In this document: in pieces, positions 1-64,000 of the stretch
How positions within the stretch are numbered: the first letter of the stretch is position 1
Layout: the number at the start of each line of letters is the position of its first letter
Notes under the pieces: model-generated
What the model was told of the DNA's origin: nothing
Database searches by the model: none
Seen by the model: the letters and a program-made list of their open reading frames with translations, nothing else
Position numbers and translations under genes: made by a program
Sequence record: LR597663
Strand: one strand, 5' to 3'
Origin: Escherichia phage VpaE1_ev78
DNA length: 64,000 bases

Positions 1-57
1 TTGCATATGGCGAATTAATTGATACAGAGCCATCACTATTGTAATTAAAACTTACTG

Positions 58-291
58 TTAACATTTTTCAGTTCTCCTGCGATTTATAATTTTGCTGCAA
101 TAGAGAAACGAAGTAAACTCACTGGAAGAAACCATTAAGTGTTGTTCACTAGATTGAGCCATTGCCCTGAAATACATTCCAGTCAAAGCATCATAGTGAC
201 TATTCTTTCCAATTGAGGTTATATAGCCATGACTCTTTGCAGTTTGATATAAATCTATAATATCTGCGATTTCTAATTGGGAACTACACAT
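58..291 (-). CDS. hypothetical protein (77 aa)
   Basis: Minus-strand ORF with AAGAGGA Shine-Dalgarno about 6 nt upstream of ATG; divergent from the plus-strand early operon. Confidence 0.45.
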   Translation of the reverse strand: MCSSQLEIADIIDLYQTAKSHGYITSIGKNSHYDALTGMYFRAMAQSSEQHLMVSSSEFTSFLYCSKIINRRRTEKC

Positions 292-434
292 AGATAATCC
301 TCTTGTCTTCTGTAATTTTGAAAGAACAGGTACAGACCAATTTCAGAGGATGAATAGTAGATTAACTCTACCCTTTTTGATTCCTTACAGTGATTGGTAT
401 TCTTACCTTTCTTCGGTTTATTTGATTTTCTCAT
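273..434 (-). CDS. hypothetical small basic protein (about 53 aa from internal ATG)
   Basis: ORF 273..455 trimmed to ATG preceded by GGAGA RBS; Lys-rich N-terminus; overlaps start of downstream ORF. Confidence 0.3.
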   Translation of the reverse strand: MRKSNKPKKGKNTNHCKESKRVELIYYSSSEIGLYLFFQNYRRQEDYLCVVPN

Positions 435-529
435 TAAGTCTCCTTTGTAGAACAAGGCAGACCTACAGCTTTAAGTAAGATGGTACAGTAATCCATACAA
501 CAAGTCAAGAACTATTGCAAGTTAAAAAA

Positions 530-575
530 GTTGTTGACAAAGTACTTGACAAGGTGTAGGCTTATAAATACTTAG
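530..575 (+). promoter_or_regulatory. promoter-like element with tandem TTGACA hexamers (GTTGACAAAGTACTTGACAAGGTGT), A/T-rich -10 candidates downstream
   Basis: Two TTGACA boxes 12 nt apart followed by TATAAATA; near-identical copy at about 42018-42048. Confidence 0.45.
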
Positions 576-683
576 AAGATAACTTAAAAGGTTCCTCTAA
601 AAAGGCTATTTAAACAGATATCTTTCTGGATATCTATCTTTTATCTTAAAAGCCTTTTAAGAGGTCTTATAAGAGGCATACCA

Positions 684-1055
684 ATGAAAAACAGAACAAA
701 CAAAGGCCAGTTTAAAAAAGGCCAATCTGGAAACCCATCTGGAAGACCAAAAGGCTCTCGTAACAAAAGTTCACTTGTAAAAGCTCAACTGACCATTGAT
801 AATTCTGCTGAGTTTGCTGCAAAGTTGTTTGAAGCGATTGTTACAAGGGACGCTGCTAAGCTTGCAGAGTTCGGTTTGACGACTGACGATGTAAACCTGA
901 AGTCGATGATGGAAGCTGGTAAAACTATCATGACTCACTCAGCAGGTGAGATGAAAGCGATTGCAGCAGACACTAAGAAGACACCTGATAATGGTGGTCA
1001 GTCTCAGGCAGATAACAAACCAACGTTCTCTGCTGTAGCGACTCTCAAAAAATAA
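684..1055 (+). CDS. hypothetical protein with N-terminal KGQSGNPSGRPKG motif (DUF5681-like, recalled not searched)
   Basis: ATG with AAGAGG RBS; basic Gly/Pro motif at N-terminus, Ala/Lys-rich helical remainder. Confidence 0.65.
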   Translation: MKNRTNKGQFKKGQSGNPSGRPKGSRNKSSLVKAQLTIDNSAEFAAKLFEAIVTRDAAKLAEFGLTTDDVNLKSMMEAGKTIMTHSAGEMKAIAADTKKTPDNGGQSQADNKPTFSAVATLKK

Positions 1056-1067
1056 TTTTAAAAGGTG

Positions 1068-1097
1068 TTGACAGACTCTACAAAGTTGCTCTAAAGT
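1068..1097 (+). promoter_or_regulatory. sigma70-like promoter candidate (TTGACA, 18 nt spacer, TAAAGT)
   Basis: Consensus -35 hexamer read directly; -10 is a weaker match. Confidence 0.45.
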
Positions 1098-1136
1098 CTG
1101 TCACATCAAACAACAAATGAGAGAAGAGAGTAAAAT

Positions 1137-2552
1137 ATGAGCGAATTATTTAAACATGCGCACCTTCATGCAGGTCGAACTGAAAATGGTGCTGTAAACC
1201 ATACTTCATCAATGTCTGCTCTTGTGGACTTTTATAAAGCTGCTGGTTCAAGCCGTAGCAATGTAGAAGTCTTACCAGACCTGTTCTACAAAGCTTTGCG
1301 TGAGGATGTTGATGTTGCAGTTCGTATTTTGCTTCATATGCGAGATGTACGAGAAGGTATGGGTGAGCGTAAAGCCTTCAGAACTGTTTTGCTTCAAGCG
1401 ATTGAAGACAAAGTTTTAGAGCCTGTACAGGTTCTTCGCATTATGGATAAGATTGCAGAACTTGGTCGTTTTGATGACTTCAAAATCTTCGTAGGTACTC
1501 GTTTCGAGACAGATGCCTTCAAACATTTAGAAGCAGCATTACTAGACCCTGCAACAGCAGGTTTGGCAGCCAAGTGGCTACCACGAGTCAAACCACGTCA
1601 TAAGCAGTTTGTAAAACGTTTCTGCAAGTTTGCCAACTTGAGTGAGAAAGAGTACCGCACACTGTTGTCTGCACTATCTGATACAGTTGAGCAAAAAATC
1701 TCTGCTAATGAGTTTGGTAAGATTGACTACAGTAAGATTCCTTCTCTTGCTGCTGCACGTTACCAAAAGCTGTTTAACCGTAAAGATGGAGAGCGTTACA
1801 AAGCTTACATCGAGTCCTTATCAAAGGGTGAGGCTAAGATTAATGCTGGTGCTGTTTACCCATACGATGTGATTAAATCTGTCAAGCATGGTAATGCAGA
1901 TGTTGCTAATGAGCAGTGGAAAGCACTACCAAACTGGATGGCAGAAGGTGAAAACATCTTATGTATGACTGATGTTTCAAGCTCAATGTCTTGGGTGAAT
2001 TTTGGCTCCATTACTGCTCTTGATATTGGTGTATCACTTGCCTTGTATGTAGCAGAACGCAATACAGGTTGCTTTAAGGATGAGTTGATGGTTTATTCAA
2101 CAAACCCTCACTTCATCGAACTGAGTGGTGATTTACGAAACCGTCATCGTCAGGTGATGCGACACGTTGAATATGGCTCAACCAACTTACAAGCAGCTTT
2201 TGACCGCATTCTTGAGATAGGTAAGAGAAACAACTTGACTCAGGAAGATATGCCAAGTAAGCTTATCATCTTCTCCGATATGGAGTTCAATCAGGTTGAT
2301 GGAGCTAACGGTCGTACAAACTTTGAAGCAATTCAGAGCAAGTACAAGAAAGCTGGATATGAGATGCCACAACTGGTATTCTGGTACTTAGCAAACCGTA
2401 ATGGTACTTGCGAAGTGTCTGTTAAGGATAACGGTGTAGCAATGGTATCTGGTTTCTCTCCAGCCACTTTAAAAGCTCTGCTTGGTGGTGAGAAGTTTGA
2501 CCCAATCAGCGTAATGCTCAAAGCAGTAATGATTGACCGCTATATCTGGTAA
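1137..2552 (+). CDS. vWA-domain protein with MIDAS motif and N-terminal helical domain (DUF2828-like / Ro60-like architecture)
   Basis: C-terminal half contains DxSxS (TDVSSSM), a conserved Thr (GSTNL) and Asp (FSDMEF) typical of vWA MIDAS; N-terminal 260 aa predicted helical; RBS GAGAAGAGAG upstream. Confidence 0.75.
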   Translation: MSELFKHAHLHAGRTENGAVNHTSSMSALVDFYKAAGSSRSNVEVLPDLFYKALREDVDVAVRILLHMRDVREGMGERKAFRTVLLQAIEDKVLEPVQVLRIMDKIAELGRFDDFKIFVGTRFETDAFKHLEAALLDPATAGLAAKWLPRVKPRHKQFVKRFCKFANLSEKEYRTLLSALSDTVEQKISANEFGKIDYSKIPSLAAARYQKLFNRKDGERYKAYIESLSKGEAKINAGAVYPYDVIKSVKHGNADVANEQWKALPNWMAEGENILCMTDVSSSMSWVNFGSITALDIGVSLALYVAERNTGCFKDELMVYSTNPHFIELSGDLRNRHRQVMRHVEYGSTNLQAAFDRILEIGKRNNLTQEDMPSKLIIFSDMEFNQVDGANGRTNFEAIQSKYKKAGYEMPQLVFWYLANRNGTCEVSVKDNGVAMVSGFSPATLKALLGGEKFDPISVMLKAVMIDRYIW

Positions 2553-2569
2553 AAAGTTTTAAAAAGGGT

Positions 2570-2598
2570 ATTGACAATGTGTTTAATACCCTTTAATA
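2570..2598 (+). promoter_or_regulatory. sigma70-like promoter (TTGACA, 17 nt, TAATAT); -35 sits inside inverted repeat AAGGGTATT / AATACCCTT
   Basis: Hexamers and spacing read directly from sequence. Confidence 0.55.
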
Positions 2599-2661
2599 TG
2601 TTCTACATAGAAACGAAATGAGAGCTTTTCTAAGATACTGAAAAATATTTTAAAAAAGTTC

Positions 2662-2691
2662 TTGACAATCACTAAAAAATAATGTTAAAGT
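2662..2691 (+). promoter_or_regulatory. sigma70-like promoter upstream of tRNA array (TTGACA, 17-18 nt, TTAAAG/TAAAGT)
   Basis: Consensus -35, approximate -10, about 25 nt upstream of first tRNA. Confidence 0.5.
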
Positions 2692-2716
2692 GGTTACATA
2701 GAGTTTGAAAAGTTTA

Positions 2717-2794
2717 TCTCTGTTTAGCTCAGCTTGGTAGAGCGTTCCGTTTGGGGCGGTAAGGCCGGAGGTTCAAGTCCTCCAACAGAGACCA
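2717..2794 (+). tRNA. tRNA-Pro (anticodon TGG)
   Basis: Hand-folded cloverleaf: 7-bp acceptor CTCTGTT/AACAGAG, D-loop AGCTTGGTAG, T-arm GGAGG-TTCAAGT-CCTCC, anticodon loop TTTGGGG, CCA encoded. Confidence 0.7.
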
Positions 2795-2801
2795 AATTAA
2801 T

Positions 2802-2879
2802 GTTCCAGTAGACAAAATGGTAAAGTCACCACTCTTTCAAAGTGGATATCTGAGGGTTCAAATCCCTTCTGGAACGCCA
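2802..2879 (+). tRNA. tRNA-Glu (anticodon TTC)
   Basis: Acceptor GTTCCAG/CTGGAAC, anticodon arm CCACT-CTTTCAA-AGTGG, T-loop TTCAAAT, CCA encoded. Confidence 0.7.
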
Positions 2880-2885
2880 GTTTTG

Positions 2886-2910
2886 ACAGAAGACCAATTG
2901 CAGCAAACTT
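2886..2910 (+). repeat. tRNA-spacer motif ACAGAAGACC-N5-CAGCAA, copy 1; followed about 60 nt later by GGTCTGG
   Basis: Motif recurs at about 3053, 3449 and 3535, partial copy near 6168. Confidence 0.6.
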
Positions 2911-2970
2911 AATCTTATTCATCTGAAGGTAAATCGGACAAAGAAGAGATTTGGTCTGGTCATTAAGAAT

Positions 2971-3047
2971 TGCGGGTATAGAGAAAGGGCGTCTCACATG
3001 TCTCATTAGCATGGTATCGGCAGGTTCGACTCCTGCACCCGCCTCCA
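2971..3047 (+). tRNA. tRNA with CAT anticodon (Met / initiator / Ile-lysidine type undetermined)
   Basis: T-arm GCAGG-TTCGACT-CCTGC, acceptor with 1:72 mismatch, anticodon stem built on palindromic CATG; position 37 appears to be T, which is atypical. Confidence 0.5.
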
Positions 3048-3052
3048 AATTT

Positions 3053-3077
3053 ACAGAAGACCGTTTACAGCAATATT
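3053..3077 (+). repeat. tRNA-spacer motif ACAGAAGACC-N5-CAGCAA, copy 2
   Basis: TTACAGAAGACCGTTTACAGCAA; GGTCTGG about 58 nt downstream. Confidence 0.6.
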
Positions 3078-3131
3078 TATTAAATTTTTAGCGGAAAAAA
3101 TTGAAAGATACGGTCTGGTAACACTAAACAT

Positions 3132-3208
3132 GGTTAGGAAGCACATAAGGTATGTGCGGTCGCCTGTTAAGCGAATGGCACAGGGTTCGAATCCCTGACT
3201 AACCGCCA
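3132..3208 (+). tRNA. tRNA-Asn (anticodon GTT)
   Basis: Acceptor GGTTAGG/ACTAACC, anticodon loop CTGTTAA, T-arm CAGGG-TTCGAAT-CCCTG, CCA encoded. Confidence 0.7.
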
Positions 3209-3217
3209 AATTTAAAT

Positions 3218-3305
3218 GTGTCGTTATCCCGTAGATGGTAGCGGTGGGGACTGTAAATCCCTTGTCATTGAGACTCGGTAGGTTCGACTCCTACACGGCA
3301 CACCA
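3218..3305 (+). tRNA. tRNA-Tyr (anticodon GTA), long variable arm
   Basis: 88 nt; acceptor GTGTCGT/ACGGCAC, anticodon arm GGGGA-CTGTAAA-TCCCT, T-loop TTCGACT. Confidence 0.7.
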
Positions 3306-3310
3306 ATAAA

Positions 3311-3388
3311 GGTTATGTAGTTTAATTTGGTTAAAATACTCCCCTGTCACGGGAGATGATGAGGGTTCAAATCCCTTCGTAACCGCCA
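3311..3388 (+). tRNA. tRNA-Asp (anticodon GTC)
   Basis: Acceptor GGTTATG/CGTAACC, anticodon arm CTCCC-CTGTCAC-GGGAG, T-loop TTCAAAT. Confidence 0.7.
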
Positions 3389-3448
3389 ATTTTGAGAGGG
3401 CTATTTAGCCCCTCCCTTAAAGAGTTCTTACGAGTATTCTTTAAAGGA

Positions 3449-3472
3449 GCAGAAGACCAAATACAGCAAGTT
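3449..3472 (+). repeat. tRNA-spacer motif, copy 3 (GCAGAAGACCAAATACAGCAA)
   Basis: Same motif family; GGTCTGG about 67 nt downstream. Confidence 0.55.
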
Positions 3473-3534
3473 ATTTAAAATTTCAAGCCAATTTAATTTT
3501 GAAAAATTTAAAACTTGGTCTGGCTCAACAAATT

Positions 3535-3560
3535 TACAGAAGACCGTTTACAGCAAAACT
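3535..3560 (+). repeat. tRNA-spacer motif, copy 4 (TTACAGAAGACCGTTTACAGCAA)
   Basis: Identical core to copy 2. Confidence 0.6.
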
Positions 3561-3591
3561 TAACAATCTATTTCTCCGGTAAAGAAAAGGC

Positions 3592-3626
3592 GAAGGTTCG
3601 ATTCCTTCACTCGGCAGATGTCGAGT
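3592..3626 (+). ncRNA. tRNA-like minihelix: canonical T-arm (GAAGG-TTCGATT-CCTTC) directly followed by a 7-bp acceptor-like hairpin (ACTCGGC-AGAT-GTCGAGT); no D or anticodon arm found
   Basis: T-loop consensus present but no complementary 5-prime acceptor strand within 120 nt upstream; complementary strand lies immediately downstream. Confidence 0.4.
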
Positions 3627-3668
3627 TGGTGTAATGGTAGTACTTAAGATGATAAACAACGGTCTGGT

Positions 3669-3688
3669 AATTATCTTTGTAGATAAGT
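3669..3688 (+). repeat. hairpin element TTATCT-TTGT-AGATAA preceded by GGTCTGG
   Basis: Second copy with inverted loop (TTATCT-ACAA-AGATAA) at about 3795-3810; the two flank roughly 105 nt. Confidence 0.55.
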
Positions 3689-3792
3689 TATTAAGCTTAC
3701 CTGTGAGTATGCGACCACAAAGGGTGAAAGGGTAAATTCTAGATTTAAACCCAAAAAGGCACATCGCTACAGACCTTAAGCAAGTCTGGGTA

Positions 3793-3812
3793 GCTTATCT
3801 ACAAAGATAATT
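3793..3812 (+). repeat. hairpin element TTATCT-ACAA-AGATAA, second copy, preceded by GTCTGGG
   Basis: Reverse complement of the copy at 3669-3688. Confidence 0.55.
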
Positions 3813-3816
3813 TAAT

Positions 3817-3892
3817 GGAAGTGTAGCAGAATGGTGATGCGGCAGACTTTTAATCTGACAGGCGATGGGTTCGAATCCCTCCACTTCTACCA
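3817..3892 (+). tRNA. tRNA-Lys (anticodon TTT)
   Basis: Acceptor GGAAGTG/CACTTCT, anticodon loop CTTTTAA, T-loop TTCGAAT; two outer T-stem mismatches. Confidence 0.6.
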
Positions 3893-3896
3893 ATAT

Positions 3897-3973
3897 GGTT
3901 CAGTCGCAGATAAGGTAATGCAAGGGTCTCATAAGCCCTATGAATGTGGGTTCGATTCCCATCTGAACCTCCA
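3897..3973 (+). tRNA. tRNA-Met (anticodon CAT)
   Basis: Acceptor GGTTCAG/CTGAACC, anticodon arm AGGGT-CTCATAA-GCCCT, T-loop TTCGATT, CCA encoded. Confidence 0.65.
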
Positions 3974-3974
3974 A

Positions 3975-4050
3975 GCTGGTATAGTTAAGAAGGTTATAAC
4001 ACTCCCCTGATAAGGGAACATCGGTGGTTCGATTCCACCTACCAGTACCA
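3975..4050 (+). tRNA. tRNA-Ile (anticodon GAT)
   Basis: Acceptor GCTGGTA/TACCAGT, anticodon loop CTGATAA, T-arm GGTGG-TTCGATT-CCACC. Confidence 0.65.
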
Positions 4051-4065
4051 ATTTCAATAAAGTTG

Positions 4066-4094
4066 TTGACATTGAGATGTGACTACTTTATAGT
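4066..4094 (+). promoter_or_regulatory. sigma70-like promoter (TTGACA, 17 nt, TATAGT)
   Basis: Near-consensus hexamers with 17-nt spacer inside the tRNA array. Confidence 0.6.
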
Positions 4095-4298
4095 AACCTT
4101 AGTTTTCGTTGCGTAGCGTCTATTTTGCAAATTTAAAATAAATGCAAACGACAATGTTTTTCTGGCAGTAGCTTGATAGGCTAAACACCAGTGAGGTCTT
4201 CCAATCCCTCATCAAAGAATTTGGCGTACTCGCCCACGGTATGATTAATAAGGTGGGCATCTTTAAGGGCTTTCTAAGAGAGTCTTTAAAGATAATTA

Positions 4299-4380
4299 CG
4301 GGGCGTATCTCAGCGGTCTTCTAAACCGCCGTTAACCGAGTAAGTGGAGTATGCGGGTTCGAGTCCTGCCGCCTCGACCA
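4299..4380 (+). tRNA. atypical tRNA-like gene (82 nt): acceptor and T-arm canonical, anticodon-like hairpin with loop CTTCTAA (TCT, Arg-like), no recognisable D-arm, 23-nt extra region
   Basis: Acceptor CGGGGCG/CGCCTCG, T-arm GCGGG-TTCGAGT-CCTGC, CCA encoded; the only strong internal hairpin is GCGGT-CTTCTAA-ACCGC right after positions 8-9. Confidence 0.45.
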
Positions 4381-4394
4381 ATTTTGGAGAAATC

Positions 4395-4742
4395 ATGAAA
4401 ACTTGTATTAGGTGCAAACTTAGCAAGGATGAAAATGATTTCTACATGAAAGATGGTAGGAGAACTCATTCATACTGTAAAAAGTGTGTTAATGAGCAAA
4501 CCATAGAAAGACAAAGAGCACTTAAACTCTCAGCTATTGAGTACAAAGGTGGGGTTTGTCACGATTGTGGTAAAAAGTATCATCCAGCAGTGTATGACTT
4601 CCATCATTTGAATCCTTCAGAGAAAGATTTTAACATTGGTCATAGGAAAAGCCTTAAGTTCTCTCAAGAACTAAAAGATGAACTTGACAAATGTGTTTTG
4701 CTATGTTCAAATTGCCATAGGGTAAGACATGCAAAGTATTAG
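4395..4742 (+). CDS. HNH homing endonuclease
   Basis: Motif DFHHLNPSEKDF...CVLLCSNCHRVRH; ORF-track start lies inside the upstream tRNA, so trimmed to ATG at 4395 (RBS GGAGA). Confidence 0.8.
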   Translation: MKTCIRCKLSKDENDFYMKDGRRTHSYCKKCVNEQTIERQRALKLSAIEYKGGVCHDCGKKYHPAVYDFHHLNPSEKDFNIGHRKSLKFSQELKDELDKCVLLCSNCHRVRHAKY

Positions 4743-4885
4743 TTAGCAGATTACTTAGACGACCTAAGCGGGTCTTCCTGTAGGGAGGTGGTCTGTATCT
4801 CATGTTTTCCAGAACATGTAAATAATCTGAGAAGAAGCTTGACAGTGTTGAGATAACAGGGTAAGCTTCGAATTATAGTTTTAAT

Positions 4886-4956
4886 AGGGGTGAGCTATGG
4901 CAGCAATAGAGTCTCCAAAATTCTTGATTAGAGTTCGAATCTCTACACCCCTGCCA
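4886..4956 (+). tRNA. tRNA-Trp (anticodon CCA), short with reduced D-arm
   Basis: Acceptor AGGGGTG/CACCCCT, anticodon arm AGAGT-CTCCAAA-ATTCT, T-arm TAGAG-TTCGAAT-CTCTA; about 71 nt. Confidence 0.55.
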
Positions 4957-4970
4957 GAACAGGTGCTTGT

Positions 4971-5375
4971 ATGAAACTTTGTAGAAAATGTTCTCAAGAA
5001 AAGCCTTTAAGCTGCTTTCATAAAAGAGGTAATGGCTATCAGTCTGCTTGCAAAGATTGTAAAGCTAAGTACTCAGCAAAGAGATACAAAGAAGACCCTA
5101 CTTATAAAGCAAAAAGAAAAGTTAGGGCAAAATATGACAAAAAGAGGAACAGAGAGTTCCTTAGTAGATATAAAAAGTTTTGCAAATGCAGAATATGTGG
5201 CGAATCTGAGCCAGTAGCTTTGGATTTTCATCACTTAGACCCTAAAGAGAAAGATTTTGCTCCAAGCAATCTTAAAACTTACTCTAGGGGCACTATTAAG
5301 CGTGAAGTCCGTAAGTGTGTTGTGCTTTGTTCAAACTGTCATAGGAAAGTTCATGAAGGACTGTTAAGTATTTAA
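4971..5375 (+). CDS. HNH homing endonuclease (paralogue of 4395..4742)
   Basis: Motif DFHHLDPKEKDF...CVVLCSNCHRKVH; RBS AGGTG. Confidence 0.8.
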   Translation: MKLCRKCSQEKPLSCFHKRGNGYQSACKDCKAKYSAKRYKEDPTYKAKRKVRAKYDKKRNREFLSRYKKFCKCRICGESEPVALDFHHLDPKEKDFAPSNLKTYSRGTIKREVRKCVVLCSNCHRKVHEGLLSI

Positions 5376-5388
5376 CAGTCTTATTAGG

Positions 5389-5476
5389 GGTAGGTAGCGG
5401 CTAATGGTAGCCAAACTGTCTTGAAAACAGTTGCCACTGTAGAGATACGGTGAGGGTTCGACTCCTTTACTTACCG
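5389..5476 (+). tRNA. tRNA-Ser (anticodon TGA), long variable arm
   Basis: Acceptor GGTAGGT/ACTTACC, anticodon arm ACTGT-CTTGAAA-ACAGT, T-loop TTCGACT; CCA not encoded. Confidence 0.65.
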
Positions 5477-5633
5477 CCTAATAAGATTTAAAGCCAAGCT
5501 TCATTCGGATGTTGCTTTGGTATCCCGCGTGTATTGTTGTACACACTGATAAAGCACCTAGTAGGTGTCACGGAGAAGAGATAATATCAAGCTCTCCAAA
5601 GGTTCTAGTCACCGGATTAAACAAGACTATGCA

Positions 5634-5654
5634 AAGACCTTTTTAGGTCTTTTT
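5634..5654 (+). terminator. possible intrinsic terminator or processing hairpin (AAGACC-TTTTTA-GGTCTT plus TTTT)
   Basis: Short hairpin followed by T-run inside the tRNA array. Confidence 0.3.
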
Positions 5655-5733
5655 AGAGGGCTTCTAAGGTTATTACAGCTTGTTGTGGAACCTTGTTGCT
5701 TAGGTTCTTAGAAGTTCTCTAAAAAGATTTAAT

Positions 5734-5811
5734 GGGAGATTGACGGTAATTGGTAAACCTATCTCGCTTAGAACGAGATGTTTGAGGGTTCGAATCCCTT
5801 GTCTCCTACCA
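5734..5811 (+). tRNA. tRNA with TAG anticodon (nominally Leu) but type-I short variable arm
   Basis: Acceptor GGGAGAT/GTCTCCT, anticodon arm TCTCG-CTTAGAA-CGAGA, T-arm GAGGG-TTCGAAT-CCCTT; variable region about 5 nt. Confidence 0.55.
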
Positions 5812-5818
5812 AATTAAT

Positions 5819-5894
5819 GCAGGTGTAGCAAAATGGTTATGCGGCTGACTCTTAATCAGTAAGACGATGGGTTCAATTCCCTCCACCTGTACCA
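5819..5894 (+). tRNA. tRNA-Lys (anticodon CTT)
   Basis: Acceptor GCAGGTG/CACCTGT, anticodon loop CTCTTAA, T-loop TTCAATT; similar to the 3817 tRNA. Confidence 0.6.
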
Positions 5895-5899
5895 AAAAT

Positions 5900-5975
5900 G
5901 GGGTCATAGTTTATATGGTTAAAATTCGAGTTTTGCAAACTTGGGAACTGAGTTCAATTCTCAGTGACTCCACCA
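5900..5975 (+). tRNA. tRNA-Ala (anticodon TGC)
   Basis: Acceptor GGGGTCA/TGACTCC, anticodon arm CGAGT-TTTGCAA-ACTTG, T-arm CTGAG-TTCAATT-CTCAG. Confidence 0.65.
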
Positions 5976-5981
5976 ATTAGT

Positions 5982-6056
5982 GCATCCATAGTTTAAACGG
6001 GAAAATTACAGTCTTCCAAACTGAGGTTGAGGGTTCGATTCCCTCTGGATGCTCCA
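5982..6056 (+). tRNA. tRNA-Gly (anticodon TCC)
   Basis: Acceptor GCATCCA/TGGATGC, anticodon loop CTTCCAA, T-arm GAGGG-TTCGATT-CCCTC. Confidence 0.65.
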
Positions 6057-6063
6057 AATTAAT

Positions 6064-6139
6064 GCTCCTATCGTATAATTGGCTATTACGGTTGCCTTGT
6101 AAGTAACTTATCAGGGTTCGAATCCTTGTGGGAGCACCA
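6064..6139 (+). tRNA. tRNA-Thr (anticodon TGT)
   Basis: Acceptor GCTCCTA/TGGGAGC, anticodon arm GTTGC-CTTGTAA-GTAAC, T-loop TTCGAAT. Confidence 0.65.
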
Positions 6140-6236
6140 ATTTAGAGGTCAAGTGAAAGACCGCTTTGAGTCAACTGAAGACCGTAACAAATTCCACGGA
6201 GTTGAGTTAGCGGCACAACTCCAGACCTCTTCTCAC

Positions 6237-6311
6237 ACTCGCTTAGTTTATATGGTAAAACACCACCCTTACAAGATGAAGAAAAAGGTTCAAGTCCTTT
6301 AGTGAGTACCA
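6237..6311 (+). tRNA. tRNA, probably Val (anticodon TAC); weak anticodon stem
   Basis: Acceptor ACTCGCT/AGTGAGT, T-arm AAAGG-TTCAAGT-CCTTT, anticodon loop CTTACAA with two stem mismatches. Confidence 0.45.
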
Positions 6312-6312
6312 T

Positions 6313-6390
6313 GTTCCAGTATCCCAATTGGCAGAGGATGCAAGCTCAAACCTTGTACTAGTGATGGTTCGAATCCATCTTGGAACACCA
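6313..6390 (+). tRNA. tRNA with CAA anticodon (nominally Leu) but type-I short variable arm
   Basis: Acceptor GTTCCAG/TTGGAAC, anticodon arm GCAAG-CTCAAAC-CTTGT, T-arm GATGG-TTCGAAT-CCATC. Confidence 0.5.
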
Positions 6391-6395
6391 ATTTT

Positions 6396-6471
6396 GCAGG
6401 ATTAGTTCAAATGGATAGAGCAACAGTCTACGAAGCTGTTAATAGGGGTTCAAATCCCTTATCCTGCGCCA
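6396..6471 (+). tRNA. tRNA-Arg (anticodon ACG)
   Basis: Acceptor GCAGGAT/ATCCTGC, anticodon arm ACAGT-CTACGAA-GCTGT, T-loop TTCAAAT. Confidence 0.65.
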
Positions 6472-6490
6472 ATTTAAAGAGGCTATTTAG

Positions 6491-7048
6491 ATGAGATATT
6501 TGAAGTATGCTTCATGGATTTTCTTAGCTTTGTTAGAACCATTTGCAGCAATCTTAGCAGTTATCTTAGCACCTTTTGTAGTTCCATTCTACAGTGAGAA
6601 GAAAGGACACTTACCTTTCGGGTTCAGATGGATGGAGACATATGACAACCCAATTGATGGTGATGAAGGTCACGTTAAAAGATGGGCTAATATTAGATGG
6701 ATTGGTAAACTAGGTGTCTACATGCAAAGAGTCGGATGGCTCTGGAGAAACAAAGCTTATAACTTCTCTTACCATGTGTTAGGAAGAGATGTAAAAGATG
6801 TTACTAAGTGGAAAGGTAATATCAACGTAAGTTCTAACCCTGAAGATAATCAGACAGGTTATCTCCTAATGTGGAACAGTAATGCTTGGGGATTATTCGC
6901 TTTTACCCCATCAATTAAAATCTTTGGTAAACAGTTTTACTGGAGAATTTATATTGGGTGGAAGCTAAAAAGTGTTGTCCCAGAAGAAAGAGCATTCTCA
7001 AGGGAAAGAGTTATGTTGGCATTCTTTATTCATCCACTAAGAAAGTAA
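6491..7048 (+). CDS. Trp-rich membrane protein of unknown function (185 aa) inside the tRNA array
   Basis: RBS AAAGAGG; hydrophobic N-terminal segment WIFLALLEPFAAILAVILAPFVVPF; many Trp residues. Confidence 0.65.
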   Translation: MRYLKYASWIFLALLEPFAAILAVILAPFVVPFYSEKKGHLPFGFRWMETYDNPIDGDEGHVKRWANIRWIGKLGVYMQRVGWLWRNKAYNFSYHVLGRDVKDVTKWKGNINVSSNPEDNQTGYLLMWNSNAWGLFAFTPSIKIFGKQFYWRIYIGWKLKSVVPEERAFSRERVMLAFFIHPLRK

Positions 7049-7056
7049 AGATTTAA

Positions 7057-7132
7057 AGGGGATTAGTTTACAAGGTTAAAACCTCGGTCTTTGAAATCGA
7101 AGAAGTTGGTTCAATTCCAACATCCCCCGCCA
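7057..7132 (+). tRNA. tRNA-Gln (anticodon TTG)
   Basis: Acceptor AGGGGAT/ATCCCCC with 1:72 mismatch, anticodon loop CTTTGAA, T-arm GTTGG-TTCAATT-CCAAC. Confidence 0.6.
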
Positions 7133-7134
7133 AT

Positions 7135-7213
7135 GCTCCATTACTCCAATTGGCAGAGAGGCCAGACTTAAAATCTGTGTTATGTATCGGTTCGAATCCG
7201 ATATGGAGTACCA
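7135..7213 (+). tRNA. tRNA with TAA anticodon (nominally Leu) but type-I variable arm (about 7 nt)
   Basis: Acceptor GCTCCAT/ATGGAGT, anticodon loop CTTAAAA, T-arm ATCGG-TTCGAAT-CCGAT. Confidence 0.5.
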
Positions 7214-7218
7214 AATTT

Positions 7219-7294
7219 AGCGGTATAGCATAACTGGCAATGCAGCAGCCTCTGAAGCTGTCCTATTAAGGTTCAAATCCTTATGCCGCTGCCA
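7219..7294 (+). tRNA. tRNA-Gln (anticodon CTG)
   Basis: Acceptor AGCGGTA/TGCCGCT, anticodon arm GCAGC-CTCTGAA-GCTGT, T-arm TAAGG-TTCAAAT-CCTTA. Confidence 0.6.
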
Positions 7295-7325
7295 CTTCTA
7301 AGGATTCTTACGAGAGTCCTTAAAT

Positions 7326-7401
7326 GTGGCCTTATCATAAATGGTAATGACCCATGCTGTGAACATGGTCTATACGGGTTCAAATCCCGTAGGTCACCCC
7401 A
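7326..7401 (+). tRNA. tRNA-His (anticodon GTG)
   Basis: Acceptor GTGGCCT/AGGTCAC, perfect anticodon arm CCATG-CTGTGAA-CATGG, T-arm ACGGG-TTCAAAT-CCCGT. Confidence 0.7.
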
Positions 7402-7406
7402 ATTTA

Positions 7407-7481
7407 TAGTCCAAGTAGCTTATATGGTTAAAGCGCGTGTCTGAAAAACATGAGAAGAGGGTTCAAATCCCACTGGACTAC
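7407..7481 (+). tRNA. tRNA-Phe (anticodon GAA)
   Basis: Acceptor TAGTCCA/TGGACTA, anticodon arm CGTGT-CTGAAAA-ACATG, T-loop TTCAAAT; CCA not fully encoded. Confidence 0.6.
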
Positions 7482-7499
7482 CAATTTCAAAGGTGCTTA

Positions 7500-8234
7500 A
7501 TGAAAGAGATGACAGAACAAGGTAAGGAGATTTTTAATCTCTTAAAAACCGGTAAAGGGTTCTCTAACCCACTTATTACTGGTGCAGCAGTTCTCGGTGG
7601 AACCGTAGCTGCTTCTACATCACTTGTAAGCTCTATTAGTTCTGTAACAGACCCTACAATGAAGGAGAAACTTGTTGCTGCTGGACTTACAACAGTCCTT
7701 CTAAACAGCTTTACAACAAGCCTTACAAGCACTACAGCAACTACTAAAACTCTGACAGACTACGGTCAAAAGTCTATTGATGAGTTTTCATCACGTATGC
7801 AGGTAGCAAAGGGGTATTCCAATGTTATGGGTGCAGCAGGAGAACAAGTTGGTTGTACACCATTCAGTGGTATCATGGGTGTTGCTACAGAGTATGGTCA
7901 AAAAGCTATTGACATGATGAACAGTACACTAGATAGTGTTAATGGTGTGTTAAGTGACTTGCAAGATGCTATTGATAAGGGTCTTGATACTGTTTCTGAT
8001 TTAGCTAATCAGGCTGTTAGTAAGATTAATGAAGGTATTTCAAAGATTACAGCTTATGCAGATGAAGTTGTGCAGATGATTGAAGAAGAAGCTGCCCTTA
8101 TTGCAGAGTACCTTAAAACGAATATCAATGGGTTCTTAGCAGGTATCTTACCAGACTGGTTTGATGATGCCTGTAAAACTGGTGTGATTGACACTATTGC
8201 AACACCAGAAATGAAGAGCGCATTACAGAAATAA
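7500..8234 (+). CDS. hypothetical Ser/Thr/Ala-rich protein (244 aa) inside the tRNA array
   Basis: ORF-track start overlaps tRNA-Phe; trimmed to in-frame ATG at 7500; low-complexity T/S/A/G-rich middle. Confidence 0.5.
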   Translation: MKEMTEQGKEIFNLLKTGKGFSNPLITGAAVLGGTVAASTSLVSSISSVTDPTMKEKLVAAGLTTVLLNSFTTSLTSTTATTKTLTDYGQKSIDEFSSRMQVAKGYSNVMGAAGEQVGCTPFSGIMGVATEYGQKAIDMMNSTLDSVNGVLSDLQDAIDKGLDTVSDLANQAVSKINEGISKITAYADEVVQMIEEEAALIAEYLKTNINGFLAGILPDWFDDACKTGVIDTIATPEMKSALQK

Positions 8235-8236
8235 AT

Positions 8237-8329
8237 GGAAGATTAACCCTAAAAGGTAAGGGAGCAGTTTGCTAAACTGCCAGTAGCTGAGAAATCGGTG
8301 TACCAGTTCAAGTCTGGTATCTTCCTCCA
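8237..8329 (+). tRNA. tRNA-Ser (anticodon GCT), long variable arm
   Basis: 93 nt; acceptor GGAAGAT/ATCTTCC, anticodon arm GCAGT-TTGCTAA-ACTGC, T-arm ACCAG-TTCAAGT-CTGGT; starts 3 nt after upstream stop. Confidence 0.7.
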
Positions 8330-8333
8330 ATTT

Positions 8334-8409
8334 GAATCCGTGACAGAAATGGCTATGTGCCTGTCTGCAAAACAGGTTTATAAGGGTTCGAGTCCCTTCG
8401 GATTCTCCA
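8334..8409 (+). tRNA. tRNA-Cys (anticodon GCA)
   Basis: Acceptor GAATCCG/CGGATTC, anticodon arm CCTGT-CTGCAAA-ACAGG, T-arm AAGGG-TTCGAGT-CCCTT. Confidence 0.7.
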
Positions 8410-8446
8410 AGTTATTTTACTCTCTCTCAATTAAAATAATAATAAT

Positions 8447-8516
8447 GCCCTGCTATAAGTATTCTTCCTTTCGCTACCGAAGAGTATTTTTAGACAGGGC
8501 TTTTTTACAGAGTTAT
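8447..8516 (+). terminator. intrinsic terminator closing the tRNA array (long imperfect hairpin GCCCTG...CAGGGC plus TTTTTT)
   Basis: Stem arms with internal sub-stem, followed by six T. Confidence 0.55.
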
Positions 8517-8571
8517 ACTTTATAAGAAGGCTTATACAGTATGTCTCTGACGTACATTGTGGTTTCTCCTT

Positions 8572-8595
8572 GACGGTCTCTGTGCCGTCTTTTTT
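8572..8595 (+). terminator. intrinsic terminator (GACGG-TCTCTGTG-CCGTC plus TTTTTT)
   Basis: GC-rich 5-bp stem and T-run immediately upstream of structural module. Confidence 0.6.
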
Positions 8596-8631
8596 AAGGA
8601 GAAACATGGTTAATTATTTGGAGAAAACATA

Positions 8632-8832
8632 ATGAGTGAGACCGTTTATAAAGAACTTTATGAAGCTAATAAGAAGCTAGAATTTATGCAGAATACTATC
8701 ATGGCAATTGCAGACAGATTGTCTGTAGCAACAGGTATTGATATTAAAGAAGCATCTATGGATGCACTTCTTGATGCTGTTGATGCAAAGTTCGAAGTTA
8801 AGAAAGAAGAGACTGCTACAGACTCTGAATAA
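8632..8832 (+). CDS. hypothetical small acidic protein (66 aa), possible terminase-associated
   Basis: RBS GGAG; directly upstream of terminase large subunit; assignment positional only. Confidence 0.45.
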   Translation: MSETVYKELYEANKKLEFMQNTIMAIADRLSVATGIDIKEASMDALLDAVDAKFEVKKEETATDSE

Positions 8833-8853
8833 TTCTATTTGCGGAGGCGCTTA

Positions 8854-10455
8854 ATGGACTTAAATGCTGTTAAGCAGAAGCGAGTGGAAGATGTTAGGAA
8901 AGTCCTAGCTGGAGAGTTGGGGCTTTCTGATGAAGTAAAAGAAATTATCAAATCATTCGGTAAAGACCCCTCTAAATTCCTTCCAACTCAAATTCTGACT
9001 TTATTAAGATACACACCAGACCAAGTTCGCCTTATCTTTAAATTGATGACTGATAAGAACTATGTAGCCCCTCAACCGGGTTCTCAAGAGGTCTTTTTAA
9101 ATACTAATGCTGACTTGGTTCTTTATGGTGGTGCTGCTGGTGCTGGTAAAACTGCTGCATTGTTAATGGACTCTTTAAGATTTATTGAAGACCCTAACTA
9201 TAATGCTGTATATTTCCGTCGAAATACAACACAGTTACAAGGTGGTTTATGGCCTGCTGCAAAGAAACTATTTGGTAAGTTTGGTGGGATTCCTCACGAG
9301 CAGAAGATGACTATCACATTCCCTTCTGGGGCAACTATCAAGTTTACCTACCTAGAACTTGAAAAGCACGCTGAAGGTCATCAGGGTATTGAATACTCAG
9401 CTATTTACTTTGACGAAGGTACACACTTCTCTGCTTCACAGATTTCATACCTACAAACCCGTCTACGTTCTGGTGCTGAAGGCGATTCATACATGAAGAT
9501 TTCCATGAACCCAGACAGAGACCATTTTATTTATGATTGGGTAGAACCATTCTTAGATGAAGAAGGTTATCCAGACCCTGAAAAGTGTGGTCGTATTCGT
9601 TGGTATGTAATGAATGATGGTGTGATGGTTTCTGATTGGGAGAGAGACAAGATTCTTGAAATGTTCCCTCTTGAGATTCCTCAAACATACACCTTTATCT
9701 CTGGTACGATTGATGATAACCCAATCCTTGACTTCTTAGAGCCTAAGTACCGTGGTAAGTTGGAAAACAACACCCCTGTAAACGTTGCAAGACTTCGTTT
9801 CGGTAACTGGAAGGCTCGTGCAGAAGGTTCAAACTATTGGCAAAGACAATGGTGTGAAATTGTTGATTCACTCCCAGAAGATGTATTTGATGTTAGAGCA
9901 TGGGACTTAGCAGCAACTTTACCATCTGAGATTAACCCTAATCCAGACTGGACAGCAGGTGTTAAGATGGGTAAATCTAAAAAAGACGGTTGCTATTATA
10001 TCATTGATGTAGTAAGATTTAGAGATAGACCCTCTGGAGTCGAAACACAAATTAATTTGACTGCTGAAAGTGACGGTAAGCGAACTGGTATTTTTATCCC
10101 TCAAGACCCAGGCGCTGCTGGTAAATCCTACGCAACATCCCTCATCAGGAAACTTGCCGAGAAAGGCTATCGTGCAAGAGCTAAACCAACAAATAAAGAT
10201 AAAGTTACCCGATTTGCGGGGTTTTCTGCTGCTTCTGAAGCTGGACTTGTAAAAGTCTTGAGAGGTAGTTGGAACGAAGCTTACTTCCAAGAACTTGAAG
10301 GCTTTTGTGGTGATGGTAAAACTAAAGATGACCAAGTGGATGCTACCAGTGATGCTTTCAACAGTCTTAACGAAGTTAAATTATTCAAGCCACCATCAAT
10401 GGGTGCTCACACAGACTTAGTGAGAGGAAACCCATATGAGGGGCTTAGACGTTGA
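8854..10455 (+). CDS. terminase large subunit
   Basis: Walker A LYGGAAGAGKTAAL, Walker B-like IYFDEGTH, C-terminal nuclease-like region; start trimmed to ATG with GGAGG RBS. Confidence 0.85.
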   Translation: MDLNAVKQKRVEDVRKVLAGELGLSDEVKEIIKSFGKDPSKFLPTQILTLLRYTPDQVRLIFKLMTDKNYVAPQPGSQEVFLNTNADLVLYGGAAGAGKTAALLMDSLRFIEDPNYNAVYFRRNTTQLQGGLWPAAKKLFGKFGGIPHEQKMTITFPSGATIKFTYLELEKHAEGHQGIEYSAIYFDEGTHFSASQISYLQTRLRSGAEGDSYMKISMNPDRDHFIYDWVEPFLDEEGYPDPEKCGRIRWYVMNDGVMVSDWERDKILEMFPLEIPQTYTFISGTIDDNPILDFLEPKYRGKLENNTPVNVARLRFGNWKARAEGSNYWQRQWCEIVDSLPEDVFDVRAWDLAATLPSEINPNPDWTAGVKMGKSKKDGCYYIIDVVRFRDRPSGVETQINLTAESDGKRTGIFIPQDPGAAGKSYATSLIRKLAEKGYRARAKPTNKDKVTRFAGFSAASEAGLVKVLRGSWNEAYFQELEGFCGDGKTKDDQVDATSDAFNSLNEVKLFKPPSMGAHTDLVRGNPYEGLRR

Positions 10456-10471
10456 TAGCTAGGTGAGAAGA

Positions 10472-11938
10472 ATGGCAGATATTACAGAAACACAAGAAAG
10501 CTTACCACCATTTAGAATGGGTGAAGTAGGTTCTTTGGGTCTGAAGGTTAAGAATGGAAGAATCTATGAAGAACCTCGTCAGGCACTAAGGTTCCCTGAA
10601 AGTATTAAAACTTTCCAATTAATGATGCGTGACCCTGCTGTAGCAGCATCTGTAAATATTATTAAGATGTTTGTCAGAAAAGTCAACTGGAGATTCGTAC
10701 CTCCAAAGGGAAAAGAGCAAGACCCTAAAATGCTTGAAAGAGCAGACTTCTTTAATTCTTTAATGGATGACATGGAGCATGATTGGGCAGATTTTATTAA
10801 CTCTGTAATGTCATTCTGCACTTATGGGTTCTGTGTTAACGAAAAGGTTTATAAGAAACGTCAGGGTAAAAAAGGAAAGTACCAGTCGAAATTTGATGAT
10901 GGTCTAATTGGGTGGGCTAAATTACCAATTAGAAACCAATCAACACTTGATAAGTGGTATTTTGACGAAGACTTTAGAAAAGTTACTGGTGTTAGGCAGA
11001 ATCTGAGAAATGTTTCACATATTGCTGGAGCAATTAATCTCGGAGAAAGACCACTAACAAGAAAACTTCCACGAGCTAAATTCATGCTGTTTAAGTATGA
11101 CGATGAATATGGAAACCCAGAAGGTCGCTCACCATTACTTAATGCTTATGTACCGTGGAAGTATAAAGTTCAGATTGAAGAGTACGAAGCTGTTGGTGTC
11201 TCAAGAGATTTAGTAGGTATGCCAAAGATTGGTTTACCACCAGATTATCTGGATGAAAATGCAGAACCTGAAAAGAAAGCTTTCGTACAATACTGCAAAA
11301 CTGTTGTTAACGATATGATTGCTAATGATAGAGCGGGTTTAATCTGGCCTAGATATATCGACCCAGAAACTAAAGAGGATATTTTCGAGTTCTCATTAGT
11401 TTCTAGACAGGGTGCTAAAGCATACGATACAGGTTCTATTATTGACAGATATTCCAAGCAGATTATGATGGCATTTATGTCAGATGTTCTTGCTATGGGT
11501 CAGTCAAAATACGGTTCATTCTCTCTTGCAGATTCTAAGACAAGCTTACTAGCGATGTCAGTAGATATTCTGCTTAAGCAAATTAAGAACGTAATTAACC
11601 GTGACTTAGTTGCACAGACTTATGCTCTTAATATGTGGGATGATGAAGAACATGTACAAATCACATATGATGATATCGAAACTCCAGACCTTGAAGCAAT
11701 TGGTTCTTATATTCAGAAGACTGTTGCAGTAGGTGCTTTGGAAGTTGACAAAGAGCTATCTAACAAGCTTAGAGAGCATATTGGTCTTCCTCCTGCTGAT
11801 GAATCTCAGCCAGTATCTGAAAAGCTTTCTCCAAATAGTCAAAGCCGCTCAGGAGATGGTTATAAGACCGCTGGAGAAGGTACTGCAAAGACACCTTCAG
11901 CAAAAGACCCAAGCACAGCAAATAAGGCAAATAAATAA
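10472..11938 (+). CDS. portal protein (putative)
   Basis: About 490 aa ORF immediately after terminase; acidic/Gly-rich C-terminus; start trimmed to ATG after AGGTGAGAAG. Confidence 0.6.
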   Translation: MADITETQESLPPFRMGEVGSLGLKVKNGRIYEEPRQALRFPESIKTFQLMMRDPAVAASVNIIKMFVRKVNWRFVPPKGKEQDPKMLERADFFNSLMDDMEHDWADFINSVMSFCTYGFCVNEKVYKKRQGKKGKYQSKFDDGLIGWAKLPIRNQSTLDKWYFDEDFRKVTGVRQNLRNVSHIAGAINLGERPLTRKLPRAKFMLFKYDDEYGNPEGRSPLLNAYVPWKYKVQIEEYEAVGVSRDLVGMPKIGLPPDYLDENAEPEKKAFVQYCKTVVNDMIANDRAGLIWPRYIDPETKEDIFEFSLVSRQGAKAYDTGSIIDRYSKQIMMAFMSDVLAMGQSKYGSFSLADSKTSLLAMSVDILLKQIKNVINRDLVAQTYALNMWDDEEHVQITYDDIETPDLEAIGSYIQKTVAVGALEVDKELSNKLREHIGLPPADESQPVSEKLSPNSQSRSGDGYKTAGEGTAKTPSAKDPSTANKANK

Positions 11939-12438
11939 TGGCTGAAGTTATCTCTATTTCAAATGCTACACGAGTGCATTCGTATAGGGGTGTCCTTATC
12001 ATCACTGATAAGTTATCTGTAGAGGCTGGCTCAAGGGTCAGCCTTTCAGGTTATGTTAGTGATGGTGGAATCTCTGACGTTTTCACTATTTGCAGGTTAC
12101 TTGATGCACCAATGAGTGGAAAACCGTTTATTTCAGGAAATTGTAGTGAAATTGTTAAAATTCCATTTGACAGTTCATGCCTTTTGGGTGTAAAGTTATA
12201 TAACTGCGAGAATAAACGTATCAATGTTAATAGCATTGAAGCCGCTTTCATTACCCTCGATACTGCATTTCAATCTCCAATGACAGTTAATAAAGAAACA
12301 AACAGACTTGAATACATTTTTTCACAAAATGATTACAAAGTACTTGTCAAAGGTAAAGTATATGATATGATTGTAAATGTGGTAGATGAATCTGGTAACC
12401 ATTCAACAGTCCTTAAACAAAAAGTAAGGTTTAATTAA
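11938..12438 (+). CDS. hypothetical protein (166 aa)
   Basis: ORF coupled TAATG to portal stop. Confidence 0.5.
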   Translation: MAEVISISNATRVHSYRGVLIITDKLSVEAGSRVSLSGYVSDGGISDVFTICRLLDAPMSGKPFISGNCSEIVKIPFDSSCLLGVKLYNCENKRINVNSIEAAFITLDTAFQSPMTVNKETNRLEYIFSQNDYKVLVKGKVYDMIVNVVDESGNHSTVLKQKVRFN

Positions 12439-12770
12439 TGGGAACATTAACTATTGATGGTAAGAATAAAATCCTCGCCACGCTAACCCCAACGACTATT
12501 ATTTTACACAATGTAGACCCAACGGCAGACCCTACAGCAAATAAGGTTACTCAGCCAGTGGCTATTTATTTTTCTGAACCGGATAATGGCTTAATTGCCT
12601 CAGAAGACACAGTTAATATTACTGTCCCAGCTTCTGCAACGGTCTCACACTATAGCTTGTGGGATGCTAACGATAAATGCGTGGCAACTGGTGCTCTTAG
12701 CAAACCTCAATTCTTTGCTGAAGAAGGTATCTATGTTATCTCTTCAGTCTCTGTAGATTTAAACAAATAG
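12438..12770 (+). CDS. hypothetical protein (110 aa)
   Basis: Translationally coupled ORF in head module. Confidence 0.5.
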   Translation: MGTLTIDGKNKILATLTPTTIILHNVDPTADPTANKVTQPVAIYFSEPDNGLIASEDTVNITVPASATVSHYSLWDANDKCVATGALSKPQFFAEEGIYVISSVSVDLNK

Positions 12771-12781
12771 GGTGAGTAAAA

Positions 12782-14128
12782 ATGAGTTCGAATATCTTCA
12801 GACTTGCTGATAGATTATTCAACCAACCTTTACTAGCCACTGAATCATTAGCTCACTCAGCAGCAACTTATGTGAATAACAGATTGCTGGGTGATGTCCA
12901 AGCAGCAGTAAACTTTGATAAACCTAAAGGTGAAGCAAGAAGTCTTTTAAAAGTAAAAGATGATATTGCTATTATCCCTATTATGGGTGGCTTAACCCAT
13001 CGTATGACATTCATTGATGCAATGTGCACAGGTGGTTTAAGTTCTTATGAAGGTTTACGCAGAGGCTTTGACGAAGCTTTAGCAGATGAGTCAATTAAGA
13101 CTATTGTTCTGCACATTGATTCTGGTGGTGGTGAAGCTTCAGGTTGCTTTGAATTAGCACGTCACATTATGGCTTCAAGAGGCCAAAAGAAAATTATTGC
13201 TTATGTAGATGAGTTCGCTTGTTCCGCTGCATATGCTCTTGCATCTTCTGCTGAAGAAATTATTGCATCACCAGATGCAGATGTTGGTTCTATTGGTGTA
13301 ATCATGGTTCATCAGGAATTAACTAAGGCATTTGAAAAGAATGGCGTAACAATTAACGTCATCAAAGCTGGTGAGTTTAAAGGTATGGGTTCACCATTCC
13401 AAGCACTTTCAGAAGAAAGCAAAGAAAGACTTCAAAAGAGAATTAATGATACCTACGCAACCTTTACAGGTTTTGTAGCTGAATCTCGTAATCTCTCTGA
13501 AGAAGCTGTAAAGAATACTGAGGCGAATGTTTATTCTGCTCAGGAAGCTCTTGAACTTGGTTTAATTAATTCAATCATGTCTCAAGATGATTTCTTAAAT
13601 TACTTACAAGGTTCTGAAGAGGCTCCTGTAAGTTTAAACGTTAACAATTCAGGTGAAGAAATGACTGAACAAGAAAAGCAAGAACTAGAAGCTTTGCGTC
13701 TTCAGGTTGCTCAAATGAAAGCTAAAGAACAGGAAGCTGCTTTGTCAGATTTGACTAATAAGATTTCTGCTTCTGCTGAAGCTTTTGGGTTTGATGCAAA
13801 AGAAGCTGCAACGACTATTTTAGGTGCTGGTCTTGACAACCCTCTGAGTGTTCTGTTTATGAATGCTATGGAAGGTGCTAACCAGAAACTTAATGAAACT
13901 ATCGCGTCCCATGCTTCTGCAATGGAAGAAAAAGAATCAGAAATTACCAAGCTGAAAGAAACTGCTGGTGCTGTTCTTGAACATTCCAACGCTATGGAAG
14001 AAATGGGTAATGACGGCGAAGCTGATTTGGTTGAAGAAGAAAAAGAACCAGCTAAGAATGCTTCCGAAGACACCGCTGAACAACGCAAACTGGCTCTCCA
14101 GAATGCTCTAAAATCTCTTATCAAATAA
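12782..14128 (+). CDS. prohead protease (S49/ClpP-like) fused to scaffold-like coiled-coil C-terminus
   Basis: S49-type motifs HIDSGGGEASG and FACSAAYALASSAEEIIASPDADVGSIGV; C-terminal Glu/Ala/Lys-rich coiled coil; arrangement like lambda gpC. Confidence 0.8.
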   Translation: MSSNIFRLADRLFNQPLLATESLAHSAATYVNNRLLGDVQAAVNFDKPKGEARSLLKVKDDIAIIPIMGGLTHRMTFIDAMCTGGLSSYEGLRRGFDEALADESIKTIVLHIDSGGGEASGCFELARHIMASRGQKKIIAYVDEFACSAAYALASSAEEIIASPDADVGSIGVIMVHQELTKAFEKNGVTINVIKAGEFKGMGSPFQALSEESKERLQKRINDTYATFTGFVAESRNLSEEAVKNTEANVYSAQEALELGLINSIMSQDDFLNYLQGSEEAPVSLNVNNSGEEMTEQEKQELEALRLQVAQMKAKEQEAALSDLTNKISASAEAFGFDAKEAATTILGAGLDNPLSVLFMNAMEGANQKLNETIASHASAMEEKESEITKLKETAGAVLEHSNAMEEMGNDGEADLVEEEKEPAKNASEDTAEQRKLALQNALKSLIK

Positions 14129-14139
14129 GGAACACAATA

Positions 14140-14517
14140 ATGGCATATCAAGGTTTTACTAAGTTAGGTAACAGAGAACCTCTGAATGATATCATTCTTT
14201 GGGAACAGATTACCCCAACAGGTCACTCTCGTAAAGAGTACACTCCAGTTGCTTCAACAGAATACCGTGTAGGTGAAGTTCTGAAAGCAGACGGTACTAA
14301 AGTTGCAGCAGGGGAAGAAGCTCAGGCTGACTCTGTATGTATCGTTAACTTCTACGCAGACTCACAACTGTCTTATCATGGTCAGTTGAAAGTTGTTGGT
14401 ATTTACCGTGACGCAGAACTAAAAGACCTGCTTACTCTTGAATCAGGTGTTGATGCTGATGCAGTCAAGACAGCTCTGGCTGCTAAAGGTATTGATTTCG
14501 TACCAACTGGCCTGTAA
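14140..14517 (+). CDS. putative head decoration protein (gpD-like position)
   Basis: 125-aa ORF between protease and major capsid gene; positional inference. Confidence 0.4.
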   Translation: MAYQGFTKLGNREPLNDIILWEQITPTGHSRKEYTPVASTEYRVGEVLKADGTKVAAGEEAQADSVCIVNFYADSQLSYHGQLKVVGIYRDAELKDLLTLESGVDADAVKTALAAKGIDFVPTGL

Positions 14518-14550
14518 TAACAATAATAAGACATTCTGGAGAATTTTACA

Positions 14551-15657
14551 ATGTTGACTAATTCTGAAAAAAGCAGATTTTTCCTTGCTGACCTGACTGG
14601 TGAAGTCCAGTCTATCCCAAACACTTATGGGTATATTTCCAACTTAGGTCTATTCCGTTCAGCACCAATCACCCAAACTACTTTCCTTATGGACTTGACT
14701 GATTGGGATGTTAGCTTGCTTGATGCGGTAGACCGTGATAGCCGTAAAGCAGAGACTAGCGCACCTGAGCGTGTTCGTCAAATCAGCTTCCCAATGATGT
14801 ACTTCAAAGAAGTTGAAAGCATTACTCCTGATGAGATTCAGGGTGTACGTCAGCCAGGCACTGCAAACGAACTGACTACTGAAGCTGTAGTACGTGCTAA
14901 GAAGCTGATGAAGATTCGTACCAAGTTCGATATTACTCGTGAGTTCCTGTTTATGCAAGCTCTGAAGGGTAAAGTTGTTGATGCTCGTGGTACTCTGTAC
15001 GCTGACCTGTACAAGCAGTTCGACGTTGAGAAGAAGACTATTTACTTCGACCTTGACAATCCTAATGCTGATATCGACGCTTCTATTGAAGAACTGCGTA
15101 TGCACATGGAAGATGAAGCTAAGACTGGCACTGTAATCAACGGTGAAGAGATTCACGTAGTTGTTGACCGTGTATTCTTCAGCAAACTGGTTAAGCATCC
15201 TAAGATTCGTGATGCTTATCTTGCACAGCAGACTCCACTGGCTTGGCAACAGATTACTGGTTCTCTGAGAACTGGTGGTGCTGACGGCGTTCAGGCTCAT
15301 ATGAATACTTTCTACTACGGTGGTGTTAAGTTTGTCCAGTACAACGGTAAGTTCAAAGACAAGCGTGGTAAGGTTCACACTCTGGTTAGCATTGACAGCG
15401 TAGCAGACACTGTTGGTGTTGGTCATGCTTTCCCTAACGTAGCTATGCTGGGTGAAGCTAACAACATCTTCGAAGTTGCATATGGTCCATGTCCTAAGAT
15501 GGGTTACGCAAATACACTTGGTCAGGAACTGTACGTATTCGAATACGAAAAAGACCGTGACGAAGGTATTGACTTCGAAGCTCACTCTTACATGCTGCCA
15601 TACTGTACTCGTCCTCAGTTGCTGGTAGATGTTCGCGCTGACGCTAAAGGCGAATGA
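14551..15657 (+). CDS. major capsid protein (lambda gpE-like family)
   Basis: 368 aa; position after protease and decoration gene; codon usage shifted toward highly expressed pattern (CTG, CGT, GGT, ACT). Confidence 0.75.
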   Translation: MLTNSEKSRFFLADLTGEVQSIPNTYGYISNLGLFRSAPITQTTFLMDLTDWDVSLLDAVDRDSRKAETSAPERVRQISFPMMYFKEVESITPDEIQGVRQPGTANELTTEAVVRAKKLMKIRTKFDITREFLFMQALKGKVVDARGTLYADLYKQFDVEKKTIYFDLDNPNADIDASIEELRMHMEDEAKTGTVINGEEIHVVVDRVFFSKLVKHPKIRDAYLAQQTPLAWQQITGSLRTGGADGVQAHMNTFYYGGVKFVQYNGKFKDKRGKVHTLVSIDSVADTVGVGHAFPNVAMLGEANNIFEVAYGPCPKMGYANTLGQELYVFEYEKDRDEGIDFEAHSYMLPYCTRPQLLVDVRADAKGE

Positions 15658-15678
15658 TATTCTTAAGGAGGGTTATGA

Positions 15679-16128
15679 ATGTGTTATACAGGCGACCCAG
15701 CCAATAACCCTCTTGATAGAGTAAGAATCCTCTGCACAGACACCAATAATGATGAAATTCTTATTGAACAGTCTGTGCTAGAGTGGTTCTATCTAGAATC
15801 TGGAAAGGATGAAAAGAAAGCAGCCATCAAAGCTCTTAAATATTTACTCTTTCAAGTAGCCAAGATGGGAGATGAGAAGGTTGGTGGTGTTTATTTACGT
15901 AACTCTTCCAGATTCAAATCTCTGAAAGCTGTTTATGACGACCTTGTTAAAAGCTCTGTTTCAGGACTACCCTATGCAGGTGGTATTAATCAGTGTGACA
16001 TTGATATGCGTCGTCAGAATCCTTGCTCTGTCAAGAAATACACAGAATATGGTGATGCTGCCAGATACGAAGGCAGAGATTACTGCAACCGTGTTAATGG
16101 CGTATTTATTATCGAGCGAGATGAATAA
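15679..16128 (+). CDS. head completion / head-tail connector protein (putative)
   Basis: RBS AAGGAGGG; position after capsid gene. Confidence 0.45.
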   Translation: MCYTGDPANNPLDRVRILCTDTNNDEILIEQSVLEWFYLESGKDEKKAAIKALKYLLFQVAKMGDEKVGGVYLRNSSRFKSLKAVYDDLVKSSVSGLPYAGGINQCDIDMRRQNPCSVKKYTEYGDAARYEGRDYCNRVNGVFIIERDE

Positions 16129-16610
16129 TGGTTAAAAGGGTTATTCACCCCGCTAGAGCAAAATTAGTCGGGGCTATGAAGAACTTGCAAACGGCTAATG
16201 CTCAAGTTGGGTATTTTCAAGAACAAGGTCAACATAGCTCTGGTTTTTCTTATCCTGCTTTAATGTATTTACAAGAAGTTATTGGGGTTCCTTCAGCTTC
16301 TGGTAAAGTATATCGTAGGTTGTTTGAAATCACTATGATGCTAAACAGACAGACCTTGTTAGAGCAGACTAAGAAGAATCTATATAAGCAACTTAGCAGT
16401 CTCAACACAGACCCTTCAAATACCTTAGAAGCATTTGCAAAGAATGCTCAAAAGGCAATTAAAAGGGGTTTTGGTAATTCTGCTATCCTCCCTCCTAACG
16501 CACCTTCCACAGTCAAGAAAAAAGGCTTTAATGCACCTCTTGTTGAGACAGGTGACTTAAGAGATAACCTTGCTTATAAAATTTCTACTAAGAAGGGTAT
16601 TAAGAAATGA
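16128..16610 (+). CDS. head-tail joining protein (putative)
   Basis: Coupled ORF (ATGA overlap) in connector region. Confidence 0.45.
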   Translation: MVKRVIHPARAKLVGAMKNLQTANAQVGYFQEQGQHSSGFSYPALMYLQEVIGVPSASGKVYRRLFEITMMLNRQTLLEQTKKNLYKQLSSLNTDPSNTLEAFAKNAQKAIKRGFGNSAILPPNAPSTVKKKGFNAPLVETGDLRDNLAYKISTKKGIKK

Positions 16611-17008
16611 GACTCTTAAACAGACACAGCTTTGTAGTAAAGCGTAAAGTCTCTGAAGACGGTTATTATAATGATGATGGTGATTGGGTAGCTTCACAAG
16701 ATATTGTAGAGGTTAACTGTAAAGGTAATATCCAGCCATATATCAAAGGTTCTGTAAAGAATGGTACACAGATTGCTTTACCGGAAGGTATTAGACTAAC
16801 CGATACAAGAATCCTGTATACTACATATAAACTTAGAACTTCAGATGATGTAGAGTGGAATGAGTCTGATATTGTTATGATTGATGGTCATGAGTATGAA
16901 GTATTTATGACTATGGATTGGTCACAGCAATTAGCCCATACATCCCATTATGAATATATCATTATTAGAAGGGATAAAATGAATGCAGTTAGAAACAGCA
17001 GAACTTGA
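16607..17008 (+). CDS. tail completion protein (putative)
   Basis: Coupled ORF. Confidence 0.4.
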   Translation: MRLLNRHSFVVKRKVSEDGYYNDDGDWVASQDIVEVNCKGNIQPYIKGSVKNGTQIALPEGIRLTDTRILYTTYKLRTSDDVEWNESDIVMIDGHEYEVFMTMDWSQQLAHTSHYEYIIIRRDKMNAVRNSRT

Positions 17009-17582
17009 AAAAGGTCTAGTTAGAACCTTAGTGGATGTTATTGGTCACAGATTAGCTCGTGATAAAAATAATAGACCAAACGTAATTAGAGCTTACCCTT
17101 CTGATAACTCAAATGACAAAGGTTTAAAACCTGACCAGCCATTTATTACCGTATATTGTCAAGATGCTGCAACACCTTATGGTTGGGTTCTTGATAAGTT
17201 TGTTGAAGATGATGTAGTTTGTTACAGAATCGCTTTTCAGATTCCTGTATTGATTACGGTAAATGGTAAAGGTGCTCACAGTATTATGCTTGAGCTTAAA
17301 CAAAGATTAGAGATGAGTTCAGTCAGAGATTTAATCCTTGAAGAAACAGGAGCTACAGTATTAGACACTGGAGCAATCCCTAACGATTACACTTATCTCA
17401 ATACAGATTTCGAAAATTCTGCGCCTCTTGTTGTAACTCTTGTAAAAAACTCAGTCCTGAAAGATGAACGTGGAAGTATTATTGAGCGTGTCATTGTTGA
17501 TGGTGAGTTGGTTTATGAAGAAGGGCAAGAGCCACCAGAATATACTATCCATCTAGATGTAGACTCCAAAGGGGTAAAATAA
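16983..17582 (+). CDS. tail terminator / sheath stabiliser (putative)
   Basis: ORF immediately upstream of sheath gene. Confidence 0.4.
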   Translation: MQLETAELEKGLVRTLVDVIGHRLARDKNNRPNVIRAYPSDNSNDKGLKPDQPFITVYCQDAATPYGWVLDKFVEDDVVCYRIAFQIPVLITVNGKGAHSIMLELKQRLEMSSVRDLILEETGATVLDTGAIPNDYTYLNTDFENSAPLVVTLVKNSVLKDERGSIIERVIVDGELVYEEGQEPPEYTIHLDVDSKGVK

Positions 17583-18935
17583 ATGTGGAATCCAATTGTT
17601 AATGTAGGTATTACATTGAACACCGCAGGAACTACAAGAGAAGGTTTTGGTTTGCCACTATTCTTAGCTTCAACAGATAACTTTGAAGAAAGAGTGCGTG
17701 GTTATACTTCCTTAACTGAAGTTGCTGAAGATTTCGATGAGAATACTGCTGCATATAAGGCTGCTAAACAACTTTGGAGTCAGACTCCTAAAGTAACTCA
17801 GCTTTATATTGGTAGACGCGCTATGCAGTACACTGTATCAATTCCTGATGAGGTTACTGAGAGCACGGACTACTCAATTACTGTAGCTGTCGGTGGGGGA
17901 ATGTCACAACCATTCCAGTACACCTCACAAGGTGAAGATACTGCCGAGAATGTATTACAACAGTTTAAAACACAGATTGAAGCTGACCAATCAATTAAAG
18001 ATAAAGTTTCAGTCAATGTTACTGGTAGCAACGGTTCTGCCACAATGGTCATCTCCAAAGCTGGTGACAATGATTTCGTGAAGGTAACCACTACAGCACA
18101 AACTGTGTCTATTGCAAGCACAACTGCTGATACAGCGTCAACTGCTCTGGCAGCTATTGAAGCTTATTCTACCGACTGGTATTTCATTGCAGCAGAAGGC
18201 AGAACTCAACAGTTTGTTTTGGCAATGGCTTCTGAGATTCAGGCTCGTAAGAAAATCTTCTTCACAGCTAACTCTGATGTAGCAGCACTGCAAGGTACAG
18301 AATTAAATAGTGCAAATGATGTTCCAGCACAGCTTGCTAAGAGTATGTATACTCGCACAGTTTGCTTGTGGCATCACACAGCGGCAGAAGATTATCCAGA
18401 GATGGCATATATTGCTTATGGCGCTCCATACGATGCAGGGTCAATTGCTTGGGGTAATGCTCAGTTGACTGGTGTAGCTGCTTCTTTACAGCCAGCTAAT
18501 AAGAGACCTCTGACAAGCATTCAGAAGTCAGCTTTAGATGTACGTCACTGTAACTTTATCGACCTTGATGGTGGTGTTCCAGTGGTTCGTAGAGGGATTA
18601 CTTCTGGTGGGGAATGGATTGATATCGTCCGTGGTGTTGACTGGTTAGAATCAGACCTGAAAACTTCTCTGAGAGACTTGCTAATTAACCAGAAGGGTGG
18701 TAAGATTACTTATGATGATACTGGTATTACCCGTATTCGTCAAGTCATTGAAACCTCTCTACAAAGAGCAGTCAACAGAAACTTCCTGTCATCTTACACA
18801 GTTAATGTTCCTAAAGCCTCTCAAGTTGCTTTGGCAGACAAGAAAGCTCGTATCCTGAAAGATGTTACCTTCGCAGGTATCTTAGCAGGGGCTATCTTGG
18901 ATGTTGACTTGAAAGGTACAGTGGCTTACGAATAA
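17583..18935 (+). CDS. tail sheath protein (putative)
   Basis: 450 aa; followed by 148-aa tube candidate, chaperone pair and tape measure in canonical contractile-tail order. Confidence 0.55.
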   Translation: MWNPIVNVGITLNTAGTTREGFGLPLFLASTDNFEERVRGYTSLTEVAEDFDENTAAYKAAKQLWSQTPKVTQLYIGRRAMQYTVSIPDEVTESTDYSITVAVGGGMSQPFQYTSQGEDTAENVLQQFKTQIEADQSIKDKVSVNVTGSNGSATMVISKAGDNDFVKVTTTAQTVSIASTTADTASTALAAIEAYSTDWYFIAAEGRTQQFVLAMASEIQARKKIFFTANSDVAALQGTELNSANDVPAQLAKSMYTRTVCLWHHTAAEDYPEMAYIAYGAPYDAGSIAWGNAQLTGVAASLQPANKRPLTSIQKSALDVRHCNFIDLDGGVPVVRRGITSGGEWIDIVRGVDWLESDLKTSLRDLLINQKGGKITYDDTGITRIRQVIETSLQRAVNRNFLSSYTVNVPKASQVALADKKARILKDVTFAGILAGAILDVDLKGTVAYE

Positions 18936-18950
18936 TAGAGGTAAATTGGA

Positions 18951-19397
18951 ATGGCTATGTATCAGCAATATTCCCCTAAAGACGTTGTATGTAGCTGGAA
19001 TGGTATTGCCATTGAAGGCTTTGCCCCAGACTCATTTTTACGTCTACAGAGAACATCACCACTTATCACACCAGTTGTAGGTGCAGGTGGTCAGGTTGCT
19101 CTGACAAGAAATGCAGACAAGACAGGTACTATTGAGATTGAGCTAATGCAGACTTCTCTCTCTAACCAGATGCTTTCTGCAATTCAAGCTAAACAAGACA
19201 ACATGGAACTTGAAGAAGATATCTCTTCTAACTTCGTAATCTACGACCCATCAGGCTCTGTTCTGGCAACTGGTATTAATGCTTGGTTGCAGGAATTACC
19301 ACAGATTGAACTTGGGCGTGACCAGAACTCTAAAACTTGGATTTTTGGTTGTGAGAAGCTAGACTACACTTCTACAATTCCAGCGTCAAGTGTTTAA
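18951..19397 (+). CDS. tail tube protein (putative)
   Basis: 148 aa ORF after sheath; strong terminator immediately downstream. Confidence 0.5.
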   Translation: MAMYQQYSPKDVVCSWNGIAIEGFAPDSFLRLQRTSPLITPVVGAGGQVALTRNADKTGTIEIELMQTSLSNQMLSAIQAKQDNMELEEDISSNFVIYDPSGSVLATGINAWLQELPQIELGRDQNSKTWIFGCEKLDYTSTIPASSV

Positions 19398-19410
19398 TAA
19401 ATCCTATAAG

Positions 19411-19442
19411 GGGGAGACTTTAAAAGGTCTTCCCCTTTTTTG
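19411..19442 (+). terminator. intrinsic terminator (GGGGAGAC...GTCTTCCCC plus TTTTTT)
   Basis: GC-rich hairpin and T-run after tube gene. Confidence 0.7.
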
Positions 19443-19470
19443 TTTCTTTTAAAAGTATTAAGGAATCACA

Positions 19471-19869
19471 ATGAAAACAGAATCTAAAGTAATTAATGGT
19501 AAGAAAGTAAATATCGTTCTGCTTGGGGCAAGAGATGGGATTAAGATGTCTATGAAGCTGGGTAAAATTGTTGTTCCAACATTTGCACAGATGCTGTCAA
19601 GTCTGACTGACAAGGGTAAGAAAGAAGCTCCAATGGTTCCATTTAAAGAACTTGTTGAAGCTTGTTTTGACAGAATTGAAGAAATTAACCTTGAAGAAAT
19701 GGCTACCCTGTTATTTCAAGGGGCAACTGTTGATGACTTCCCACTTAATATTGATACATACTTCCAAGCAAACTATGGTGAATTTATTGATTACTTAGCA
19801 TTTGCGCTGGAGGCAAACTTCGGAAGTTTTTTCGAAGCAAGCATTTTCAAAAGCCTAACTTCTCAGTAA
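19471..19869 (+). CDS. tail assembly chaperone (G-like)
   Basis: Position between tube and tape measure; contains slippery heptamer near 3-prime end. Confidence 0.55.
   Translation: MKTESKVINGKKVNIVLLGARDGIKMSMKLGKIVVPTFAQMLSSLTDKGKKEAPMVPFKELVEACFDRIEEINLEEMATLLFQGATVDDFPLNIDTYFQANYGEFIDYLAFALEANFGSFFEASIFKSLTSQ
19827..19833 (+). other. -1 programmed ribosomal frameshift site T_TTT_TTC (slippery heptamer)
   Basis: Heptamer in zero frame of 19471..19869 (codons AGT TTT TTC); the -1 frame is open from 19833 into ORF 19872..20111. Confidence 0.55.
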
Positions 19870-19871
19870 AC

Positions 19872-20110
19872 ATGGGTAACACTCTACAGACACCACTGAC
19901 TGATGCTGCTGTAGAGGCAACCTATGAAGAAGCAGACGAGATGAAATTTGTGCTTGCTATTTATGGTATGGAAGGGTGTAAAGAAACACTTGACCAACTC
20001 TTTGCTATGACATTCTCTGATTTATTATCATTGAGACAATTTCTTGAAATTCAGAGGTCGTATAAAGAGGAAATTGCTTACAACGAACTTAGAAGAGCAG
20101 GAAAAATGTA

Positions 20111-20111
<1 letters not shown>
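19872..20111 (+). CDS. tail assembly chaperone frameshift extension (GT-like C-terminal part)
   Basis: ORF in -1 frame relative to upstream chaperone, open across the junction. Confidence 0.5.
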
Positions 20112-28109
<7,998 letters not shown>

Positions 28110-28111
28110 TA

Positions 28112-29299
28112 ATGGCGGTAGGTGAAATTCAAATTAGTGCCTTGCCTCAAGCAGCCTTACCAATTGACCTTAGTGATATCTTCCATCTTAAGCAGGGTAT
28201 TGAGGATAAGAGATGTACTCTTGAGCAATTACTTGCTCCACACTCAAGCCTAAGAAATAACCCTCATGGTGTTACTAAAACACAAATTGGTTTAGATAAC
28301 GTTATCAATGCTCTTCAGTTAGTTGCTGCAAATAACTTATCAGACGTTACTAATGTAGCTCAGGCAAGAGCAAATCTACAGATTATGTCTTCAGAAGAGG
28401 TTAATAATCTTGTTCAACAGCATATTCAGGACAAGAGCAACCCACATAATACAACTAAGGCACAGGTAGGGTTGAGTAATGTTCAGAACTGGACAACATC
28501 TAACCTTTATAATGAAGATGCAGATAAGTATGCTACAGCAAGAGCAGTAAATAACTTGTACAAGGCTGTTCAGGCTTCCTATCCAGTAGGTACTATCCAT
28601 CTTTCCATGAACTCTGCAAACCCTTCTACATATTTAATTTGTGGAGGAACTTGGGAGTTAGTTTCAAAAGGTAGAGCATTGGTTGGTTATGACTCTGACA
28701 CAAGACCAGCAGGTTCTGTATTTGGTGCTTCAACTGTCACTTTGTCAGTTAATAACATGCCTCAACACTCTCACTCTGTGTCTCTTAGTGGTGGTGGTCA
28801 TACTCATAATGCAACGGTGTCAATTTCAACTTTTGATTATGGAACTAAGACTACCAATTCTTTTGACTATGGAACAAAGACTACTAACACAACAGGTAAC
28901 CACAACCATGTTGGTAGTGGGTCAACAAGTACTGCTGGTGCTCACAACCACAGATTGACACATGAAGCAGGCGGTGGCCTATCGGAAAGACCTGCAATGG
29001 TTTGGTCTACAAGAAATGACCAATCGTGGTACTCAGCAGATGCTGTCTGTGAAGTCGCTGGTGCACATACCCACTCTTTCAGTGTTACCACCAACACAAC
29101 TGGTAACCACAACCATACAGTAGGTATTGGTGCTCACAGCCACACAGTTGGTATTGGTTCGCATACACATAATGGTACTGTAACAGTTTCTTCTTCTGAA
29201 CATACGCATAGCGGGAACACTAATAGTGTTGGTGGAGGACAAGCTTTCAACATTGAGCAGCCATCCTTCGTACTGTATGTATGGCAGAGAACAGCTTAA
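28112..29299 (+). CDS. tail fibre protein with C-terminal reiterated HxH motifs
   Basis: Repeats GGHTHNATVS, FDYGTKTTN x2, GNHNHVG, GAHNHRL, GAHTHSF, GNHNHTVGIGAHSHTVGIGSHTHNG; C-terminus ends in the motif W..RTA, shared with the next fibre. Confidence 0.7.
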   Translation: MAVGEIQISALPQAALPIDLSDIFHLKQGIEDKRCTLEQLLAPHSSLRNNPHGVTKTQIGLDNVINALQLVAANNLSDVTNVAQARANLQIMSSEEVNNLVQQHIQDKSNPHNTTKAQVGLSNVQNWTTSNLYNEDADKYATARAVNNLYKAVQASYPVGTIHLSMNSANPSTYLICGGTWELVSKGRALVGYDSDTRPAGSVFGASTVTLSVNNMPQHSHSVSLSGGGHTHNATVSISTFDYGTKTTNSFDYGTKTTNTTGNHNHVGSGSTSTAGAHNHRLTHEAGGGLSERPAMVWSTRNDQSWYSADAVCEVAGAHTHSFSVTTNTTGNHNHTVGIGAHSHTVGIGSHTHNGTVTVSSSEHTHSGNTNSVGGGQAFNIEQPSFVLYVWQRTA

Positions 29300-29308
29300 T
29301 TTCTTTAC

Positions 29309-29330
29309 AGGGGCTTTATAGCCCCTTTTA
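29309..29330 (+). terminator. weak intrinsic terminator (AGGGGCT-TTATA-AGCCCCT plus TTTT)
   Basis: Hairpin between the two fibre genes. Confidence 0.45.
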
Positions 29331-29345
29331 AGAGGAAAATTTATA

Positions 29346-31694
29346 ATGGCAGACTACAAATTGAGTGAATTAAACTCAATCGACACAATCCGTTCAGATG
29401 ACCTTCTTCATGTCAGAGTTAAAAAGAGACCTGAAATGCTGGGTGATGAAGACCGTCGAATGACCTATCAAGACTTCTTAGCATCTTTTAAGCTTGAGAG
29501 ATTTGTTCAGATTGCTGGTAGCACTATGACAGGTGACTTAGGGATTGTTAAGTTACTTTATGGTGGTAAGGTAGTATTTAACCCAACAGGCTCTTCTGAG
29601 ATTAATATTGGGGATGTTTTAAAGACTTTTAAAATCAACGCAAATGGCCTTAAACTGACTATTGCAGACACTTCAAGGTCGGCAACTGTTTATCATACTC
29701 TGAATAAGCCAAGCCCTAATGAACTTGGGATGAGAACTAATGAAGAGAATGATGCAAGGTATGCAAGACTAGCTATCACAAACACATTCTCTGGAACTCA
29801 AAATATTCAAGGTGATGCTAACTTACTTCGCCTTAGAAACCAAAATGCAAATAATGCACAATATATCGAAGGTGTAAACCTAGATGGCTCGGCTAGATGG
29901 TGGGTTGGTATTGGTAGTAATGGCTCTGACGAAGTAAAGCTGTACAATAACAAATACAACTCAGCCTTGACTGTTGCAAGTAATGTCTCTGTTAATAAGT
30001 CTTTAGCAATCACTGGTCAAGTTCAACCTTCTGACTTCTCTAACTTAGATGCTAGATACTTTACTCAGACAGTAGCTAATCAGAGATTTGCACAGTTAGC
30101 TGCGAATAACAATTTCACTGGCACTAACACGTTTAGCAGAAACCTACGTATTATCAGTGACGGTGCTGCTTTAAGGTTGAAAAATGCAACAACTAGCTCA
30201 CTATACATTCAGGGTGTTGACTCTCAGAACACTAACAGGTGGTATGTAGGGAACGGGGATAACACAGCCTCTGTGCTGCTAAACAACTATGTACACGGTT
30301 CAAATATCAGGCTTGATAATGGCTATATCTCAGTCAACCAGAACTTCAGAATCACTGGTCAAGTTCAACCTTCGGATTGGACTAATATTGACTCTAGATA
30401 TATTCCGGCAGCAACTTTGAGTAACCTACCTAAGCTTAATGTTGCTAACACATTTGTGAATGTGCAAACTATTGTATCAAATAATGAAGGCGTAGTATTA
30501 AGAAACTTAACACAGGGGCAGCCACAATATATCCGTGGTGTTGATACCCAGAATGTATCTAGTTGGTGGGTAGGTGTGGGTGGCACAAATTCTACTGATG
30601 TGGCATTAAACAACAGCTACTCTGGGACTCAAATTACTCTTATGCCTTCAGCGATTAAGGCTAATAAGAACCTAACCATTACTGGTCAAGTTCAACCTTC
30701 TGATTGGTCTAACTTAGATGCTAGATATTTTGTTAAAACTCAGTTATTAAACCAATCCTTAATGACTGTTTCTGTAGATAACCTTGAAAACCCTTCAGGT
30801 TTTAATCTTGGATATTCAGGTTTTGTCAGAAACAATCAGGTTGCTAGTGGACTGAGAGAATTGGCAATTCATGTTGCTCACTCTAATAAGACTGCTGCAC
30901 ATGCAAGAGGAATCTCTTTTGTGTATGGCTCAAATGGACTGGCAACATTTACCTATGCCTATGACAAAAATGGTGACTATGCCGGAGAGGCACAGCTTTA
31001 CACAACTGATTTTAAACCAACCCCTTCAGATATCGGTGCATACACTAAAGCTGAAACTGACCAGAAGATTGCACAGGCAGTAAGTGACTCTACAGACCTT
31101 AATAAAATCTATCCAGTAGGTATTGTAACGTGGTTTAACAGTAATGTTGACCCTAATACAGCGTTGCCTGGGTTAACTTGGACGTACCTTAACAATGGTG
31201 TTGGTAGAACTATCAGGATTGCAGCAGCAAACGGTTCAGATGTTGCTACAACAGGTGGTTCAGATTCTGTGACGCTAGCTGTTGGTAACTTACCATCACA
31301 CACCCATAGTTTCTCTGCTACCACTTCATCTTTTGATTATGGTACGAAGAACACTAATAGTACTGGTGCACATACCCATTCAGTTAGTGGTACTGCTGCA
31401 TCTGCTGGGCAACACGCACACAGAATTTCACAGGGTGACAACGCTAACGTTTCATCAGGTAGAGTCGCATCTTCAAACTCTGCTCAGACCCATGTTGGTT
31501 GGACTGAAAATGATGGTGTTCACACCCACTCAGTTAGTGGTACTGCTGCATCTGCTGGTGGACATGCTCACTCTGTAGGTATTGGTGCTCATAGCCACAC
31601 AGTTAGTGGTAACACTGGTGGTACAGGTTCTGGTTCAGCATTTAGTGTTACTAACCAGTTCTACAAGTTAATGGCTTGGGTAAGAACTGCTTAA
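29346..31694 (+). CDS. large tail fibre protein with three internal repeat modules and C-terminal HxH region
   Basis: Three copies of ITGQVQPSD(F/W)(S/T)N(L/I)D(A/S)RY module; C-terminal FDYGTKNTN, GAHTHSV, GQHAHR, GGHAHSVGIGAHSHTV; ends with the motif W.RTA. Confidence 0.75.
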   Translation: MADYKLSELNSIDTIRSDDLLHVRVKKRPEMLGDEDRRMTYQDFLASFKLERFVQIAGSTMTGDLGIVKLLYGGKVVFNPTGSSEINIGDVLKTFKINANGLKLTIADTSRSATVYHTLNKPSPNELGMRTNEENDARYARLAITNTFSGTQNIQGDANLLRLRNQNANNAQYIEGVNLDGSARWWVGIGSNGSDEVKLYNNKYNSALTVASNVSVNKSLAITGQVQPSDFSNLDARYFTQTVANQRFAQLAANNNFTGTNTFSRNLRIISDGAALRLKNATTSSLYIQGVDSQNTNRWYVGNGDNTASVLLNNYVHGSNIRLDNGYISVNQNFRITGQVQPSDWTNIDSRYIPAATLSNLPKLNVANTFVNVQTIVSNNEGVVLRNLTQGQPQYIRGVDTQNVSSWWVGVGGTNSTDVALNNSYSGTQITLMPSAIKANKNLTITGQVQPSDWSNLDARYFVKTQLLNQSLMTVSVDNLENPSGFNLGYSGFVRNNQVASGLRELAIHVAHSNKTAAHARGISFVYGSNGLATFTYAYDKNGDYAGEAQLYTTDFKPTPSDIGAYTKAETDQKIAQAVSDSTDLNKIYPVGIVTWFNSNVDPNTALPGLTWTYLNNGVGRTIRIAAANGSDVATTGGSDSVTLAVGNLPSHTHSFSATTSSFDYGTKNTNSTGAHTHSVSGTAASAGQHAHRISQGDNANVSSGRVASSNSAQTHVGWTENDGVHTHSVSGTAASAGGHAHSVGIGAHSHTVSGNTGGTGSGSAFSVTNQFYKLMAWVRTA
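30011..30730 (+). repeat. three direct repeats of about 50 nt (ACTGGTCAAGTTCAACCTTC...) spaced roughly 330 bp apart inside the fibre gene
   Basis: Near-identical nucleotide segments at about 30011, 30353 and 30680. Confidence 0.7.
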
Positions 31695-31773
31695 TCCCTT
31701 GTTGACTGATTGTTAAGATGGTGTTAATATTCTTTATGGGTATTCTCACCATCTTGGCTGATGAGGTGATTAA

Positions 31774-31968
31774 ATGCCTACAATCCTAGCAATTCTTCTA
31801 AAAAATCTAGGTAGCTTCTTCTGGAAACTCATTTTATCCCTTCTAAGTGAATACATGATTGAGAAAGTGTTCTTTAAGCTTGCAAGATACCTTGCGAGTA
31901 AAACAGACACGCCTATTGATGATGAGTTCGTAGATAACTTAGAAAAAGCTTTTAAGGGGGAGAAATAA
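31774..31968 (+). CDS. small membrane protein (holin-like candidate)
   Basis: 64 aa with hydrophobic N-terminal segment and charged C-terminus; follows tail fibres. Confidence 0.4.
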   Translation: MPTILAILLKNLGSFFWKLILSLLSEYMIEKVFFKLARYLASKTDTPIDDEFVDNLEKAFKGEK

Positions 31969-32340
31969 ATGAAGTGGCTAGAGGAAGCTTTTAAAAATAA
32001 TATTGGTGCAATTGTAGTTGGTATTTTTAGTGTTATTGGGATGTATACCACTATGCAAGTTTCAAGTGGTAAGCAAGAAGTGTCTGTCACAACAAAGTTA
32101 CAGCAGCTAGATAATTATTCCAAAAGTAACTATTCAGCTATTCGTGATTTACAGTCTGACATGAGACTGATTCAGCTAGGGATGGAGAACCAGAAAGTTC
32201 AGTTAGAGAATGTTAAGGGTGAAAACGCAAAACTTACCAAAACTCTTGATAAATTCTCTGACAGTGTGAACAATCTGGCTCAATCAGTATCAGCCCTCCA
32301 AGCTATTACTGAAAAGAACACAAAGAATACTGAAAAATAA
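31969..32340 (+). CDS. membrane-anchored coiled-coil protein (123 aa)
   Basis: N-terminal TM IGAIVVGIFSVIGMY followed by coiled coil; last gene before convergent terminator. Confidence 0.45.
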   Translation: MKWLEEAFKNNIGAIVVGIFSVIGMYTTMQVSSGKQEVSVTTKLQQLDNYSKSNYSAIRDLQSDMRLIQLGMENQKVQLENVKGENAKLTKTLDKFSDSVNNLAQSVSALQAITEKNTKNTEK

Positions 32341-32347
32341 AGTTTAA

Positions 32348-32374
32348 GGCTCCTTTTTACGGGAGCCTTTTTTG
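32348..32374. terminator. intrinsic terminator at convergence point (GGCTCC-TTTTTA-CGGGAGCC plus TTTTTT)
   Basis: GC hairpin and T-run between plus structural operon and minus-strand thyA. Confidence 0.7.
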
Positions 32375-32376
32375 TT

Positions 32377-33276
32377 TTACTTACCTACTGACAGAGGTGC
32401 TTCAATCTTCCCTGCATGTTGGTAGTTGTTAATTCCACCAATAAAGTCACTTGCAGTAAGATGTTTTAAGTCACTTAAAGTGTTAAGCTGTACACCAATC
32501 TCAAAAGTAGGTGCATGAAACTCTTCATTGTTCATCAGTTCATAGACCTGCTTCATATGGTTATGATAAATCTGAGTATCTCCAAAGACACCTATCAAGT
32601 ATCGTGGAGTGTATCCAGTCATCTTGCAAAGAACTTCCAGAATAAAACCATAAGATGCAATGTTAAACGGAAGTCCTAAAAAGGTGTCTACAGAACGTTG
32701 ATACCATTGTAAGTCAACTTCACCTTCGTTAGTGATATAAATCTGAAACAGAACATGACAAGGTGCTAAAGCCATTGAGTTAGCTGCAATATCTGCTGCA
32801 TTCCAAGCATTAACAAGCATGTAACGGTCTGTGATATCACCTTTCATCTTCGTTACTAAGGTCTCTAACTGGTCTACAACACAACCATTATGACCTTCAA
32901 AGTTTCTCCACTGAACCCCGTAGATTCTCCCACCTGCATCCTCTAACCAATCTTGTTCAGAAGAATAGTTAGAGCTTAACCAGCGTTTAAAATCATCTGA
33001 CCAGATAGTCCAGCGTTCCCCATCATTTTCACCCCAAGTACGGTAACGAAGTTCACCAAGCTTATTCTCACCGTTCAGGAACCATAAAGCTTCCCCAATA
33101 ACTTGCCTTGTAAACACCTGTTTAGATGTTAAGAGTGGGAAACCAGTACGCATATCAAAACGAAACTGTGGTGGAGCAAATGCAGAGATAACATCTCCAG
33201 TTCTTGTAGTACGCAGTTCACCAACGGATAAAACATGGTTCAGGATATTTTTGTAACTTGTATCTGCTTGTGACAT
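32377..33276 (-). CDS. thyA: thymidylate synthase
   Basis: Motifs MALAPCH..FQ.Y, QRS.D and GLPFNIASY match the ThyA active-site region. Confidence 0.85.
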   Translation of the reverse strand: MSQADTSYKNILNHVLSVGELRTTRTGDVISAFAPPQFRFDMRTGFPLLTSKQVFTRQVIGEALWFLNGENKLGELRYRTWGENDGERWTIWSDDFKRWLSSNYSSEQDWLEDAGGRIYGVQWRNFEGHNGCVVDQLETLVTKMKGDITDRYMLVNAWNAADIAANSMALAPCHVLFQIYITNEGEVDLQWYQRSVDTFLGLPFNIASYGFILEVLCKMTGYTPRYLIGVFGDTQIYHNHMKQVYELMNNEEFHAPTFEIGVQLNTLSDLKHLTASDFIGGINNYQHAGKIEAPLSVGK

Positions 33277-33277
33277 A

Positions 33278-33823
33278 TCAAAAGTGTCCTTTTACTTGTG
33301 GAACATAAATTTCAAAGGTTGCTTTACCATCCTCTGATGGTTTTGACTGTACCTTTGTAAATACACGGTTATCATACAGCTTCTCAAAGAAGTTTTCAAA
33401 AGGTAAATACACAGTGGCCTCTTCAGTAACTTTATGGAAAACTGTATGGAAAACTACACCAGCATACGGCAAAGCATTGACAAGAACACCTGCACCACCA
33501 ATTACAAAGACATCTTCATCAATAGAGCTATCAAGATACTTCAAAAATGCTCCAAAGGATTCTTTACTGGCCTTAGCATACATTACATCATCTTTGTCAA
33601 AGTCTATACCCAAATATGGAACAGAGTTCGTTAAGACGAGGTTTGTACGTTCTGGTAATGGTTTGCTACCCAGAGTCTTAAAAGTCTCATTACCCATTAC
33701 TACTAAGTTATCTTTAGTGAGTCTCTTAAACTCTTGCATATCCTGTTTATGTCGAGGCCACGGCATACCAGTTGGAGTACCAAACTCCCCATTTTCACCA
33801 CTTGCAAAGATTAATTTAATCAT
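33278..33823 (-). CDS. folA: dihydrofolate reductase
   Basis: N-terminal MIKLIFASGENGEFG...GMPWP and LVVMGNETF resemble DHFR; adjacent to thyA. Confidence 0.75.
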   Translation of the reverse strand: MIKLIFASGENGEFGTPTGMPWPRHKQDMQEFKRLTKDNLVVMGNETFKTLGSKPLPERTNLVLTNSVPYLGIDFDKDDVMYAKASKESFGAFLKYLDSSIDEDVFVIGGAGVLVNALPYAGVVFHTVFHKVTEEATVYLPFENFFEKLYDNRVFTKVQSKPSEDGKATFEIYVPQVKGHF

Positions 33824-34080
33824 TTTGTAAATCCTTTCTTAATGAACCAGTTGATAACACTCTTCACAGCTTTACTACGATGGTAGATAAAATGTGGAGA
33901 GGGTTGGTATGAACCATAAGCCCAGAAAGCGATAATTTCATTACACCCTGTGCATCGGGTACTTTCTTCAGCAATATGACCGTTGACTATTTCACTTACC
34001 TCACCTTGTAAGTCTGTACACCCGCAATGTGGACAACGGATAGGTGTTCCATCAGACTCATAGCAGTGTTCAATTTTCAT
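33820..34080 (-). CDS. small zinc-ribbon protein (CPHCGC...CTGCN)
   Basis: Two CxxC pairs; 86 aa. Confidence 0.5.
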   Translation of the reverse strand: MKIEHCYESDGTPIRCPHCGCTDLQGEVSEIVNGHIAEESTRCTGCNEIIAFWAYGSYQPSPHFIYHRSKAVKSVINWFIKKGFTK

Positions 34081-34596
34081 CTATTTAACCTCAAAAACTG
34101 GTTCAAGAACCAATATAAAGTCTACACAGTCATCTTCTTCATCCAGAATACCATCAAAGTTCTTAGGTACAAAGTCGAAGAGGCTCATAGAATATCGGTC
34201 AGAAGTAACCCTGATAGTGTTCCCTATATTCTCTACAGTTAATATTGTACGGCTTTCTGTTACCTCACTTAGAAGATTACTCACAAAGTCATCTAAGAAG
34301 TGTTTCATCAGTGACTTGAAGCCTTTAGGGTAATCTGTACCAGAGTATGTTTCAATCTGAGGAACAAGCTTAACATTTATACTAGTCTTTGTTAAGAACG
34401 TTTTAGAGAACATGCTATCAGGTAGCTTACAAACAGTCTTTCCAGTACCTTCATGTTCAATCTCAACAAAACCAGCTTCGTCGCCACATGTAACTATTTT
34501 AAAAGATGCTTCATTCTCATACTGTGAAGCCATAAACTTTTTAAGCATCTCTTTAAGGAAATCTGCATGAGCATCTTGTAAGTAGATATCAATCAT
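34081..34596 (-). CDS. hypothetical protein (171 aa)
   Basis: Coupled ORF in minus-strand cluster; no recognisable motif. Confidence 0.5.
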   Translation of the reverse strand: MIDIYLQDAHADFLKEMLKKFMASQYENEASFKIVTCGDEAGFVEIEHEGTGKTVCKLPDSMFSKTFLTKTSINVKLVPQIETYSGTDYPKGFKSLMKHFLDDFVSNLLSEVTESRTILTVENIGNTIRVTSDRYSMSLFDFVPKNFDGILDEEDDCVDFILVLEPVFEVK

Positions 34597-34609
34597 AGTT
34601 AATCACCTA

Positions 34610-34969
34610 TTATGGGAACAAACATTTAATGTCATCGTTTTTGAAAACGAAGCTTGTGTAGTTGTGACCGTCAACATCCAGCCAAACAGCTTGAACATCT
34701 ACACCATCAAGATTGTGGTAAAGCTCTTTGATGAAGTGGTCTTTCACAATCTGGCTGCTAGTTGTCTCCAGCTTAATGTTTGAGATTGCTGAACCTACAG
34801 CCATATAACCCATGACACGTTTCTTCTCAGTGTGCTTAATCTTACCATCTTTGTAAGCCATAATGAGATTGGAAAGAATCTTCACACCATAATACTTTTC
34901 AAGGTGAGTAGGTGCACCATAAAAGCCTAATGCAAAGTTTTCAGAGTGGATAATGTTTTCACGTTTCAT
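34610..34969 (-). CDS. hypothetical protein (119 aa)
   Basis: ORF in minus-strand cluster. Confidence 0.5.
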   Translation of the reverse strand: MKRENIIHSENFALGFYGAPTHLEKYYGVKILSNLIMAYKDGKIKHTEKKRVMGYMAVGSAISNIKLETTSSQIVKDHFIKELYHNLDGVDVQAVWLDVDGHNYTSFVFKNDDIKCLFP

Positions 34970-34970
34970 A

Positions 34971-35300
34971 TTAATCTGCCAGCCTTAAATTAAAATTAAC
35001 ACCAAATTTTTCGCATACTTCCAACATATACTCAAGGGAGACATTACCAGTGAGGTGGATTATGTTGGATACGCGAGCCTGAGAGATACCACAAATTTTA
35101 GCAACTTGCTCTTGAGAAAGACCTCTGGATTTAATCTCTCTCTTAAAACGATGTGCAACGAAATCTCTCATTTCGTCTACATCCATTGGACAAATATAAC
35201 TCTCCATTTCAGCCTCTCTGTCAGCCTCCCAATCATCTTGTGGAGCATAAGGGTCAAAAACCTCATTCATCTTTCTTCTTCCGTTTTCGTGAAGTGTCAA
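34971..35300 (-). CDS. helix-turn-helix DNA-binding protein (XRE/Cro-like)
   Basis: C-terminal HTH-like segment LSQEQVAKICGISQARVSNIIH. Confidence 0.55.
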   Translation of the reverse strand: MTLHENGRRKMNEVFDPYAPQDDWEADREAEMESYICPMDVDEMRDFVAHRFKREIKSRGLSQEQVAKICGISQARVSNIIHLTGNVSLEYMLEVCEKFGVNFNLRLAD

Positions 35301-35475
35301 TCAATGAATCTATGTTTGTAGCCCTAACCTTTTCACGTTCATCGTTAAGATAATCATCAAGAGCCTTTTCAATCTGTGAATCATCTTGACAGATAACTGT
35401 AAAGACTGTAAAGCCGTCTGTATCATCAATTATCTTACCATAACCGCTTCTGGGATGTAACTTTTTAAGAGCCAT
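35263..35475 (-). CDS. hypothetical small protein (70 aa)
   Basis: ORF overlapping neighbour; Lys-rich C-terminus. Confidence 0.3.
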   Translation of the reverse strand: MALKKLHPRSGYGKIIDDTDGFTVFTVICQDDSQIEKALDDYLNDEREKVRATNIDSLIDTSRKRKKKDE

Positions 35476-35476
35476 A

Positions 35477-35860
35477 TCAAATACCTGTGCAGCTTCTGTT
35501 TTCTAAGAAATACTCAACACCATACATAGCTTTTTGCATCAAATCTTCTTTAAACTGGATACGATGATTGAGCATAGCCTGTACATCAATATCATCAGGG
35601 TGCTTCTCTTTAATATTTGCAGATTGCAGGAAATACTCTGCAAGAACACGATACTGATAGTCAGTTACCTTATCAGTCATCTCTGTTAAAGACTCTTCAG
35701 AGATTGGTTTAAGTAGCTCACCATTAGCCAGAGCAACACCTTTAACAATCTGGCAAGTGTCTTCTGGAACTCCTGATAAATCCACATTTGGAAGTTCTGT
35801 TGCATTGACTGGTAAATTCATTGACATAACCATTGCAGCAGCTAATAAAATCTTTTTCAT
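35477..35860 (-). CDS. secreted protein with signal peptide (127 aa)
   Basis: N-terminal MKKILLAAAMVMSMNLPVNA signal-peptide-like sequence. Confidence 0.55.
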   Translation of the reverse strand: MKKILLAAAMVMSMNLPVNATELPNVDLSGVPEDTCQIVKGVALANGELLKPISEESLTEMTDKVTDYQYRVLAEYFLQSANIKEKHPDDIDVQAMLNHRIQFKEDLMQKAMYGVEYFLENRSCTGI

Positions 35861-36132
35861 AATGACCTCAAAGTTATATTAAATTTTGTATTACATTGAG
35901 TATAAAAATAAGCTATAACACCTGACTTGTCAACAGATTTTATAGCTTATTTGGCAGATTTTTTATAAGGCTACTGCCATCCTTCCATACCAGACCACAC
36001 CATGCCAAACCAGACTTCACATCACCTTACCGTGCAATACATTACTTAAAAACCCTCTTAAAAGACTCTTAAGTTATGCTGGTGAGTACCTGTTGGTTTA
36101 TGCTGCTCAGTATACTCACCAAATTTTCTATG

Positions 36133-36321
36133 TCAACAGCTTTCTAATAAAGTTTTATGAAGATTTTGCTTAACAACCCGCCTCACATGCCTGTGCTCTT
36201 TCTTAATAAAGAGTGACCTCTTCTTGACAGAGCGCCTATTCTTGTAGGTATCACTAGGATACTTATCATGAACCGGACAACAGCTACCCGGATTTGTAAA
36301 CTTGATAATCTCTCTTTTCAC
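36133..36321 (-). CDS. hypothetical small basic protein (62 aa)
   Basis: ORF coupled to ligase gene. Confidence 0.35.
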   Translation of the reverse strand: MKREIIKFTNPGSCCPVHDKYPSDTYKNRRSVKKRSLFIKKEHRHVRRVVKQNLHKTLLESC

Positions 36322-37424
36322 TATTCATAATCCCTAATAACTAGCCCAACAGGGAACTGTAAAGAACCCTTACGAGTCATCTTCTGGAACTGAACCGTTA
36401 AAGGCTTCCCGATAAACTCTTCAGGATGTTCAGCAAGATACTGTTTCTTCTCATGAGTAGTCTTCCATGAGACATCTACAAAGACGTTAGGAAGAGTCTC
36501 TACAACGAACTTGCCATGACCGCGTTTATCGGTCTTTACACCAGTCACTTTAAACTCTTCAGTGTGCATCTTCTTGTGTTTAATCAAGAAGTAAGAACGG
36601 TGACAACACTCATAGAAGGAGTCTTCAGAGATTGAACGGTACATTGCACCTTCAAACTTAGCTTCAACCCACTTATCATGAGCTTCATCAAACTCTTCCC
36701 AAGAATTTACACGACGAGATTTGACAGGAACAACTTTACAGCCATCTCTGAAGTCATTCAATGGTGAAGTCTCAATAATATCTCTACGCTCAGGCCACGT
36801 CTTAGTGCTGTCACAAATATCATACCAGTAAAACTTGAGTAGGCGACGGTCAGGATTGTCTTCATTTTTAATCATAGAGACAATATCTTCTAAATCCCAC
36901 CCATGAGCATAAATCTCACCATCAAACTCATCAACATCTTTGTGGAGCCTTAACATTGCCATAATGTCAGGTATTAGCTCAGTAGGGATTTTATAAACAG
37001 TATTCTCACGAGAGTATGCTGTAAATACACTACCAATGCTTAAGTGTCTTGAAATTCTACAACGGACACCATCAAGTTTTGGTTGAGCATCAGCAGGAAA
37101 TATCAAATACTTTGCATGACTAACCTTTGCAGCATCATGAGCAAGCTGTACACCTACCTTCTCAGTATTCTGTGCAGACTCTTTTGTGTAAGCATAACCT
37201 TTGCGGTCAACTTGCTTTTTATACTTAGCAGCAACTTCAAAGAGGGCTTGCTGTTCAGCGTTACGCTCATTCTTTTTACCGATGTTTTTAGGTTCTGCTG
37301 TATACTCTTCAAACATCATCTTGCCATTTTCTTTACCGTAGGTTGTAATAACTTTGTCACCTACAGCAACGCATGACCAGACGTTGAAGGAACCATCTTT
37401 ATTTTGTTTGTACAGAATTGTCAT
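36321..37424 (-). CDS. ATP-dependent DNA ligase (nucleotidyltransferase motif I KxDGxR)
   Basis: Motif PKLDGVRC; start trimmed to ATG preceded by AGAGG RBS (MTILYKQ...). Confidence 0.7.
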   Translation of the reverse strand: MTILYKQNKDGSFNVWSCVAVGDKVITTYGKENGKMMFEEYTAEPKNIGKKNERNAEQQALFEVAAKYKKQVDRKGYAYTKESAQNTEKVGVQLAHDAAKVSHAKYLIFPADAQPKLDGVRCRISRHLSIGSVFTAYSRENTVYKIPTELIPDIMAMLRLHKDVDEFDGEIYAHGWDLEDIVSMIKNEDNPDRRLLKFYWYDICDSTKTWPERRDIIETSPLNDFRDGCKVVPVKSRRVNSWEEFDEAHDKWVEAKFEGAMYRSISEDSFYECCHRSYFLIKHKKMHTEEFKVTGVKTDKRGHGKFVVETLPNVFVDVSWKTTHEKKQYLAEHPEEFIGKPLTVQFQKMTRKGSLQFPVGLVIRDYE

Positions 37425-37617
37425 TTTTAACCTCTGAGTGATACCAAGTCTTGCAAGCATTACATGCGTAAAGCTCTAAGTCATTTTTATCTGGTTTATG
37501 GAAACAGTTTGACCCACAACGACACCGGAATAGTTTACCATCAACACGAAGAATGAATGTTTCAAGCTCACCATCTTCTGTAAGAACTGCGTTCTTAAAT
37601 TTATCTTCTACAGTCAT
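37399..37617 (-). CDS. small zinc-finger protein (72 aa)
   Basis: CRCGSNC...CNAC cysteine pairs. Confidence 0.45.
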   Translation of the reverse strand: MTVEDKFKNAVLTEDGELETFILRVDGKLFRCRCGSNCFHKPDKNDLELYACNACKTWYHSEVKNDNSVQTK

Positions 37618-37919
37618 TTTCTCTTACCGCCAATCTCTACGTCAATAACTTGAACATCACCAGCAACATCAAACTTATGAATGATGCTTTCCACAGTGTA
37701 AGTCCAACCATCAATGCGAACCAGCTCACCTTCTCGTGGAACTATTGGATTACGTTGAGCTACGGTTGTAGTGGAGTGAACAACATCATAACAGTAGATA
37801 TAGTTTACTAGGACTTCCATCGTGAAAACCTCACTCAATAACCGTAGTATGTGATTGCCCATTTTTGCCATAGCTATAAGATGTTGTTGTTTGAGAGTTT
37901 GGGCATCTGACAACAACAA
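37614..37919 (-). CDS. hypothetical protein (101 aa)
   Basis: Coupled ORF. Confidence 0.4.
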   Translation of the reverse strand: MLLSDAQTLKQQHLIAMAKMGNHILRLLSEVFTMEVLVNYIYCYDVVHSTTTVAQRNPIVPREGELVRIDGWTYTVESIIHKFDVAGDVQVIDVEIGGKRK

Positions 37920-38067
37920 TATCTCTACTTATAGCATCACCATGTAACTTGTATACTCTGCAATCTTGCATCTCTGGTGGGAGGCTGTAAGAAGCATTTT
38001 TATCTTCATAAGAAGGGTTGCAGCCAGATAGAAAAATAACACCAAGCGCAATTACTGCTTTCCACAT
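37831..38067 (-). CDS. putative lipoprotein (lipobox LSGC)
   Basis: Signal peptide MWKAVIALGVIFLSGC after trimming to internal ATG. Confidence 0.45.
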   Translation of the reverse strand: MWKAVIALGVIFLSGCNPSYEDKNASYSLPPEMQDCRVYKLHGDAISRDIVVVRCPNSQTTTSYSYGKNGQSHTTVIE

Positions 38068-38080
38068 AACACTTCTCCTA

Positions 38081-38323
38081 TTACTGTTCACGATGTTCTA
38101 CTTCTCTGTATGTACGTCGGTAGTTTATGATAAGAGGTGCTAATTCATTGCTTTTAACATTTGAACGTAACAGTTGCCAATCAAAACCTTTACCGACTCT
38201 TCCATACAAACTAAATAATTTTACTTTGCGTTTCATTTTGGTATACCAATACTCAGAGGTCAATATTAATACGTTCGCCCTTAAGGACTCCTGTACGGTC
38301 TCTTGCAATCTTGCCGTCAACAA
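38081..38323 (-). CDS. hypothetical protein (80 aa)
   Basis: ORF in minus-strand cluster. Confidence 0.35.
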   Translation of the reverse strand: MLTARLQETVQESLRANVLILTSEYWYTKMKRKVKLFSLYGRVGKGFDWQLLRSNVKSNELAPLIINYRRTYREVEHREQ

Positions 38324-38480
38324 TAAGGATATGTGCAGCCCTTAAAGAGTCACCATTAAAAGCTTTTACGAACTTACTAGGCATCACTACAATGGACATC
38401 TCCTGAATCAACTCTGGAGTATAGCAATTGTCGTGAAGTTGCTGAATAACGTCTGCAAGTGTCATTTTTGATGTCTCCAA
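38253..38480 (-). CDS. hypothetical protein (75 aa)
   Basis: ORF in minus-strand cluster; overlaps neighbour. Confidence 0.35.
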   Translation of the reverse strand: METSKMTLADVIQQLHDNCYTPELIQEMSIVVMPSKFVKAFNGDSLRAAHILIVDGKIARDRTGVLKGERINIDL

Positions 38481-38671
38481 TACTCAATGTCAATAAGTTC
38501 TTGTGCAATGCTTTTCAGATTACCTTTCAAGAAAACCTTCTCAGAACCTGAAATAGATGAATTGTCAATTAACCTGTTCATCCTCTCAAACAACTTCTGC
38601 TTACGATTCTTGATAGTCTCCTTTGAAGCACCTTTCATCATTGCTGCATGGGTTCTTCCACGATGGCTCAT
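38462..38671 (-). CDS. hypothetical basic protein (69 aa)
   Basis: ORF in minus-strand cluster. Confidence 0.35.
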   Translation of the reverse strand: MSHRGRTHAAMMKGASKETIKNRKQKLFERMNRLIDNSSISGSEKVFLKGNLKSIAQELIDIEYWRHQK

Positions 38672-38722
38672 AAGCCCTCCTATATAAGATATAGTATAAG
38701 GTACTCTTCCCTGAGCACCTTG

Positions 38723-39250
38723 TCAACTTAGTTTTGCAAACTCTCCGTGGAGTTTAGTAGCAGCTTCACAGTAAGCTTTATGGGCTTCTTCAGGTGTGTC
38801 ATAGTATCCTAATGACATCTTTTTACCTTTATAGCTTATTTGCGCAACCCACCTACCAGACTTCTTCTTCAGGCTTACACCCTTATAGCCTGATTTATTG
38901 GTGGATAGTTTGCTTTTATTCCAAGCACTTTGGTAGTCATCTGCTTCTCTTAAGTTTGCAATCCTGTTATCAAGGGAGTCCCCGTTAATATGGTCAATAA
39001 CACCTTTCGGTAACCTGCCATACACGTACAGCCATGCGAGTCTGTGCGCTTTATGTGCTTTCTTGTCAAAATAGATAGTAATCTGCTTATGACCAGTTGA
39101 GTCAATCTGAATGCTCCCCGCTACCTGTCCTGCGTGCTGACTATTAAAAACTTTAACAGCCTTTGAGTCACCCTCTCTACGAAGCCAAGTAAAGACCCCT
39201 GTTTCGGGGTCATAGTGTAGTAGTTCCTTTAAACGTTCTTGTGTAATCAT
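38723..39250 (-). CDS. HNH homing endonuclease with AP2 DNA-binding domain
   Basis: HNH-like GVIDHINGDSLDNRIANL followed by AP2-like GYKGVS...GRWVAQISYKGKKMSLGYYDTPEEAHKAY. Confidence 0.75.
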   Translation of the reverse strand: MITQERLKELLHYDPETGVFTWLRREGDSKAVKVFNSQHAGQVAGSIQIDSTGHKQITIYFDKKAHKAHRLAWLYVYGRLPKGVIDHINGDSLDNRIANLREADDYQSAWNKSKLSTNKSGYKGVSLKKKSGRWVAQISYKGKKMSLGYYDTPEEAHKAYCEAATKLHGEFAKLS

Positions 39251-39260
39251 TTTGTCACCA

Positions 39261-41960
39261 TTAATGCACTTCCAACCACGATTTACCAACCTTACCAGTA
39301 CCAGTTACCAGTGTTTCACTCTTTAGTCCTAAGTTCTTAGAGGCTTGCCCGTAATACCAATCAGTGACAGCTTTCACCTCTGCCGTCATACTTTCTGGGC
39401 ATTCCCAACTCGTCTCGTCGTGATAGGAGCACAATAAACGAGCACCTATAGCTGGTTTGCGACCGTTCAACTTCATCAAACCTTCGTCAATCATACGACG
39501 GCAAGCAAGGTTAATTGCCTCGTTCTGAATCTGACTTTCCGAACCCATGAGCAAATAATTCAATAGCTTATGCGGAGATTTACACCACAACCAAGCTCCA
39601 GCAACCTTTACAAAACCCCCTTTAGAGATTGCAGCAGTCTTACCAAACACCTCTTCAAGTGCCTTTTTAGTTGCTTTGTAGTCAGCTTCCAAGTCATCTA
39701 GTAGCTTCTTAATTTTAGGCAAACGAATAAAGTAAGTTTGTTTAGTCAGTGCACCTTCCTGAGTAGTTGCAGCTTTAATCGTCTTAGCAAACTTCTCATC
39801 CCCTGCACCGAACAGCAGTGCATAGATACCATTCTTAGCTTTCTTACGGCCTTTGCTAATCTCATGAAGAAGGTTCTCATCCTGAGTAGCTCGACAAGTC
39901 AAGATGTCCTGCTCATCATTCAAGCTAAAGTAAATACTGTTCAGTGTATGTGCATCAGTCCCTGAATAGACAACGTACAGGTCATTCTCAGAGTCATAGC
40001 GAAGGTACTTATCAATCTCTGGGTTGAGGTACTCATCAAAATGTTTGCAGTAATAGCGTCCATCTTCTTGACGAATGAACTCAATCTCTTCTTTACCTTG
40101 CGTTACCGCTTTGGTGAAGTCTTTATCGCCCATAAAGTTACAAAGAAGAACTAGCTGGGCTGAGTTCATATCTACAGAGACAACGTTAGTACCTTCCTCA
40201 CAAATCCACACTGCCCTCATTGGTTCTCCATAGACAGCAGCACCAGACGGTACGTTTACAATACCATACTGTGTCATACGTCCAGTTGAAGTACCAAACA
40301 CCATTGCACCAGCACTAAGGCGACCATCAGGACGAATCTGGTTCAACCAACCTTTTTCATCATCCTTTGAGTTCTCAATAGTTCTGCGTCTGTGCATCAA
40401 AGTATAGTACTTAGCAATCTTCTGTCCAAGCTCACCTTCAATCGTATCATAAGATGATTCCGTAAGTTTTGGTGAAGTACGGATTAAGCAAGGTTCAAGC
40501 AAATCTGTGTACTTCTTCACAGACCAGTTATGCTCGATGTACTGGACGCCTTCATGCTCGACATAACTCAAACCACACCGTTCAACCATCTCCTGCCACT
40601 TAGGATGCTTTGTAATCATCTTTTTGTTGTCTTTGAAACGACAAACTTTGACAGGGCGACCATCTGAGTCTTTCTTGTAGTTCCAGTCATCTGGAATCCA
40701 ACCAACTGATTTCAAGTAGTCTTTAACAACTGCTACCTGAGTCATACGAGAAACTTCAAACTCAATTGGTGTATATGGTGCATCAATCAATCCTGTGTAG
40801 CGACTTGAATCCAGTTCAAAGTGGTTAACAACATGGCTGTTATAGTACTTCACAGTCTTAACTGTCTTCACTGGCTTCCAGTCTTTGCATTTCTTACCAA
40901 TCTTTGCATTCAACTCGTTGCAAATTGCACGAGCATCCTTCATTGCTACAAAACCTTCCTTGTACTCTTCACCAGTTACAGAGTTGGTTGGTGTATAGCA
41001 ATTTCTCTTTTCAATGTTAAAAATCTTTGTAGTTGGCTTACCAAATGGCTTGATTTCATATGTCTGCATCTCACCGTTACGTACCTGCTGACGGTACTTC
41101 GTCTTAGGGTACTTGGTAATTCTCTTCAGTCCATCTGCATGACCGAACGCTTCAACATACTCATTCCAAGCTTTTGCAAACTCTTCTCCAGTAACTTTAC
41201 CTTTAGTCTTAATAGTTGGAGGAAGATGTGGTTCAACTTCTGAAGCAAGCTCATTAGTCAACTTGTCAAGTTCCTTCACATGGAACTCCATAAGCTCTTT
41301 ATCAGCTTTCCAACCATTGATAGCTTGTTGACTCATCCAGAAAGATGTTTCTTTAGCTCGCATATAGGTTTCATAAGTGTCTATACCACACTTCTTTAAC
41401 TTCAGGTATTCATTATCCAGTGCACGTTTAGTTTTGGCGTTAATACGGATATCTTCTACAACACGAGTGAAGATTTCTGCATTCCACACACCCCAATGTT
41501 CAATCTCTGGTTTACGTACACCAACACGAGCACCCCATGCTGCCAAGCCATGAGCACCTTTATAGCCTTTTGGAGTTGGTCTATCCATCCACTGAACACG
41601 AGATTGGATAAGAGAATCCTGAAAGAAATTACTCCACGGCTTACACTTTGGATTATCAAAGTTCCATAAATCAGGTGCAATGTGATTGAAAACCCACCAG
41701 TCATAACCCAGACCATTATGGATGCAAAGTCGTTTCGCCTTTAATGCAAACTCAATACCTTCACGCAAACCACCCTTAATGTACTTGGTGTACTTGTGAC
41801 CGAGGATAGGCTCATCTGTAAAAACCCATACAGGTGGCTCTTCATCATCAGATTTATAGTCTGCGAAAGCCATTACGTGCACTTTAGTGAACTCAAGGAG
41901 TAAACCATCAGTTTCTGTATCACCAACTAAATGTAAGTTTTTAAAATCTACGTTTTCCAT
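39261..41960 (-). CDS. family A DNA polymerase with 3-5 exonuclease domain
   Basis: Exo I motif GDTETDG, motif B-like KNGIYALLFGAG, motif C CSYHDE; start trimmed to ATG after GAGGGAG RBS. Confidence 0.85.
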   Translation of the reverse strand: MENVDFKNLHLVGDTETDGLLLEFTKVHVMAFADYKSDDEEPPVWVFTDEPILGHKYTKYIKGGLREGIEFALKAKRLCIHNGLGYDWWVFNHIAPDLWNFDNPKCKPWSNFFQDSLIQSRVQWMDRPTPKGYKGAHGLAAWGARVGVRKPEIEHWGVWNAEIFTRVVEDIRINAKTKRALDNEYLKLKKCGIDTYETYMRAKETSFWMSQQAINGWKADKELMEFHVKELDKLTNELASEVEPHLPPTIKTKGKVTGEEFAKAWNEYVEAFGHADGLKRITKYPKTKYRQQVRNGEMQTYEIKPFGKPTTKIFNIEKRNCYTPTNSVTGEEYKEGFVAMKDARAICNELNAKIGKKCKDWKPVKTVKTVKYYNSHVVNHFELDSSRYTGLIDAPYTPIEFEVSRMTQVAVVKDYLKSVGWIPDDWNYKKDSDGRPVKVCRFKDNKKMITKHPKWQEMVERCGLSYVEHEGVQYIEHNWSVKKYTDLLEPCLIRTSPKLTESSYDTIEGELGQKIAKYYTLMHRRRTIENSKDDEKGWLNQIRPDGRLSAGAMVFGTSTGRMTQYGIVNVPSGAAVYGEPMRAVWICEEGTNVVSVDMNSAQLVLLCNFMGDKDFTKAVTQGKEEIEFIRQEDGRYYCKHFDEYLNPEIDKYLRYDSENDLYVVYSGTDAHTLNSIYFSLNDEQDILTCRATQDENLLHEISKGRKKAKNGIYALLFGAGDEKFAKTIKAATTQEGALTKQTYFIRLPKIKKLLDDLEADYKATKKALEEVFGKTAAISKGGFVKVAGAWLWCKSPHKLLNYLLMGSESQIQNEAINLACRRMIDEGLMKLNGRKPAIGARLLCSYHDETSWECPESMTAEVKAVTDWYYGQASKNLGLKSETLVTGTGKVGKSWLEVH

Positions 41961-42017
41961 TTTTACTCCCTCTAAAATCATTAACCTCATACATTACTGC
42001 AAAAAATTATAAAAAGC

Positions 42018-42048
42018 AAGTTGACAATGTACTTGACAAGGTGTTAAT
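42018..42048 (+). promoter_or_regulatory. promoter-like element GTTGACAATGTACTTGACAAGGTGT (second copy of element at about 530)
   Basis: 27 of 28 nt identical to the copy near 531-556; sits in AT-rich divergent intergenic region. Confidence 0.5.
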
Positions 42049-42217
42049 CTTTGCGAAGTGGGTTTTTACTTAAAAGGTTACTTAACAGTTTAACTATACA
42101 GATACTTTAAAACTCTTAAAAGATTATTTAATAGCTTTTAAAAAGCTTTAAAGTATAACGTATAGAATACGTTAAGATAAAAGATTAGAACTTAATAGTT
42201 ACTTAAAAGAGGCTTAC

Positions 42218-42640
42218 ATGCAGAAAATGTTTGTTCACCCAGACATAGCTGACTTTGTTAGAGCTTTGCAGAAGTTGGAAGAACTTGACATTGCTGCTCA
42301 ACGGGAATATGCTCACCATCACAGGAGAATGGTTGATATACAACATGAAATAGAGTTGTCTGAAAACTATGAAGATGACTTAAAATGCTCTGTATTTGAG
42401 CATATGAAAGATGTTGCTACAGCTAGACGTAAAGCTAAAGACACAGTTGCTTTACTAGATTCTCTTAAAAAGAGGTTGCAAAGTGGTACAGACCTGTGTA
42501 ATCTAGCGTCACTGATTAACGATGTTGAAACTTCTTGGGATAGGCACTATTATCCACGTTCTGAAAAGACACTTGACTTTTCTTCATCAGAAAACTTAAA
42601 ATGTTCTAGAAAGAAACTTAACCAACTGAGAGAGAAATAA
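42218..42640 (+). CDS. hypothetical early protein (140 aa)
   Basis: RBS AAAGAGG; first gene after divergent control region. Confidence 0.55.
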   Translation: MQKMFVHPDIADFVRALQKLEELDIAAQREYAHHHRRMVDIQHEIELSENYEDDLKCSVFEHMKDVATARRKAKDTVALLDSLKKRLQSGTDLCNLASLINDVETSWDRHYYPRSEKTLDFSSSENLKCSRKKLNQLREK

Positions 42641-42641
42641 T

Positions 42642-43454
42642 ATGAATATCGATGTAGAAAAGATGCTTGAAGAAAAAGGTATTGACGAAGCATTTTTAAT
42701 CAATGCCGTAGAAAGCATGGCTATGATTCTTCGTGGGAACAACTACACAGAACAGTTTATGCCTGCAAGCTACAACTTGCCTGAAGACAAGTCTGATAAC
42801 GGTGCTTTTGCAGAACAGGTCAACATGATGCTTTGTGACAAAAAACTTGCTTTAGCATCTATTGTTGTAGGTGTCGATGCTCTTGCAGAGTTCATTTTTT
42901 ATGAGATGCAGAAAAATGACTATATTGCCATGACCTCTGAAGAAAAAGACTCACTACTGCTCTTAGATAATAATGAGCTAATTGACCTGTTAATTTCGTC
43001 AACGAGTGCTGTTATGGCTGCTCTTGAGAAGCGAATGGAAGAGAAGCTGTCACGATATGAAAAGCTTGATTGGGGTGTAGAGGAATTAAACCCACGAATC
43101 AAAGAGATTATCCAGCAAACCAAAGATTCTTTGGAAGAAGCTGTAAAAAATGATTCTGTAGCTGACATAGAACCACTTCAGGTGAAAGTTGCATTGATGA
43201 TTCCAGCCATCTCTACGATGATGAATATCGTTGCACTAATCCAGCTTTCACAGATGATGGGCACAAGCATTGAGTTCATTGAGAGTATGACTGGTGGTGT
43301 GAGTATGCAAGCAATCAATGATGTTCTGGTGAGCATTGGTGCTTCAATCATTGAAGAGAAGCTGCGCATTAACTTTGGTGATGATTTTGTGAAGCAAATC
43401 TCAGCTATGGCTGAAAAAGAGTATTCACAGGCTAATACTGACCAACTGCACTAA
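42642..43454 (+). CDS. hypothetical protein (270 aa)
   Basis: Coupled ORF; acidic and helical; no recognised motif. Confidence 0.55.
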   Translation: MNIDVEKMLEEKGIDEAFLINAVESMAMILRGNNYTEQFMPASYNLPEDKSDNGAFAEQVNMMLCDKKLALASIVVGVDALAEFIFYEMQKNDYIAMTSEEKDSLLLLDNNELIDLLISSTSAVMAALEKRMEEKLSRYEKLDWGVEELNPRIKEIIQQTKDSLEEAVKNDSVADIEPLQVKVALMIPAISTMMNIVALIQLSQMMGTSIEFIESMTGGVSMQAINDVLVSIGASIIEEKLRINFGDDFVKQISAMAEKEYSQANTDQLH

Positions 43455-43471
43455 GTCTTTATAAATCTTAC

Positions 43472-43497
43472 AAGCCTCCTTAGTTGGGGGCTTTTTA
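43472..43497 (+). terminator. intrinsic terminator (AAGCCTCC...GGGGGCTT plus TTTT)
   Basis: Hairpin and T-run after 43454. Confidence 0.6.
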
Positions 43498-43515
43498 GTA
43501 ATTAATGGAGATAAA

Positions 43516-44259
43516 ATGAGTAATATTATAGCATTTACTGGAAAGGCGCGTTCTGGAAAAGACACCTCATGTTCTATTGTGAAGAACATCTTAGAGGATG
43601 AGCACGGCTACAATGTTGCAGTAATGGCCTTTGCAGACAACCTTAAACTATCTGCATCAAAGATATTTGACTTGACTTGGAATGACCTGTACGGTGAAAC
43701 TAAAGAGACTCCGCAGGTATTTGACTTATCATATCATGAACTGATGTTTAAAGTTACGGAAGCTATGGAGTTCACCTTCAGGGATGAACGTTACCATATG
43801 GACTTCAAGCTTATGTCAGAGTTAACCGGACGATTAATCATGGAGCTTAAGAAGGTTGCTAAACCGACTCTATTGACACGTCTGGGGTTTAGTAAAAAGT
43901 ATAAATTCTCATCAAGACAAATTCAACAGATTTGGGGTACTGAAGTTGTCCGTAAAGTAATGGGCGACAAGTTCTGGTCTAAAGACCTTGAAAAAAGAAT
44001 GGTTAGATTCCATGAAATGTGCTCACTTAGAAATCAATATGGTTTTGTCTTAATCAGTGATTTAAGATTTGACTCTGAAGCTGAATGGCTGAGTAGATTT
44101 GCACACCAAACTATTGAAGTAAAAAGAGACAATGTGGACAAAGTTTCATCACATGTTTCAGAAAATGGGATTTCTACAAAATATGAGCGTGACATTATTC
44201 ATAATAATGGTACTCTTGCAGACCTTGAGAACAAGCTAAGAGCCATCATTAAAGTTTGA
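43516..44259 (+). CDS. deoxynucleoside monophosphate kinase (T4 gp1-like)
   Basis: P-loop FTGKARSGKDT at N-terminus; length and layout match phage dNMP kinases. Confidence 0.7.
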   Translation: MSNIIAFTGKARSGKDTSCSIVKNILEDEHGYNVAVMAFADNLKLSASKIFDLTWNDLYGETKETPQVFDLSYHELMFKVTEAMEFTFRDERYHMDFKLMSELTGRLIMELKKVAKPTLLTRLGFSKKYKFSSRQIQQIWGTEVVRKVMGDKFWSKDLEKRMVRFHEMCSLRNQYGFVLISDLRFDSEAEWLSRFAHQTIEVKRDNVDKVSSHVSENGISTKYERDIIHNNGTLADLENKLRAIIKV

Positions 44260-44468
44260 AAGAGATAATGAAGATGAGAGTAAAAGACAATTTTAAAGTT
44301 ATTGACCACCGTTTAGTGGAACTCTCATCTCTTTCCAATGAGGTAATGATTGAACGTCTTAAGAGAGTTGAATCACGAAGGAAAGAGATTGCAGATGAAA
44401 TTCATGAACTGGACAAGATTGAAAATGGATTGAAGGCAGAACTACAACGAAGAGGTGCTAATGTCTAA
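44256..44468 (+). CDS. hypothetical coiled-coil protein (70 aa)
   Basis: Coupled ORF. Confidence 0.4.
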   Translation: MKEIMKMRVKDNFKVIDHRLVELSSLSNEVMIERLKRVESRRKEIADEIHELDKIENGLKAELQRRGANV

Positions 44469-46446
44469 AGGTCGTAAATTGAAAGAGGCTGGTCAGTTTG
44501 TTGGTCATTGCGCATGTCCACGTTGTGGTTCATCAGATGCTGGTTCAATCTATCACCATGACGATGATTCTTATTCAATGACTTGCTTTAGTTGTAACAA
44601 AGGTTTCCCAGAGTGGGATTTTGATAAAGGACAAATCGTGAGCACTTATTCTACTGGTTCAGACAATAAAAACCGTACTTTCCGTGGAATGGATTTAGAC
44701 GATGTGAAAGAAAACCTTGAAGCAATGGACTTAAAGGACAGGAAGATTCCTGCAAAAGTTCTTGAGCGTTTGGGTATCAAGGTTGACATTGACAGTGACG
44801 GTGAAATTGATGCGCATTTCTATCCAACTTACAAACGTAATGAAGATGGTAAGCTAGAGCACGTCGGTTACCGTGTACGTCATCGTTATCCAGAAGACCA
44901 TCCAAAAGAACACCTACGAGGTAAGCTAAAAGACTTCTCAGGTGGTGTTGGAGACATTAAAGGTGAACTGGCAATGTTCGGTTCATGGATTGCTCCAGAA
45001 GGTGGTAACCGTCTATTCATCTGGGAAGGTGAGATGGAATGTGCGACAGCAATCTATATGACTTCTCTTGCGATTAAGGACAAGTCTCGTCGTAAGAATT
45101 ACTGTCACGTATCTGTTCCATCAGGTGCAAACATCAAGTCTATCAAAGATAACTATCAGTACATTACATCCTTTGATGAAATTTACTTGTGCTTTGATAA
45201 CGATGAAGCAGGTGCTAAAGCCACTAAAGAGGCTGCTGGTATCCTACCTATTGAGAAGGTTCGTTTATTCCAGTACCCAGAGGGTGTAAAAGACCTTAAC
45301 GAATGGTGGACAAAGTTCTATAAAGAAAAAGATACAGTTCTGGAAGGATTTAAGCAGCGTATCTACAATGCACCTCGTTACTGCCCTGCTGGTATCAAGA
45401 ACTTCGCAGATGGTTTTGAGGCAATGAAGAATCGTGGTCAGATTCCATTGATTCCTTTCCCAGAATCTTTCGGAGATTTGAACAGACTGACTTATGGTGG
45501 TTACGGTTTAGGTGAGATTACAACTCTGGCAGCACCATCTTCAGTGGGTAAATCTGCATACACTCGTGAAATGATTTATACTGCTTGGAAAGATACCGAT
45601 TACAATATTGGTGTAATTCCTGTAGAAGATACCTATGAAGAGTTGATGGAGATGCTCTGTGCAATCCACCTGAGCAAGCAGATTTCTGAGATTCCTTATG
45701 ACGAACGTGATTGGGATGAATTGAAGAAGGCACACGCAGAACTGTCTAAAGGTCGTCGTATCCACATCGTTGACCATCAAGGGGCAATTGACCAAGATAA
45801 CTTGCTGGAGTTTGTTGACTATCTTGTTAACAGCTTAGACTGTAAGATTATTATTCTCGACCCTATTACGTTGGCTCTGTCACGTTCAGATACGGATGAA
45901 GAGGAAGTTTTATCTGAGCTATTGCGTCGTTGCAAACGCTACCAGTATGCACAGGTGAACGTCTGTCACGTTCGTAAGAGTGCAGGTGGTCAGAAGGCTA
46001 ACTCCGAAGGTGGAGATATCTCTGAAGAGGATATTAAAGGTTCTGGTGCGTATTTCCAGATTTCTATGAACAACATTCTGTTAATGCGTAACAAGGTTGA
46101 CCCAGACCCTGTTAAGAAAAACTTGACAAAAATCAAGTTAACTAAATGCCGTCGTCACGGTAAGTCAACAGGTATTGCTGGTCATACTTGGTACAATCCA
46201 GATACAGGACGTCTCATTAAAGCCTCTGGTTGTGGAGTTGACATTGATGGTGCAGCAGAAAATATTCGCCAACAGTTTGGTATTGGTGAAGCTGAAGACC
46301 ATTACGATGACTCTTTGCCACATTATGAGGATGAAGTGTTTGACCGTGAGACTGGTGAAGTCTATACTGAAGAGCAGCGTCAAAGCTCAACGATTCCACC
46401 TGTATTAAGTGAGGATGCAGATGACTGCCCGTTCGAAACTGAGTGA
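44461..46446 (+). CDS. DNA primase-helicase (T7 gp4-like)
   Basis: Zinc ribbon CACPRCG...CFSCN, TOPRIM WEGEME...DNDEAG, DnaB-type Walker A APSSVGKSA and Walker B IIILDP; start trimmed to ATG after AGAGGTG. Confidence 0.85.
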   Translation: MSKGRKLKEAGQFVGHCACPRCGSSDAGSIYHHDDDSYSMTCFSCNKGFPEWDFDKGQIVSTYSTGSDNKNRTFRGMDLDDVKENLEAMDLKDRKIPAKVLERLGIKVDIDSDGEIDAHFYPTYKRNEDGKLEHVGYRVRHRYPEDHPKEHLRGKLKDFSGGVGDIKGELAMFGSWIAPEGGNRLFIWEGEMECATAIYMTSLAIKDKSRRKNYCHVSVPSGANIKSIKDNYQYITSFDEIYLCFDNDEAGAKATKEAAGILPIEKVRLFQYPEGVKDLNEWWTKFYKEKDTVLEGFKQRIYNAPRYCPAGIKNFADGFEAMKNRGQIPLIPFPESFGDLNRLTYGGYGLGEITTLAAPSSVGKSAYTREMIYTAWKDTDYNIGVIPVEDTYEELMEMLCAIHLSKQISEIPYDERDWDELKKAHAELSKGRRIHIVDHQGAIDQDNLLEFVDYLVNSLDCKIIILDPITLALSRSDTDEEEVLSELLRRCKRYQYAQVNVCHVRKSAGGQKANSEGGDISEEDIKGSGAYFQISMNNILLMRNKVDPDPVKKNLTKIKLTKCRRHGKSTGIAGHTWYNPDTGRLIKASGCGVDIDGAAENIRQQFGIGEAEDHYDDSLPHYEDEVFDRETGEVYTEEQRQSSTIPPVLSEDADDCPFETE

Positions 46447-46702
46447 TAGCTATAAAAGAGAGGGGTTCACACCCTTCTTTGAAGAAAAAAGTTTAAATAA
46501 ATTTCATGAAGAGTGTTTGACAAAGATTGATAGGTTCTATAGAATGCTCCACATGAAATGCGATGGAGAAGTTGAAATAGAACAACAGTTCCATCAAAGT
46601 ATGATTACAGTCATCATTACACTGCCTCAGCATAATATTGGTTGGCTGTTTATAATGAAAGAAAATGTGTTTGAATATCAAGTATATCGGAGAATATCAT
46701 GA
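46409..46702 (+). CDS. hypothetical protein (overlaps primase 3-prime end)
   Basis: ORF-track ORF; true start uncertain. Confidence 0.25.
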   Translation: MRMQMTARSKLSDSYKREGFTPFFEEKSLNKFHEECLTKIDRFYRMLHMKCDGEVEIEQQFHQSMITVIITLPQHNIGWLFIMKENVFEYQVYRRIS

Positions 46703-46848
46703 AACACTCTAAAGCATTTGAAAAAGTTTTTGGGGATTCCTTAAAAGCCACTGCTGGAAAACCAGCAAAATACTATGAAGAAAAACGTGTAAGAACTGGA
46801 AAAACTGCACGTAAAGCAGCTTCTAAAGATAAGCACAACTTCCAGTAA
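46699..46848 (+). CDS. hypothetical small Lys-rich protein (about 49 aa)
   Basis: ATGA-coupled small ORF not in ORF track (below size cutoff); read manually. Confidence 0.3.
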   Translation: MKHSKAFEKVFGDSLKATAGKPAKYYEEKRVRTGKTARKAASKDKHNFQ

Positions 46849-46855
46849 TTAGTAT

Positions 46856-46884
46856 TTGACAATAGAGTATCAACAAATTAGAAT
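46856..46884 (+). promoter_or_regulatory. sigma70-like promoter (TTGACA, 17 nt, TAGAAT)
   Basis: Near-consensus hexamers about 35 nt upstream of SSB-like gene. Confidence 0.55.
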
Positions 46885-46920
46885 TGGTACTCTTCATAAA
46901 TTGAGATAGAGGTTTAAATA

Positions 46921-47778
46921 ATGTCTAAAGTTGTTAAAATGAAAGCTCCGGTAGAGAAGTACAACGGTACTGAACGTCAAACTCTGCGTTACCTGCTGAA
47001 AGATGTCTGGTTTTATTACCTGAACACTTCACCACGTCCGGGTAAAGGTAAATCTATTGACAAGAAATTCCCAGGAAAAGATTGTAACTACAGCGTATCA
47101 ATTCTGGCAGAAGACGGTAACAAACTCTTTAAAGAGTTTACTAAGTCTAAGAAGAACCCAGAGGGTTGGGATAAAGTTACTACTGAAGCAGTTGATGCAG
47201 ATGACTTCGAAGAGAAGTTTGGCTGCAAACCACCATTTGAAGCAGACACTTACTACATCTTGAAAGTAAGTCGTGCAGCAGCTTATAAAGATGGTGCTGT
47301 ATGGACAGCTAAACAGTCATTCCCTGTAATGCTGATTGAAGAAGTGAATGGTAAGCGTGTAGCTGTTAAGCAGCCGATGAAGAAAATCAAAGCTCAAGCA
47401 TCTGATAAACATGAAGATGACAAGAACTATGATGTAATTCATCCAGATATCGCAGTTGGTAACGGTTCTTTTGGTAGTGTGATTCTTTCTACTCACTTCT
47501 ACACTTTTGAGAACAATGTTCTGACAAAACCTATTCAGGAACAGTTTATCATCGATACCCTTGTACCTTACACTGGTGGTAACGGTGCTAATGGTGAACC
47601 TGAACTGGATGAAGATGAACTGGCTATGCTTGGTCTTGATGGTGTCGAAGATAACGGTGAAATCACTGAAGAAGACGCAACAGACCATAAATCTTCGAAT
47701 GATTCTGATGATGGTGATGATGAAGATTTGCCAGACCCAGATGACGAAGAAGATGAAGACTTCGATACAGAAGACTAA
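46921..47778 (+). CDS. single-stranded DNA-binding protein (T7 gp2.5-like, putative)
   Basis: Highly acidic C-terminal tail with aromatic residue (DDEEDEDFDTED); strong RBS; own promoter and terminator. Confidence 0.5.
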   Translation: MSKVVKMKAPVEKYNGTERQTLRYLLKDVWFYYLNTSPRPGKGKSIDKKFPGKDCNYSVSILAEDGNKLFKEFTKSKKNPEGWDKVTTEAVDADDFEEKFGCKPPFEADTYYILKVSRAAAYKDGAVWTAKQSFPVMLIEEVNGKRVAVKQPMKKIKAQASDKHEDDKNYDVIHPDIAVGNGSFGSVILSTHFYTFENNVLTKPIQEQFIIDTLVPYTGGNGANGEPELDEDELAMLGLDGVEDNGEITEEDATDHKSSNDSDDGDDEDLPDPDDEEDEDFDTED

Positions 47779-47796
47779 TCTCTAAAAGTTACTTTA

Positions 47797-47824
47797 AAGC
47801 CCTGTACTTAGTATGGGGCTTTTT
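47797..47824 (+). terminator. intrinsic terminator (AAGCCC...GGGGCTT plus TTTT)
   Basis: Hairpin and T-run after 47778. Confidence 0.6.
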
Positions 47825-47840
47825 CATATGGAGAGCCATA

Positions 47841-48881
47841 ATGGAGAAGTACACATTAACAAAACTTCCCGATTCAGTTACACATGTTTTTATTGACTCT
47901 GACAGCATTGCCTATAAAGGTGCTTGTGTAGTTGAGAAAGCAAAATATAAATACGTCAATAAACTCACAGCAGAAGAATCTGAACCATTTGACAATGCGA
48001 AAGATGCTGCAAGATGGTTAGCAGACCAGAGAATCCTTGTGGAAGAACTTGGCCTGACATTTGATGAAGATGAATGGGAAAGACAGACTTGGAAAGAAGC
48101 TAAGAGTGAAAAAGAAGCTATCATGGCTACTCAACAGGTGCTTCAGGAATGGCTTAAGATTGTTGGTAAAGAAAGAACTTGGGTAGGTTATTTAACAGAG
48201 AAAGGTGTGCATAAACATAAAGACATTAAAGGTCTTGAGCACCAATATCAAGGTAACCGTAAAGATGCTGTCACACCAACACACTTAGTCGCTTGTCGTG
48301 AATACCTTCTGTCAAGACCAGAGTTCAAACTCTTAAAGGGAGGATTCGAAGCCGATTCAATCGTAATTGCTAAAGCTGAAAAGATGGGTAAGAAAGCTGC
48401 TCTTATGAGTATTGACAAAGACCTTCGACAAGCTGAAGGAACTTATTGTATTGATATGACTTATGAAAAATCACCACTAATTTTTATTGCTGATAATAAT
48501 GTTGGTGATATCTGGGATTGTCCTATCAAATCAAAACCAAAAGCTGCAAAAACAGTTGGTGTAGGTTTTAAATTCTTGTGTTATCAGGCTGTTGCTGGAG
48601 ACAATGCAGACAACTACTTCGGCCTAAAAGGGGCTGGTAAAGTAGCTGTGATGAATGCTTTAGATGGTAAAGAGACCTACAAAGAGTGTCTTGATGCTAT
48701 CTATGAACTTTATGCTAAAAAAGACTCTTATACCTATGTGTCATGGGATGGACAGACTGTTACCAAAACACCATTAGAGTTAATGGAACAGCATTTCTGG
48801 ATAGCGTATCAAGAGAGAAATCCAAAAGATAATTTCTCTTTTAAGAAATATAATTGGGAGCCGTGTATGAATGAAGATTAA
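47841..48881 (+). CDS. 5-3 exonuclease / flap endonuclease (T4 RNase H-like)
   Basis: N-terminal acidic cluster HVFIDSDSIAY and H3TH-like AGDNADNYFGLKGAG. Confidence 0.65.
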   Translation: MEKYTLTKLPDSVTHVFIDSDSIAYKGACVVEKAKYKYVNKLTAEESEPFDNAKDAARWLADQRILVEELGLTFDEDEWERQTWKEAKSEKEAIMATQQVLQEWLKIVGKERTWVGYLTEKGVHKHKDIKGLEHQYQGNRKDAVTPTHLVACREYLLSRPEFKLLKGGFEADSIVIAKAEKMGKKAALMSIDKDLRQAEGTYCIDMTYEKSPLIFIADNNVGDIWDCPIKSKPKAAKTVGVGFKFLCYQAVAGDNADNYFGLKGAGKVAVMNALDGKETYKECLDAIYELYAKKDSYTYVSWDGQTVTKTPLELMEQHFWIAYQERNPKDNFSFKKYNWEPCMNED

Positions 48882-49368
48882 AGGATTTGGCAATTGCCCT
48901 ACCTATGGTCATTGGGTATCTTTATGTGGGGAAGTTGACCCCACTAAACATTTTGGCTTTGTCTATTTAGTACACTGTAAGAAGACTGGACAATATTATA
49001 TTGGAAAGAAACAGCTTAACAGTGTGACCAAAAGAAAAGTTGCTGGGAAGACTCGGAAGAAGGTAGTCACTAAGGAAAGTGATTGGATGACTTACGAAAC
49101 CTCTTCTGAGTATATTAAAAAAGATATTGAGAGCTTTGGAAAAGAATTTTTTGACTTTTACATTATTCAGACCTACTACACAAAAGGTGGCCTAGTCTAT
49201 GGTGAAGCAAACCTTCAACATAAATTCGATGTAATGACAAAAAGGATTGACTCGAAGCTCAGACTCTTCTACAATGCCAATATTGCAGCAATTAAGTTTA
49301 TTACTAAAGAAACTTATGAAGATGCTGAAAAAAGAATCCATAAGGTAATGAAAGCAAATTGTGCTTGA
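48871..49368 (+). CDS. hypothetical protein, possible GIY-YIG-like nuclease
   Basis: Weak motif FVYLVHCKKTGQYYIGKK; low confidence. Confidence 0.3.
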   Translation: MKIKGFGNCPTYGHWVSLCGEVDPTKHFGFVYLVHCKKTGQYYIGKKQLNSVTKRKVAGKTRKKVVTKESDWMTYETSSEYIKKDIESFGKEFFDFYIIQTYYTKGGLVYGEANLQHKFDVMTKRIDSKLRLFYNANIAAIKFITKETYEDAEKRIHKVMKANCA

Positions 49369-49389
49369 TAACTATTGAGAGAGAATAAA

Positions 49390-49620
49390 ATGTTTAACAA
49401 AAGCAAAGCTGTGAGTCATGTAGCAAAAGTTGACAGCAAGATTGAAGAACTTGAGCGCATCCTTGCAAATGCTAGAGAGTCAATAATCAAAGAAGTTGAA
49501 GCTGTTGAATCTCAAATGCAGCACCTAATGCTTAAACGTCAAGAGCTACGTGAGCATCTAGAATATATTGAAACACGAGAGCTAAAAGTTAACAGATTTT
49601 TAAGGAGTCCAAATGTTTAA
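49390..49620 (+). CDS. hypothetical coiled-coil protein (76 aa)
   Basis: Trimmed to ATG after GAGAGAG RBS. Confidence 0.4.
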   Translation: MFNKSKAVSHVAKVDSKIEELERILANARESIIKEVEAVESQMQHLMLKRQELREHLEYIETRELKVNRFLRSPNV

Positions 49621-50368
49621 CTCAAGAGAAGCAGTAAAAAACTGGAATCTTCGTTGTGGAAACACTCAAAAGCAACCTTACAGTGATGAGTATTGGGAAT
49701 CTTTAAAATCCCAGTCTCTGTGTATGCTGGAAGAAGCAAAAGAGCTTGTAAAAGCAATTGAAGAGAAAGACCCCATTGAGACACTGGATGCTCAGGCAGA
49801 TTTGCAATATGTTCTTGACGGTTTGATTTACCTGTCACAACATGACCATAACGGTGCTATGAAAGCTGTTTGCCGTAATAATGACCTGAAGTACACAGAT
49901 GACTATGAAGAAGCTTTAAAACGTCTTGCAGATATTGAGAAGCGTACTGGTCAAGAGTGTATTATCAGAATGTCAGTAGTTGATGGTAAAGAGTGGTATG
50001 CCATTGTTCGTGCAGCAGATGGGAAGATTATGAAGCAATCGAATCTCCCTAAAGTACAGCTTGGTGAATACATTGTAGAACTTGAAAGCCAAGAACTTTT
50101 TGTGGTAGTATCTGAGACATGCGTTATCTGCAAAGGTATTGTAGGTAGCTTAAAGGATTTGGGTGTAGATGGTTTTGTAGAAGTTAATCCAATTACCTCT
50201 AAAGCAGATAAAGACTTCTGTAAAGAGAATGGACTATGGATTGCAGATATTGTCTATTATGATGGTGAGCAGTTCCATGTAACCTCATACCCGAAACTGA
50301 ATTATGATGCTAATAACCTGAAGTGCTGGTTAAAAGGGGTTGGTTATAATGGATTCACAGAACATTAA
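49613..50368 (+). CDS. MazG-like nucleotide pyrophosphohydrolase domain fused to unknown C-terminal domain (putative)
   Basis: N-terminal helical region with EE..E....EE.D and LDAQADL acidic pattern; inference only. Confidence 0.35.
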   Translation: MFNSREAVKNWNLRCGNTQKQPYSDEYWESLKSQSLCMLEEAKELVKAIEEKDPIETLDAQADLQYVLDGLIYLSQHDHNGAMKAVCRNNDLKYTDDYEEALKRLADIEKRTGQECIIRMSVVDGKEWYAIVRAADGKIMKQSNLPKVQLGEYIVELESQELFVVVSETCVICKGIVGSLKDLGVDGFVEVNPITSKADKDFCKENGLWIADIVYYDGEQFHVTSYPKLNYDANNLKCWLKGVGYNGFTEH

Positions 50369-50672
50369 TAAAGAGGGTGTGGCTCAGAAGAGCCACTTCT
50401 CAAACTACAATATTTCTATGACGGTGTTCATGAATGACCCGTTACTAGAAAAATATGGTGAGACTCCAGATACACTTCTGGACAATGAACAAGTTTTAAA
50501 AGCAGTCCTGTACAAATATGGGATTGATATTGAGAAAGAATATTCCTTTGAAATCTGCCAACACAGGAATACTTTCGGTAAAGTTGTGATGGCTCCACTC
50601 TTTATGGGTGTAGAAAGGACTGACTATGGTTGGTTATATCTAAAAAGAAACTTGGAGAAATACCGTGTCTAA
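50340..50672 (+). CDS. hypothetical protein (110 aa)
   Basis: ORF in early block. Confidence 0.4.
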   Translation: MVIMDSQNINKEGVAQKSHFSNYNISMTVFMNDPLLEKYGETPDTLLDNEQVLKAVLYKYGIDIEKEYSFEICQHRNTFGKVVMAPLFMGVERTDYGWLYLKRNLEKYRV

Positions 50673-51003
50673 AGCAAAAAAGCTATCTTATGATGATATT
50701 GTCTCAGGTGCTAAGTTAGGCGTTGACAGCCTCGGACAAGATGTTAAGCACGGGGACACAGTTATGTACTGTGATGACCGAAGAGGTAGAAGTGCAATCT
50801 TGTTTGGAAGAATTGTTTGCAAGATGCGAGGCAATTACGTTGTTGCAGACATGGATGTGAACGTTACACAAAAACTTGAAACACTTATGGATGATAATAC
50901 ATCATCATGGTTCTCCCTGAACTGTATGCACACTTCTTCAGTCACAAAAGTAAGTGATAAGTTTTACGATATGTGGCAGAATGAGCAAATTTTCAAGATT
51001 TAA
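50665..51003 (+). CDS. hypothetical protein (112 aa)
   Basis: ORF followed by strong terminator. Confidence 0.45.
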   Translation: MSKAKKLSYDDIVSGAKLGVDSLGQDVKHGDTVMYCDDRRGRSAILFGRIVCKMRGNYVVADMDVNVTQKLETLMDDNTSSWFSLNCMHTSSVTKVSDKFYDMWQNEQIFKI

Positions 51004-51007
51004 ACTA

Positions 51008-51031
51008 GGGAGCCTCTTCGGAGGCTCTTTT
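51008..51031 (+). terminator. intrinsic terminator (GGGAGCCTC-TTCG-GAGGCTC plus TTTT)
   Basis: GC hairpin with TTCG tetraloop and T-run. Confidence 0.7.
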
Positions 51032-51049
51032 CATCTGTAGGATTCAAAA

Positions 51050-53284
51050 ATGATTAAGACAATTAAAAAATCAAACGGTACAGTAGTAAGCTTTGACCCA
51101 GAAAGATTGAATAAGTGGGCATCATGGGCAGATAAACGTGGAATTATCTGGTCAGAAGTCACTATGGAAGCTATGAAACGTGTCTATGAGGGTTGCACTA
51201 CAAAAGAGATGCACCAAGCCATGATTGATGTTTGTGTTGATAAACAAACTCAAGAGTACTCAGATATGGCTGGACGACTGCTTTTGGGTATTATCTACAA
51301 AGAAGCATTTGGAGGCTTTACTAAGGTTCCTACGCTGGTTACCTTCGTTAAAAATATGGAGAGAGCAGGACTTTGGGAGAAGATGGACTACTCACAGGAA
51401 GAGCTTGAATACCTGCAAGGTTACATTGTGCACTCAAAAGATATCTCTTACGGTTATGCAGTCTTGAAACAGTTCAGAGACAAGTATGGTATCCGTGATA
51501 TTAAAACGGGAAGACTTTTTGAGTCACCACAATTTATGTTCATGGGTATGGCTATGAAAGCCTTTGAGAAGCAACCAAAGCACCGTAGACTGCAAGATGT
51601 TATCAAGCTGTACACTTACCTATCTGACCTGAAGATTAACGCTCCTACGCCCTATTTAAACGGGTTAAGAGCAACTAAATCAGGTTATGCGTCATGCTGT
51701 TTGATTAAGGCAAATGATACTGCTGAGTCTCTTGGTATTGCTGCAAAGGTTGCTTATGATATGACCACAAAGCAAGCTGGTATTGGTATGCTGATGGAGA
51801 CACGTACTATTGGTGATGGTATCCGTCAAAATACGATTGAGCACATGGGTAAACTACCTTATTACAAGCTTGTACGTTCATCTGTAGAGGCAAACAAACA
51901 GAAGAGTCGTGGCGGTTCAGCTAATAACTTCTACACTGCTCTAGACCCGCAGATTGAAGATTTACTGCGTTTGAAGCACCCTACAACGGTTCCTTCTAAA
52001 CGTATTAATGAGATGGACTATTCATTCGGCACAAACGATTATTTCTGGCAGTGTGTTCAGTATGATACAGATTGGTTGCTATTCTCTTACAAAGATGCAC
52101 CAAAACTCTATGACATGTTCTACACAGCATCTGCTGATGAGTTTGCTATGGCAGTTGGTCATGCAGTACATTCAGGTGTTAAGCACAGACGAGTCAAGGC
52201 TCGTGAAATTGCTAAGCTGTTTATTCAACAGCGTTATGCTACAGGTCGTGTGTATCCATTCTTCACTAACAATGCAAACACACATACACCATTTAAAGAA
52301 CCATTGAAGATGTCAAATCTTTGTATGGAAATTGTATTGCCAGTGTATGGTTTTGAGAAAGAGACAGACCTTTACAGAGACGATGCTGTGAAAGAGGATG
52401 GTGAGGTGGCTCTTTGCTTCCTAGCTAGTTTGGTTGCAGGGAGAATTTCAGAAGATGAATACGCTGACGTTGCTTATTATGCTCTTGCAATGGTTGACTC
52501 CGTTATTGACCTTATGGATTATCCGTATCCGTCGATGCGTAACCATGTTCAGAAGCGTCGTTCTGTTGGGATTGGCCTTACAAATGTGGCTCATTACCTT
52601 GCGAAGAACTACGTGAACTACTCTTCACGAGCAGGTAAAACGAAGCTTCATGAACTTGCAGAGATGCACTCTTACTATCTACATGAAGCCTCTCTGAGAC
52701 TTGCTAAAGAGCGTGGAGTTCCAGAGTACATGAAGTTCACTAAGTATCCTGAAGGCTGGGTTCCTCCAAAGACAGCTAACAAGAAGATTGATGAAAAGCA
52801 TGATGCAAAACTACGATATGATTGGGATGACTTAGCACAACGTATCAAAGAAAATGGTGGAATCCGAAACTCTGTATTAGAGGCTTACATGCCTAATGAG
52901 AGTTCTTCACTAGCAACTAATACGACAAATGGCTTGTACCCAATTCGTGACTTTATTTTAACTAAAAAGTCTGCAACTGGTAACGTGCTGTTTATTGTTC
53001 CAGATTATGAAGAGTTGAAGTATGTATATGAAATTGCTTGGGGTATTGACACCTTTGACCTGATTGATTGTTATGCAATTGTTCAAAAGTTCACTGGTCA
53101 AGCTATCTCTTCAGATTTCTATGTTGACTACGCAAAAGCTAAGAAGGTATCATTGGCTCAAGCTTTGAAGTACATGATTTATGCCAACTCGGTAGGTATG
53201 AAAACCATGTACTACCTTAACAGTCGCATTGGTGTAGGTAAATCTGCACTGCAAGATGCTTATTGCGAGGGTTGTGGTGTTTAG
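51050..53284 (+). CDS. nrdA: ribonucleotide reductase class I alpha subunit
   Basis: N-terminal ATP-cone-like region, active-site SNLCMEI motif, C-terminal Cys pair CEGCG. Confidence 0.9.
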   Translation: MIKTIKKSNGTVVSFDPERLNKWASWADKRGIIWSEVTMEAMKRVYEGCTTKEMHQAMIDVCVDKQTQEYSDMAGRLLLGIIYKEAFGGFTKVPTLVTFVKNMERAGLWEKMDYSQEELEYLQGYIVHSKDISYGYAVLKQFRDKYGIRDIKTGRLFESPQFMFMGMAMKAFEKQPKHRRLQDVIKLYTYLSDLKINAPTPYLNGLRATKSGYASCCLIKANDTAESLGIAAKVAYDMTTKQAGIGMLMETRTIGDGIRQNTIEHMGKLPYYKLVRSSVEANKQKSRGGSANNFYTALDPQIEDLLRLKHPTTVPSKRINEMDYSFGTNDYFWQCVQYDTDWLLFSYKDAPKLYDMFYTASADEFAMAVGHAVHSGVKHRRVKAREIAKLFIQQRYATGRVYPFFTNNANTHTPFKEPLKMSNLCMEIVLPVYGFEKETDLYRDDAVKEDGEVALCFLASLVAGRISEDEYADVAYYALAMVDSVIDLMDYPYPSMRNHVQKRRSVGIGLTNVAHYLAKNYVNYSSRAGKTKLHELAEMHSYYLHEASLRLAKERGVPEYMKFTKYPEGWVPPKTANKKIDEKHDAKLRYDWDDLAQRIKENGGIRNSVLEAYMPNESSSLATNTTNGLYPIRDFILTKKSATGNVLFIVPDYEELKYVYEIAWGIDTFDLIDCYAIVQKFTGQAISSDFYVDYAKAKKVSLAQALKYMIYANSVGMKTMYYLNSRIGVGKSALQDAYCEGCGV

Positions 53285-53339
53285 TTTTAACAACTACGAG
53301 GGTCGTAAAAGACCCTCTAAAAATAACTTTGGAGAGACC

Positions 53340-53597
53340 ATGAAAGATTTAATAGAAAAACATGAACGACCAATATACTTGCTCTACAAACCCCGCAAAA
53401 CATTGTACTATGTGAGCAGCACAGGTATCATGATAAAGCAGAATGATGACTTATGGGTCACTGGAGCCTCTTACATCTCTACAGCAGATGGTAAAATCTA
53501 CGCAAGACCTTATGAGATGTTTAACAAAGAGAATTGGGAAGTTTTAGACAGAAAACAAGCCTTAGAAATGATAAAGAAAGGAGAAATCACGCTATGA
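53340..53597 (+). CDS. hypothetical protein (85 aa) between nrdA and nrdB
   Basis: Trimmed to ATG after GGAGAG RBS; hairpin GAGGGTC-GTAAAA-GACCCTC just upstream. Confidence 0.4.
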   Translation: MKDLIEKHERPIYLLYKPRKTLYYVSSTGIMIKQNDDLWVTGASYISTADGKIYARPYEMFNKENWEVLDRKQALEMIKKGEITL

Positions 53598-54667
53598 TTA
53601 ACCAGCACCCAATCTTTTTAGGTGGTGAGAGAAAAACTTTTGACTCACTTAATAAACACTACCCAAAAATCTTTGAACTATATAAGCAACAAAAAGCACA
53701 AGATTGGTCAGAAGATGAGTTCCCTTTTGAACAATCACGTCTTGATTTTGAGAGTGTTCCAGCATCTATGTCAGGTGTAATGCTTGAGATTCTTAAGTGG
53801 CAATGGGAAGCAGACACCCAAGTTGCTAAGAGCTTGGCATTTGCCTTTGCACCTTTCATCTCTGATGACATTTATGCGACTGCAATTATGAAGCAGTCTG
53901 AGATTGAAAACCTACATGCTCTTACTTACTCAGAGATTGTAAGACAATGTATTAAAAACCCTGAAACAATCTTAGACGAAATTAACCAGAATGTTGCTGT
54001 GCAAGACCGATTAAAAACTGTGAATCGTGTTCTTGAAGAGTTACTGGATGAAGGGATAAACTACCGACTGAGTTATGTGCGTGATTCACTTCTGGACAAA
54101 GACCCTTTACACTTCCATAAAGTGATTCTGAAAGGGCTGTTTGCAGTGACTGCACTTGAAGGTATATCTTTTATGGCATCCTTTGCATGTACTTTTGCAC
54201 TTGATGCTCAAGATAAATTTCAGGGTATTGCTCAAGCTGTGCAGAAGATTATGCTTGATGAAATCCTTCACACTAAAATTGATATTGAAGTTTTAAAAGA
54301 AACTTTAAGAGATGATGAGTGGCAGAAAGCTTTTCAACAAATTCTTCCAGAGATTAAAGTAATCTTAGATGAAGTAGTTGAAAGTGAAGAGAAATGGTCG
54401 TATTATATCTTCTCCGAAGGACGTGCTGTAGTTGGCCTAAATACAAAGCTTCTTCATGAGTGGGTTTACTATAATGCTGCCCCACTGTATGATATGTTTG
54501 GCATTCCCAGAGATTTTGTAGCTCCTAAAGAACCACCTTTGAAGTATATGATTAAGAAGATGGAAATTGATAAAGAGCAGAATGCTAATCAGGAGCAACA
54601 GAACGGTGCGTACTTATTGAATACTGTTGTAGATGATTTGAATAGTGGATTTTTAGAGGTTCCTTAA
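53594..54667 (+). CDS. nrdB: ribonucleotide reductase class I beta subunit
   Basis: Start trimmed to MINQHP; di-iron and tyrosyl-radical subunit-like helices; coupled to nrdA region. Confidence 0.8.
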   Translation: MINQHPIFLGGERKTFDSLNKHYPKIFELYKQQKAQDWSEDEFPFEQSRLDFESVPASMSGVMLEILKWQWEADTQVAKSLAFAFAPFISDDIYATAIMKQSEIENLHALTYSEIVRQCIKNPETILDEINQNVAVQDRLKTVNRVLEELLDEGINYRLSYVRDSLLDKDPLHFHKVILKGLFAVTALEGISFMASFACTFALDAQDKFQGIAQAVQKIMLDEILHTKIDIEVLKETLRDDEWQKAFQQILPEIKVILDEVVESEEKWSYYIFSEGRAVVGLNTKLLHEWVYYNAAPLYDMFGIPRDFVAPKEPPLKYMIKKMEIDKEQNANQEQQNGAYLLNTVVDDLNSGFLEVP

Positions 54668-54909
54668 TGACTTATGTAATTTACTCCAAAACTGGATGCC
54701 CTCAGTGTGAGACTGCAAAGAATTTTGCAAAAGCTCGTGGTATTGACCATGTTGTGAGAATGTTAGGGCAGGATTATGAACTGTCAGACCTGATGGATAT
54801 TGCACAGATGCCAGTTCGTCAGATGCCATTCATCATGAAGACTGATGGTCAAAATCTAAAACCTGTTGGGACGCTACAGAATTTTATGGCAGAGGTGAAT
54901 AATGCTTAA
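54667..54909 (+). CDS. glutaredoxin-like protein (NrdH/NrdC-like)
   Basis: Active-site CPQC motif near N-terminus; 80 aa; adjacent to RNR genes. Confidence 0.7.
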   Translation: MTYVIYSKTGCPQCETAKNFAKARGIDHVVRMLGQDYELSDLMDIAQMPVRQMPFIMKTDGQNLKPVGTLQNFMAEVNNA

Positions 54910-55108
54910 ACGCCTTTGGGAAGGTTTGGTTGTTGATGCACCAGCCATTGTGATTGGTATGCTTATTGTTAACCTATTTACTGATTTTGAACAAGGTTCA
55001 TTGTTTGGAGCCATGTTACTATGGGTTATCTTTGAAATATTAGAGATACAGCTAGGTATCACTGAAAAACTAATAAAACTCTTTTCGAAGTTTTCTAAAA
55101 AGATTTAA
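54902..55108 (+). CDS. small membrane protein (68 aa)
   Basis: Two hydrophobic segments. Confidence 0.4.
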   Translation: MLKRLWEGLVVDAPAIVIGMLIVNLFTDFEQGSLFGAMLLWVIFEILEIQLGITEKLIKLFSKFSKKI

Positions 55109-55115
55109 AATGAAA

Positions 55116-55137
55116 GGGTCTCTTCGGAGACCTTTTT
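55116..55137 (+). terminator. intrinsic terminator (GGGTCTC-TTCG-GAGACC plus TTTTT)
   Basis: Hairpin with TTCG loop and T-run. Confidence 0.7.
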
Positions 55138-55156
55138 AGCATGTAAAGGGGCAATA

Positions 55157-57301
55157 ATGAACAAAGTACAGATTATTAAAAAGAATGGCTCACTCGAAGA
55201 ACCTGATATCAAAAAAGTTTTAGCAGCAGTAGCTAAGTCAGCTAACAGGGTTGGATATAAAGAACTTCCACCAGATGTTACCCAAGCTCTTGAGTCAGCA
55301 TTCATGAGGATTTTGGTAAAGTCCACTAAGCAGAATAATTTGCTTATCTCGGTAAATGATATTCACAGTATTGTTGAAGGTGCTTTGGCAGAAGTTAATC
55401 ACGAGATTTATGAGTCTTACTCAACATACAGAAATTACCGTAAAGAGGTTGCTCAAAATTGGGATGAACTCTACCAGAAGACTAAAGATACACTCTTCTT
55501 AGGTGACCGTGAAAATGCTAACTTTGACAGCAGTTTAATTTCTACGAAAGGTTCAATTATCCGTGGTTACCTGACTAAAGAAATCTTTAAACAGTACCAT
55601 TTAACACCAGAGGAACTTGAAGCCATTGAAAAAGGATTTATCTATATCCATGATTTAAGAGACCTAATTTTTGGTGGTATCAACTGTTGCCTGTTTGACA
55701 TTGGTAAAGTCCTGAAAGGTGGCTTTGAAATGTCTGGCATCGAATATTGTGAACCAAAGTCTGTACTGTCGGCCTTACAGGTTATAGGTGACGTAGTTCT
55801 TTCAGCAACTGCACAGCAATTTGGTGGTTTTACTTTAGCAGAGATTGATAAGGTACTTGTGCCGTATGCTAAGAAGTCTCTACGCTATCATGCTGAGAAA
55901 GCAGCATCTTATGGTATTCCTAAAGAACATTACCACAATTATGTCATGGAGCAGCTACAGATTGAACTGACTCAAGGTTTCCAGTCACTTGAAATGAAAC
56001 TAAACACTGTACCTTGTAGCCGTGGGGATTTTGCATTCACAACTTTGACATTCGGGCTACTTGACTCAGATATGTCCAATGAAGATAACCGACTGCAATA
56101 TATGATTGCAAGTACTCTCCTAGATGTTCGTATGAATGGACAAGGTAAGAGCAAGAAACCTGTTGTATTCCCTAAACTGGTTTATATTTATGACCAGAAG
56201 AGACATAATGAGAATATCTGTCAAGGCCACCTGTACAGTAAAGCTATAGAGTGTTGCTCTAAAGCGATGTATCCAGATTTCTTAAGTGTATCTGGTCATG
56301 GTGCTGTAGCAGAGGCTTTTGAGCGTTCTGGCAAGGTTATTTCGCCGATGGGTTGCCGAGCGTTCTTATCTCCGTATCTTAACGAGAATGGGGAAGAGTT
56401 CTACGTTGGTCGTGCTAACATTGGTGCTGTATCTTTGAACTTACCAATGATTTACCAGTATTCTAAAGAGAATGGTTTAGATTTCTGGAAAGAGCTTGAT
56501 AAGTACCTAGAGATGATTCGCAGCTTCCACAAGAAACGCTACGAAATGATTGCTAATATGCCAGCAAGTTCTAACCCTCTTGCATTCACACAAGGTGGTC
56601 TGTACAAAGGGACTAAGAAACCTACTGACAAGGTTGGTTGGGATATCGTGAAGTCCTTCACAGCTTCTTTTGGGGTTACTGCTCTTGATGAACTGTCTGT
56701 TCTTGCTGAAGGTAAACGACTTCATGAAGTTGGAAGATATAGTTTTGCATACGATGTTCTGGAATACATCAACATGAAAACTGAAGAGTTTAAGAACGAA
56801 GATGGCTTCTTGTATGCGGTATATGGCACTCCAGCAGAATCACTTTGTGGAACTCAGTTAAAACAGTTCAGAGATATGTTTGGCGTTATTAAAGGTGTCT
56901 CTGACAAGGAATACTTTACAAACAGTTTCCATATGAATGTTGCAGCAGACATCTCACCATTTGAGAAGCAGGACTTAGAAGAGCCATTCTTCCATATCTG
57001 TAGAGGTGGCAGAATCCAGTATGTAAGGGTAGCTAACCCAGAAAACTTAACAGCACTTAAAAGTTGTATTACCAGAGGGATGTTGAAGGGTTTTTATCAG
57101 GGACTTAACTTTGACTTAGCAATCTGTGAACATTGTGGTAACAGACCAAAGGCTGATGTTGAAGAATGTGAGGTTTGCCATTCACATGATATCTCTGTGA
57201 TTAACAGGGTGTGCGGGTATCTTGGGTGGACCAAGATTAAAGGTGAATCCCGAATGAACGATGCAAAAATCGCTGAGATTCGTGATAGAGTCTCTATGTA
57301 A
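55157..57301 (+). CDS. nrdD: anaerobic ribonucleotide reductase (class III)
   Basis: C-terminal zinc cluster CEHCG...CEVCH and glycyl-radical motif RVCGY. Confidence 0.85.
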   Translation: MNKVQIIKKNGSLEEPDIKKVLAAVAKSANRVGYKELPPDVTQALESAFMRILVKSTKQNNLLISVNDIHSIVEGALAEVNHEIYESYSTYRNYRKEVAQNWDELYQKTKDTLFLGDRENANFDSSLISTKGSIIRGYLTKEIFKQYHLTPEELEAIEKGFIYIHDLRDLIFGGINCCLFDIGKVLKGGFEMSGIEYCEPKSVLSALQVIGDVVLSATAQQFGGFTLAEIDKVLVPYAKKSLRYHAEKAASYGIPKEHYHNYVMEQLQIELTQGFQSLEMKLNTVPCSRGDFAFTTLTFGLLDSDMSNEDNRLQYMIASTLLDVRMNGQGKSKKPVVFPKLVYIYDQKRHNENICQGHLYSKAIECCSKAMYPDFLSVSGHGAVAEAFERSGKVISPMGCRAFLSPYLNENGEEFYVGRANIGAVSLNLPMIYQYSKENGLDFWKELDKYLEMIRSFHKKRYEMIANMPASSNPLAFTQGGLYKGTKKPTDKVGWDIVKSFTASFGVTALDELSVLAEGKRLHEVGRYSFAYDVLEYINMKTEEFKNEDGFLYAVYGTPAESLCGTQLKQFRDMFGVIKGVSDKEYFTNSFHMNVAADISPFEKQDLEEPFFHICRGGRIQYVRVANPENLTALKSCITRGMLKGFYQGLNFDLAICEHCGNRPKADVEECEVCHSHDISVINRVCGYLGWTKIKGESRMNDAKIAEIRDRVSM

Positions 57302-57310
57302 AACTTGACA

Positions 57311-57350
57311 AGGTGATGTGGGTCTTGATAGGCTTACATCACCTTTTTTA
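57311..57350 (+). terminator. intrinsic terminator (AGGTGATGT...ACATCACCT plus TTTTTT)
   Basis: 9-bp stem and T-run after nrdD. Confidence 0.7.
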
Positions 57351-57455
57351 TTGGATGTTAGATATGGCAGAGAGTATTATTGGGTTGTTCATAGGTTCTG
57401 TCTTACTAGGGTTCTTTTTAGGACTCTCTTATTGTGAATTGAAAGGTAAGTTAAA

Positions 57456-57656
57456 ATGTTTAAGATATCAAAAGCGTTGATATACATACTCCATATTCTA
57501 GTCTTCTTCTTTGGGGTTAGTGTTATGGTATGGGGTTTTTCAGACCCACAATGGGGTTTCTCATATCATGGTCAGATGGATTTATGGTCATGCTTCAAAC
57601 CATTTTTAGGGTTAGTCATAGCATTCAGTGCATTACCAACTAAGGTGAAATTATGA
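57456..57656 (+). CDS. small membrane protein (66 aa)
   Basis: Hydrophobic segments; between nrdD and nrdG. Confidence 0.4.
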   Translation: MFKISKALIYILHILVFFFGVSVMVWGFSDPQWGFSYHGQMDLWSCFKPFLGLVIAFSALPTKVKL

Positions 57657-58048
57657 TTAAGTTGAGCCAAAAACAGTTAGAGTGGATTAAAGATTATGCC
57701 TTAGAGTGTGGCTCTTGTGAAAAGAATCACGTAAGATACTCAACATTCCACACGGTCTTCACATTGTATATCGGCGACAATGTTCTAAGTGATTCTGTAG
57801 AAGATGGTGTAGCATTGCCTAATGAATTGCTTGACAAATTAGCTGTAGTCACTGGAACTTGGTCTGAAGAAGATGGTCACGAACTATCTGATGATGTTGT
57901 CTTCTACAGTCTTGAAAACATCATGAATCCAGAGTACATTATGCTAATGACTTGCGCACAAGATTGTGTACCATTACAAAACTTCATTAAAGAGCACTGT
58001 GAAGAATTTATTACTAAACAGGTTCCTTGTCAGGTGGTGTTTGAATGA
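57653..58048 (+). CDS. hypothetical Cys-rich acidic protein (131 aa)
   Basis: Coupled ORF. Confidence 0.45.
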   Translation: MIKLSQKQLEWIKDYALECGSCEKNHVRYSTFHTVFTLYIGDNVLSDSVEDGVALPNELLDKLAVVTGTWSEEDGHELSDDVVFYSLENIMNPEYIMLMTCAQDCVPLQNFIKEHCEEFITKQVPCQVVFE

Positions 58049-58344
58049 GTAAAACAATTCGAAGAAAAGGTTTAAAGAACGTTCATGGACTTTATGAGTG
58101 GAGAAATGAGGTACGTAACAGAGAAAATGCTTCAGATGTCTACTTCCATTCTGATATGATGTCCAGAAAAGGTGGCTCTTATGACTTTACAAGTCAGCCT
58201 TGTAGAGAGATTAAGAAGGCTACTAAACGTCTTACAAGAACACAAATAAGGCAGCTTTCTAAGACATCCTTCTTAGATGAAGACTTTGACATTGACAGTA
58301 AGTCTCCGAAGAAAGCTGCTAAGAACACTTATATGTATTGGTGA
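58045..58344 (+). CDS. hypothetical basic protein (99 aa)
   Basis: Coupled ORF. Confidence 0.45.
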   Translation: MSKTIRRKGLKNVHGLYEWRNEVRNRENASDVYFHSDMMSRKGGSYDFTSQPCREIKKATKRLTRTQIRQLSKTSFLDEDFDIDSKSPKKAAKNTYMYW

Positions 58345-58353
58345 GGTAACTAG

Positions 58354-58839
58354 ATGAATTACATGGAGATTCGACCATTTGACACAGCTAATGGTGAAGG
58401 GGTTCGTGTAAGCCTCTTCGTAGCTGGTTGTAAGCATCACTGTGAAGGCTGCTTTAATAAGGAATCTTGGAAGTTTAATGCTGGTAAAGAGTTCACTTAT
58501 GCAAACCTTTATGGCATCATTAAGTTAATGGATGATAATGCCATCAGTGGGCTGTCAATACTTGGTGGAGAACCTCTAGATGATAGAAATATTCAAGAGG
58601 TTACCAACATATGCAAACGTATTAAAACCGTTTACCCAGAAAAATCTATCTGGCTCTGGACAGGTTTTCAGTTACATGAAAAAATTCACCTTGATGTGAT
58701 GAAATATGTTGACGTGGTGATTGATGGTAAGTATGATTCATCTAAACCAACAGTTAAACCGTATCGTGGTTCAGATAACCAAAACCTCTGGAGAAAAGAG
58801 TACGGATGGCAAGGTGATTGTCAGTGGAGAGCAGAGTGA
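58354..58839 (+). CDS. nrdG: anaerobic RNR activating protein (radical SAM)
   Basis: Cys cluster CKHHCEGC near N-terminus; small size; adjacent to nrdD. Confidence 0.75.
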   Translation: MNYMEIRPFDTANGEGVRVSLFVAGCKHHCEGCFNKESWKFNAGKEFTYANLYGIIKLMDDNAISGLSILGGEPLDDRNIQEVTNICKRIKTVYPEKSIWLWTGFQLHEKIHLDVMKYVDVVIDGKYDSSKPTVKPYRGSDNQNLWRKEYGWQGDCQWRAE

Positions 58840-58935
58840 TTATTCTGGCAAATGGACTAAGGTATAACTCCAATTGGTATCACTGAAGAAGAACTTCATA
58901 AGTTCTGTATTAAACTTTAATGAGAGAGACTAAAA

Positions 58936-59202
58936 ATGGGAATTTTAGGTAATATGAAAGCTGGATTCTTGAAGGCACTGGAAAAAGCAGCAGCAATTGT
59001 TTCTATGACTGGAAAGCAGGTCGGTGTAGATGCTTCAGCGGTTGCACAGGTTCTTGCAAGCCAAATTGAACAGCAGCCTTACATCTACGTAGGACGTGGT
59101 AAAGGTGGTAAGAAACAAGCCCACCGCCAATCTGGTGCAGCAGCTATTAAACGAGCAGCTAAGAAAGCTCGTAACCGTAAACGTAACAAGAAGGTTAAAT
59201 AA
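58936..59202 (+). CDS. hypothetical protein with highly basic C-terminal tail (88 aa)
   Basis: C-terminus KRAAKKARNRKRNKKVK. Confidence 0.45.
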   Translation: MGILGNMKAGFLKALEKAAAIVSMTGKQVGVDASAVAQVLASQIEQQPYIYVGRGKGGKKQAHRQSGAAAIKRAAKKARNRKRNKKVK

Positions 59203-59204
59203 CC

Positions 59205-59525
59205 ATGAGCAAAGTTTATAACACTCGTAAATTACAGATTTTCGTACTGTGCCAGTTTATGGCTAAAGAATACAACTTCTACTATTGTGGTACAGGTTTT
59301 ATTAGCGATGATGATGGCTCATACCTCCCATTCAAAGAGGCTGTAAAACTCTTCAATGAAGAGAAAAGTTCTAAGAAAGATATTGAAAAGGTTAAGCTAA
59401 CCTACAGCAAGAAAGATAAGAAGATTATCTGCCTAGATAACTTTGTGAAAGTTACTGGAGAAGCAAAAGAGTTTATGGATGAGAGTGAGATTTCATTCAC
59501 AAGCATCTTGAAAGTAGCTCAGTAA
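59205..59525 (+). CDS. hypothetical protein (106 aa)
   Basis: Coupled ORF followed by terminator. Confidence 0.45.
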   Translation: MSKVYNTRKLQIFVLCQFMAKEYNFYYCGTGFISDDDGSYLPFKEAVKLFNEEKSSKKDIEKVKLTYSKKDKKIICLDNFVKVTGEAKEFMDESEISFTSILKVAQ

Positions 59526-59536
59526 ACAGATACTAT

Positions 59537-59563
59537 AAGGGGACTGTAAAGGTTCCCTTTTTA
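59537..59563 (+). terminator. intrinsic terminator (AAGGG...CCCTT plus TTTTT)
   Basis: Hairpin and T-run. Confidence 0.55.
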
Positions 59564-59576
59564 TTTTGGAGGTAAA

Positions 59577-60362
59577 ATGTATCTGTCAAACCTGAAACGT
59601 TCGGTTGCAATGTCAGTTCTAAGACTCAGCTTTGATGAGCGTCAAGAGTTTATAGACTCCCACAAATATGACCCTTCAAATTCTAATCACATGGTTCTTT
59701 GGAATCGTGATAACTTCCGTGAAAGAGCACTTGTCCGTTATTACCCACACTACACAATAGATAACCTGTATGAATGGTGTGTTGTGAAGAACACCATTGC
59801 AACACTGAACAATCTTTGCAGGTATACGGGTAAGCAAACATTTACATTAGGTCATCACAAACCTGTTACAAAAGGTGGTGAACATCACTGTGCAAACTGG
59901 TTTATCCAAACTAAAGCTGATAACCAGAAGCAAGGAGATAGCCTCCTAAGTATCCCTAAGATGACCTATGAAGAGCAAGAGAAATATATCAAAAATAATA
60001 TGCCAGATGTGCTTGACAACAACTATACAGATTTGGCAATATCTCTCCTGTTGAAGTTCGAGACAGTTTATAGGCAACTTATAATGGTTAAAGAAAAGTG
60101 GGAGATTTTACCATTAGTCAGTGAAGGAGGTAATGGTTGTGAAATGTACATGATACGTGGTCATGTTCCAGAGCCAATTGCACTTGAGATGGTAAACAAC
60201 TTTACAGATGGTTCTTACAAAGACTTAGGCGAACCAACTGTCAAGCAACAATGGGTTAAACCTGTACCAGACAGCACAGGTAACTGTAGTGTACTTTATC
60301 ACGTTGTAGACCCTGCAAAATGCAAATCTGCAATGGCAGTAACAAACGTAACTTTTGATTGA
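59577..60362 (+). CDS. hypothetical protein with HNH-like nuclease motif (261 aa)
   Basis: Segment LGHHKPVTKGGEHHCANWFIQTKADNQKQGD resembles HNH core. Confidence 0.45.
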   Translation: MYLSNLKRSVAMSVLRLSFDERQEFIDSHKYDPSNSNHMVLWNRDNFRERALVRYYPHYTIDNLYEWCVVKNTIATLNNLCRYTGKQTFTLGHHKPVTKGGEHHCANWFIQTKADNQKQGDSLLSIPKMTYEEQEKYIKNNMPDVLDNNYTDLAISLLLKFETVYRQLIMVKEKWEILPLVSEGGNGCEMYMIRGHVPEPIALEMVNNFTDGSYKDLGEPTVKQQWVKPVPDSTGNCSVLYHVVDPAKCKSAMAVTNVTFD

Positions 60363-60373
60363 GAGAGAAAACT

Positions 60374-61255
60374 ATGAAAACATCTATCCGTGTTACAGTT
60401 CATTCACCAACTAAAGGAACTCATGAAGAAGAGTTTAACATCATCCAATTTCCTTCTGGTGAGATTGGTGGACACTTTTCGCCAGAGTTTGTTGATTTCA
60501 CTGCTTATGCAGCATCATCCATCAACAATGTGATTATGATTGTAAAAGGTTATGATAAGGACACTTTGTTTGCTGTGGCACTTGCTAAAGAAGCAATTGA
60601 TGATTTAATTCCTCATGATTATGCTTTAAAGACTGTCATCTTTTACTACTTACCAAATGCACGTTATGACCGTCACATGTTTAAAGGCGACGCAGCAGCT
60701 TTAAAGGTTTTTGCTAAACAGGTAAATGCAATGGGATTTGGTGCAGTCTGTGCAGTTGACCCTCACAGTTACGTTCCAGATAACCTGTTTAACTGCTTCC
60801 AGAGTATTCCTCAAAAGGAGATTGCAGTCCACTATGCAAATGACCCACTGGTTGATTACTTAGTAGCCCCAGATGCAGGTGCTGCTAAGAAGGTTGCAGA
60901 GACTGCTAAAGAGGTGGATAAACCATACATCACAATGTCTAAAGTGCGTAACCTTAAGACTGGTGAAATTACTGGTATGCGAATCCTTGATGATGTTGAT
61001 TTGACAGATAAAACCGTCATGATTCTTGATGATATCTGTGATGGTGGTCGAACCTTCATAGAAGCAGCGAAACATCTTCGTGAAGCAGGTGCAAAACGTG
61101 TGGAACTCTATGTGACTCATGGTATCTTCTCTAAAGGCGTTGAAAACCTTCTTGACAATGGCATTGACCACATCTACACTACAAACTCTTTAGGGGAAGC
61201 TAAAGACCGTGGCTTAACACATTATGGTCAAGTTACTGTAGTAACCATTGATTAG
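60374..61255 (+). CDS. prs: ribose-phosphate pyrophosphokinase (PRPP synthetase)
   Basis: PRPP-binding motif VMILDDICDGGRT; start trimmed to ATG after GAGAGAGA RBS. Confidence 0.8.
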   Translation: MKTSIRVTVHSPTKGTHEEEFNIIQFPSGEIGGHFSPEFVDFTAYAASSINNVIMIVKGYDKDTLFAVALAKEAIDDLIPHDYALKTVIFYYLPNARYDRHMFKGDAAALKVFAKQVNAMGFGAVCAVDPHSYVPDNLFNCFQSIPQKEIAVHYANDPLVDYLVAPDAGAAKKVAETAKEVDKPYITMSKVRNLKTGEITGMRILDDVDLTDKTVMILDDICDGGRTFIEAAKHLREAGAKRVELYVTHGIFSKGVENLLDNGIDHIYTTNSLGEAKDRGLTHYGQVTVVTID

Positions 61256-61263
61256 GTAACAGT

Positions 61264-61755
61264 ATGAATAAGGGTTATTTTGAAAAATACCTAGTATATG
61301 AACCAGATACAGGTTTATTAATTTGGAGAGTAACCCTTTGCAGTACCGCTATTGCTGGTAATGTGGCTGGCACAAGGTCTAAGAAGGGTTATATCCAAGT
61401 CCAGATAAATAAGAAGAGGTACTATGCACATAATATTGCATGGATTATGTCTGGAGGTGAGATACCAAGTGGATATGAGATAGACCACATAGACCTTGAT
61501 AAAACTAATAATAAGTTGGAGAATTTAAGACTTAGCACAAAGTCACAAAATCAGAGGAATAGAGGTATACACAAGAATAATAAAACTGGTGTGAAGGGTG
61601 TAAGTTTTTGTAAACAAACAGGTCTTTACAAAGCAAGAGTCATGCTTTACTATAAAGAATACTTTTGTGGAAGATTTAAAACGGTAGAAGAAGCAAAAGA
61701 AGCTGTAATTAAAAAGCGAATAGAACTTCATGGTGAGTTTGCAAGACATAACTAA
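61264..61755 (+). CDS. HNH homing endonuclease with AP2 domain
   Basis: HNH-like YEIDHIDLDKTNNKLENLR followed by AP2-like GVKGVSF...GLYKARV; paralogue of 38723..39250. Confidence 0.75.
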   Translation: MNKGYFEKYLVYEPDTGLLIWRVTLCSTAIAGNVAGTRSKKGYIQVQINKKRYYAHNIAWIMSGGEIPSGYEIDHIDLDKTNNKLENLRLSTKSQNQRNRGIHKNNKTGVKGVSFCKQTGLYKARVMLYYKEYFCGRFKTVEEAKEAVIKKRIELHGEFARHN

Positions 61756-61769
61756 GAGAGAGATAAAAT

Positions 61770-63551
61770 ATGAGTAAGTCACTTTACGCAGTACCGGCAG
61801 GTCTTAATGCAGATGCTTACAAGGCATCACATATATATCAGTATCCAGATGCTACACAGTATCTTATGCTAAACCTGACACCACGTAGTGACAAATGGTT
61901 TAACAGCCCCTTAGCAATTGATGGTGTAGTAGCTTTTGGTATTCAACGTTTTGTTAAAGATTACTTGATAGACCACTGGAATGCCACCTTCTTTGAACGT
62001 GACAAAAAAGAAGCAATTGATGAAATCTTAGAAGTCATGAACGGTGTTCTGGGTAAAGATGCTATTGGTCGAGAACATTGGGAAGCACTTCACGACTTAG
62101 GTTATCTACCAGTTGAAGTATACGCTGTAGAAGAGGGTACAGTTGTCCCTATGCGTGTTCCAATGATTGTATTCCAGAACACTGTTTCAGGTTTCCATTG
62201 GGTAGCAGGGTATCTAGAAGATGCTTTCTCTGCTGAGATTTGGAAGGCTTGTACCATTGCAACTATTGCATTGCACTACAAACGTATCTGTAAGAAGTGG
62301 GCTGACCTTACTTGTGACAATGCATTACATTTACCTTATCAGTGCCATGACTTTGCTATGCGTGGTATGTCTGGCTTTACCGATGACGCATTTAACGCTG
62401 TAGGCCACTTAACCAGCTTTAAAGGGACTGATAGCTTCCCTGCTGTATATACAGCTAAACGCATCTATGGACAGTCTTACCCAATCTCTGATATTGGTAG
62501 CTCTGTACCAGCCACTGAGCACTCTGTAATGTGTGCAAACATTGCTTGGGAAGGTGGTAATGAGTTGATTGAAGAAGAAAGACGCTTTAAAGGTGAGTTA
62601 CAAACCTTCCGTCGTTTCTTAACAGAAACTTACCCAACTGGTATTGCAAGTGTTGTTTCAGACACTTATAACTTCTGGAGAACTGTGTCAGAAATTTTAC
62701 CAGCACTTCGTAAAGAAATTATGGAACGTGATGGCAAACTGGTAATTCGTCCTGACTCTGGAGACCCTGTACATATTGTCACAGGTTATAAAGCAATCCA
62801 CTTAGAATGTGCTAAAAAGGCTTATTACGAACACTTAAGCAAGCTTGAAGCCAGCGACACAATGTTGAATGCTGTTCTGAACATGAAGCTTGAAAACATC
62901 AATTATGGTATTGCTGGATGGCTACTGTCAGAAGGCTACGAAATGGTTGTTGACAGAGAAGACTTTGAAGTTGCTGATACAGTGCTGTTGAAAAACGCTT
63001 ATATGGTTGGTTCTGCAAACGTTGTAACACGTCCTGTAGCTGAGATTGATGGAGCTATTAAGACACTGTACAACATCTTTGGGGGAACTATTAACTCTAA
63101 AGGGTTTAAGGTACTGGATGAGCATATCGGACTTATCTATGGTGACTCTATCACGCTGGAACGTGCAAACGAAATCCTGAAGCGTCTGTATGAAATGGGT
63201 TTTGCAAGCTCTAACGTAGTGTTTGGCGTAGGTTCTTACACTTACCAGTACATGACTCGTGACACCTTTGCATTTGCTGTCAAAGCAACTCTTGCAAGCA
63301 TTGGTGGTAAAGAGATTATGCTTGCAAAAGACCCTAAAACAGATAGTGGTGTTAAGAAATCTGCCTTTGGTGGTGTAGCACCTATGTGGGATGGTGACAA
63401 GCTGAAAGCTATAGATGGCTATGGATTCCAGAGTTTTGCAGATGTACTTGACCACCCAGCTTGTGCCTTACGTTTAGTCTTTAGTGACTCTGAGCAGTTC
63501 GGTTACACAACTCTTGGGGATATTCGAAATAATATTGACAAGCAGCTTTAA
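61770..63551 (+). CDS. nadV: nicotinamide phosphoribosyltransferase
   Basis: 593 aa; N-terminal Y(K/A)(A/V)SHI-type region and overall length match NAMPT; adjacent to prs. Confidence 0.8.
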   Translation: MSKSLYAVPAGLNADAYKASHIYQYPDATQYLMLNLTPRSDKWFNSPLAIDGVVAFGIQRFVKDYLIDHWNATFFERDKKEAIDEILEVMNGVLGKDAIGREHWEALHDLGYLPVEVYAVEEGTVVPMRVPMIVFQNTVSGFHWVAGYLEDAFSAEIWKACTIATIALHYKRICKKWADLTCDNALHLPYQCHDFAMRGMSGFTDDAFNAVGHLTSFKGTDSFPAVYTAKRIYGQSYPISDIGSSVPATEHSVMCANIAWEGGNELIEEERRFKGELQTFRRFLTETYPTGIASVVSDTYNFWRTVSEILPALRKEIMERDGKLVIRPDSGDPVHIVTGYKAIHLECAKKAYYEHLSKLEASDTMLNAVLNMKLENINYGIAGWLLSEGYEMVVDREDFEVADTVLLKNAYMVGSANVVTRPVAEIDGAIKTLYNIFGGTINSKGFKVLDEHIGLIYGDSITLERANEILKRLYEMGFASSNVVFGVGSYTYQYMTRDTFAFAVKATLASIGGKEIMLAKDPKTDSGVKKSAFGGVAPMWDGDKLKAIDGYGFQSFADVLDHPACALRLVFSDSEQFGYTTLGDIRNNIDKQL

Positions 63552-63566
63552 AAGTATATGATAAGA

Positions 63567-63587
63567 GGCTCCTACGGGAGCCTTTTT
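63567..63587 (+). terminator. intrinsic terminator (GGCTCC-TAC-GGGAGCC plus TTTTT)
   Basis: Hairpin and T-run after nadV. Confidence 0.7.
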
Positions 63588-63604
63588 AATTTCTGGAGAA
63601 AACT

Positions 63605-63940
63605 ATGAAAATCAAAGAGATGAACATCAACATTGTCTTAGAAGAACGTTGGGAGAACATCAAGAAGCCTGAAGATGGTCATAAGTTCCTTAACAAAATC
63701 TTGGTAGCAGCTAAAGAAGAACTGACTGGCAAGATTGCAGCAGCAATCACAATAAAAGTCTGTGTAAAAGGTCTTCCAGACAACCACCAATTTGCGCTTG
63801 ACGAGTTTAAAGAAAGCTTCTACAATCCAAACAAACAGATGCTTGAAAGTAACTTTGCAGTGTCTACAAGTATCGTCCATGACAGAAGTTTTATCCTTTA
63901 CAAAAATATGAGAGGTGAGTCATGCAAGCATATTGGATAG
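63605..63940 (+). CDS. hypothetical protein (111 aa)
   Basis: ORF with RBS after terminator; no recognisable motif (no NMNAT signature). Confidence 0.5.
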   Translation: MKIKEMNINIVLEERWENIKKPEDGHKFLNKILVAAKEELTGKIAAAITIKVCVKGLPDNHQFALDEFKESFYNPNKQMLESNFAVSTSIVHDRSFILYKNMRGESCKHIG

Positions 63941-64000
63941 AAATTTTACTGTCACTTGGCAGTGTAGCAGTATTTGTTTACCTTATTTGCAAGTACTATG

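What the first reader, a model, noticed from the sequence alone, without database searches (positions are those of the whole stretch)
530..575. Conserved roughly 27-bp tandem TTGACA element duplicated at the heads of two early operons (also at about 42018-42048)
GTTGACAA(A/T)GTACTTGACAAGGTGT occurs at about 531 and again at about 42020, with 27 of 28 nt identical, each in an AT-rich divergent control region upstream of plus-strand operons. The conservation exceeds what a -35 hexamer needs, so it may be a binding site for a phage or host regulator, or a replication origin element.
Basis: seen in the sequence. Interest (0 to 1): 0.5.

Follow-up and report, generated by a model that had tools for sequence, protein, structure and literature searches.

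The report
Phage promoter with doubled −35 box
The repeated 25-base element is the polymerase-docking core of two host-RNA-polymerase promoters in a Felix O1-like phage. It carries an extra, strictly conserved second "TTGACA" box inside the promoter spacer, and the same design turns up in unrelated marine T4-like phages.

Summary
GTTGACAAWGTACTTGACAAGGTGT occurs at 533-557 and 42020-42044, with 24/25 bases identical rather than 27/28. There are no other full copies in a complete relative genome.

The window is a Felixounavirus. Both copies sit in AT-rich divergent control regions and are already annotated as sigma-70-like promoters in relatives. Site 1 is the published Felix O1 "P41".

Comparative footprinting across Ounavirinae shows what is constrained:
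- an A-tract
- TTGACA #1
- a freely variable linker
- TTGACA #2
- TG
- a TAnnnT -10

Hexamer #1 always lies 16-18 bp from the -10; hexamer #2 never does. So #1 is the -35, and #2 is a conserved accessory box floating in the spacer (period 10-13 bp).

Unexpectedly, the same cassette lies upstream of gp55 in about 83% of marine T4-like phages sampled without reference to the motif. There, #1 to -10 is 17 bp in 65/65 loci. The extended sequence gave 74 viral hits against 2 (chance level) in 596 Gbp of bacterial genomes.

The phage HTH protein is not the common reader, because it is absent from tandem-bearing relatives.

Best reading: a strong host-RNAP promoter with a "double -35". The role of #2 is inferred, not shown.

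The parts
524..529 (+). Site 1 A-tract (AAAAAA) at about -45 to -40. It resembles the proximal UP-element subsite.
   Evidence: Read from the sequence. An A-run is kept in all relatives while its flanks vary. The same A-tract register is seen in the phage's other TTGACA promoters. Binding by the alpha-CTD is inferred.
534..539 (+). Site 1 TTGACA hexamer #1, the -35 element.
   Evidence: Invariant in 33 sequences comprising 8 haplotypes. A TAnnnT lies 17 bp downstream in every relative. This is the start of the published Felix O1 P41.
540..545 (+). Site 1 linker (AAGTAC), which is unconstrained.
   Evidence: Each position shows 2-3 states among relatives. Variants include AAGGAC, AATGAC, TTCCTC, AGCCTC and AGGGGA.
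546..551 (+). Site 1 TTGACA hexamer #2, an accessory box inside the spacer at about -23 to -18.
   Evidence: Invariant in all relatives. It has no TAnnnT at 16-18 bp in any genome. Its function is inferred.
555..562 (+). Site 1 TG followed by the -10 hexamer TAGGCT (557-562).
   Evidence: T-12, A-11 and T-7 are invariant, while the internal positions vary (TAGGCT, TAGCCT, TAAGTT, TAGTGT).
569..683 (+). Site 1 predicted transcription start (about A570) and the 5' leader of ORF41. It includes the shared block ACTTAAAAGGTT (582-593), CTTAAAAG motifs, and the palindromes at 616-635, 644-662 and 665-674.
   Evidence: The start site is inferred from the -10 position. The leader is nearly invariant across three genera. 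It holds 3 copies of the octamer against 0.06 expected. The RNA fold z-score is -2.7.
511..540 (-). Candidate divergent promoter toward ORF40: TTGTCA (540->535), an 18-bp spacer, then TGcAATAGT (519->511). Its -35 overlaps hexamer #1.
   Evidence: Found by the consensus scan. The TGnAATnnT motif is retained in variants. Inferred only.
42011..42015 (+). Site 2 A-tract (AAAAA) upstream of hexamer #1.
   Evidence: The block AAAAAGCAAG is invariant in 30 sequences.
42021..42026 (+). Site 2 TTGACA hexamer #1, the -35 element.
   Evidence: Invariant. TGnTA(A/G)TCT lies 18 bp downstream in all relatives. Annotated as a promoter in ASO1A.
42027..42032 (+). Site 2 linker (ATGTAC), variable at its internal positions.
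   Evidence: Variants include ATGCAC, ATTCAC, AATCAC, ATGCGC, ATACAC, AAGCAC and AACTAC.
42033..42038 (+). Site 2 TTGACA hexamer #2, the accessory box in the spacer.
   Evidence: Invariant. It has no -10 partner: AAGTGG lies at 17 bp.
42042..42050 (+). Site 2 extended -10: TGt followed by TAATCT (42045-42050).
   Evidence: TG(T/G)TA(A/G)TCT is conserved in Felixouna-, Susp- and Mooglevirus.
42056..42217 (+). Site 2 predicted start (about A42057 or G42058) and the 5' leader of ORF97. It includes the shared block at 42068-42079, CTTAA(A/C)AG motifs, the palindrome at 42133-42147 and the hairpin at 42158-42172.
   Evidence: The start site is inferred. The leader is conserved. It holds 4 copies of the octamer against 0.12 expected. 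The hairpin at 42158-42172 shows compensatory changes.
41991..42019 (-). Candidate DNA-polymerase promoter lying back-to-back with the element: TTGCTT (42019->42014), N17, TAATGT (41996->41991).
   Evidence: The hexamers are conserved while the 17-bp spacer varies in Susp- and Mooglevirus. Inferred only.

Best explanation
Each copy is the RNA-polymerase recognition core of a strong promoter read by the host sigma-70 holoenzyme. One drives ORF41, ORF42 and the tRNA cluster. The other drives the ORF97 / primase-helicase / nucleotide-metabolism operon.

Anatomy:
- an A-tract at about -45 to -40, like the proximal UP-element subsite
- a consensus -35, which is TTGACA #1
- a 17-18 bp spacer
- a TG
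- a weak -10: TAGGCT at site 1, TGtTAATCT at site 2

The second TTGACA (#2) lies inside the spacer at about -23 to -18. It is not the -35 of a second promoter. It is a conserved accessory element.

My best inference is that #2 is read by the host polymerase itself, as a second docking site for sigma region 4. That could raise the capture of polymerase, or ease release of the -35 contact during promoter escape. This would help the phage promoter compete with host promoters.

What is shown: the architecture, the register, the conservation and the recurrence. What is inferred: actual transcription, the start sites and the role of #2.
For: Identity and annotation:
- The window is a Felixounavirus.
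- Both sites are annotated as sigma-70-like promoters in ASO1A.
- Site 1 is the published Felix O1 P41.

Footprinting within Ounavirinae:
- Both hexamers are invariant across Felixouna-, Susp- and Mooglevirus, and in 52 IMG/VR loci retrieved by flanking anchors rather than by the motif.
- The linker varies.
- The -10 varies only at its internal positions.

Register test:
- Hexamer #1, or the sole hexamer, has a TAnnnT at 16-18 bp in 19/19 sites. Hexamer #2 has one in 0/14.
- In Hafnia phage Zyzzx the period changes to 10 and 11, but #1 to -10 stays at 17.
- Wc4, Omen, P778 and phiEa104 have one hexamer in the same register.

Promoter class:
- The same A-tract / TTGACA / N16-18 / TAnnnT class is found at about 10 other intergenic sites in the window.
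- The genome has three tandems of period 11-13, against 0.11 expected.

Independent family:
- 65 of 78 marine T4-like loci retrieved by gp55 have the tandem.
- #1 to -10 is exactly 17 bp in 65/65. #2 has a partner in 0/65.
- A period of 11 goes with a gap of 6, and a period of 12 with a gap of 5.

Virus specificity: the extended sequence gave 74 viral hits, against 2 in 596 Gbp of bacterial genomes, which is the chance level.

Common factor: across such different hosts, the only obvious shared factor is the housekeeping-sigma holoenzyme. The phage HTH is absent from Zyzzx.

Precedent: T4 early promoters are described as UP/-35/TGn/-10 promoters carrying extra, unexplained consensus.
Against: - No transcription start or RNAP footprint exists for these sites. 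No transcriptome for this phage group was found in the library.
- The -10 hexamers match only 3/6 and failed the tool's consensus scan.
- At site 1 the TG sits at -14/-13, not the canonical -15/-14.
- In Felix O1 itself that G is an A.
- No known mechanism has sigma region 4 reading a hexamer at -23 to -18.
- Binding in register #2 could just as well be non-productive and lower activity.
- #2 is dispensable in some lineages. It is single or degenerate in Wc4, Omen, S-PM2, HTVC008M and 7 of the 78 marine loci.
- The sharing of about 31 positions between two phage families could reflect an unidentified shared protein or horizontal transfer, rather than polymerase optimisation.
Confidence: 0.62

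Rival explanations
1. The two hexamers form a direct-repeat operator for a dedicated DNA-binding protein, from phage or host. That protein would switch these promoters on or off, for example in early/middle shut-off, by sitting on the -35 and spacer.
For: - The exact conservation of #2, which has no promoter partner, calls for a specific reader.
- How transcription is timed in Felix O1 is unknown.
- The mechanism of T4 early shut-off is unknown.
- ORFs 41, 42 and 96-99 share one timing class.
- The HTH regulator co-occurs with the three genera that have a period of 12.
Against: - The period varies from 10 to 13 bp, and #2 floats relative to both #1 and the -10. That fits poorly with a rigid tandem-binding dimer.
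- The only recognisable regulator is a Cro/C1-type HTH. That class normally binds palindromes.
- The regulator is absent from Zyzzx, which keeps both tandems.
- The same cassette occurs in marine T4-like phages with no evident shared regulator.
Confidence: 0.2
2. The promoter plus its long AT-rich, highly conserved leader is a transcription-primed replication origin, in which the transcript primes DNA synthesis. This would resemble the T7 primary origin (promoters plus an AT-rich region) or T4 oriF/oriG (a promoter plus a DNA-unwinding element).
For: - The leaders are 26-33% GC and are more conserved than the flanking genes. They are >=99% identical in 105 and 177 records, against 90-98% for the flanks.
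- Site 2 lies between the T7-like DNA polymerase and the primase-helicase operon.
- Both sites sit at strand-switch points.
- In the marine family the cassette lies next to uvsW and fires into no obvious gene.
- The T7 and T4 origin architectures are recalled from my own knowledge of the literature.
Against: - There is no direct evidence.
- The GC-skew switches coincide with changes in gene orientation, so they are uninformative.
- There are no iterons or DnaA boxes.
- The leaders end in ordinary ribosome-binding sites and genes.
- Their conservation can be explained by RNA or operator functions.
Confidence: 0.1
3. Hexamer #2 has no function of its own. The tandem is a relic of a short tandem duplication or of promoter-cassette recombination, and the resemblance between copies reflects gene conversion.
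For: - Promoter duplications are common in this genome. Examples are the 39-bp repeats reported in Felix O1 and the promoters at ASO1A 10224 and 11275.
- L169 shows an 8-unit, period-12 expansion of TTGACAAAGACC.
- The linker identity between the two sites is specific to Felixounavirus.
- Conserved promoter cassettes that recombine are known in T4-like phages.
Against: - A neutral relic would decay. Instead #2 is invariant while its neighbours on both sides vary, across four Ounavirinae lineages and 65 unique marine sequences.
- A simple duplication would leave the downstream copy in register. Here the upstream copy is always the one in register.
Confidence: 0.08

Closest known systems
T4 early ('über' UP/-35/TGn/-10) promoters and other very strong phage early promoters (T7 A1, T5 N25, lambda PL)
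   Same: They are host sigma-70-dependent. They have an A-rich UP-like tract, a near-consensus -35 and often TGn, plus extra consensus positions of unknown role. They serve to out-compete host promoters.
   Different: - Here the -10 is weak (3/6).
- The extra consensus is a complete second TTGACA inside the spacer.
- No such tandem is described for T4 in the papers read.
- The downstream genes peak in middle rather than immediate-early time.
PeSL (promoter-early stem-loop) cassettes of T4-like phages
   Same: They are conserved, near-consensus sigma-70 promoter cassettes present in several copies per genome. They are thought to recombine and move. The Felix early region has promoter-plus-hairpin pairs of this look.
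   Different: - Sites 1 and 2 have no adjacent terminator-like stem-loop.
- They lie in conserved core control regions rather than hyperplastic regions.
- The defining feature here is the doubled -35, not a stem-loop.
Direct-repeat sites of OmpR/PhoB-type response regulators (such as the pho box), which overlap or replace the -35
   Same: They consist of two short direct repeats about one helical turn apart at the -35 position. This is recalled from my own knowledge.
   Different: - Those sites have a fixed 10-11 bp period and replace a poor -35.
- Here the period is 10-13 bp.
- Hexamer #1 is itself the consensus -35.
- The cassette occurs in phages of unrelated hosts.
Spacer-sequence sensing by sigma-70 (residue R451, promoter position -18)
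   Same: It shows that the host polymerase can read spacer DNA near -18, where hexamer #2 ends.
   Different: That effect concerns single positions and DNA conformation, not a hexamer identical to the -35.

Membership tests
Sigma-70 (-35/-10) promoter | A -35 hexamer close to TTGACA | tested here: met
   There are exact TTGACA hexamers at 534-539 and 42021-42026.
Sigma-70 (-35/-10) promoter | A -10 hexamer (TAnnnT) 17 +/- 1 bp downstream, with T-12, A-11 and T-7 conserved | tested here: met
   19/19 Ounavirinae sites meet this. The internal positions vary while T, A and T stay fixed. In the marine family it holds in 65/65 loci. The match to TATAAT is only 3/6, below the scan threshold.
Sigma-70 (-35/-10) promoter | An intergenic position upstream of co-oriented genes | tested here: met
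   The sites lie 130 and 170 nt upstream of ORF41 and ORF97.
Sigma-70 (-35/-10) promoter | A transcript 5' end or an open complex formed by the holoenzyme | not testable with these tools
   No transcription start data were found in the library.
UP-element / extended -10 'über' phage early promoter | An A/T-rich tract at -40 to -60, and TGn at -15 to -13 | tested here: inconclusive
   The A-tract is present at both sites and is conserved. TGn is canonical at site 2. At site 1 the TG abuts the -10, at -14/-13, and it is TA in Felix O1.
PeSL promoter-stem-loop cassette | A stem-loop or terminator directly adjoining the promoter | tested here: not met
   No terminator-like site was found in either control region. 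The third tandem, at ASO1A 13302, does have an annotated hairpin.
PeSL promoter-stem-loop cassette | Multiple copies at the boundaries of variable gene modules | not tested
   There are two to three copies per genome. Any association with indels was not examined.
Operator of the phage Cro/C1-type HTH (34971-35300) | The regulator co-occurs with the site, and the site has dyad symmetry | tested here: not met
   The protein matches HTH_3. It is absent from Zyzzx, which keeps the tandem. The element is a direct repeat, not a palindrome.
OmpR/PhoB-type direct-repeat site | A fixed 10-11 bp period with a poor -35 | tested here: not met
   The period ranges from 10 to 13 bp. Hexamer #1 is the consensus -35.
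Transcription-primed replication origin | Initiation of DNA synthesis mapped to the site | not testable with these tools
   Only an AT-rich conserved leader and a suggestive position are available.
Known RNA family in the leaders | An Rfam covariance-model match | tested here: not met
   Only sub-threshold chance hits were returned.

The most novel reading that the evidence does not exclude
The second TTGACA in the spacer is a previously unrecognised, virus-specific promoter element read by the host polymerase: a second sigma region 4 contact used during capture or promoter escape. It would have been selected independently, or transferred, in at least two unrelated phage families (Ounavirinae and marine T4-like phages) to win the competition for host RNA polymerase. 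A variant of this reading is that the cassette marks transcription-primed replication origins in both families.
Probability: 0.3. Interest if true: 0.7.

Novelty: new variant of a known kind. Interest (0 to 1): 0.5.

Why it matters
How Felix O1-type phages time their transcription is unknown. These phages are widely used for Salmonella and E. coli typing and biocontrol. The 2010 genome paper found no promoter in the DNA-polymerase / ORF97 region.

This analysis does two things. It places promoters at both strand-switch hubs. It also shows they belong to a small class with a doubled -35.

The same cassette is conserved in marine T4-like phages, and its extended sequence occurs in bacterial genomes only at chance level. 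That points to a general phage trick for engaging host RNA polymerase.

The idea is cheap to test with standard in vitro transcription and reporter assays. If confirmed, it could add a new element to the bacterial promoter parts list and give a compact strong promoter for synthetic biology.

If hexamer #2 proves inert, the finding reduces to two ordinary, already annotated promoters.

Tried and rejected
- **Hexamer #2 as the -35 of a second overlapping promoter.** Rejected. No TAnnnT lies at 16-18 bp in any of 14 Ounavirinae sites or 65 marine sites.
- **T4-type late promoter.** TATAAATA at 563-570 is not conserved in other genera.
- **Minus-strand TATAAT at 42011-42006 as the polymerase -10.** It is not conserved. 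TTGCTT-N17-TAnnGT fits better.
- **The ASO1A annotations.** They use hexamer #2 at site 1 (N15, AATACT) and hexamer #1 at site 2 (N16, GTTAAT). They are inconsistent with each other and appear purely mechanical.
- **Felix O1's published "TTGACA(N15)TATAGG".** A 15-bp spacer is less likely than N17-TAGGCT.
- **Pho-box or OmpR-type site.** The period is wrong and variable.
- **The phage HTH as reader.** It is absent from Zyzzx.
- **Rfam on both leaders.** Nothing was found.
- **Generic tandem pattern TTGACAANNNNCTTGACAA in IMG/VR.** It gave at least 120 hits, roughly my estimate of chance for 15 specified bases. It became informative only after filtering for the full architecture.
- **High-GC hits to the specific pattern.** These included one of the two bacterial hits. 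They read as coding sequence (FDTFLDNVY) and were discounted.
- **Literature searches.** Searches for Felixounavirus or cyanophage transcription start data, or for a described tandem -35, found nothing.
- **Idea that #2 compensates for a weak -10.** Dropped. The marine cassettes have good -10s such as TATAGT and still keep #2.

Full report
**Observation.** The element is real.
- GTTGACAAAGTACTTGACAAGGTGT lies at 533-557, and GTTGACAATGTACTTGACAAGGTGT at 42020-42044, both on the + strand.
- No match occurred in 100 shuffles, even at 3 mismatches.
- Identity is 24/25. Over 28 nt it is 24/28, not the 27/28 reported.
- Similarity continues downstream in two blocks at matching distances: ACTTAAAAGGTT (582 / 42068) and ACAGATA (614 / 42098).

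**Context.** The window is a Felix O1-like myovirus (Felixounavirus), 97-98% identical to many E. coli, Salmonella and Shigella phages. It carries 26 tRNA genes.
- Site 1 lies between ORF40 (-) and ORF41 (+). ORF41 is followed by ORF42, the tRNA cluster and the structural genes.
- Site 2 lies between the DNA polymerase gene (-) and ORF97 (+). ORF97 is followed by the primase-helicase, exonuclease and ribonucleotide reductase genes.
- Both intergenic regions are AT-rich, at 32.5% and 26.1% GC against 39.3% for the window.
- Both are more conserved than their flanking genes. They are >=99% identical in 105 and 177 records, against 90-98% for the flanks.

**What is already on record.**
- In phage ASO1A both sites are annotated "promoter, similar to TTGACA(N15-18)TATAAT". 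One annotation uses hexamer #2 and the other uses hexamer #1, so the calls are mechanical.
- The Felix O1 genome paper lists P41 = TTGACA(N15)TATAGG at 21515-21541, which corresponds to window 534-560.
- That paper also makes three statements. No homologous sequence was found in the 96-97 intergenic region. The phage encodes no RNA polymerase or known modifier. How transcription is timed is unknown.
- Its RT-PCR table puts ORFs 41, 42, 96, 97, 98 and 99 all in the class that peaks at 25 min.
- No transcriptome or start-site data for this group were found.

**What is actually constrained.** I aligned both sites from the Susp- and Mooglevirus genera. I also aligned 52 IMG/VR loci retrieved through conserved leader blocks rather than through the element itself. 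The results:
- Both TTGACA hexamers are invariant, with 0 variable positions out of 24.
- The linker shows 2-4 states per internal position.
- An upstream A-run is kept.
- The base after hexamer #2 is always A.
- A TG is kept.
- The hexamer 17-18 bp after #1 keeps T, A and final T, while its internal positions vary. It reads TAGGCT, TAGCCT, TAAGTT or TAGTGT at site 1, and TAATCT or TAGTCT at site 2.

That pattern is the signature of a working -10. So the near-identity of the linker within this genome is not a functional constraint.

**Register.**
- Across 19 sites in Felixouna-, Susp- and Mooglevirus, Hafnia phage Zyzzx, Pectobacterium Wc4, Erwinia Omen and phiEa104, and Yersinia P778, hexamer #1 or the sole hexamer has a TAnnnT at 16-18 bp in 19/19. 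Hexamer #2 has one in 0/14.
- Zyzzx has 65% DNA polymerase identity. It keeps a tandem at both orthologous sites, but with periods of 11 and 10, and #1 to -10 stays at 17.
- Wc4, Omen, P778 and phiEa104 have a single hexamer in that same register.
- A third tandem of period 13 lies at ASO1A 13302, outside the window, with the same register and a similar leader.
- The genome thus has three tandems of period 11-13, against 0.11 expected.
- The A-tract / TTGACA / N16-18 / TAnnnT design is shared by about ten other intergenic sites in the window. These are at 1068, 2571, 2662, 4066, 46856, 57305 and 63535 on the + strand, and 35933, 36136 and 38726 on the - strand.

Conclusion: #1 is the -35 of a sigma-70-type promoter. 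#2 is an extra, conserved hexamer floating in the spacer, 4-7 bp from the -10.

**Divergent partners.**
- At site 1 the reverse complement of hexamer #1 (TTGTCA) pairs with TGcAATAGT at 18 bp, pointing toward ORF40.
- At site 2, TTGCTT-N17-TAATGT abuts the element and points toward the polymerase gene. Its hexamers are conserved and its spacer varies in other genera.
- The polymerase start codon is more likely at 41960, where the Shine-Dalgarno sequence GAGGGAG precedes it, than at 41990.
- These divergent promoters are inferred only.

**Candidate readers.**
- The protein at 34971-35300 is a Cro/C1-type HTH. Its weak Sigma70_r4 hit falls below the Pfam cut-off.
- It is found only in Felixouna-, Susp- and Mooglevirus. 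It is absent from Zyzzx, where the best local hit has E = 7.
- It therefore cannot be the general reader of the tandem.
- Palindromes in the leaders (644-662, 665-674, 42133-42147) would suit such a protein better.

**Recurrence outside the family.** This was the unexpected result.
- A generic tandem pattern hit IMG/VR at roughly the chance level. Thirteen non-Felix hits nevertheless had the whole architecture, and several were almost identical to the Felix element.
- The contigs are marine T4-like myoviruses. The cassette lies between a small ORF downstream of a UvsW-like helicase and the gp55 late sigma gene. It sits back-to-back with gp55.
- The specific pattern TTGACANNNNNCTTGACAASGTGTA gave 74 viral hits, about 48 of them non-Felix. 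It gave only 2 hits in 596 Gbp of bacterial and archaeal genomes, which is about what chance predicts. One of those 2 looks like coding sequence.
- L229 is identical to window site 1 over 35 nt.
- I then retrieved 78 relatives by gp55 protein rather than by the motif. Of these, 65 have the tandem: 34 at period 11 and 31 at period 12.
- In those 65, #1 to -10 is exactly 17 bp in every case, and #2 has no -10 partner in any. When the period drops by one, the gap from #2 to the -10 grows by one.
- Seven further loci have a degenerate second copy.
- Cultured relatives S-PM2 and HTVC008M have one clean hexamer plus a degenerate copy.
- Further lineages carry the design. The L095 group and L154 have it. 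L169 has an 8-unit, period-12 array between two terminators.

**Interpretation.** The element is a host-polymerase promoter with a doubled -35.
- The cassette recurs in phages of unrelated hosts.
- The one thing kept constant is the #1 to -10 distance.
- The most economical reader of #2 is therefore the holoenzyme itself.
- T4 early promoters are already known to carry extra, unexplained consensus beyond UP/-35/TGn/-10.
- Sigma-70 can sense spacer DNA near -18.
- How #2 acts is inferred, not shown. It could be an extra docking site that raises capture, or a stepping-stone about one escape length downstream of the -35.
- The rivals are a dedicated regulator, a transcription-primed origin, or a neutral duplication relic. 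The evidence for and against each is given in the rival explanations.

**Leaders.**
- The 115-nt and 160-nt leaders are nearly invariant across genera.
- Both are enriched in CTTAA(A/C)AG.
- The site 1 RNA folds better than shuffled controls, with z = -2.7. Site 2 overall does not, with z = -1.6.
- One site 2 hairpin shows compensatory changes.
- There are no Rfam matches.
- These features probably carry further regulation but are separate from the element.

**Verdict.** This is a promoter of a known kind with a conserved and unexplained variant feature that recurs in a second phage family. That makes it moderately interesting and easy to test.

Noticed in passing
window 583, 645, 654(-), 42069, 42081, 42115, 42202; ASO1A (L003) 14734-16269: The octamer CTTAA(A/C)AG is clustered in both leaders: 3 copies against 0.06 expected, and 4 against 0.12. 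It is very dense (17 against 0.47 expected) in a 1.5 kb gene-free convergent region of the genome outside the window. The copies are oriented co-directionally with the flanking transcription. Its function is unknown; it may be a strand-specific protein-binding or RNA motif.
   Followed up: partly
window 644-662, 665-674, 616-635; 42133-42147, 42158-42172: The leaders contain perfect palindromes or hairpins: TCTTAAAAGCCTTTTAAGA, TCTTATAAGA, AGATATC..GATATCT, AGCTTTTAAAAAGCT and ACGTATAGAATACGT. The last shows compensatory C-G to T-A changes in Mooglevirus. These are candidate operators for the Cro-type HTH, or RNA structures.
   Followed up: partly
L235-L314 and L108 etc. (IMG/VR marine T4-like contigs); S-PM2 L187 740-895; HTVC008M L186 620-830: A strong tandem-TTGACA promoter sits about 45 nt from the start of gp55 (the late sigma factor) on the opposite strand. 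It fires antisense into the preceding ORF and the uvsW operon. It may make an antisense or small RNA, insulate gp55 from read-through, or prime replication.
   Followed up: partly
L169 (IMG/VR contig, about 2870-2990 in locus coordinates): Eight head-to-tail TTGACAAAGACC units (period 12) end in a promoter, with TACATT 17 bp from the penultimate unit. The array lies between two convergent terminators. This suggests a small RNA of about 45 nt driven by an expanded -35 array.
   Followed up: no
window 41958-41990: The longest-ORF start of the DNA polymerase gene (41990) is probably wrong. The ATG at 41960 is preceded by GAGGGAG and matches the annotated starts in relatives.
   Followed up: partly
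window 2560-2600 and 57300-57345: Here TTGACA promoters are interleaved with terminator hairpins. At 2571 the -35 lies in the loop of GGGTATT..AATACCC. At 57305, TTGACAAGGTG forms part of the terminator stem downstream of nrdD. These resemble PeSL-like promoter/terminator composites.
   Followed up: no
window 1137-2552: ORF42 has DUF2828, DUF7788 and a vWA-like domain, and matches a PHROG named 'RNA-binding protein'. It sits directly upstream of the 26-tRNA cluster, which hints at a tRNA- or RNA-related role.
   Followed up: no
ASO1A (L003) 10224 and 11275, outside the window: These are duplicated promoters, TTGACACTGGTTTTTAGATAGATTAAATT. They correspond to the 39-bp direct repeats listed without interpretation in the Felix O1 paper. 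Promoter cassettes are repeatedly duplicated in this genome.
   Followed up: no
window 44783-44794 and 58286-58297: TTGACATTGACA (period 6) occurs twice inside coding regions. These are most likely coding coincidences unrelated to the promoters.
   Followed up: no

Follow-up and report, generated by a model that had tools for sequence, protein, structure and literature searches.

A Ro60-like protein and neighbouring candidate Y-like RNAs in the tRNA array of Escherichia phage VpaE1_ev78

The stretch of DNA analysed here (the window; 64,000 nucleotides of Escherichia phage VpaE1_ev78, a phage of the Felix O1 type, sequence record LR597663) carries on its plus strand an ATG-initiated open reading frame at 1137..2552, which encodes a 471 amino acid protein, as the initial annotation described. 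A putative sigma-70-like promoter (TTGACA-18-TAAAGT; 1068..1097, plus strand), assigned by its consensus match at 10 of 12 positions, is located 40 nt upstream of the gene. Two further plus-strand sites of this type (2571-2599 and 2662-2691), also called by consensus match (10/12 each), lie between the stop codon and the first tRNA gene, and the start of the transcript containing the tRNAs and the Y-like RNAs described below is likely to fall within 2571..2691. The tRNA array was correctly placed directly downstream of the gene: tRNA-Pro begins at 2718, 165 nt past the stop codon, and is followed by 26 tRNAs on the same strand. A terminase gene is found a few kb from 1137..2552. The DUF5681 gene upstream (684-1055) was considered as a conserved partner and rejected, as it is present only in Ounavirinae and in L008. 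A search for prophage or host copies gave no match among 5,426 complete E. coli genomes.

The AlphaFold model of the protein (pLDDT 89.7, pTM 0.89) is all-helical up to about residue 263 and adopts the α/β vWA fold from residue 274. The DVSSS stretch (residues 279-283, codons 1971..1985 on the plus strand) aligns with DVSAS of Ro60 (1yvp). The MIDAS motif is complete, with D279, S281, S283, T349 and D381 unchanged across 48 family members. The proposed combination of a helical N-terminus with a C-terminal vWA domain carrying a MIDAS motif thus agrees with both the model and residue conservation. Structure comparison over the full length matched Ro60, beyond vWA domains alone, which supports the suggested Ro60/Rsr-like layout; an unrelated fold of the N-terminal domain had been allowed for, and the comparison instead returned Ro60. 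As modelled, the protein has the three-dimensional architecture of Ro60, a helical-repeat domain joined to a vWA domain, with a helical part that is about 90 residues shorter than that of Ro60.

By sequence, the protein belongs to the DUF2828/DUF7788 family. The Pfam profiles DUF2828 (PF11443, 6e-30) and DUF7788 (PF25043, 5e-44) were both matched above the cut-off, and PHROG 850 was matched across residues 1-471 (6e-184). The family comprises 709 phage records and 2839 homologues (protein clusters) with the same domain pair. No match to the TROVE profile (PF05731) was obtained at E<=1 in the Pfam search of the protein, whereas a phage Ro-like protein used as positive control matched this profile at 1.5e-36. 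The vWA_Ro60 profile (PF25045) was likewise unmatched, and the C-terminal domain is covered by DUF7788 plus a weak VWA_2 match (7.5e-4, below the cut-off). Thus, among the profiles named in the initial annotation, DUF2828 was found together with DUF7788, the vWA match was weak and TROVE was absent. An hhalign comparison with a TROVE Ro60 aligned only the vWA part (residues 265-448; 49% probability, E 1.7e-4), which is suggestive of distant homology and falls short of family membership. The family profile reached 1yvp among PDB sequences only at an E-value of about 1, over the MIDAS stretch. Placing the protein within TROVE at the sequence level was therefore abandoned, since no usable match came from sequence searches of Pfam, NCBIfam and PDB, and structure comparison alone places it; PADLOC gave no match for the protein. 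The model points to a divergent Ro60-type protein, in which the vWA/MIDAS domain would close the helical repeat domain into a putative ring. The DUF2828/DUF7788 family would then be the substitute of large phages for canonical TROVE Ro60.

A part in the virion, or an accessory structural role based on a vWA domain of the generic adhesion type, would be compatible with the nearby terminase gene and with the homologue of Salmonella phage 7t3, which is annotated as 'structural protein'. We consider it extremely improbable, given that the full-length fold match is to Ro60 and not to vWA domains only, that the gene resides in a tRNA/early-type region with its own sigma-70-like promoter, and that the knockout of the orthologue in phage Bas63 is viable and defective only on a host carrying the Ppl defence (PMC11482910).

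Four plus-strand elements, U1 to U4, are located 0.33-1.1 kb downstream of the gene. U1 (2884..2962) fills the spacer between tRNA-Glu and tRNA-Met and consists of an outer stem (UGAC/GUCA), an AGA-versus-G internal loop, an inner stem (AGACCAA/UUGGUCU) and a loop beginning with UUGCAGCAA. U2 (3051..3121) fills the tRNA-Met/tRNA-Asn spacer and has the corresponding parts UUAC/GUAA, AGACCGU/ACGGUCU and UUACAGCAA; its outer stem is changed to UUGC/GCAA in L004, L005 and SUSP1, and it scores 34.6 bits with the covariance model R1, which was built from DUF2828-associated RNAs. U3 (3447..3526; z -2.7) combines GAGC/GCUC, AGACCAA/UUGGUCU and AUACAGCAA. These three short elements span 71-80 nt. U4 (3534..3670; R1 99 bits) is 137 nt long and has closing stems of the same type. 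It contains CAGCAA at 3551-3556, a V hairpin (3571-3587), a T arm (3592-3608), a closed acceptor-like hairpin of 7 bp (3609-3626) and a D arm (3627-3643).

All four units adopt one common fold, in which a closing stem formed by the 5' and 3' ends and the AGA/G internal loop are immediately followed by UUnCAGCAA. The 5' motif occurs exactly four times in the window, compared with 0.21 expected occurrences. U1-U4 are kept in Felixounavirus, Suspvirus and Mooglevirus with compensatory changes, and their G.U variants can pair only in the plus-strand RNA. The expectation of a Y-RNA-like structured RNA near the gene is therefore borne out by four units that share a fold and are conserved in three genera. 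About 245 GenBank records leave these elements unannotated; as previously unannotated candidates identified from sequence, the Y-like RNAs beside the gene would constitute the new part of the locus. The AGA/G internal loop was considered as a kink-turn, and this was dismissed on inspection, since no tandem G.A pairs flank the bulge.

The tRNA-like domain of U4 is circularly permuted in the order V-T-closed acceptor-D, which corresponds to the YrlA design. The element at 3592-3626, correctly noted before as non-canonical and tRNA-like, represents its T arm and closed acceptor hairpin. After reversal of the permutation, ARAGORN called U4 a tRNA in four out of five lineages, and none of 25 controls was called (native-order U4, 0/5; shuffled D-half, 0/20). 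The acceptor-like stem (AS) covaries while the T and D arms are nearly invariant, as has been described for YrlA (PMC4201824). Since the acceptor stem of this tRNA look-alike is closed by a loop, it cannot be charged. One GenBank record lists U4 as tRNA-Thr, which we reject because the native order gives no tRNA call and the cloverleaf appears only in the un-permuted sequence.

The second element that had been highlighted, at 4299..4380 (plus strand), is indeed a non-canonical tRNA-like structure, though not a Y RNA candidate. Adjacent to an open reading frame for an HNH endonuclease, it resembles an aberrant tRNA-Arg(UCU) and occupies the position at which relatives have a normal tRNA-Arg(UCU). 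The anticodon arm is retained, the D arm is missing and the extra arm is long; the element scores 31.7 bits with the Rfam tRNA model and receives no ARAGORN call. As R1 did not match it and it appears to be a degenerate tRNA-Arg(UCU) replacement, it is not counted among the Y-like RNAs.

Elements of the same kind were found well beyond this phage. A sequence-free descriptor consisting of T arm, closed hairpin and D arm gave 25 matches, against none in five shuffles. The matches at distant DUF2828 loci (12 elements in 10 loci) share the orientation of the gene without exception, and each sits inside a closing stem that leads into CAGCAA or CCGCAA. All of them are clear of ARAGORN tRNA calls, which disposes of tandem tRNAs with a common acceptor stem. 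RNAalifold recovered four helices with double changes at 20 of 22 pairs, pairing reached 95.9% as against 40-48% with slid partners, and 0/500 shuffles matched the observed score, although these pairing statistics are partly built in because the descriptors required pairing. A search with R1 of 1.09 Mb on both strands produced 158 matches at E<=1, all of them on the gene strand. Strong matches outside the training set abut the gene in L011, L020, L054, L035, L042 and L012. R1 matches occur within 1.5 kb of the DUF2828 gene in 45 of 76 distant phage loci, leaving about 31 with no match at this distance, and 51 of the 95 distant-locus matches fall between -250 and +500 nt from the gene. Near the gene, the motif density is 1.49/kb on the plus strand versus 0.08/kb on the minus strand. 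In the reverse direction, 33 of 80 IMG/VR loci picked by an RNA-only pattern contain a DUF2828 gene, in all 33 cases on the same strand as the RNA; 16 of the proteins are only 25-65% identical. An AGA/G-bulge descriptor was discarded as a family-wide signature, as its matches in distant loci did not exceed the shuffle background. The bulge is confined to Felixounavirus, Suspvirus and Mooglevirus, and the wider signature is the closing stem with CAGCAA.

The R1 scores of short forms (25-36 bits) overlap the range of tandem-tRNA artefacts, and the credibility of these candidates rests on position, strand, motif and presence in tRNA-free loci, where short forms are found 20-50 nt past the gene stop. 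It has to be considered whether the elements belong to tRNA arrays as such, as processing signals, pseudo-tRNAs or stable by-products, and lie near the gene only because the gene lies near tRNAs. U1-U4 are embedded in such an array, tRNAs occur within 1 kb of the gene in 21 of 75 distant loci, and several stable, tRNA-like RNAs are annotated in the tRNA region of phage T5, which has no Ro-like gene among the matches of the protein family. This reading is nevertheless improbable in view of the short forms that directly follow the stop codon in more than 20 loci with no tRNA within about 7 kb. In addition, the T5 tRNA region (25 tRNAs), used as negative control, gave at most 27 bits with R1, U4 alone satisfies the descriptor among the approximately 25 tRNA junctions of each Felixounavirus array, and R1 also matches YrlA sites next to TROVE Ro60.

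The elements could also be cis-regulatory 5' or 3' UTR structures that influence the stability or autoregulation of the gene's own mRNA, and not separate RNAs. In many distant loci, a short form starts 20-50 nt past the stop codon, or the start codon follows 13-100 nt after the end of a long form, as expected for such structures. In the window and in all Ounavirinae, however, two promoter-like sites and two tRNAs lie between the gene and the units, which occur in four copies within tRNA-tRNA spacers. Some loci have the RNA 3-8 kb away from the gene, and the long forms contain a complete tRNA-like domain. A cis-regulatory origin thus appears very unlikely.

Bacterial Ro60 (Rsr), studied in S. 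Typhimurium, M. smegmatis and mycobacteriophages (PMC4201824), has the same helical plus vWA/MIDAS fold, while the phage protein is DUF2828/DUF7788 by profile and its helical part is the shorter one. YrlA and YrlB measure about 70-140 nt, and they are encoded on the strand of the Ro60 gene no more than a few kb from it; the long form has V-T-AS-D modules and the short form keeps the presumed protein-binding module (PMC4201824). U1-U4 resemble them in placement (within 4 kb of the Ro60-like gene, same strand, 71-137 nt compared with about 80-130 nt for YrlA), and U4 shows the YrlA module order V, T arm, closed AS and D arm within a stem of the 5' and 3' ends. They differ in having UUnC(A/C)GCAA after the closing stem instead of the YrlA motif GNCGAAN0-1G, which was missing near the 5' end on inspection of U1-U4 and of a 17-sequence alignment. 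The single GGCGAAG of U4 is part of its T stem.

The proposed Infernal check with Y-RNA/YrlA models turned out negative, since the Rfam models Y_RNA and YrlA (RF02553; gathering threshold of YrlA 69 bits) gave no match within 500-8700 even at E<=10. Nor does the Rfam YrlA model reach its threshold (30.8 bits) at the TROVE Ro60 locus of Streptomyces phage Jada, our positive control for a TROVE-type phage locus, and it is thus insensitive for phage versions. R1 recognised both Rfam-YrlA sites beside the Jada gene (56.4 and 45.2 bits). In Jada and cluster C mycobacteriophages, a TROVE-type 'Ro-like RNA binding protein' is likewise encoded inside a same-strand tRNA array. Unlike the protein described here, the Jada protein has clear TROVE and vWA_Ro60 Pfam matches, and its RNAs lack CAGCAA. 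The Ro60 of Thermus phage phiLo also differs in being deposited as a TROVE-domain protein (PMC12135203; PDB 9kop, 9l5y). Its Yrl1 and Yrl2 were picked from the region upstream of the gene with the help of a CGAA motif and RNAfold, neither a tRNA-like domain nor comparative support is described for them, and phiLo Ro60 binds PNPase (PMC12135203). In phage T5, rna1, rna2, rna3 and others are small stable RNAs among tRNA genes, some of them called tRNA-like; in contrast to U1-U4, they are unmatched by R1, and no T5 Ro-like gene is found among the phage matches of the protein family.

A function has been reported for the orthologue in Bas63 (Escherichia phage JohannRWettstein), bas63_0130 or gp130, which has 471 amino acids, is 97% identical and is likewise located directly upstream of tRNA-Pro. 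The PhageMaP preprint already described gp130 as structurally Ro60-like and located beside tRNA genes with 'possibly Y RNAs' among them (PMC11482910). That suggestion referred to some of the annotated tRNA genes and came without an RNA family or comparative evidence, whereas the candidates presented here are unannotated spacers, one of which is overlaid with small minus-strand CDSs in the Bas63 record. According to the same study, gp130 counters the Ppl defence: gp130 alone, whether plasmid-borne or placed in T7, allowed plaques to form again on Ppl, with a plating efficiency even above that of the no-defence control (PMC11482910).

Because gp130 alone suffices on Ppl, the phage RNAs are either dispensable for the phenotype or replaced by host RNAs. 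The Ro60-like scaffold might thus need no partner and target Ppl, or the 3' ends of nucleic acids, with a part such as its cavity or MIDAS face; the RNAs would then be irrelevant to it. The activity in T7, a phage without a tRNA array (PMC11482910), is in line with this. Ppl has been described as a 3'-5' exonuclease of ssDNA by which 3'-OH ends are sensed (PMC12904381), and a ring that binds 3' ends could block this without RNA. We nonetheless regard such a protein-only counter-defence as unlikely, as it leaves unexplained why a conserved RNA that shows compensatory changes is found with the gene, and on its strand, in distant phages, tRNA-free loci included, and why a scan based on the RNA alone leads back to the gene. 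The action of the protein alone and a partnership with RNAs would be compatible if the RNA merely regulates the protein.

The fold, the RNA family, its covariation and the two-way genomic linkage to the gene support the initial idea of a module of Ro60-like protein and tRNA-like RNAs. We favour, with a probability of roughly 0.6, a divergent Ro60-type protein with the neighbouring same-strand small RNAs U1-U4 as its likely partners. U1-U3 and U4 would be freed from the tRNA-array precursor by processing of the flanking tRNAs, and three short RNAs plus one long RNA would mirror the bacterial YrlB (short) and YrlA (long) arrangement. By analogy with Ro60-Y RNA particles, the RNA may dock on the protein via the common closing-stem/UUnCAGCAA module. 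It may then regulate access to the ring, tether the ring to other factors via its tRNA-like domain, or both, while the protein would engage single-stranded 3' ends. The link of such a particle to Ppl comes from the published work on the 97%-identical gp130 (PMC11482910).

A broader and more tentative possibility, which we consider rather doubtful, is that DUF2828 Ro rings and CAGCAA Y-like RNAs form a widespread, hitherto unrecognised RNP of large virulent phages that shields 3' ends. The ring would cap or thread single-stranded 3' ends and so keep 3'-5' exonucleases of the host away from them; Ppl, one such exonuclease, would sense ends made by the phage's own homing endonucleases. The tRNA-mimic RNA would gate the ring or recruit host tRNA/RNA enzymes. 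If so, there would be a reason for the module to travel together with the tRNA arrays of phages and with the HNH endonucleases of these arrays. The literature searched contained no published link between DUF2828 and Y RNAs, and such a publication may exist beyond that scope.

Particles of Ro60 and Y RNA have been conserved all the way from bacteria to humans, yet their part in infection is little understood. Large phages carry thousands of DUF2828 family members, one of which has a clean, T7-transferable anti-Ppl phenotype, and U1-U4 provide RNA partner candidates for a family for which none had been known. Both TROVE and DUF2828, two sequence families with Ro-like genes, are represented in phage tRNA arrays alongside tRNA-mimic RNAs, and the R1 covariance model can be used to annotate such RNAs. 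The candidate recognition module, defined as closing stem plus CAGCAA, makes it testable whether a phage Ro protein needs its Y RNA. As the setting is an E. coli phage amenable to genetics, the role of the protein in escaping bacterial immunity becomes testable as well.

The window derives from a Felix O1-type phage (Felixounavirus), and over its first 9 kb it shares approximately 97% identity with wV8, Felix O1 and numerous relatives. As described in the initial annotation, the open reading frame at 1137-2552 (plus strand) encodes a protein of 471 amino acids and lies directly upstream of a tRNA array; tRNA-Pro starts 165 nt past its stop codon and is followed by 26 tRNAs of the same orientation. 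A sigma-70-like promoter of its own precedes the gene, and two further ones are located ahead of the array. Upstream, 684-1055 (plus strand) encodes a protein of 123 amino acids with a Lys/Arg-rich N-terminus, which RefSeq records of relatives label as a DUF5681 domain protein; outside Ounavirinae, its conservation alongside the Ro-like gene is limited to one comparison locus (L008). No copy of the Ro-like gene was found in complete E. coli genomes.

The protein matches the Pfam families DUF2828 (6e-30), DUF7788 (5e-44) and, weakly, VWA_2, and over its full length PHROG 850, 'RNA-binding protein' (6e-184); NCBIfam and PADLOC gave no match. Because D279-V-S-S-S283, T349 and D381 are invariant across 48 homologues, the MIDAS motif proposed for the vWA domain is complete. 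TROVE was absent from the Pfam results. By sequence, likeness to Ro60 was not borne out: the family profile matched 1yvp with an E-value of about 1 and in the MIDAS stretch only, and an hhalign comparison with a genuine TROVE phage Ro60 aligned the vWA part alone (49% probability, E 1.7e-4). A Ro60-type fold is nevertheless predicted for the protein. Its orthologue in phage Bas63, gp130, is 97% identical, occupies the same genomic position and was reported to be structurally similar to Ro60 and directly upstream of tRNA genes, of which 'some' 'are possibly Y RNAs' (PhageMaP preprint, PMC11482910). The interpretation of the protein as Ro60-like was thus right, but not new. The family is present in 709 phage records (tblastn), including phages of Vibrio, Listeria, Staphylococcus, Campylobacter and Mycobacterium, where it is often annotated as 'RNA-binding protein' or 'Ro-like RNA binding protein', and 2839 protein clusters carry the same domain pair (DUF2828 plus DUF7788).

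The proposal that Y RNAs accompany the gene found no support in Rfam, which detected only tRNAs in the array, even at E<=10, and no Y RNA or YrlA. The spacers nevertheless contain a repeated motif, AGAAGACCnnnTnCAGCAA, with four exact copies versus 0.21 expected by chance, each followed 50-115 nt downstream by GGTCTGG. The corresponding RNAs, three short (U1-U3) and one long (U4), share a common fold consisting of an outer 4-bp stem, an AGA-opposite-G internal loop, an inner stem of 7-8 bp and a large loop that starts with UUnCAGCAA. All are on the plus strand: U1 (2884-2962) occupies the tRNA-Glu/tRNA-Met spacer, U2 (3051-3121) the tRNA-Met/tRNA-Asn spacer, while the tRNA-Asp/tRNA-Lys interval holds both U3 (3447-3526) and U4 (3534-3670). 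Their stems covary both among units (UGAC/GUCA, UUAC/GUAA and GAGC/GCUC; CCAA/UUGG versus CCGU/ACGG) and among genomes (UUAC/GUAA versus UUGC/GCAA), and the observed G.U variants allow pairing only in the plus-strand RNA. All four are retained in Felixounavirus, Suspvirus and Mooglevirus.

Other spacers of the array are structured as well. Two adjacent stable hairpins (3389-3448, plus strand; z -3.4) are located right after tRNA-Asp and before U3. The unannotated plus-strand spacer directly 3' of U4 (3669-3812) adopts a multi-branched fold with a 24-bp closing stem (MFE -48.3 kcal/mol, z -7.2, reached in 0 of 200 shuffles), which may represent a further structured RNA or a processing stem of the RNase III type. 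In the Bas63 record, the region from U3 to this spacer contains two small CDSs on the minus strand (bas63_0137 and 0138). Between tRNA-Ser and tRNA-Leu, a long hairpin with almost perfect pairing (5643-5732, plus strand; z -4.2) accounts for a spurious Rfam microRNA match.

Within its closing stem, U4 contains a V hairpin (3571-3587; 5 bp, 7-nt loop), a canonical T arm (3592-3608), a 7-bp acceptor-like hairpin, AS, that starts immediately 3' of the T stem (3609-3626), and UG followed by a D arm whose loop contains GG (3627-3643). The T and D arms are nearly invariant across genera, and AS occurs as three unrelated but always paired sequences (ACUCGGC/GUCGAGU, ACACG/CGUGU and ACCCUUC/GAAGGGU). 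Both the V-T-AS-D order and this conservation pattern, with T and D conserved and AS conserved as structure only, are those described for YrlA by Chen et al. When U4 was un-permuted, by placing the AS 5' strand and D before V, T and the AS 3' strand, ARAGORN recognized a full cloverleaf for the window, Bas63, SUSP1 and Sf17, but none in native-order U4 (0/5) or after shuffling of the D-half (0/20). In its predicted structure, U4 is a YrlA-type tRNA mimic; it is present in approximately 245 phage records and essentially never annotated.

Of the two tRNA-like elements singled out initially, 3592-3626 corresponds exactly to the T arm and AS of U4, whereas 4299-4380 is an aberrant tRNA. It stands in place of the normal tRNA-Arg(UCU) of relatives, and its identity as a Y RNA is ruled out, as it keeps the tRNA-Arg(UCU) anticodon arm, lacks a D arm, has a long extra arm and is fused to the start of an adjoining HNH ORF (4344/4376-4742). 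This suggests a homing-endonuclease-associated replacement of the tRNA gene. A second HNH ORF in the array (4971-5375) is a paralogue of the one ending at 4742 (repeat D15).

We then compared 80 IMG/VR loci encoding relatives of the protein, 75 of which are only 39-48% identical. Among these 75 distant loci, a tRNA was present within 1 kb of the gene in 21 and absent from the stored flanks in 44; wherever present, all tRNAs are on the strand of the gene. In a Klebsiella phage from a different subfamily, the gene lies within a tRNA array. The tRNA synteny of the gene is a trend, not a rule. A descriptor requiring only a T arm, a closed hairpin and a D arm gave no match in five shuffles; in 10 distant loci it detected such modules, every one on the gene strand and without overlap with a tRNA call. 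A closing stem of 6-9 bp surrounds each of them, and each loop starts with (U)UnC(A/C)GCAA, neither of which the descriptor demanded. From an alignment of 17 sequences, RNAalifold recovered four helices (the closing stem plus T, AS and D), and 20 of their 22 pairs show double changes. Pairing reached 95.9% versus 40-48% with slid partners, and the observed covariation score was reached in 0/500 shuffles; these figures are qualified by the use of pairing as a selection criterion, and the comparisons that follow are fairer tests.

R1, a covariance model trained exclusively on DUF2828-associated RNAs, gave 158 matches at E<=1 in 1.09 Mb searched on both strands, all on the gene strand. Strong matches outside the training set end 13 nt (L011) or 14 nt (L020) before the start codon or begin 32 nt after the stop codon (L054); L035 and L042 are likewise strong, and L012 has three tandem copies. 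A match lies within 1.5 kb of the gene in 45 of 76 distant loci, and 51 of the 95 distant-locus matches are located from -250 to +500 nt relative to it. Loci devoid of tRNAs carry a short form, AAGG-N5-UUACAGCAA-(35-45 nt)-N5'-CCUG, 20-50 nt past the stop codon, whose stem interior differs among loci with perfect compensation; U1-U3 are this short form. The density of TNC[AC]GCAA on the gene strand is 1.49/kb within 400 nt of the gene, versus 0.08/kb on the opposite strand and approximately 0.2/kb in the remaining sequence. In the reverse direction, scanning all of IMG/VR for the RNA-only pattern TTACAGCAA, 35-60 nt, AGGTTCGANTCC retrieved 80 loci, 33 of which contain a DUF2828 gene, always on the strand of the RNA (33/33) and in 16 cases only 25-65% identical; among the other 47, just two extend at least 4 kb on both sides. 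Thus, the linkage between the gene and a structured RNA family with a long, tRNA-mimicking and a short form holds in both directions. In several distant phages (L012 6282-6674, L055 8399-8639, L086 7702-7962, L031 11907-12535), two or three long-form copies adjoin the gene in tandem, so copy number and the mix of long and short forms vary widely among lineages.

A genuine TROVE-type system provides a comparison. In Streptomyces phage Jada, a 'Ro-like' gene (TROVE 1.5e-36, vWA_Ro60 9e-56) inside a tRNA array is flanked by two YrlA-like RNAs (2925-3043 and 4121-4233) that are unannotated in the record. Rfam YrlA scores them at 30.8 and 27.4 bits, below its gathering score of 69, and RF02553 appears insensitive for phage YrlA. 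R1 scores the same sites at 56.4 and 45.2 bits, which indicates that DUF2828-associated and Jada RNAs share an architecture. They differ in the 5' motif: CAGCAA is missing from the Jada RNAs, and the YrlA motif GNCGAAN0-1G is missing from the DUF2828-associated RNAs. As a negative control, 50 kb of T5 with its 25 tRNAs and annotated stable RNAs yielded a best R1 score of 27 bits, across two adjacent tRNAs. The T5 tRNA region (NC_005859, 28-42 kb) has eight annotated 'stable RNAs with unknown functions', of which three are designated tRNA-like; R1 matched none, and T5 was not among the tblastn matches of the Ro-like family. The T5 RNAs are a separate class of array-embedded RNAs.

In Ro60, Y RNA binds the outer surface and single-stranded 3' ends enter the cavity; Y RNAs gate this cavity and tether Ro60 to PNPase, and the Ro60-Yrl complex of phage phiLo binds and attenuates PNPase. 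By analogy, U1-U4 would be set free by processing of the flanking tRNAs and bind the protein via the closing stem/CAGCAA module, and the particle may act on nucleic-acid 3' ends or host RNA enzymes. Deleting gp130 cripples Bas63 on a host carrying the defense protein Ppl, and gp130 alone, supplied by plasmid or T7 insertion, restores plaquing (PMC11482910); the Results of that preprint name 'ppl' as the gp130 target, while one Discussion sentence gives 'hhe' for the T7 transfer, an inconsistency within the text. Since gp130 alone suffices, a regulatory or adaptor role for the RNAs is more likely than a need for them in the anti-Ppl phenotype. Ppl is described as a 3'-5' ssDNA exonuclease triggered by nucleotide depletion and by 3'-OH ends from phage homing endonucleases (2026 review, PMC12904381). 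Speculatively, a 3'-end-capping ring would suit a defense sensing such ends; two homing endonucleases are encoded in the window's own array (4344-4742 and 4971-5375). The RNA component is new as far as the literature searched shows, and strong comparative support from sequence points to a variant Ro60-Y RNA system, which would differ in both its protein family and its RNA motif.

Follow-up and report, generated by a model that had tools for sequence, protein, structure and literature searches.

The window, a 64,000-nucleotide stretch of Escherichia phage VpaE1_ev78 DNA (LR597663), carries a dense run of tRNA genes, and the locus raises the question of what occupies the gaps in this run. The region is very probably a Felix O1-like tRNA and small-RNA operon that combines 26 tRNAs, four Y-RNA-like RNAs, a UCU-anticodon element and HNH genes, all on the plus strand. 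The source phage is a Felixounavirus (Felix O1-like): the region is collinear with the annotated tRNA clusters of Felix O1 and wV8, and 352 phage records match it, 192 of them covering at least 80%, most at 95–99% identity. The tRNA array itself is thus the published Felix O1/wV8-type cluster, and the Felixounavirus cluster, its codon rationale and its HNH genes were described in 2010 (PMC3185647). What is new here is the set of Y-like RNAs in the gaps, through which a known tRNA operon appears also to carry a variant Ro60/Y-RNA system. An earlier note, made from the sequence without database searches, is supported throughout in its interpretation, which contains omissions but no errors: it had overlooked the link to the Ro60-like gene upstream, the structured RNAs in the gaps and the UCU-anticodon element.

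Composition and boundaries of the tRNA array

The 26 plus-strand tRNAs that the note had folded by hand are the same 26 that ARAGORN returns between 2718 and 8409, with an identical anticodon list. Specifically, the array opens with tRNA-Pro(UGG) (2718–2794; Rfam 57.7 bits), tRNA-Glu(UUC) (2802–2879; 60.4 bits) and an atypical tRNA-Met(CAU) (2971–3047), and continues with tRNA-Asn(GUU) (3132–3208), tRNA-Tyr(GUA) (3218–3305), tRNA-Asp(GUC) (3311–3388), tRNA-Lys(UUU) (3817–3892), a second tRNA-Met(CAU) (3897–3973), tRNA-Ile(GAU) (3975–4050), tRNA-Trp(CCA) (4886–4956) and tRNA-Ser(UGA) (5389–5478). These are followed by three compact blocks, namely Leu(UAG), Lys(CUU), Ala(UGC), Gly(UCC) and Thr(UGU) at 5734–6139, Val(UAC), Leu(CAA) and Arg(ACG) at 6237–6471, and Gln(UUG), Leu(UAA), Gln(CUG), His(GUG) and Phe(GAA) at 7057–7483, and the array ends with tRNA-Ser(GCU) (8237–8329) and tRNA-Cys(GCA) (8334–8409). 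Because ARAGORN places no tRNA in the remaining 58 kb of the window, the array lies far beyond chance.

Rfam recovers 24 of the 26 genes, 22 through its tRNA model at 43.8–65.2 bits (gathering score 29 bits), while Ser(UGA) and Tyr have the tRNA-Sec model as their best match. The two genes without Rfam recovery are the atypical tRNA-Met(CAU), which lies between Y-like units 1 and 2, carries a U1–C72 mismatch and U37, and has a Felix O1 counterpart with a Cove score of 28.9 (PMC3185647), and the 71-nt tRNA-Trp(CCA), which has a shortened D arm and no Rfam match at E ≤ 0.1. The latter is flagged pseudo/OTHER in the wV8 RefSeq record and is missing from Felix O1. The 3′ CCA is encoded in 25 of the 26 genes, the sole exception being tRNA-Ser(UGA), which ends in CCU. 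The close packing described earlier, with many genes 1–5 nt apart, also holds, since 9 spacers measure at most 5 nt and 15 at most 9 nt. Since most of the tRNA genes include the CCA and lie only 1–9 nt from their neighbours, the tRNAs are presumably freed from polycistronic precursors by host tRNA-processing enzymes.

All four interrupting protein genes of the note are present. Two encode free-standing, homing-type HNH endonucleases, at 4395–4742 (phrog_2255, 1.3e-39) and 4971–5375 (phrog_2255, 3.3e-45), which are paralogous to each other (repeats D15 and D19). The first is found in Felix O1, whereas wV8 has no copy at that site; the second is found in wV8, whereas Felix O1 lacks it together with tRNA-Trp. 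Variably present in close relatives, these genes reshuffle the cluster. The supposed membrane protein (6491–7048) is a DUF7338 protein with a hydrophobic N-terminus (Pfam 1.3e-61; phrog_2143), and the 244-aa product of 7500–8234 is a DUF7217 protein (Pfam 3e-87; phrog_2114). Protein genes account for the interruptions only in part, however, as several others are conserved structured RNAs, namely the four Y-like units and a large hairpin.

Two tandem putative sigma70-like promoters (2571–2599 and 2662–2691; 10/12 consensus matches each) precede tRNA-Pro, and an AAAAAG(N)TTGACA repeat stands before each (family D20). The best consensus match in the region is a putative internal sigma70-like promoter at 4066–4094 (TTGACA-17-TATAGT, 11/12). 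The tandem terminators said to close the array are two consecutive hairpins, each followed by U6: the first at 8447–8506 (hairpin 8447–8500; fold z −4.9) and the second at 8572–8595 (hairpin 8572–8589; fold z −4.0; also found by the terminator scan). The operon would extend from the tandem promoters, just downstream of the Ro60-like gene, to these terminators at about 8.5 kb.

Structured RNAs in the gaps

Four supposed spacers appear from their sequence and folding to be unannotated small structured RNAs with a helix-nUUn-CAGCAA signature. They share one fold, in which a bulged stem is followed by a helix of 7–8 bp and then by nUUn-CAGCAA around a variable interior, and they also share an invariant 5′ block, while their interiors vary freely. 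Three genera have them at four corresponding positions. Along the DNA they are interleaved with the first tRNAs of the array. Units 1, 2 and 3 are short forms identified by folding, by membership of a repeat family (D8 for unit 1) and by covariance model R1, which was built only from distant phages. Unit 1 (2884–2962) has the outer stem UGAC/GUCA, an AGA bulge, the helix AGACCAA/UUGGUCU and the motif UUG-CAGCAA; unit 2 (3051–3121) has UUAC/GUAA, the AGA bulge, AGACCGU/ACGGUCU and UUA-CAGCAA; and unit 3 (3447–3526; fold z −2.7) has GAGC/GCUC, the AGA bulge, AGACCAA/UUGGUCU and AUA-CAGCAA.

Unit 4 (3534–3670), a long YrlA-type form supported by folding, alignment and a permuted-order scan, shares its outer stem, helix and CAGCAA with the short units; here they enclose a complete, circularly permuted tRNA-like body whose arm order is that of bacterial YrlA Y RNAs. 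This body consists of a V/anticodon-like hairpin (3573–3589), a T arm (3592–3608), a closed acceptor-like hairpin (3609–3626) and a D arm (about 3628–3644). Alignment A2 contains a compensatory change from ACUCG/CGAGU to ACACG/CGUGU, and the V and T arms give a partial match of 22 bits to the Rfam tRNA model; the Rfam YrlA model does not match unit 4 even at E ≤ 10.

Immediately after unit 4 lies the large conserved hairpin (3670–3811; MFE −47 kcal/mol, z −5.7), with a closing stem of about 23 bp, a branched interior and a 3′ end 5 nt before tRNA-Lys. Compensatory changes distinguish its Felixounavirus form from that of Suspvirus/Mooglevirus, and it probably either serves in processing or is itself another ncRNA.

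A Ro60-like gene and its linkage to Y-like RNAs

The gene at 1137–2552, upstream of the array, encodes a protein of Ro60 fold, orthologous and 97% identical to bas63_0130 (Bas63 gp130), which has been published as Ro60-like and as an anti-Ppl counter-defence factor. Its domains are DUF7788 (Pfam 4.8e-44; a vWA domain with a conserved DxSxS MIDAS motif) and DUF2828 (6.3e-30), and it matches phrog_850, annotated as RNA-binding protein. In a Foldseek search of the PDB with the AF2 model (pLDDT 88.6), each of the top 12 matches is a structure of Ro60, Rsr or phage Ro60 (E 2e-8 to 2e-6, TM 0.45–0.62). The resemblance to Ro60 is one of predicted fold only, at a TM of about 0.5–0.6, with no match to Pfam TROVE and no PDB match by sequence.

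The Y-like signature is likewise found beside DUF2828 genes of distant phages. Applied to the 64-kb window, model R1 returns units 2 (40.4 bits, E 2.9e-7), 1 (28.1 bits, E 3.2e-4) and 3 (23.9 bits, E 3.5e-3) as its top three matches; it also detects units in Bas63, Felix O1, wV8, SUSP2 and Sf14, including unit 2 of Sf14, which an exact-motif scan misses. Across 77 distant DUF2828/Ro-like loci (888 kb), a strict descriptor yields 88 matches on the gene strand versus 2 on the opposite strand, compared with about 2.6 per strand in shuffled sequence. The matches fall at 58 of the 77 loci and comprise 51 different helix sequences; 50 of the 88 are no more than 300 nt away from the gene. As the descriptor demands pairing, pairing among its matches is circular, and independent evidence comes solely from the asymmetry in strand and position, from the model made with other phages and from a small set selected by position. 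In that subgroup, picked by position and motif alone, pairing of the helix is 100%, both bases are exchanged at 3 of its 7 pairs, and the covariation score is reached in none of 500 shuffles; the slid controls yield none.

Moreover, the T-arm/hairpin/D-arm order of unit 4 recurs beside DUF2828 genes in no fewer than 12 of the distant loci, each time on the same strand as the gene. None of the descriptors included the D arm; it is present in 13/13 long elements, with the observed score reached by 1 of 2000 shuffles. These distant long forms align with the Rfam YrlA model over its full length at E 3e-5 to 9e-5, although their 38–40 bits lie well below its gathering score of 69 bits. In a Listeria phage, three tandem elements stand immediately upstream of the DUF2828 gene; three very abundant unannotated transcripts have been reported upstream of the Rsr-like gene of a related phage. 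tRNAs occur within 6 kb of the distant DUF2828 genes at 27 of 75 loci, and 213/213 share the strand of the gene.

The Y-like RNAs appear to partner with the Ro60-like protein, which would bind them through the helix/CAGCAA module; the canonical Ro60-binding motifs GNCGAAN0-1G and GGUCCGA are absent. The predicted RNP would resemble Ro60–Y RNA particles, in which Ro60 is tethered to enzymes of RNA processing. From sequence we infer that the Y-like RNAs are transcribed, processed and bound by protein, and that they have a biological role.

Decoding capacity and the UCU-anticodon element

The array is, as the note held, a near-complete decoding set, with tRNAs for all 20 amino acids. The proposed preference for A/T-ending codons stands for the four-codon boxes, in every one of which the phage tRNA is the U34 isoacceptor and the A-ending cognate codons are enriched 1.6–3.6-fold in the phage over E. 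coli (GC3 0.32 versus 0.51–0.56). It does not extend to the G34 two-codon boxes, which make up half of the tRNAs and whose codon usage is no different from that of the host. The U34 tRNAs would read A-ending codons over-used by the AT-rich phage and so supplement the host tRNA pool, and phage tRNAs may also replace host tRNAs destroyed by host anticodon nucleases. Any such benefit is conditional, because PhageMaP found the Bas63 tRNAs to be mostly non-essential in laboratory strains.

The codon most over-used by the phage relative to the host is AGA, for which ARAGORN finds no canonical decoder among the 26 tRNAs. The hand-folded list, correct in all 26 entries, had missed one element that ARAGORN also rejects, relaxed modes included: a conserved tRNA-like gene at 4299–4381 that lacks a D arm and has the anticodon UCU (Arg/AGA), identified by folding and by the one additional match of the Rfam tRNA model (4299–4377, 31.7 bits). 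It comprises a 7-bp acceptor stem, a long variable region, a T arm and an encoded ACCA. Sf14, SUSP2, L003 and L004 instead carry a canonical tRNA-Arg(UCU) with the same position and anticodon arm, separated from this element by a compensatory change from GCGGU/ACCGC to GCUGU/ACAGC; judged by sequence, the element is allelic to the canonical gene of these relatives. It is found in 120 phage records.

The tRNA array and its published relatives

The tRNA array alone is textbook Felix O1 biology; what is added here lies inside its "gaps", where the sequence points to four unannotated Y-like RNAs accompanying a Ro60-fold protein of a different sequence family and with a different RNA motif, and to a UCU-anticodon element at the site of the "missing" AGA decoder. 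ARAGORN, run on the whole 64-kb window, identifies 26 tRNA genes, all on the plus strand between 2718 and 8409, and none in the remaining 58 kb. The same number and strand had been proposed from hand folding in an earlier note, whose anticodon list agrees exactly with the ARAGORN calls. Rfam covariance models recover 24 of the 26, 22 of them through the tRNA model at 43.8–65.2 bits (gathering score 29). Ser-UGA and Tyr, with their long variable arms, have the tRNA-Sec model as best Rfam match, while Met-CAU (2971–3047) and Trp (4886–4956), both atypical ARAGORN calls, are not recovered by Rfam. The array encodes all 20 amino acids, as expected of the near-complete decoding set claimed, and the tight packing is equally borne out, with nine inter-tRNA spacers of at most 5 nt and fifteen of at most 9 nt. 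The 3′ CCA is encoded in 25 of the 26 genes. The single exception is tRNA-Ser(UGA) at 5389–5478, which reads CCU and would require CCA repair or addition by a host enzyme.

The predicted interruptions of the array are likewise all present. The two HNH endonuclease genes (4395–4742 and 4971–5375) are paralogous (phrog_2255, E 1.3e-39 and 3.3e-45), with weak Pfam HNH matches and with the His and Cys motif residues visible in their translations; the membrane protein is a DUF7338 protein with a hydrophobic N-terminus (6491–7048), and the 244-aa ORF encodes a DUF7217 protein (7500–8234). An NCBIfam search of five ORFs returned nothing. Two tandem terminators, each a hairpin followed by U6, close the array after the last tRNA (8447–8506 and 8572–8595). 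Sigma70-like promoters, recognized as consensus matches only, are located at 2571–2599, 2662–2691 and 4066–4094.

The feature described in the earlier note is therefore right, but it is already published for Felix O1-like phages. The array region matches 352 phage records, 192 of them over at least 80% of its length and mostly at 95–99% identity; they comprise Felix O1 and wV8 along with a large number of further Felixounavirus isolates of Escherichia and Salmonella. Felix O1 and wV8 share 95–98% DNA identity with the window over 91–94% of the array region, and their annotated clusters agree with it in the order of both genes and anticodons. The flanks are also shared, with the DUF2828 gene upstream and the terminase downstream, as are the codon-compensation argument and the interspersed HNH genes, whereas the HNH cassettes vary in number and position. 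A cluster of this type was described for Felix O1 by Whichard et al. (2010, PMC3185647), who called 22 tRNAs with tRNAscan-SE, counted six HNH genes and gave a rationale based on codon usage, so the array itself is already known. The published Felix O1 and wV8 descriptions comprise tRNAs and ORFs only, without the Y-like RNAs, the 3670–3811 hairpin or the UCU element.

Comparison of the HNH cassettes reveals a patchy distribution. The gene at 4395–4742 is present in Felix O1 and absent from wV8, and the gene at 4971–5375, which travels with the atypical tRNA-Trp, is present in wV8, both being absent from Felix O1. Two more HNH genes, located between Met/Ile and Gly/Thr, are found in Felix O1; the window has no HNH gene at these sites. 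From the sequences compared, this presence/absence pattern looks as expected of free-standing homing endonucleases. Tightly packed, co-transcribed tRNAs freed by host processing enzymes are characteristic of T4- and T5-type clusters, and T5 also carries HNH endonucleases. The T4 tRNA region, with 8 tRNAs, the stable "species 1 and 2" RNAs and the SegB homing endonuclease, resembles the window in placing small stable RNAs of unknown function among the tRNAs and a homing endonuclease in the cluster. SegB is a GIY-YIG enzyme, whereas the enzymes of the window are HNH proteins; moreover, to our knowledge T4 has no Ro60-like protein beside its cluster, and we know of no CAGCAA-helix signature in its extra RNAs.

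Several long, near-perfect hairpins (3414–3446, 3670–3811, 4259–4294, 5643–5732, 6144–6230 and 7297–7325) are also observed, ending 1–6 nt ahead of the first tRNA of each sub-cluster. Three of them have a common 3′ arm ending AAAGAU(A/U)AUU(U)AAU, and two have a common UUCUUACGAG loop. The largest, at 3670–3811, shows compensatory changes between genera. These hairpins may be RNase III/E processing sites or further small RNAs.

The UCU element, atypical tRNAs and codon usage

The UCU element, a D-arm-less tRNA-like gene at 4299–4381 (+), carries the sole UCU anticodon in the window and is matched by Rfam only, at 4299–4377, with a score of 31.7 bits, which exceeds the tRNA gathering score of 29. 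A perfect 7-bp acceptor stem and 7 nt lead into the anticodon arm (GCGGU-CUUCUAA-ACCGC); beyond it come 23 nt of variable region, the T arm and ACCA, and the AUUU that comes next is also seen after genuine tRNAs. Since only 7 nt separate the acceptor and anticodon stems, there is no D arm and the cloverleaf is incomplete; the remaining features of a tRNA-Arg(UCU) are all found, namely UCU in a 7-nt loop on a 5-bp stem, the T arm, the CCA end and the orthologous position. ARAGORN makes no call at 4299–4381 in its standard, metazoan-mitochondrial or relaxed-score modes, and the implausible overlapping calls it makes there with -ps60 were rejected. A canonical tRNA-Arg(UCU) with the same anticodon loop occupies the same position in Sf14, SUSP2, Bas63 and the Felixounaviruses L003 and L004. 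The D-arm-less allele occurs in 120 phage records, in 116 of them at 95% identity or more, and the canonical allele in 145. In Felix O1, where the Arg[AGA] codon is in heavy use, the lack of a matching tRNA was noted as contrary to expectation (Whichard et al. 2010, PMC3185647).

The possibility that the element is a functionless, decaying tRNA-Arg(UCU) pseudogene, damaged by insertion of the HNH cassette, is one on which we are evenly divided. The missing D arm and the rejection by ARAGORN in all modes tried both favor decay, as does the HNH gene lying 14 nt downstream in the window and in Felix O1. Additionally, A20, which lies in the D loop, is a major ArgRS identity element and would fall within the missing portion. 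Against decay stand the conservation at 95% or more in 116 of 120 records and the presence of the element in wV8, which has no HNH gene at this site. The acceptor stem, anticodon arm, T arm and ACCA-AUUU context are all kept, the Rfam tRNA gathering score is passed, and in two genomes with the variant a G-C pair of the anticodon stem has become U-A by a compensatory change. Moreover, 41% of the phage Arg codons are AGA, as opposed to 4% in the E. coli sample, the largest gap of any codon. The element may accordingly be a functional tRNA of non-canonical form, a tRNA mimic of another kind or a pseudogene in slow decay, the last being about an even call. About 120 deposited genomes contain this conserved UCU-anticodon tRNA-like gene unannotated; if it does decode AGA, it would be the first D-arm-less tRNA functioning in bacterial translation.

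Other tRNA genes of the array also depart from the usual form. The tRNA-Met(CAU) at 2971–3047 has a U1–C72 mismatch, U37 and an anticodon stem lacking the G-C run, and its Felix O1 orthologue reaches a Cove score of just 28.9. Kept in all Ounavirinae examined, this tRNA gene is placed precisely between Y-like units 1 and 2 and may belong functionally with the Y-like RNAs rather than take part in decoding. The second CAU tRNA (3897–3973) has three G-C pairs in its anticodon stem, yet its 1:72 position is paired. Either CAU tRNA may be an initiator, an elongator or a lysidine-type Ile2. In the tRNA-Trp at 4886–4956, which measures 71 nt, the D arm is shortened; the wV8 RefSeq record marks the gene as pseudo/OTHER. 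Together with the HNH gene that follows it (to 5375) it behaves as one cassette, both parts being present in the window and in wV8. The cassette is missing from Felix O1 and several other Felixounaviruses (L003–L006), which as a result are without any tRNA-Trp. In the Bas63 record, the 93-nt orthologue of tRNA-Ser(GCU) is labeled "tRNA-Arg, codon AGA".

The claimed preference of the tRNA set for A/T-ending codons is reflected in a codon-usage check, with a GC3 of 0.32 in 61 phage ORFs against 0.51–0.56 in the E. coli sample. In all seven four-codon boxes the phage tRNA is the U34 isoacceptor, and its cognate A-ending codon is enriched 1.6- to 3.6-fold relative to E. coli, while in the G34 two-codon boxes phage codon usage is the same as that of the host. 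Codon compensation has been argued earlier for Felix O1 (PMC3185647).

A competing account, possible though in our estimate somewhat doubtful, holds that the main selective value of the set is counter-defence rather than codon compensation: phage tRNAs would replace host tRNAs cut by anticodon nucleases, or differ from them in the anticodon loop, and the Ro-like RNP would be part of the same tRNA-protection or repair program. Phage tRNAs are able to rescue infection from tRNA-cleaving defences, as established for T5 and other phages. The tRNAs of Bas63 are mostly dispensable on laboratory strains, and the PhageMaP authors regard them as a conditionally essential toolbox. Further in its favor, 11 of 23 cognate codons show no usage difference from the host, and the set spans all 20 amino acids, beyond the discordant codons alone. 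The adjoining Ro-like protein acts against a defence system, and an RtcB-type tRNA ligase follows the same gene in a Listeria phage. The fit between the seven U34 tRNAs and the over-used A-ending codons speaks for compensation instead, and the two functions are not mutually exclusive.

Y-like elements beside DUF2828 genes

The gene at 1137–2552 (+) lies just ahead of the array promoters and is annotated "RNA-binding protein" in RefSeq relatives. Its Bas63 counterpart is gp130, which counters the Ppl defence and whose deletion gives small plaques on a host carrying Ppl. Its product contains Pfam DUF2828 and DUF7788/vWA domains, and its distant homologues are also DUF2828/DUF7788 proteins. No match to TROVE (PF05731) is obtained, a Pfam search at E ≤ 10 giving just DUF7788, DUF2828 and VWA_2, and phmmer against PDB sequences finds no Ro60 and no relative, which leaves fold comparison as the only informative route. 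An AlphaFold (AF2) model built from 36 diverse homologues has a pLDDT of 88.6, and its top 12 Foldseek matches in the PDB are all Ro60 proteins, among them Xenopus Ro, Deinococcus Rsr and the Ro60 of Thermus phage phiLo, with E-values of 2e-8 to 2e-6, TM-scores of 0.45–0.62 and the full length aligned. The MIDAS residues D279, S281 and S283 are invariant across the 36 homologues. On the evidence of the model, the protein has the Ro60 fold, in which HEAT-like repeats form a ring and a vWA domain bearing a MIDAS comes after them.

Homologues occur in at least 709 phage records, including phages of Vibrio, Aeromonas, Campylobacter, Listeria, Staphylococcus and Bacillus as well as mycobacteriophages, where they are annotated "Ro-like RNA binding protein". 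Among 75 distant metagenomic loci, 27 have tRNAs within 6 kb of the gene, and all 213 of these tRNAs are on the gene strand. A gene for a 123-aa DUF5681 protein (phrog_4114, 684–1055) directly precedes the Ro60-like gene and is found in the same place in Felix O1, wV8, SUSP2, Sf14 and Bas63.

Repeat finding combined with reading of the sequence reveals a repeat family, D8, with four copies of ACAGAAGACCnnUUnCAGCAA, each accompanied by nnGGUCUGG 40–110 nt later. These copies delimit four Y-like units on the plus strand: unit 1 (2884–2962, outer stem UGAC/GUCA), unit 2 (3051–3121, UUAC/GUAA), unit 3 (3447–3526, GAGC/GCUC) and unit 4 (3534–3670, UUAC/GUAA). All four adopt a common fold consisting of a 4-bp outer stem, a 5′ AGA bulge, a helix of 7–8 bp and a variable interior. 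They start 330–980 nt downstream of the Ro60-like gene on the same strand and are interleaved with the tRNAs, lying 4–10 nt from the flanking tRNA genes except for unit 3, which is 58 nt downstream of tRNA-Asp; units 3 and 4 are separated by 7 nt. In Felixounavirus, Suspvirus and Mooglevirus the four units are found at the same positions, with the 5′ block invariant and the interiors diverging freely.

Rfam scans of the gaps at E ≤ 10 give no Y-RNA match for units 1–4. Sub-threshold matches to Dicty_Class_I, MIR473, Plastid-ycf2 and IS605-orfB-II, together with a tmRNA/tmRNA_permuted match at 3992–4297 (16–29 bits against a gathering score of 47), were set aside as spurious or as by-products of tRNA-like sequence.

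A signature shared with distant phages places these units in a wider family. The outer module of the distant elements reads [A/U]G[G/A]-helix, nUUn, C(A/C)GCAA ... helix-[C/U]C[U/A], then G. Applied to 77 distant loci (888 kb), a strict descriptor of this module yields 88 matches on the gene strand and 2 on the other, against about 5 on both strands together in block shuffles; the matches come from 58 of the 77 loci, their helices are built from 51 different 7-mers, and 50 of the 88 are no more than 300 nt away from the gene. Enrichment rather than pairing was tested because the descriptor itself demands pairing, and the evidence relied on is the strand and position asymmetry, the shuffle control, a model trained on other phages and a set selected by position. 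A selection that ignores pairing and uses only the hexamer and a position at most 140 nt downstream of the gene retrieves elements at 31 of the 77 loci, some of them missed by the strict descriptor. In ten homogeneous sequences from this set the helix is 100% paired, with both partners substituted in three of its seven pairs; the covariation score of 0.248 exceeds that of the shuffles (0.089) and is reached by none of 500 of them, and none of the slid controls shows covariation. Collectively, these data show a strand-specific linkage of helix-CAGCAA structures to DUF2828 genes across phage families.

A covariance model, R1, trained on 31 short elements from distant phages only, provides the link back to the window. 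Searched against both strands of the 64 kb, it ranks unit 2 first (40.4 bits, E 2.9e-7), unit 1 second (E 3.2e-4) and unit 3 third (E 3.5e-3), and it finds the orthologous units in Bas63, Felix O1, wV8, SUSP2 and Sf14, including the Sf14 unit 2 that an exact-motif scan had missed. Its fourth match, at 34747–34808 (−) with 21.7 bits and E 0.013, contains CAGCAA and a 7-bp helix and is probably due to chance, because it falls inside a minus-strand ORF (34610–34969) in a tightly packed gene block. The Y-like elements are very likely real, conserved RNA structures linked to the DUF2828 protein family, and they are probably bound by the DUF2828 protein as trans-acting RNAs.

Another interpretation, which we consider unlikely, treats the CAGCAA hairpins as cis-acting, either as RNase III/E processing or stability signals of the precursor or as autoregulatory UTR sites of the Ro-like protein. 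Many distant loci do have a single short element 30–100 nt from the stop or start of the gene, a UTR position; the units of the window lie 4–10 nt (unit 3, 58 nt) from tRNA genes, where processing must happen, and other long hairpins directly precede tRNA sub-clusters. Tandem copies (four here, three in the Listeria phage and two to five elsewhere) and an invariant single-stranded CAGCAA would, however, be superfluous for a cleavage signal and mirror YrlA/YrlB, and the elaborate tRNA-like inserts with conserved T, acceptor-like and D arms speak in the same direction. A related Listeria phage is, moreover, reported to yield very abundant, discrete transcripts from unannotated regions no more than 2 kb upstream of its Rsr-like gene, and the matching gap of phage AG20 contains three elements. 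A plain tRNA array, in which everything between the tRNAs is spacer, leftover or protein gene and the repeated hairpins are functionless, would agree with the reality of the 26 tRNAs and ORFs, with public annotations that leave the gaps empty or fill them with small spurious ORFs and with the want of an Rfam family for units 1–4, but it is highly improbable given the invariant 5′ block and paired helices kept in three genera while interiors diverge, the 44-fold strand bias of the signature beside DUF2828 genes of unrelated phages (some without tRNAs nearby) and the top ranking of units 1–3 by a model from distant phages.

The tRNA-like body of unit 4 and relation to Ro60/Y RNA systems

Unit 4 differs from the three short units by a large interior. 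A V/anticodon-like hairpin (3573–3589, UUUCU-CCGGUAA-AGAAA) is followed by AGGCG and a T arm (3592–3608, GAAGG-UUCGAUU-CCUUC), directly by a 7-bp acceptor-like hairpin (3609–3626, ACUCGGC-AGAU-GUCGAGU) and, after a U, by a D arm with a GG dinucleotide (about 3628–3644). Judged by sequence and folding, this interior is a circularly permuted tRNA-like body in the order V-T-AS-D, the order of the tRNA-like domain of YrlA (Chen et al. 2014, PMC4201824). Units 1–3 are without a tRNA-like domain, like YrlB. Between genera, the acceptor-like hairpin shows a compensatory change from ACUCG/CGAGU to ACACG/CGUGU.

A scan of all loci for an orphan T arm with an immediately following hairpin reveals such modules at 12 or more distant loci, always on the strand of the DUF2828 gene and with unrelated hairpin sequences; no convincing module is found on the opposite strands. 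In Klebsiella phage FBKp34 the module lies between the DUF2828 gene and the first tRNA, and in mycobacteriophage Kingsolomon just downstream of the DUF2828 gene. The D arm, which was no search criterion, follows in 13 of 13 permuted elements, and the observed D-arm score is attained by 1 of 2000 shuffles; its 4-bp stem is fully paired in 10 of the 13, and six or more different sequences make up these stems. Twenty-two long-form elements were also aligned with MAFFT (A4), but this alignment was used neither in the covariation counts nor as the basis of a second model because it is structurally unreliable in the variable acceptor-like hairpin and mixes sub-architectures, namely non-permuted bodies and T-D forms without the acceptor-like hairpin.

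The family is architecturally diverse, as illustrated by elements at four of the compared loci (L053 5734–5833, L054 5758–5853, L020 1532–1634 and L041 5789–5897). Some members hold a non-permuted tRNA-like body with D, anticodon-like and T arms within the CAGCAA helix, and others have the D arm directly after the T arm, without an acceptor-like hairpin.

A close known parallel is the Salmonella rsr-yrlBA-rtcBA operon, in which, as in the window, a ring-shaped HEAT and vWA protein is encoded beside several co-directional small RNAs (PMC4201824). As in bacterial YrlA/YrlB, the RNA ends are paired in a stem bearing the conserved motif, and one long RNA with a tRNA-like domain is accompanied by shorter paralogues without one. 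The YrlA model RF02553 aligns full-length with long forms from a Klebsiella phage, locus L012 and a mycobacteriophage (L085, L012 and L086; 37.9–39.6 bits against a gathering score of 69, E 3e-5 to 9e-5), pairing the T, acceptor-like and D arms with those of the model and leaving CAGCAA just 5′ of the matched core. Unit 4 gives no match to RF02553, even when searched alone at E ≤ 10, and the canonical Ro60-binding motifs, GNCGAAN0-1G of bacteria and GGUCCGA of animals, are absent from units 1–4 and their relatives. In place of these motifs the RNAs of the window carry their own module, helix-nUUn-C(A/C)GCAA ... helix-G, and are embedded in a tRNA operon, while the protein belongs by sequence to DUF2828/DUF7788 and not to TROVE. 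On sequence criteria the units thus appear YrlA/YrlB-like in architecture and genomic context, and unlike them in motif and Rfam score.

Two phage systems offer further comparison. Thermus phage phiLo encodes a protein of Ro60 fold with two Y-like RNAs (Yrl1/Yrl2) beside the gene, RNA binding has been shown experimentally, and counter-defence through hijack of PNPase has been proposed (PMC12135203). The phiLo structures 9kop and 9l5y are among the best structural matches of the window protein, at about 15% identity; the phiLo RNAs differ in having a CGAA motif, and are described neither as tRNA-like nor as part of a tRNA array (PMC12135203). In Listeria phages of the CKA15/P100 type, a tRNA array precedes the gene for a protein of the same DUF2828 type (29% identity), but these phages belong to Herelleviridae, infect another host phylum and have their elements upstream of the gene, all as short forms. 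In Listeria phage AG20, a gap of 395 nt directly ahead of the DUF2828 gene contains exactly three tandem CAGCAA-helix elements (L088 3622–3884); downstream, the gene is followed by those for a phosphohydrolase of the HD type and a "tRNA splicing ligase" of the RtcB type (L088 5581–8020), an arrangement reminiscent, by analogy, of the Salmonella rsr-yrlBA-rtcBA RNA-repair operon. In CKA15, three very abundant unannotated transcripts lie at most 2 kb upstream of, and co-directional with, the Rsr-like gene, and were speculated to be Y RNAs (PMC12282133). The CKA15 transcripts and AG20 elements come from two related phages and are likened here by the location of the gap, not by mapped coordinates. 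Both the PhageMaP study of Bas63 and the CKA15 multi-omics study suspected Y-RNA partners of phage Ro60-like proteins encoded beside tRNA genes and named none; apart from these two speculations that such RNAs exist, no prior description of the present Y-like RNAs was found in the searchable literature.

These comparisons suggest how the elements could act. Transcription of the operon would start at the promoters near 2.6 kb, and host tRNA-processing enzymes would cut the transcript, thereby also freeing the interleaved Y-like RNAs. The Ro-like ring would then bind the helix/CAGCAA module, and the resulting RNP would act on the RNA metabolism of the infected cell. Judging from the analogous Ro60-Y RNA-PNPase particles and from the Ppl phenotype, the most likely role of the tRNA mimic would be to tether the ring to a tRNA-directed host enzyme or defence factor.

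In a broader and only tentative picture, the DUF2828/DUF7788 proteins and helix-CAGCAA RNAs would form a widespread, undescribed phage RNP, sister to Ro60-Y RNA and using a separate code for RNA recognition; in Felix O1-like phages the RNAs would be made from the tRNA operon, the module of unit 4 would engage tRNA-directed host factors such as defence nucleases or repair and processing enzymes, and the UCU element would be a working AGA-decoding tRNA. Such engagement by unit 4 would, if true, explain the neutralization of Ppl by the Ro-like protein. The two published speculations, from Bas63 and CKA15, become directly testable hypotheses at the level of coordinates, as do the ligand of the DUF2828 ring, the need of RNA for anti-Ppl activity and the purpose of the tRNA mimic. 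The signature (7-bp helix, nUUn, C(A/C)GCAA ... helix, G) and the covariance model recover RNAs of this kind beside DUF2828 genes in most of the phages examined.

Several deposited records cover these RNA loci with apparently spurious minus-strand "hypothetical proteins". In Bas63, bas63_0137/0138 (L089 3249–3523), and in wV8, gp048 (L002 2508–2765), overlie units 3 and 4 and the large hairpin; these annotations are probable artifacts, their reading frames not being conserved.
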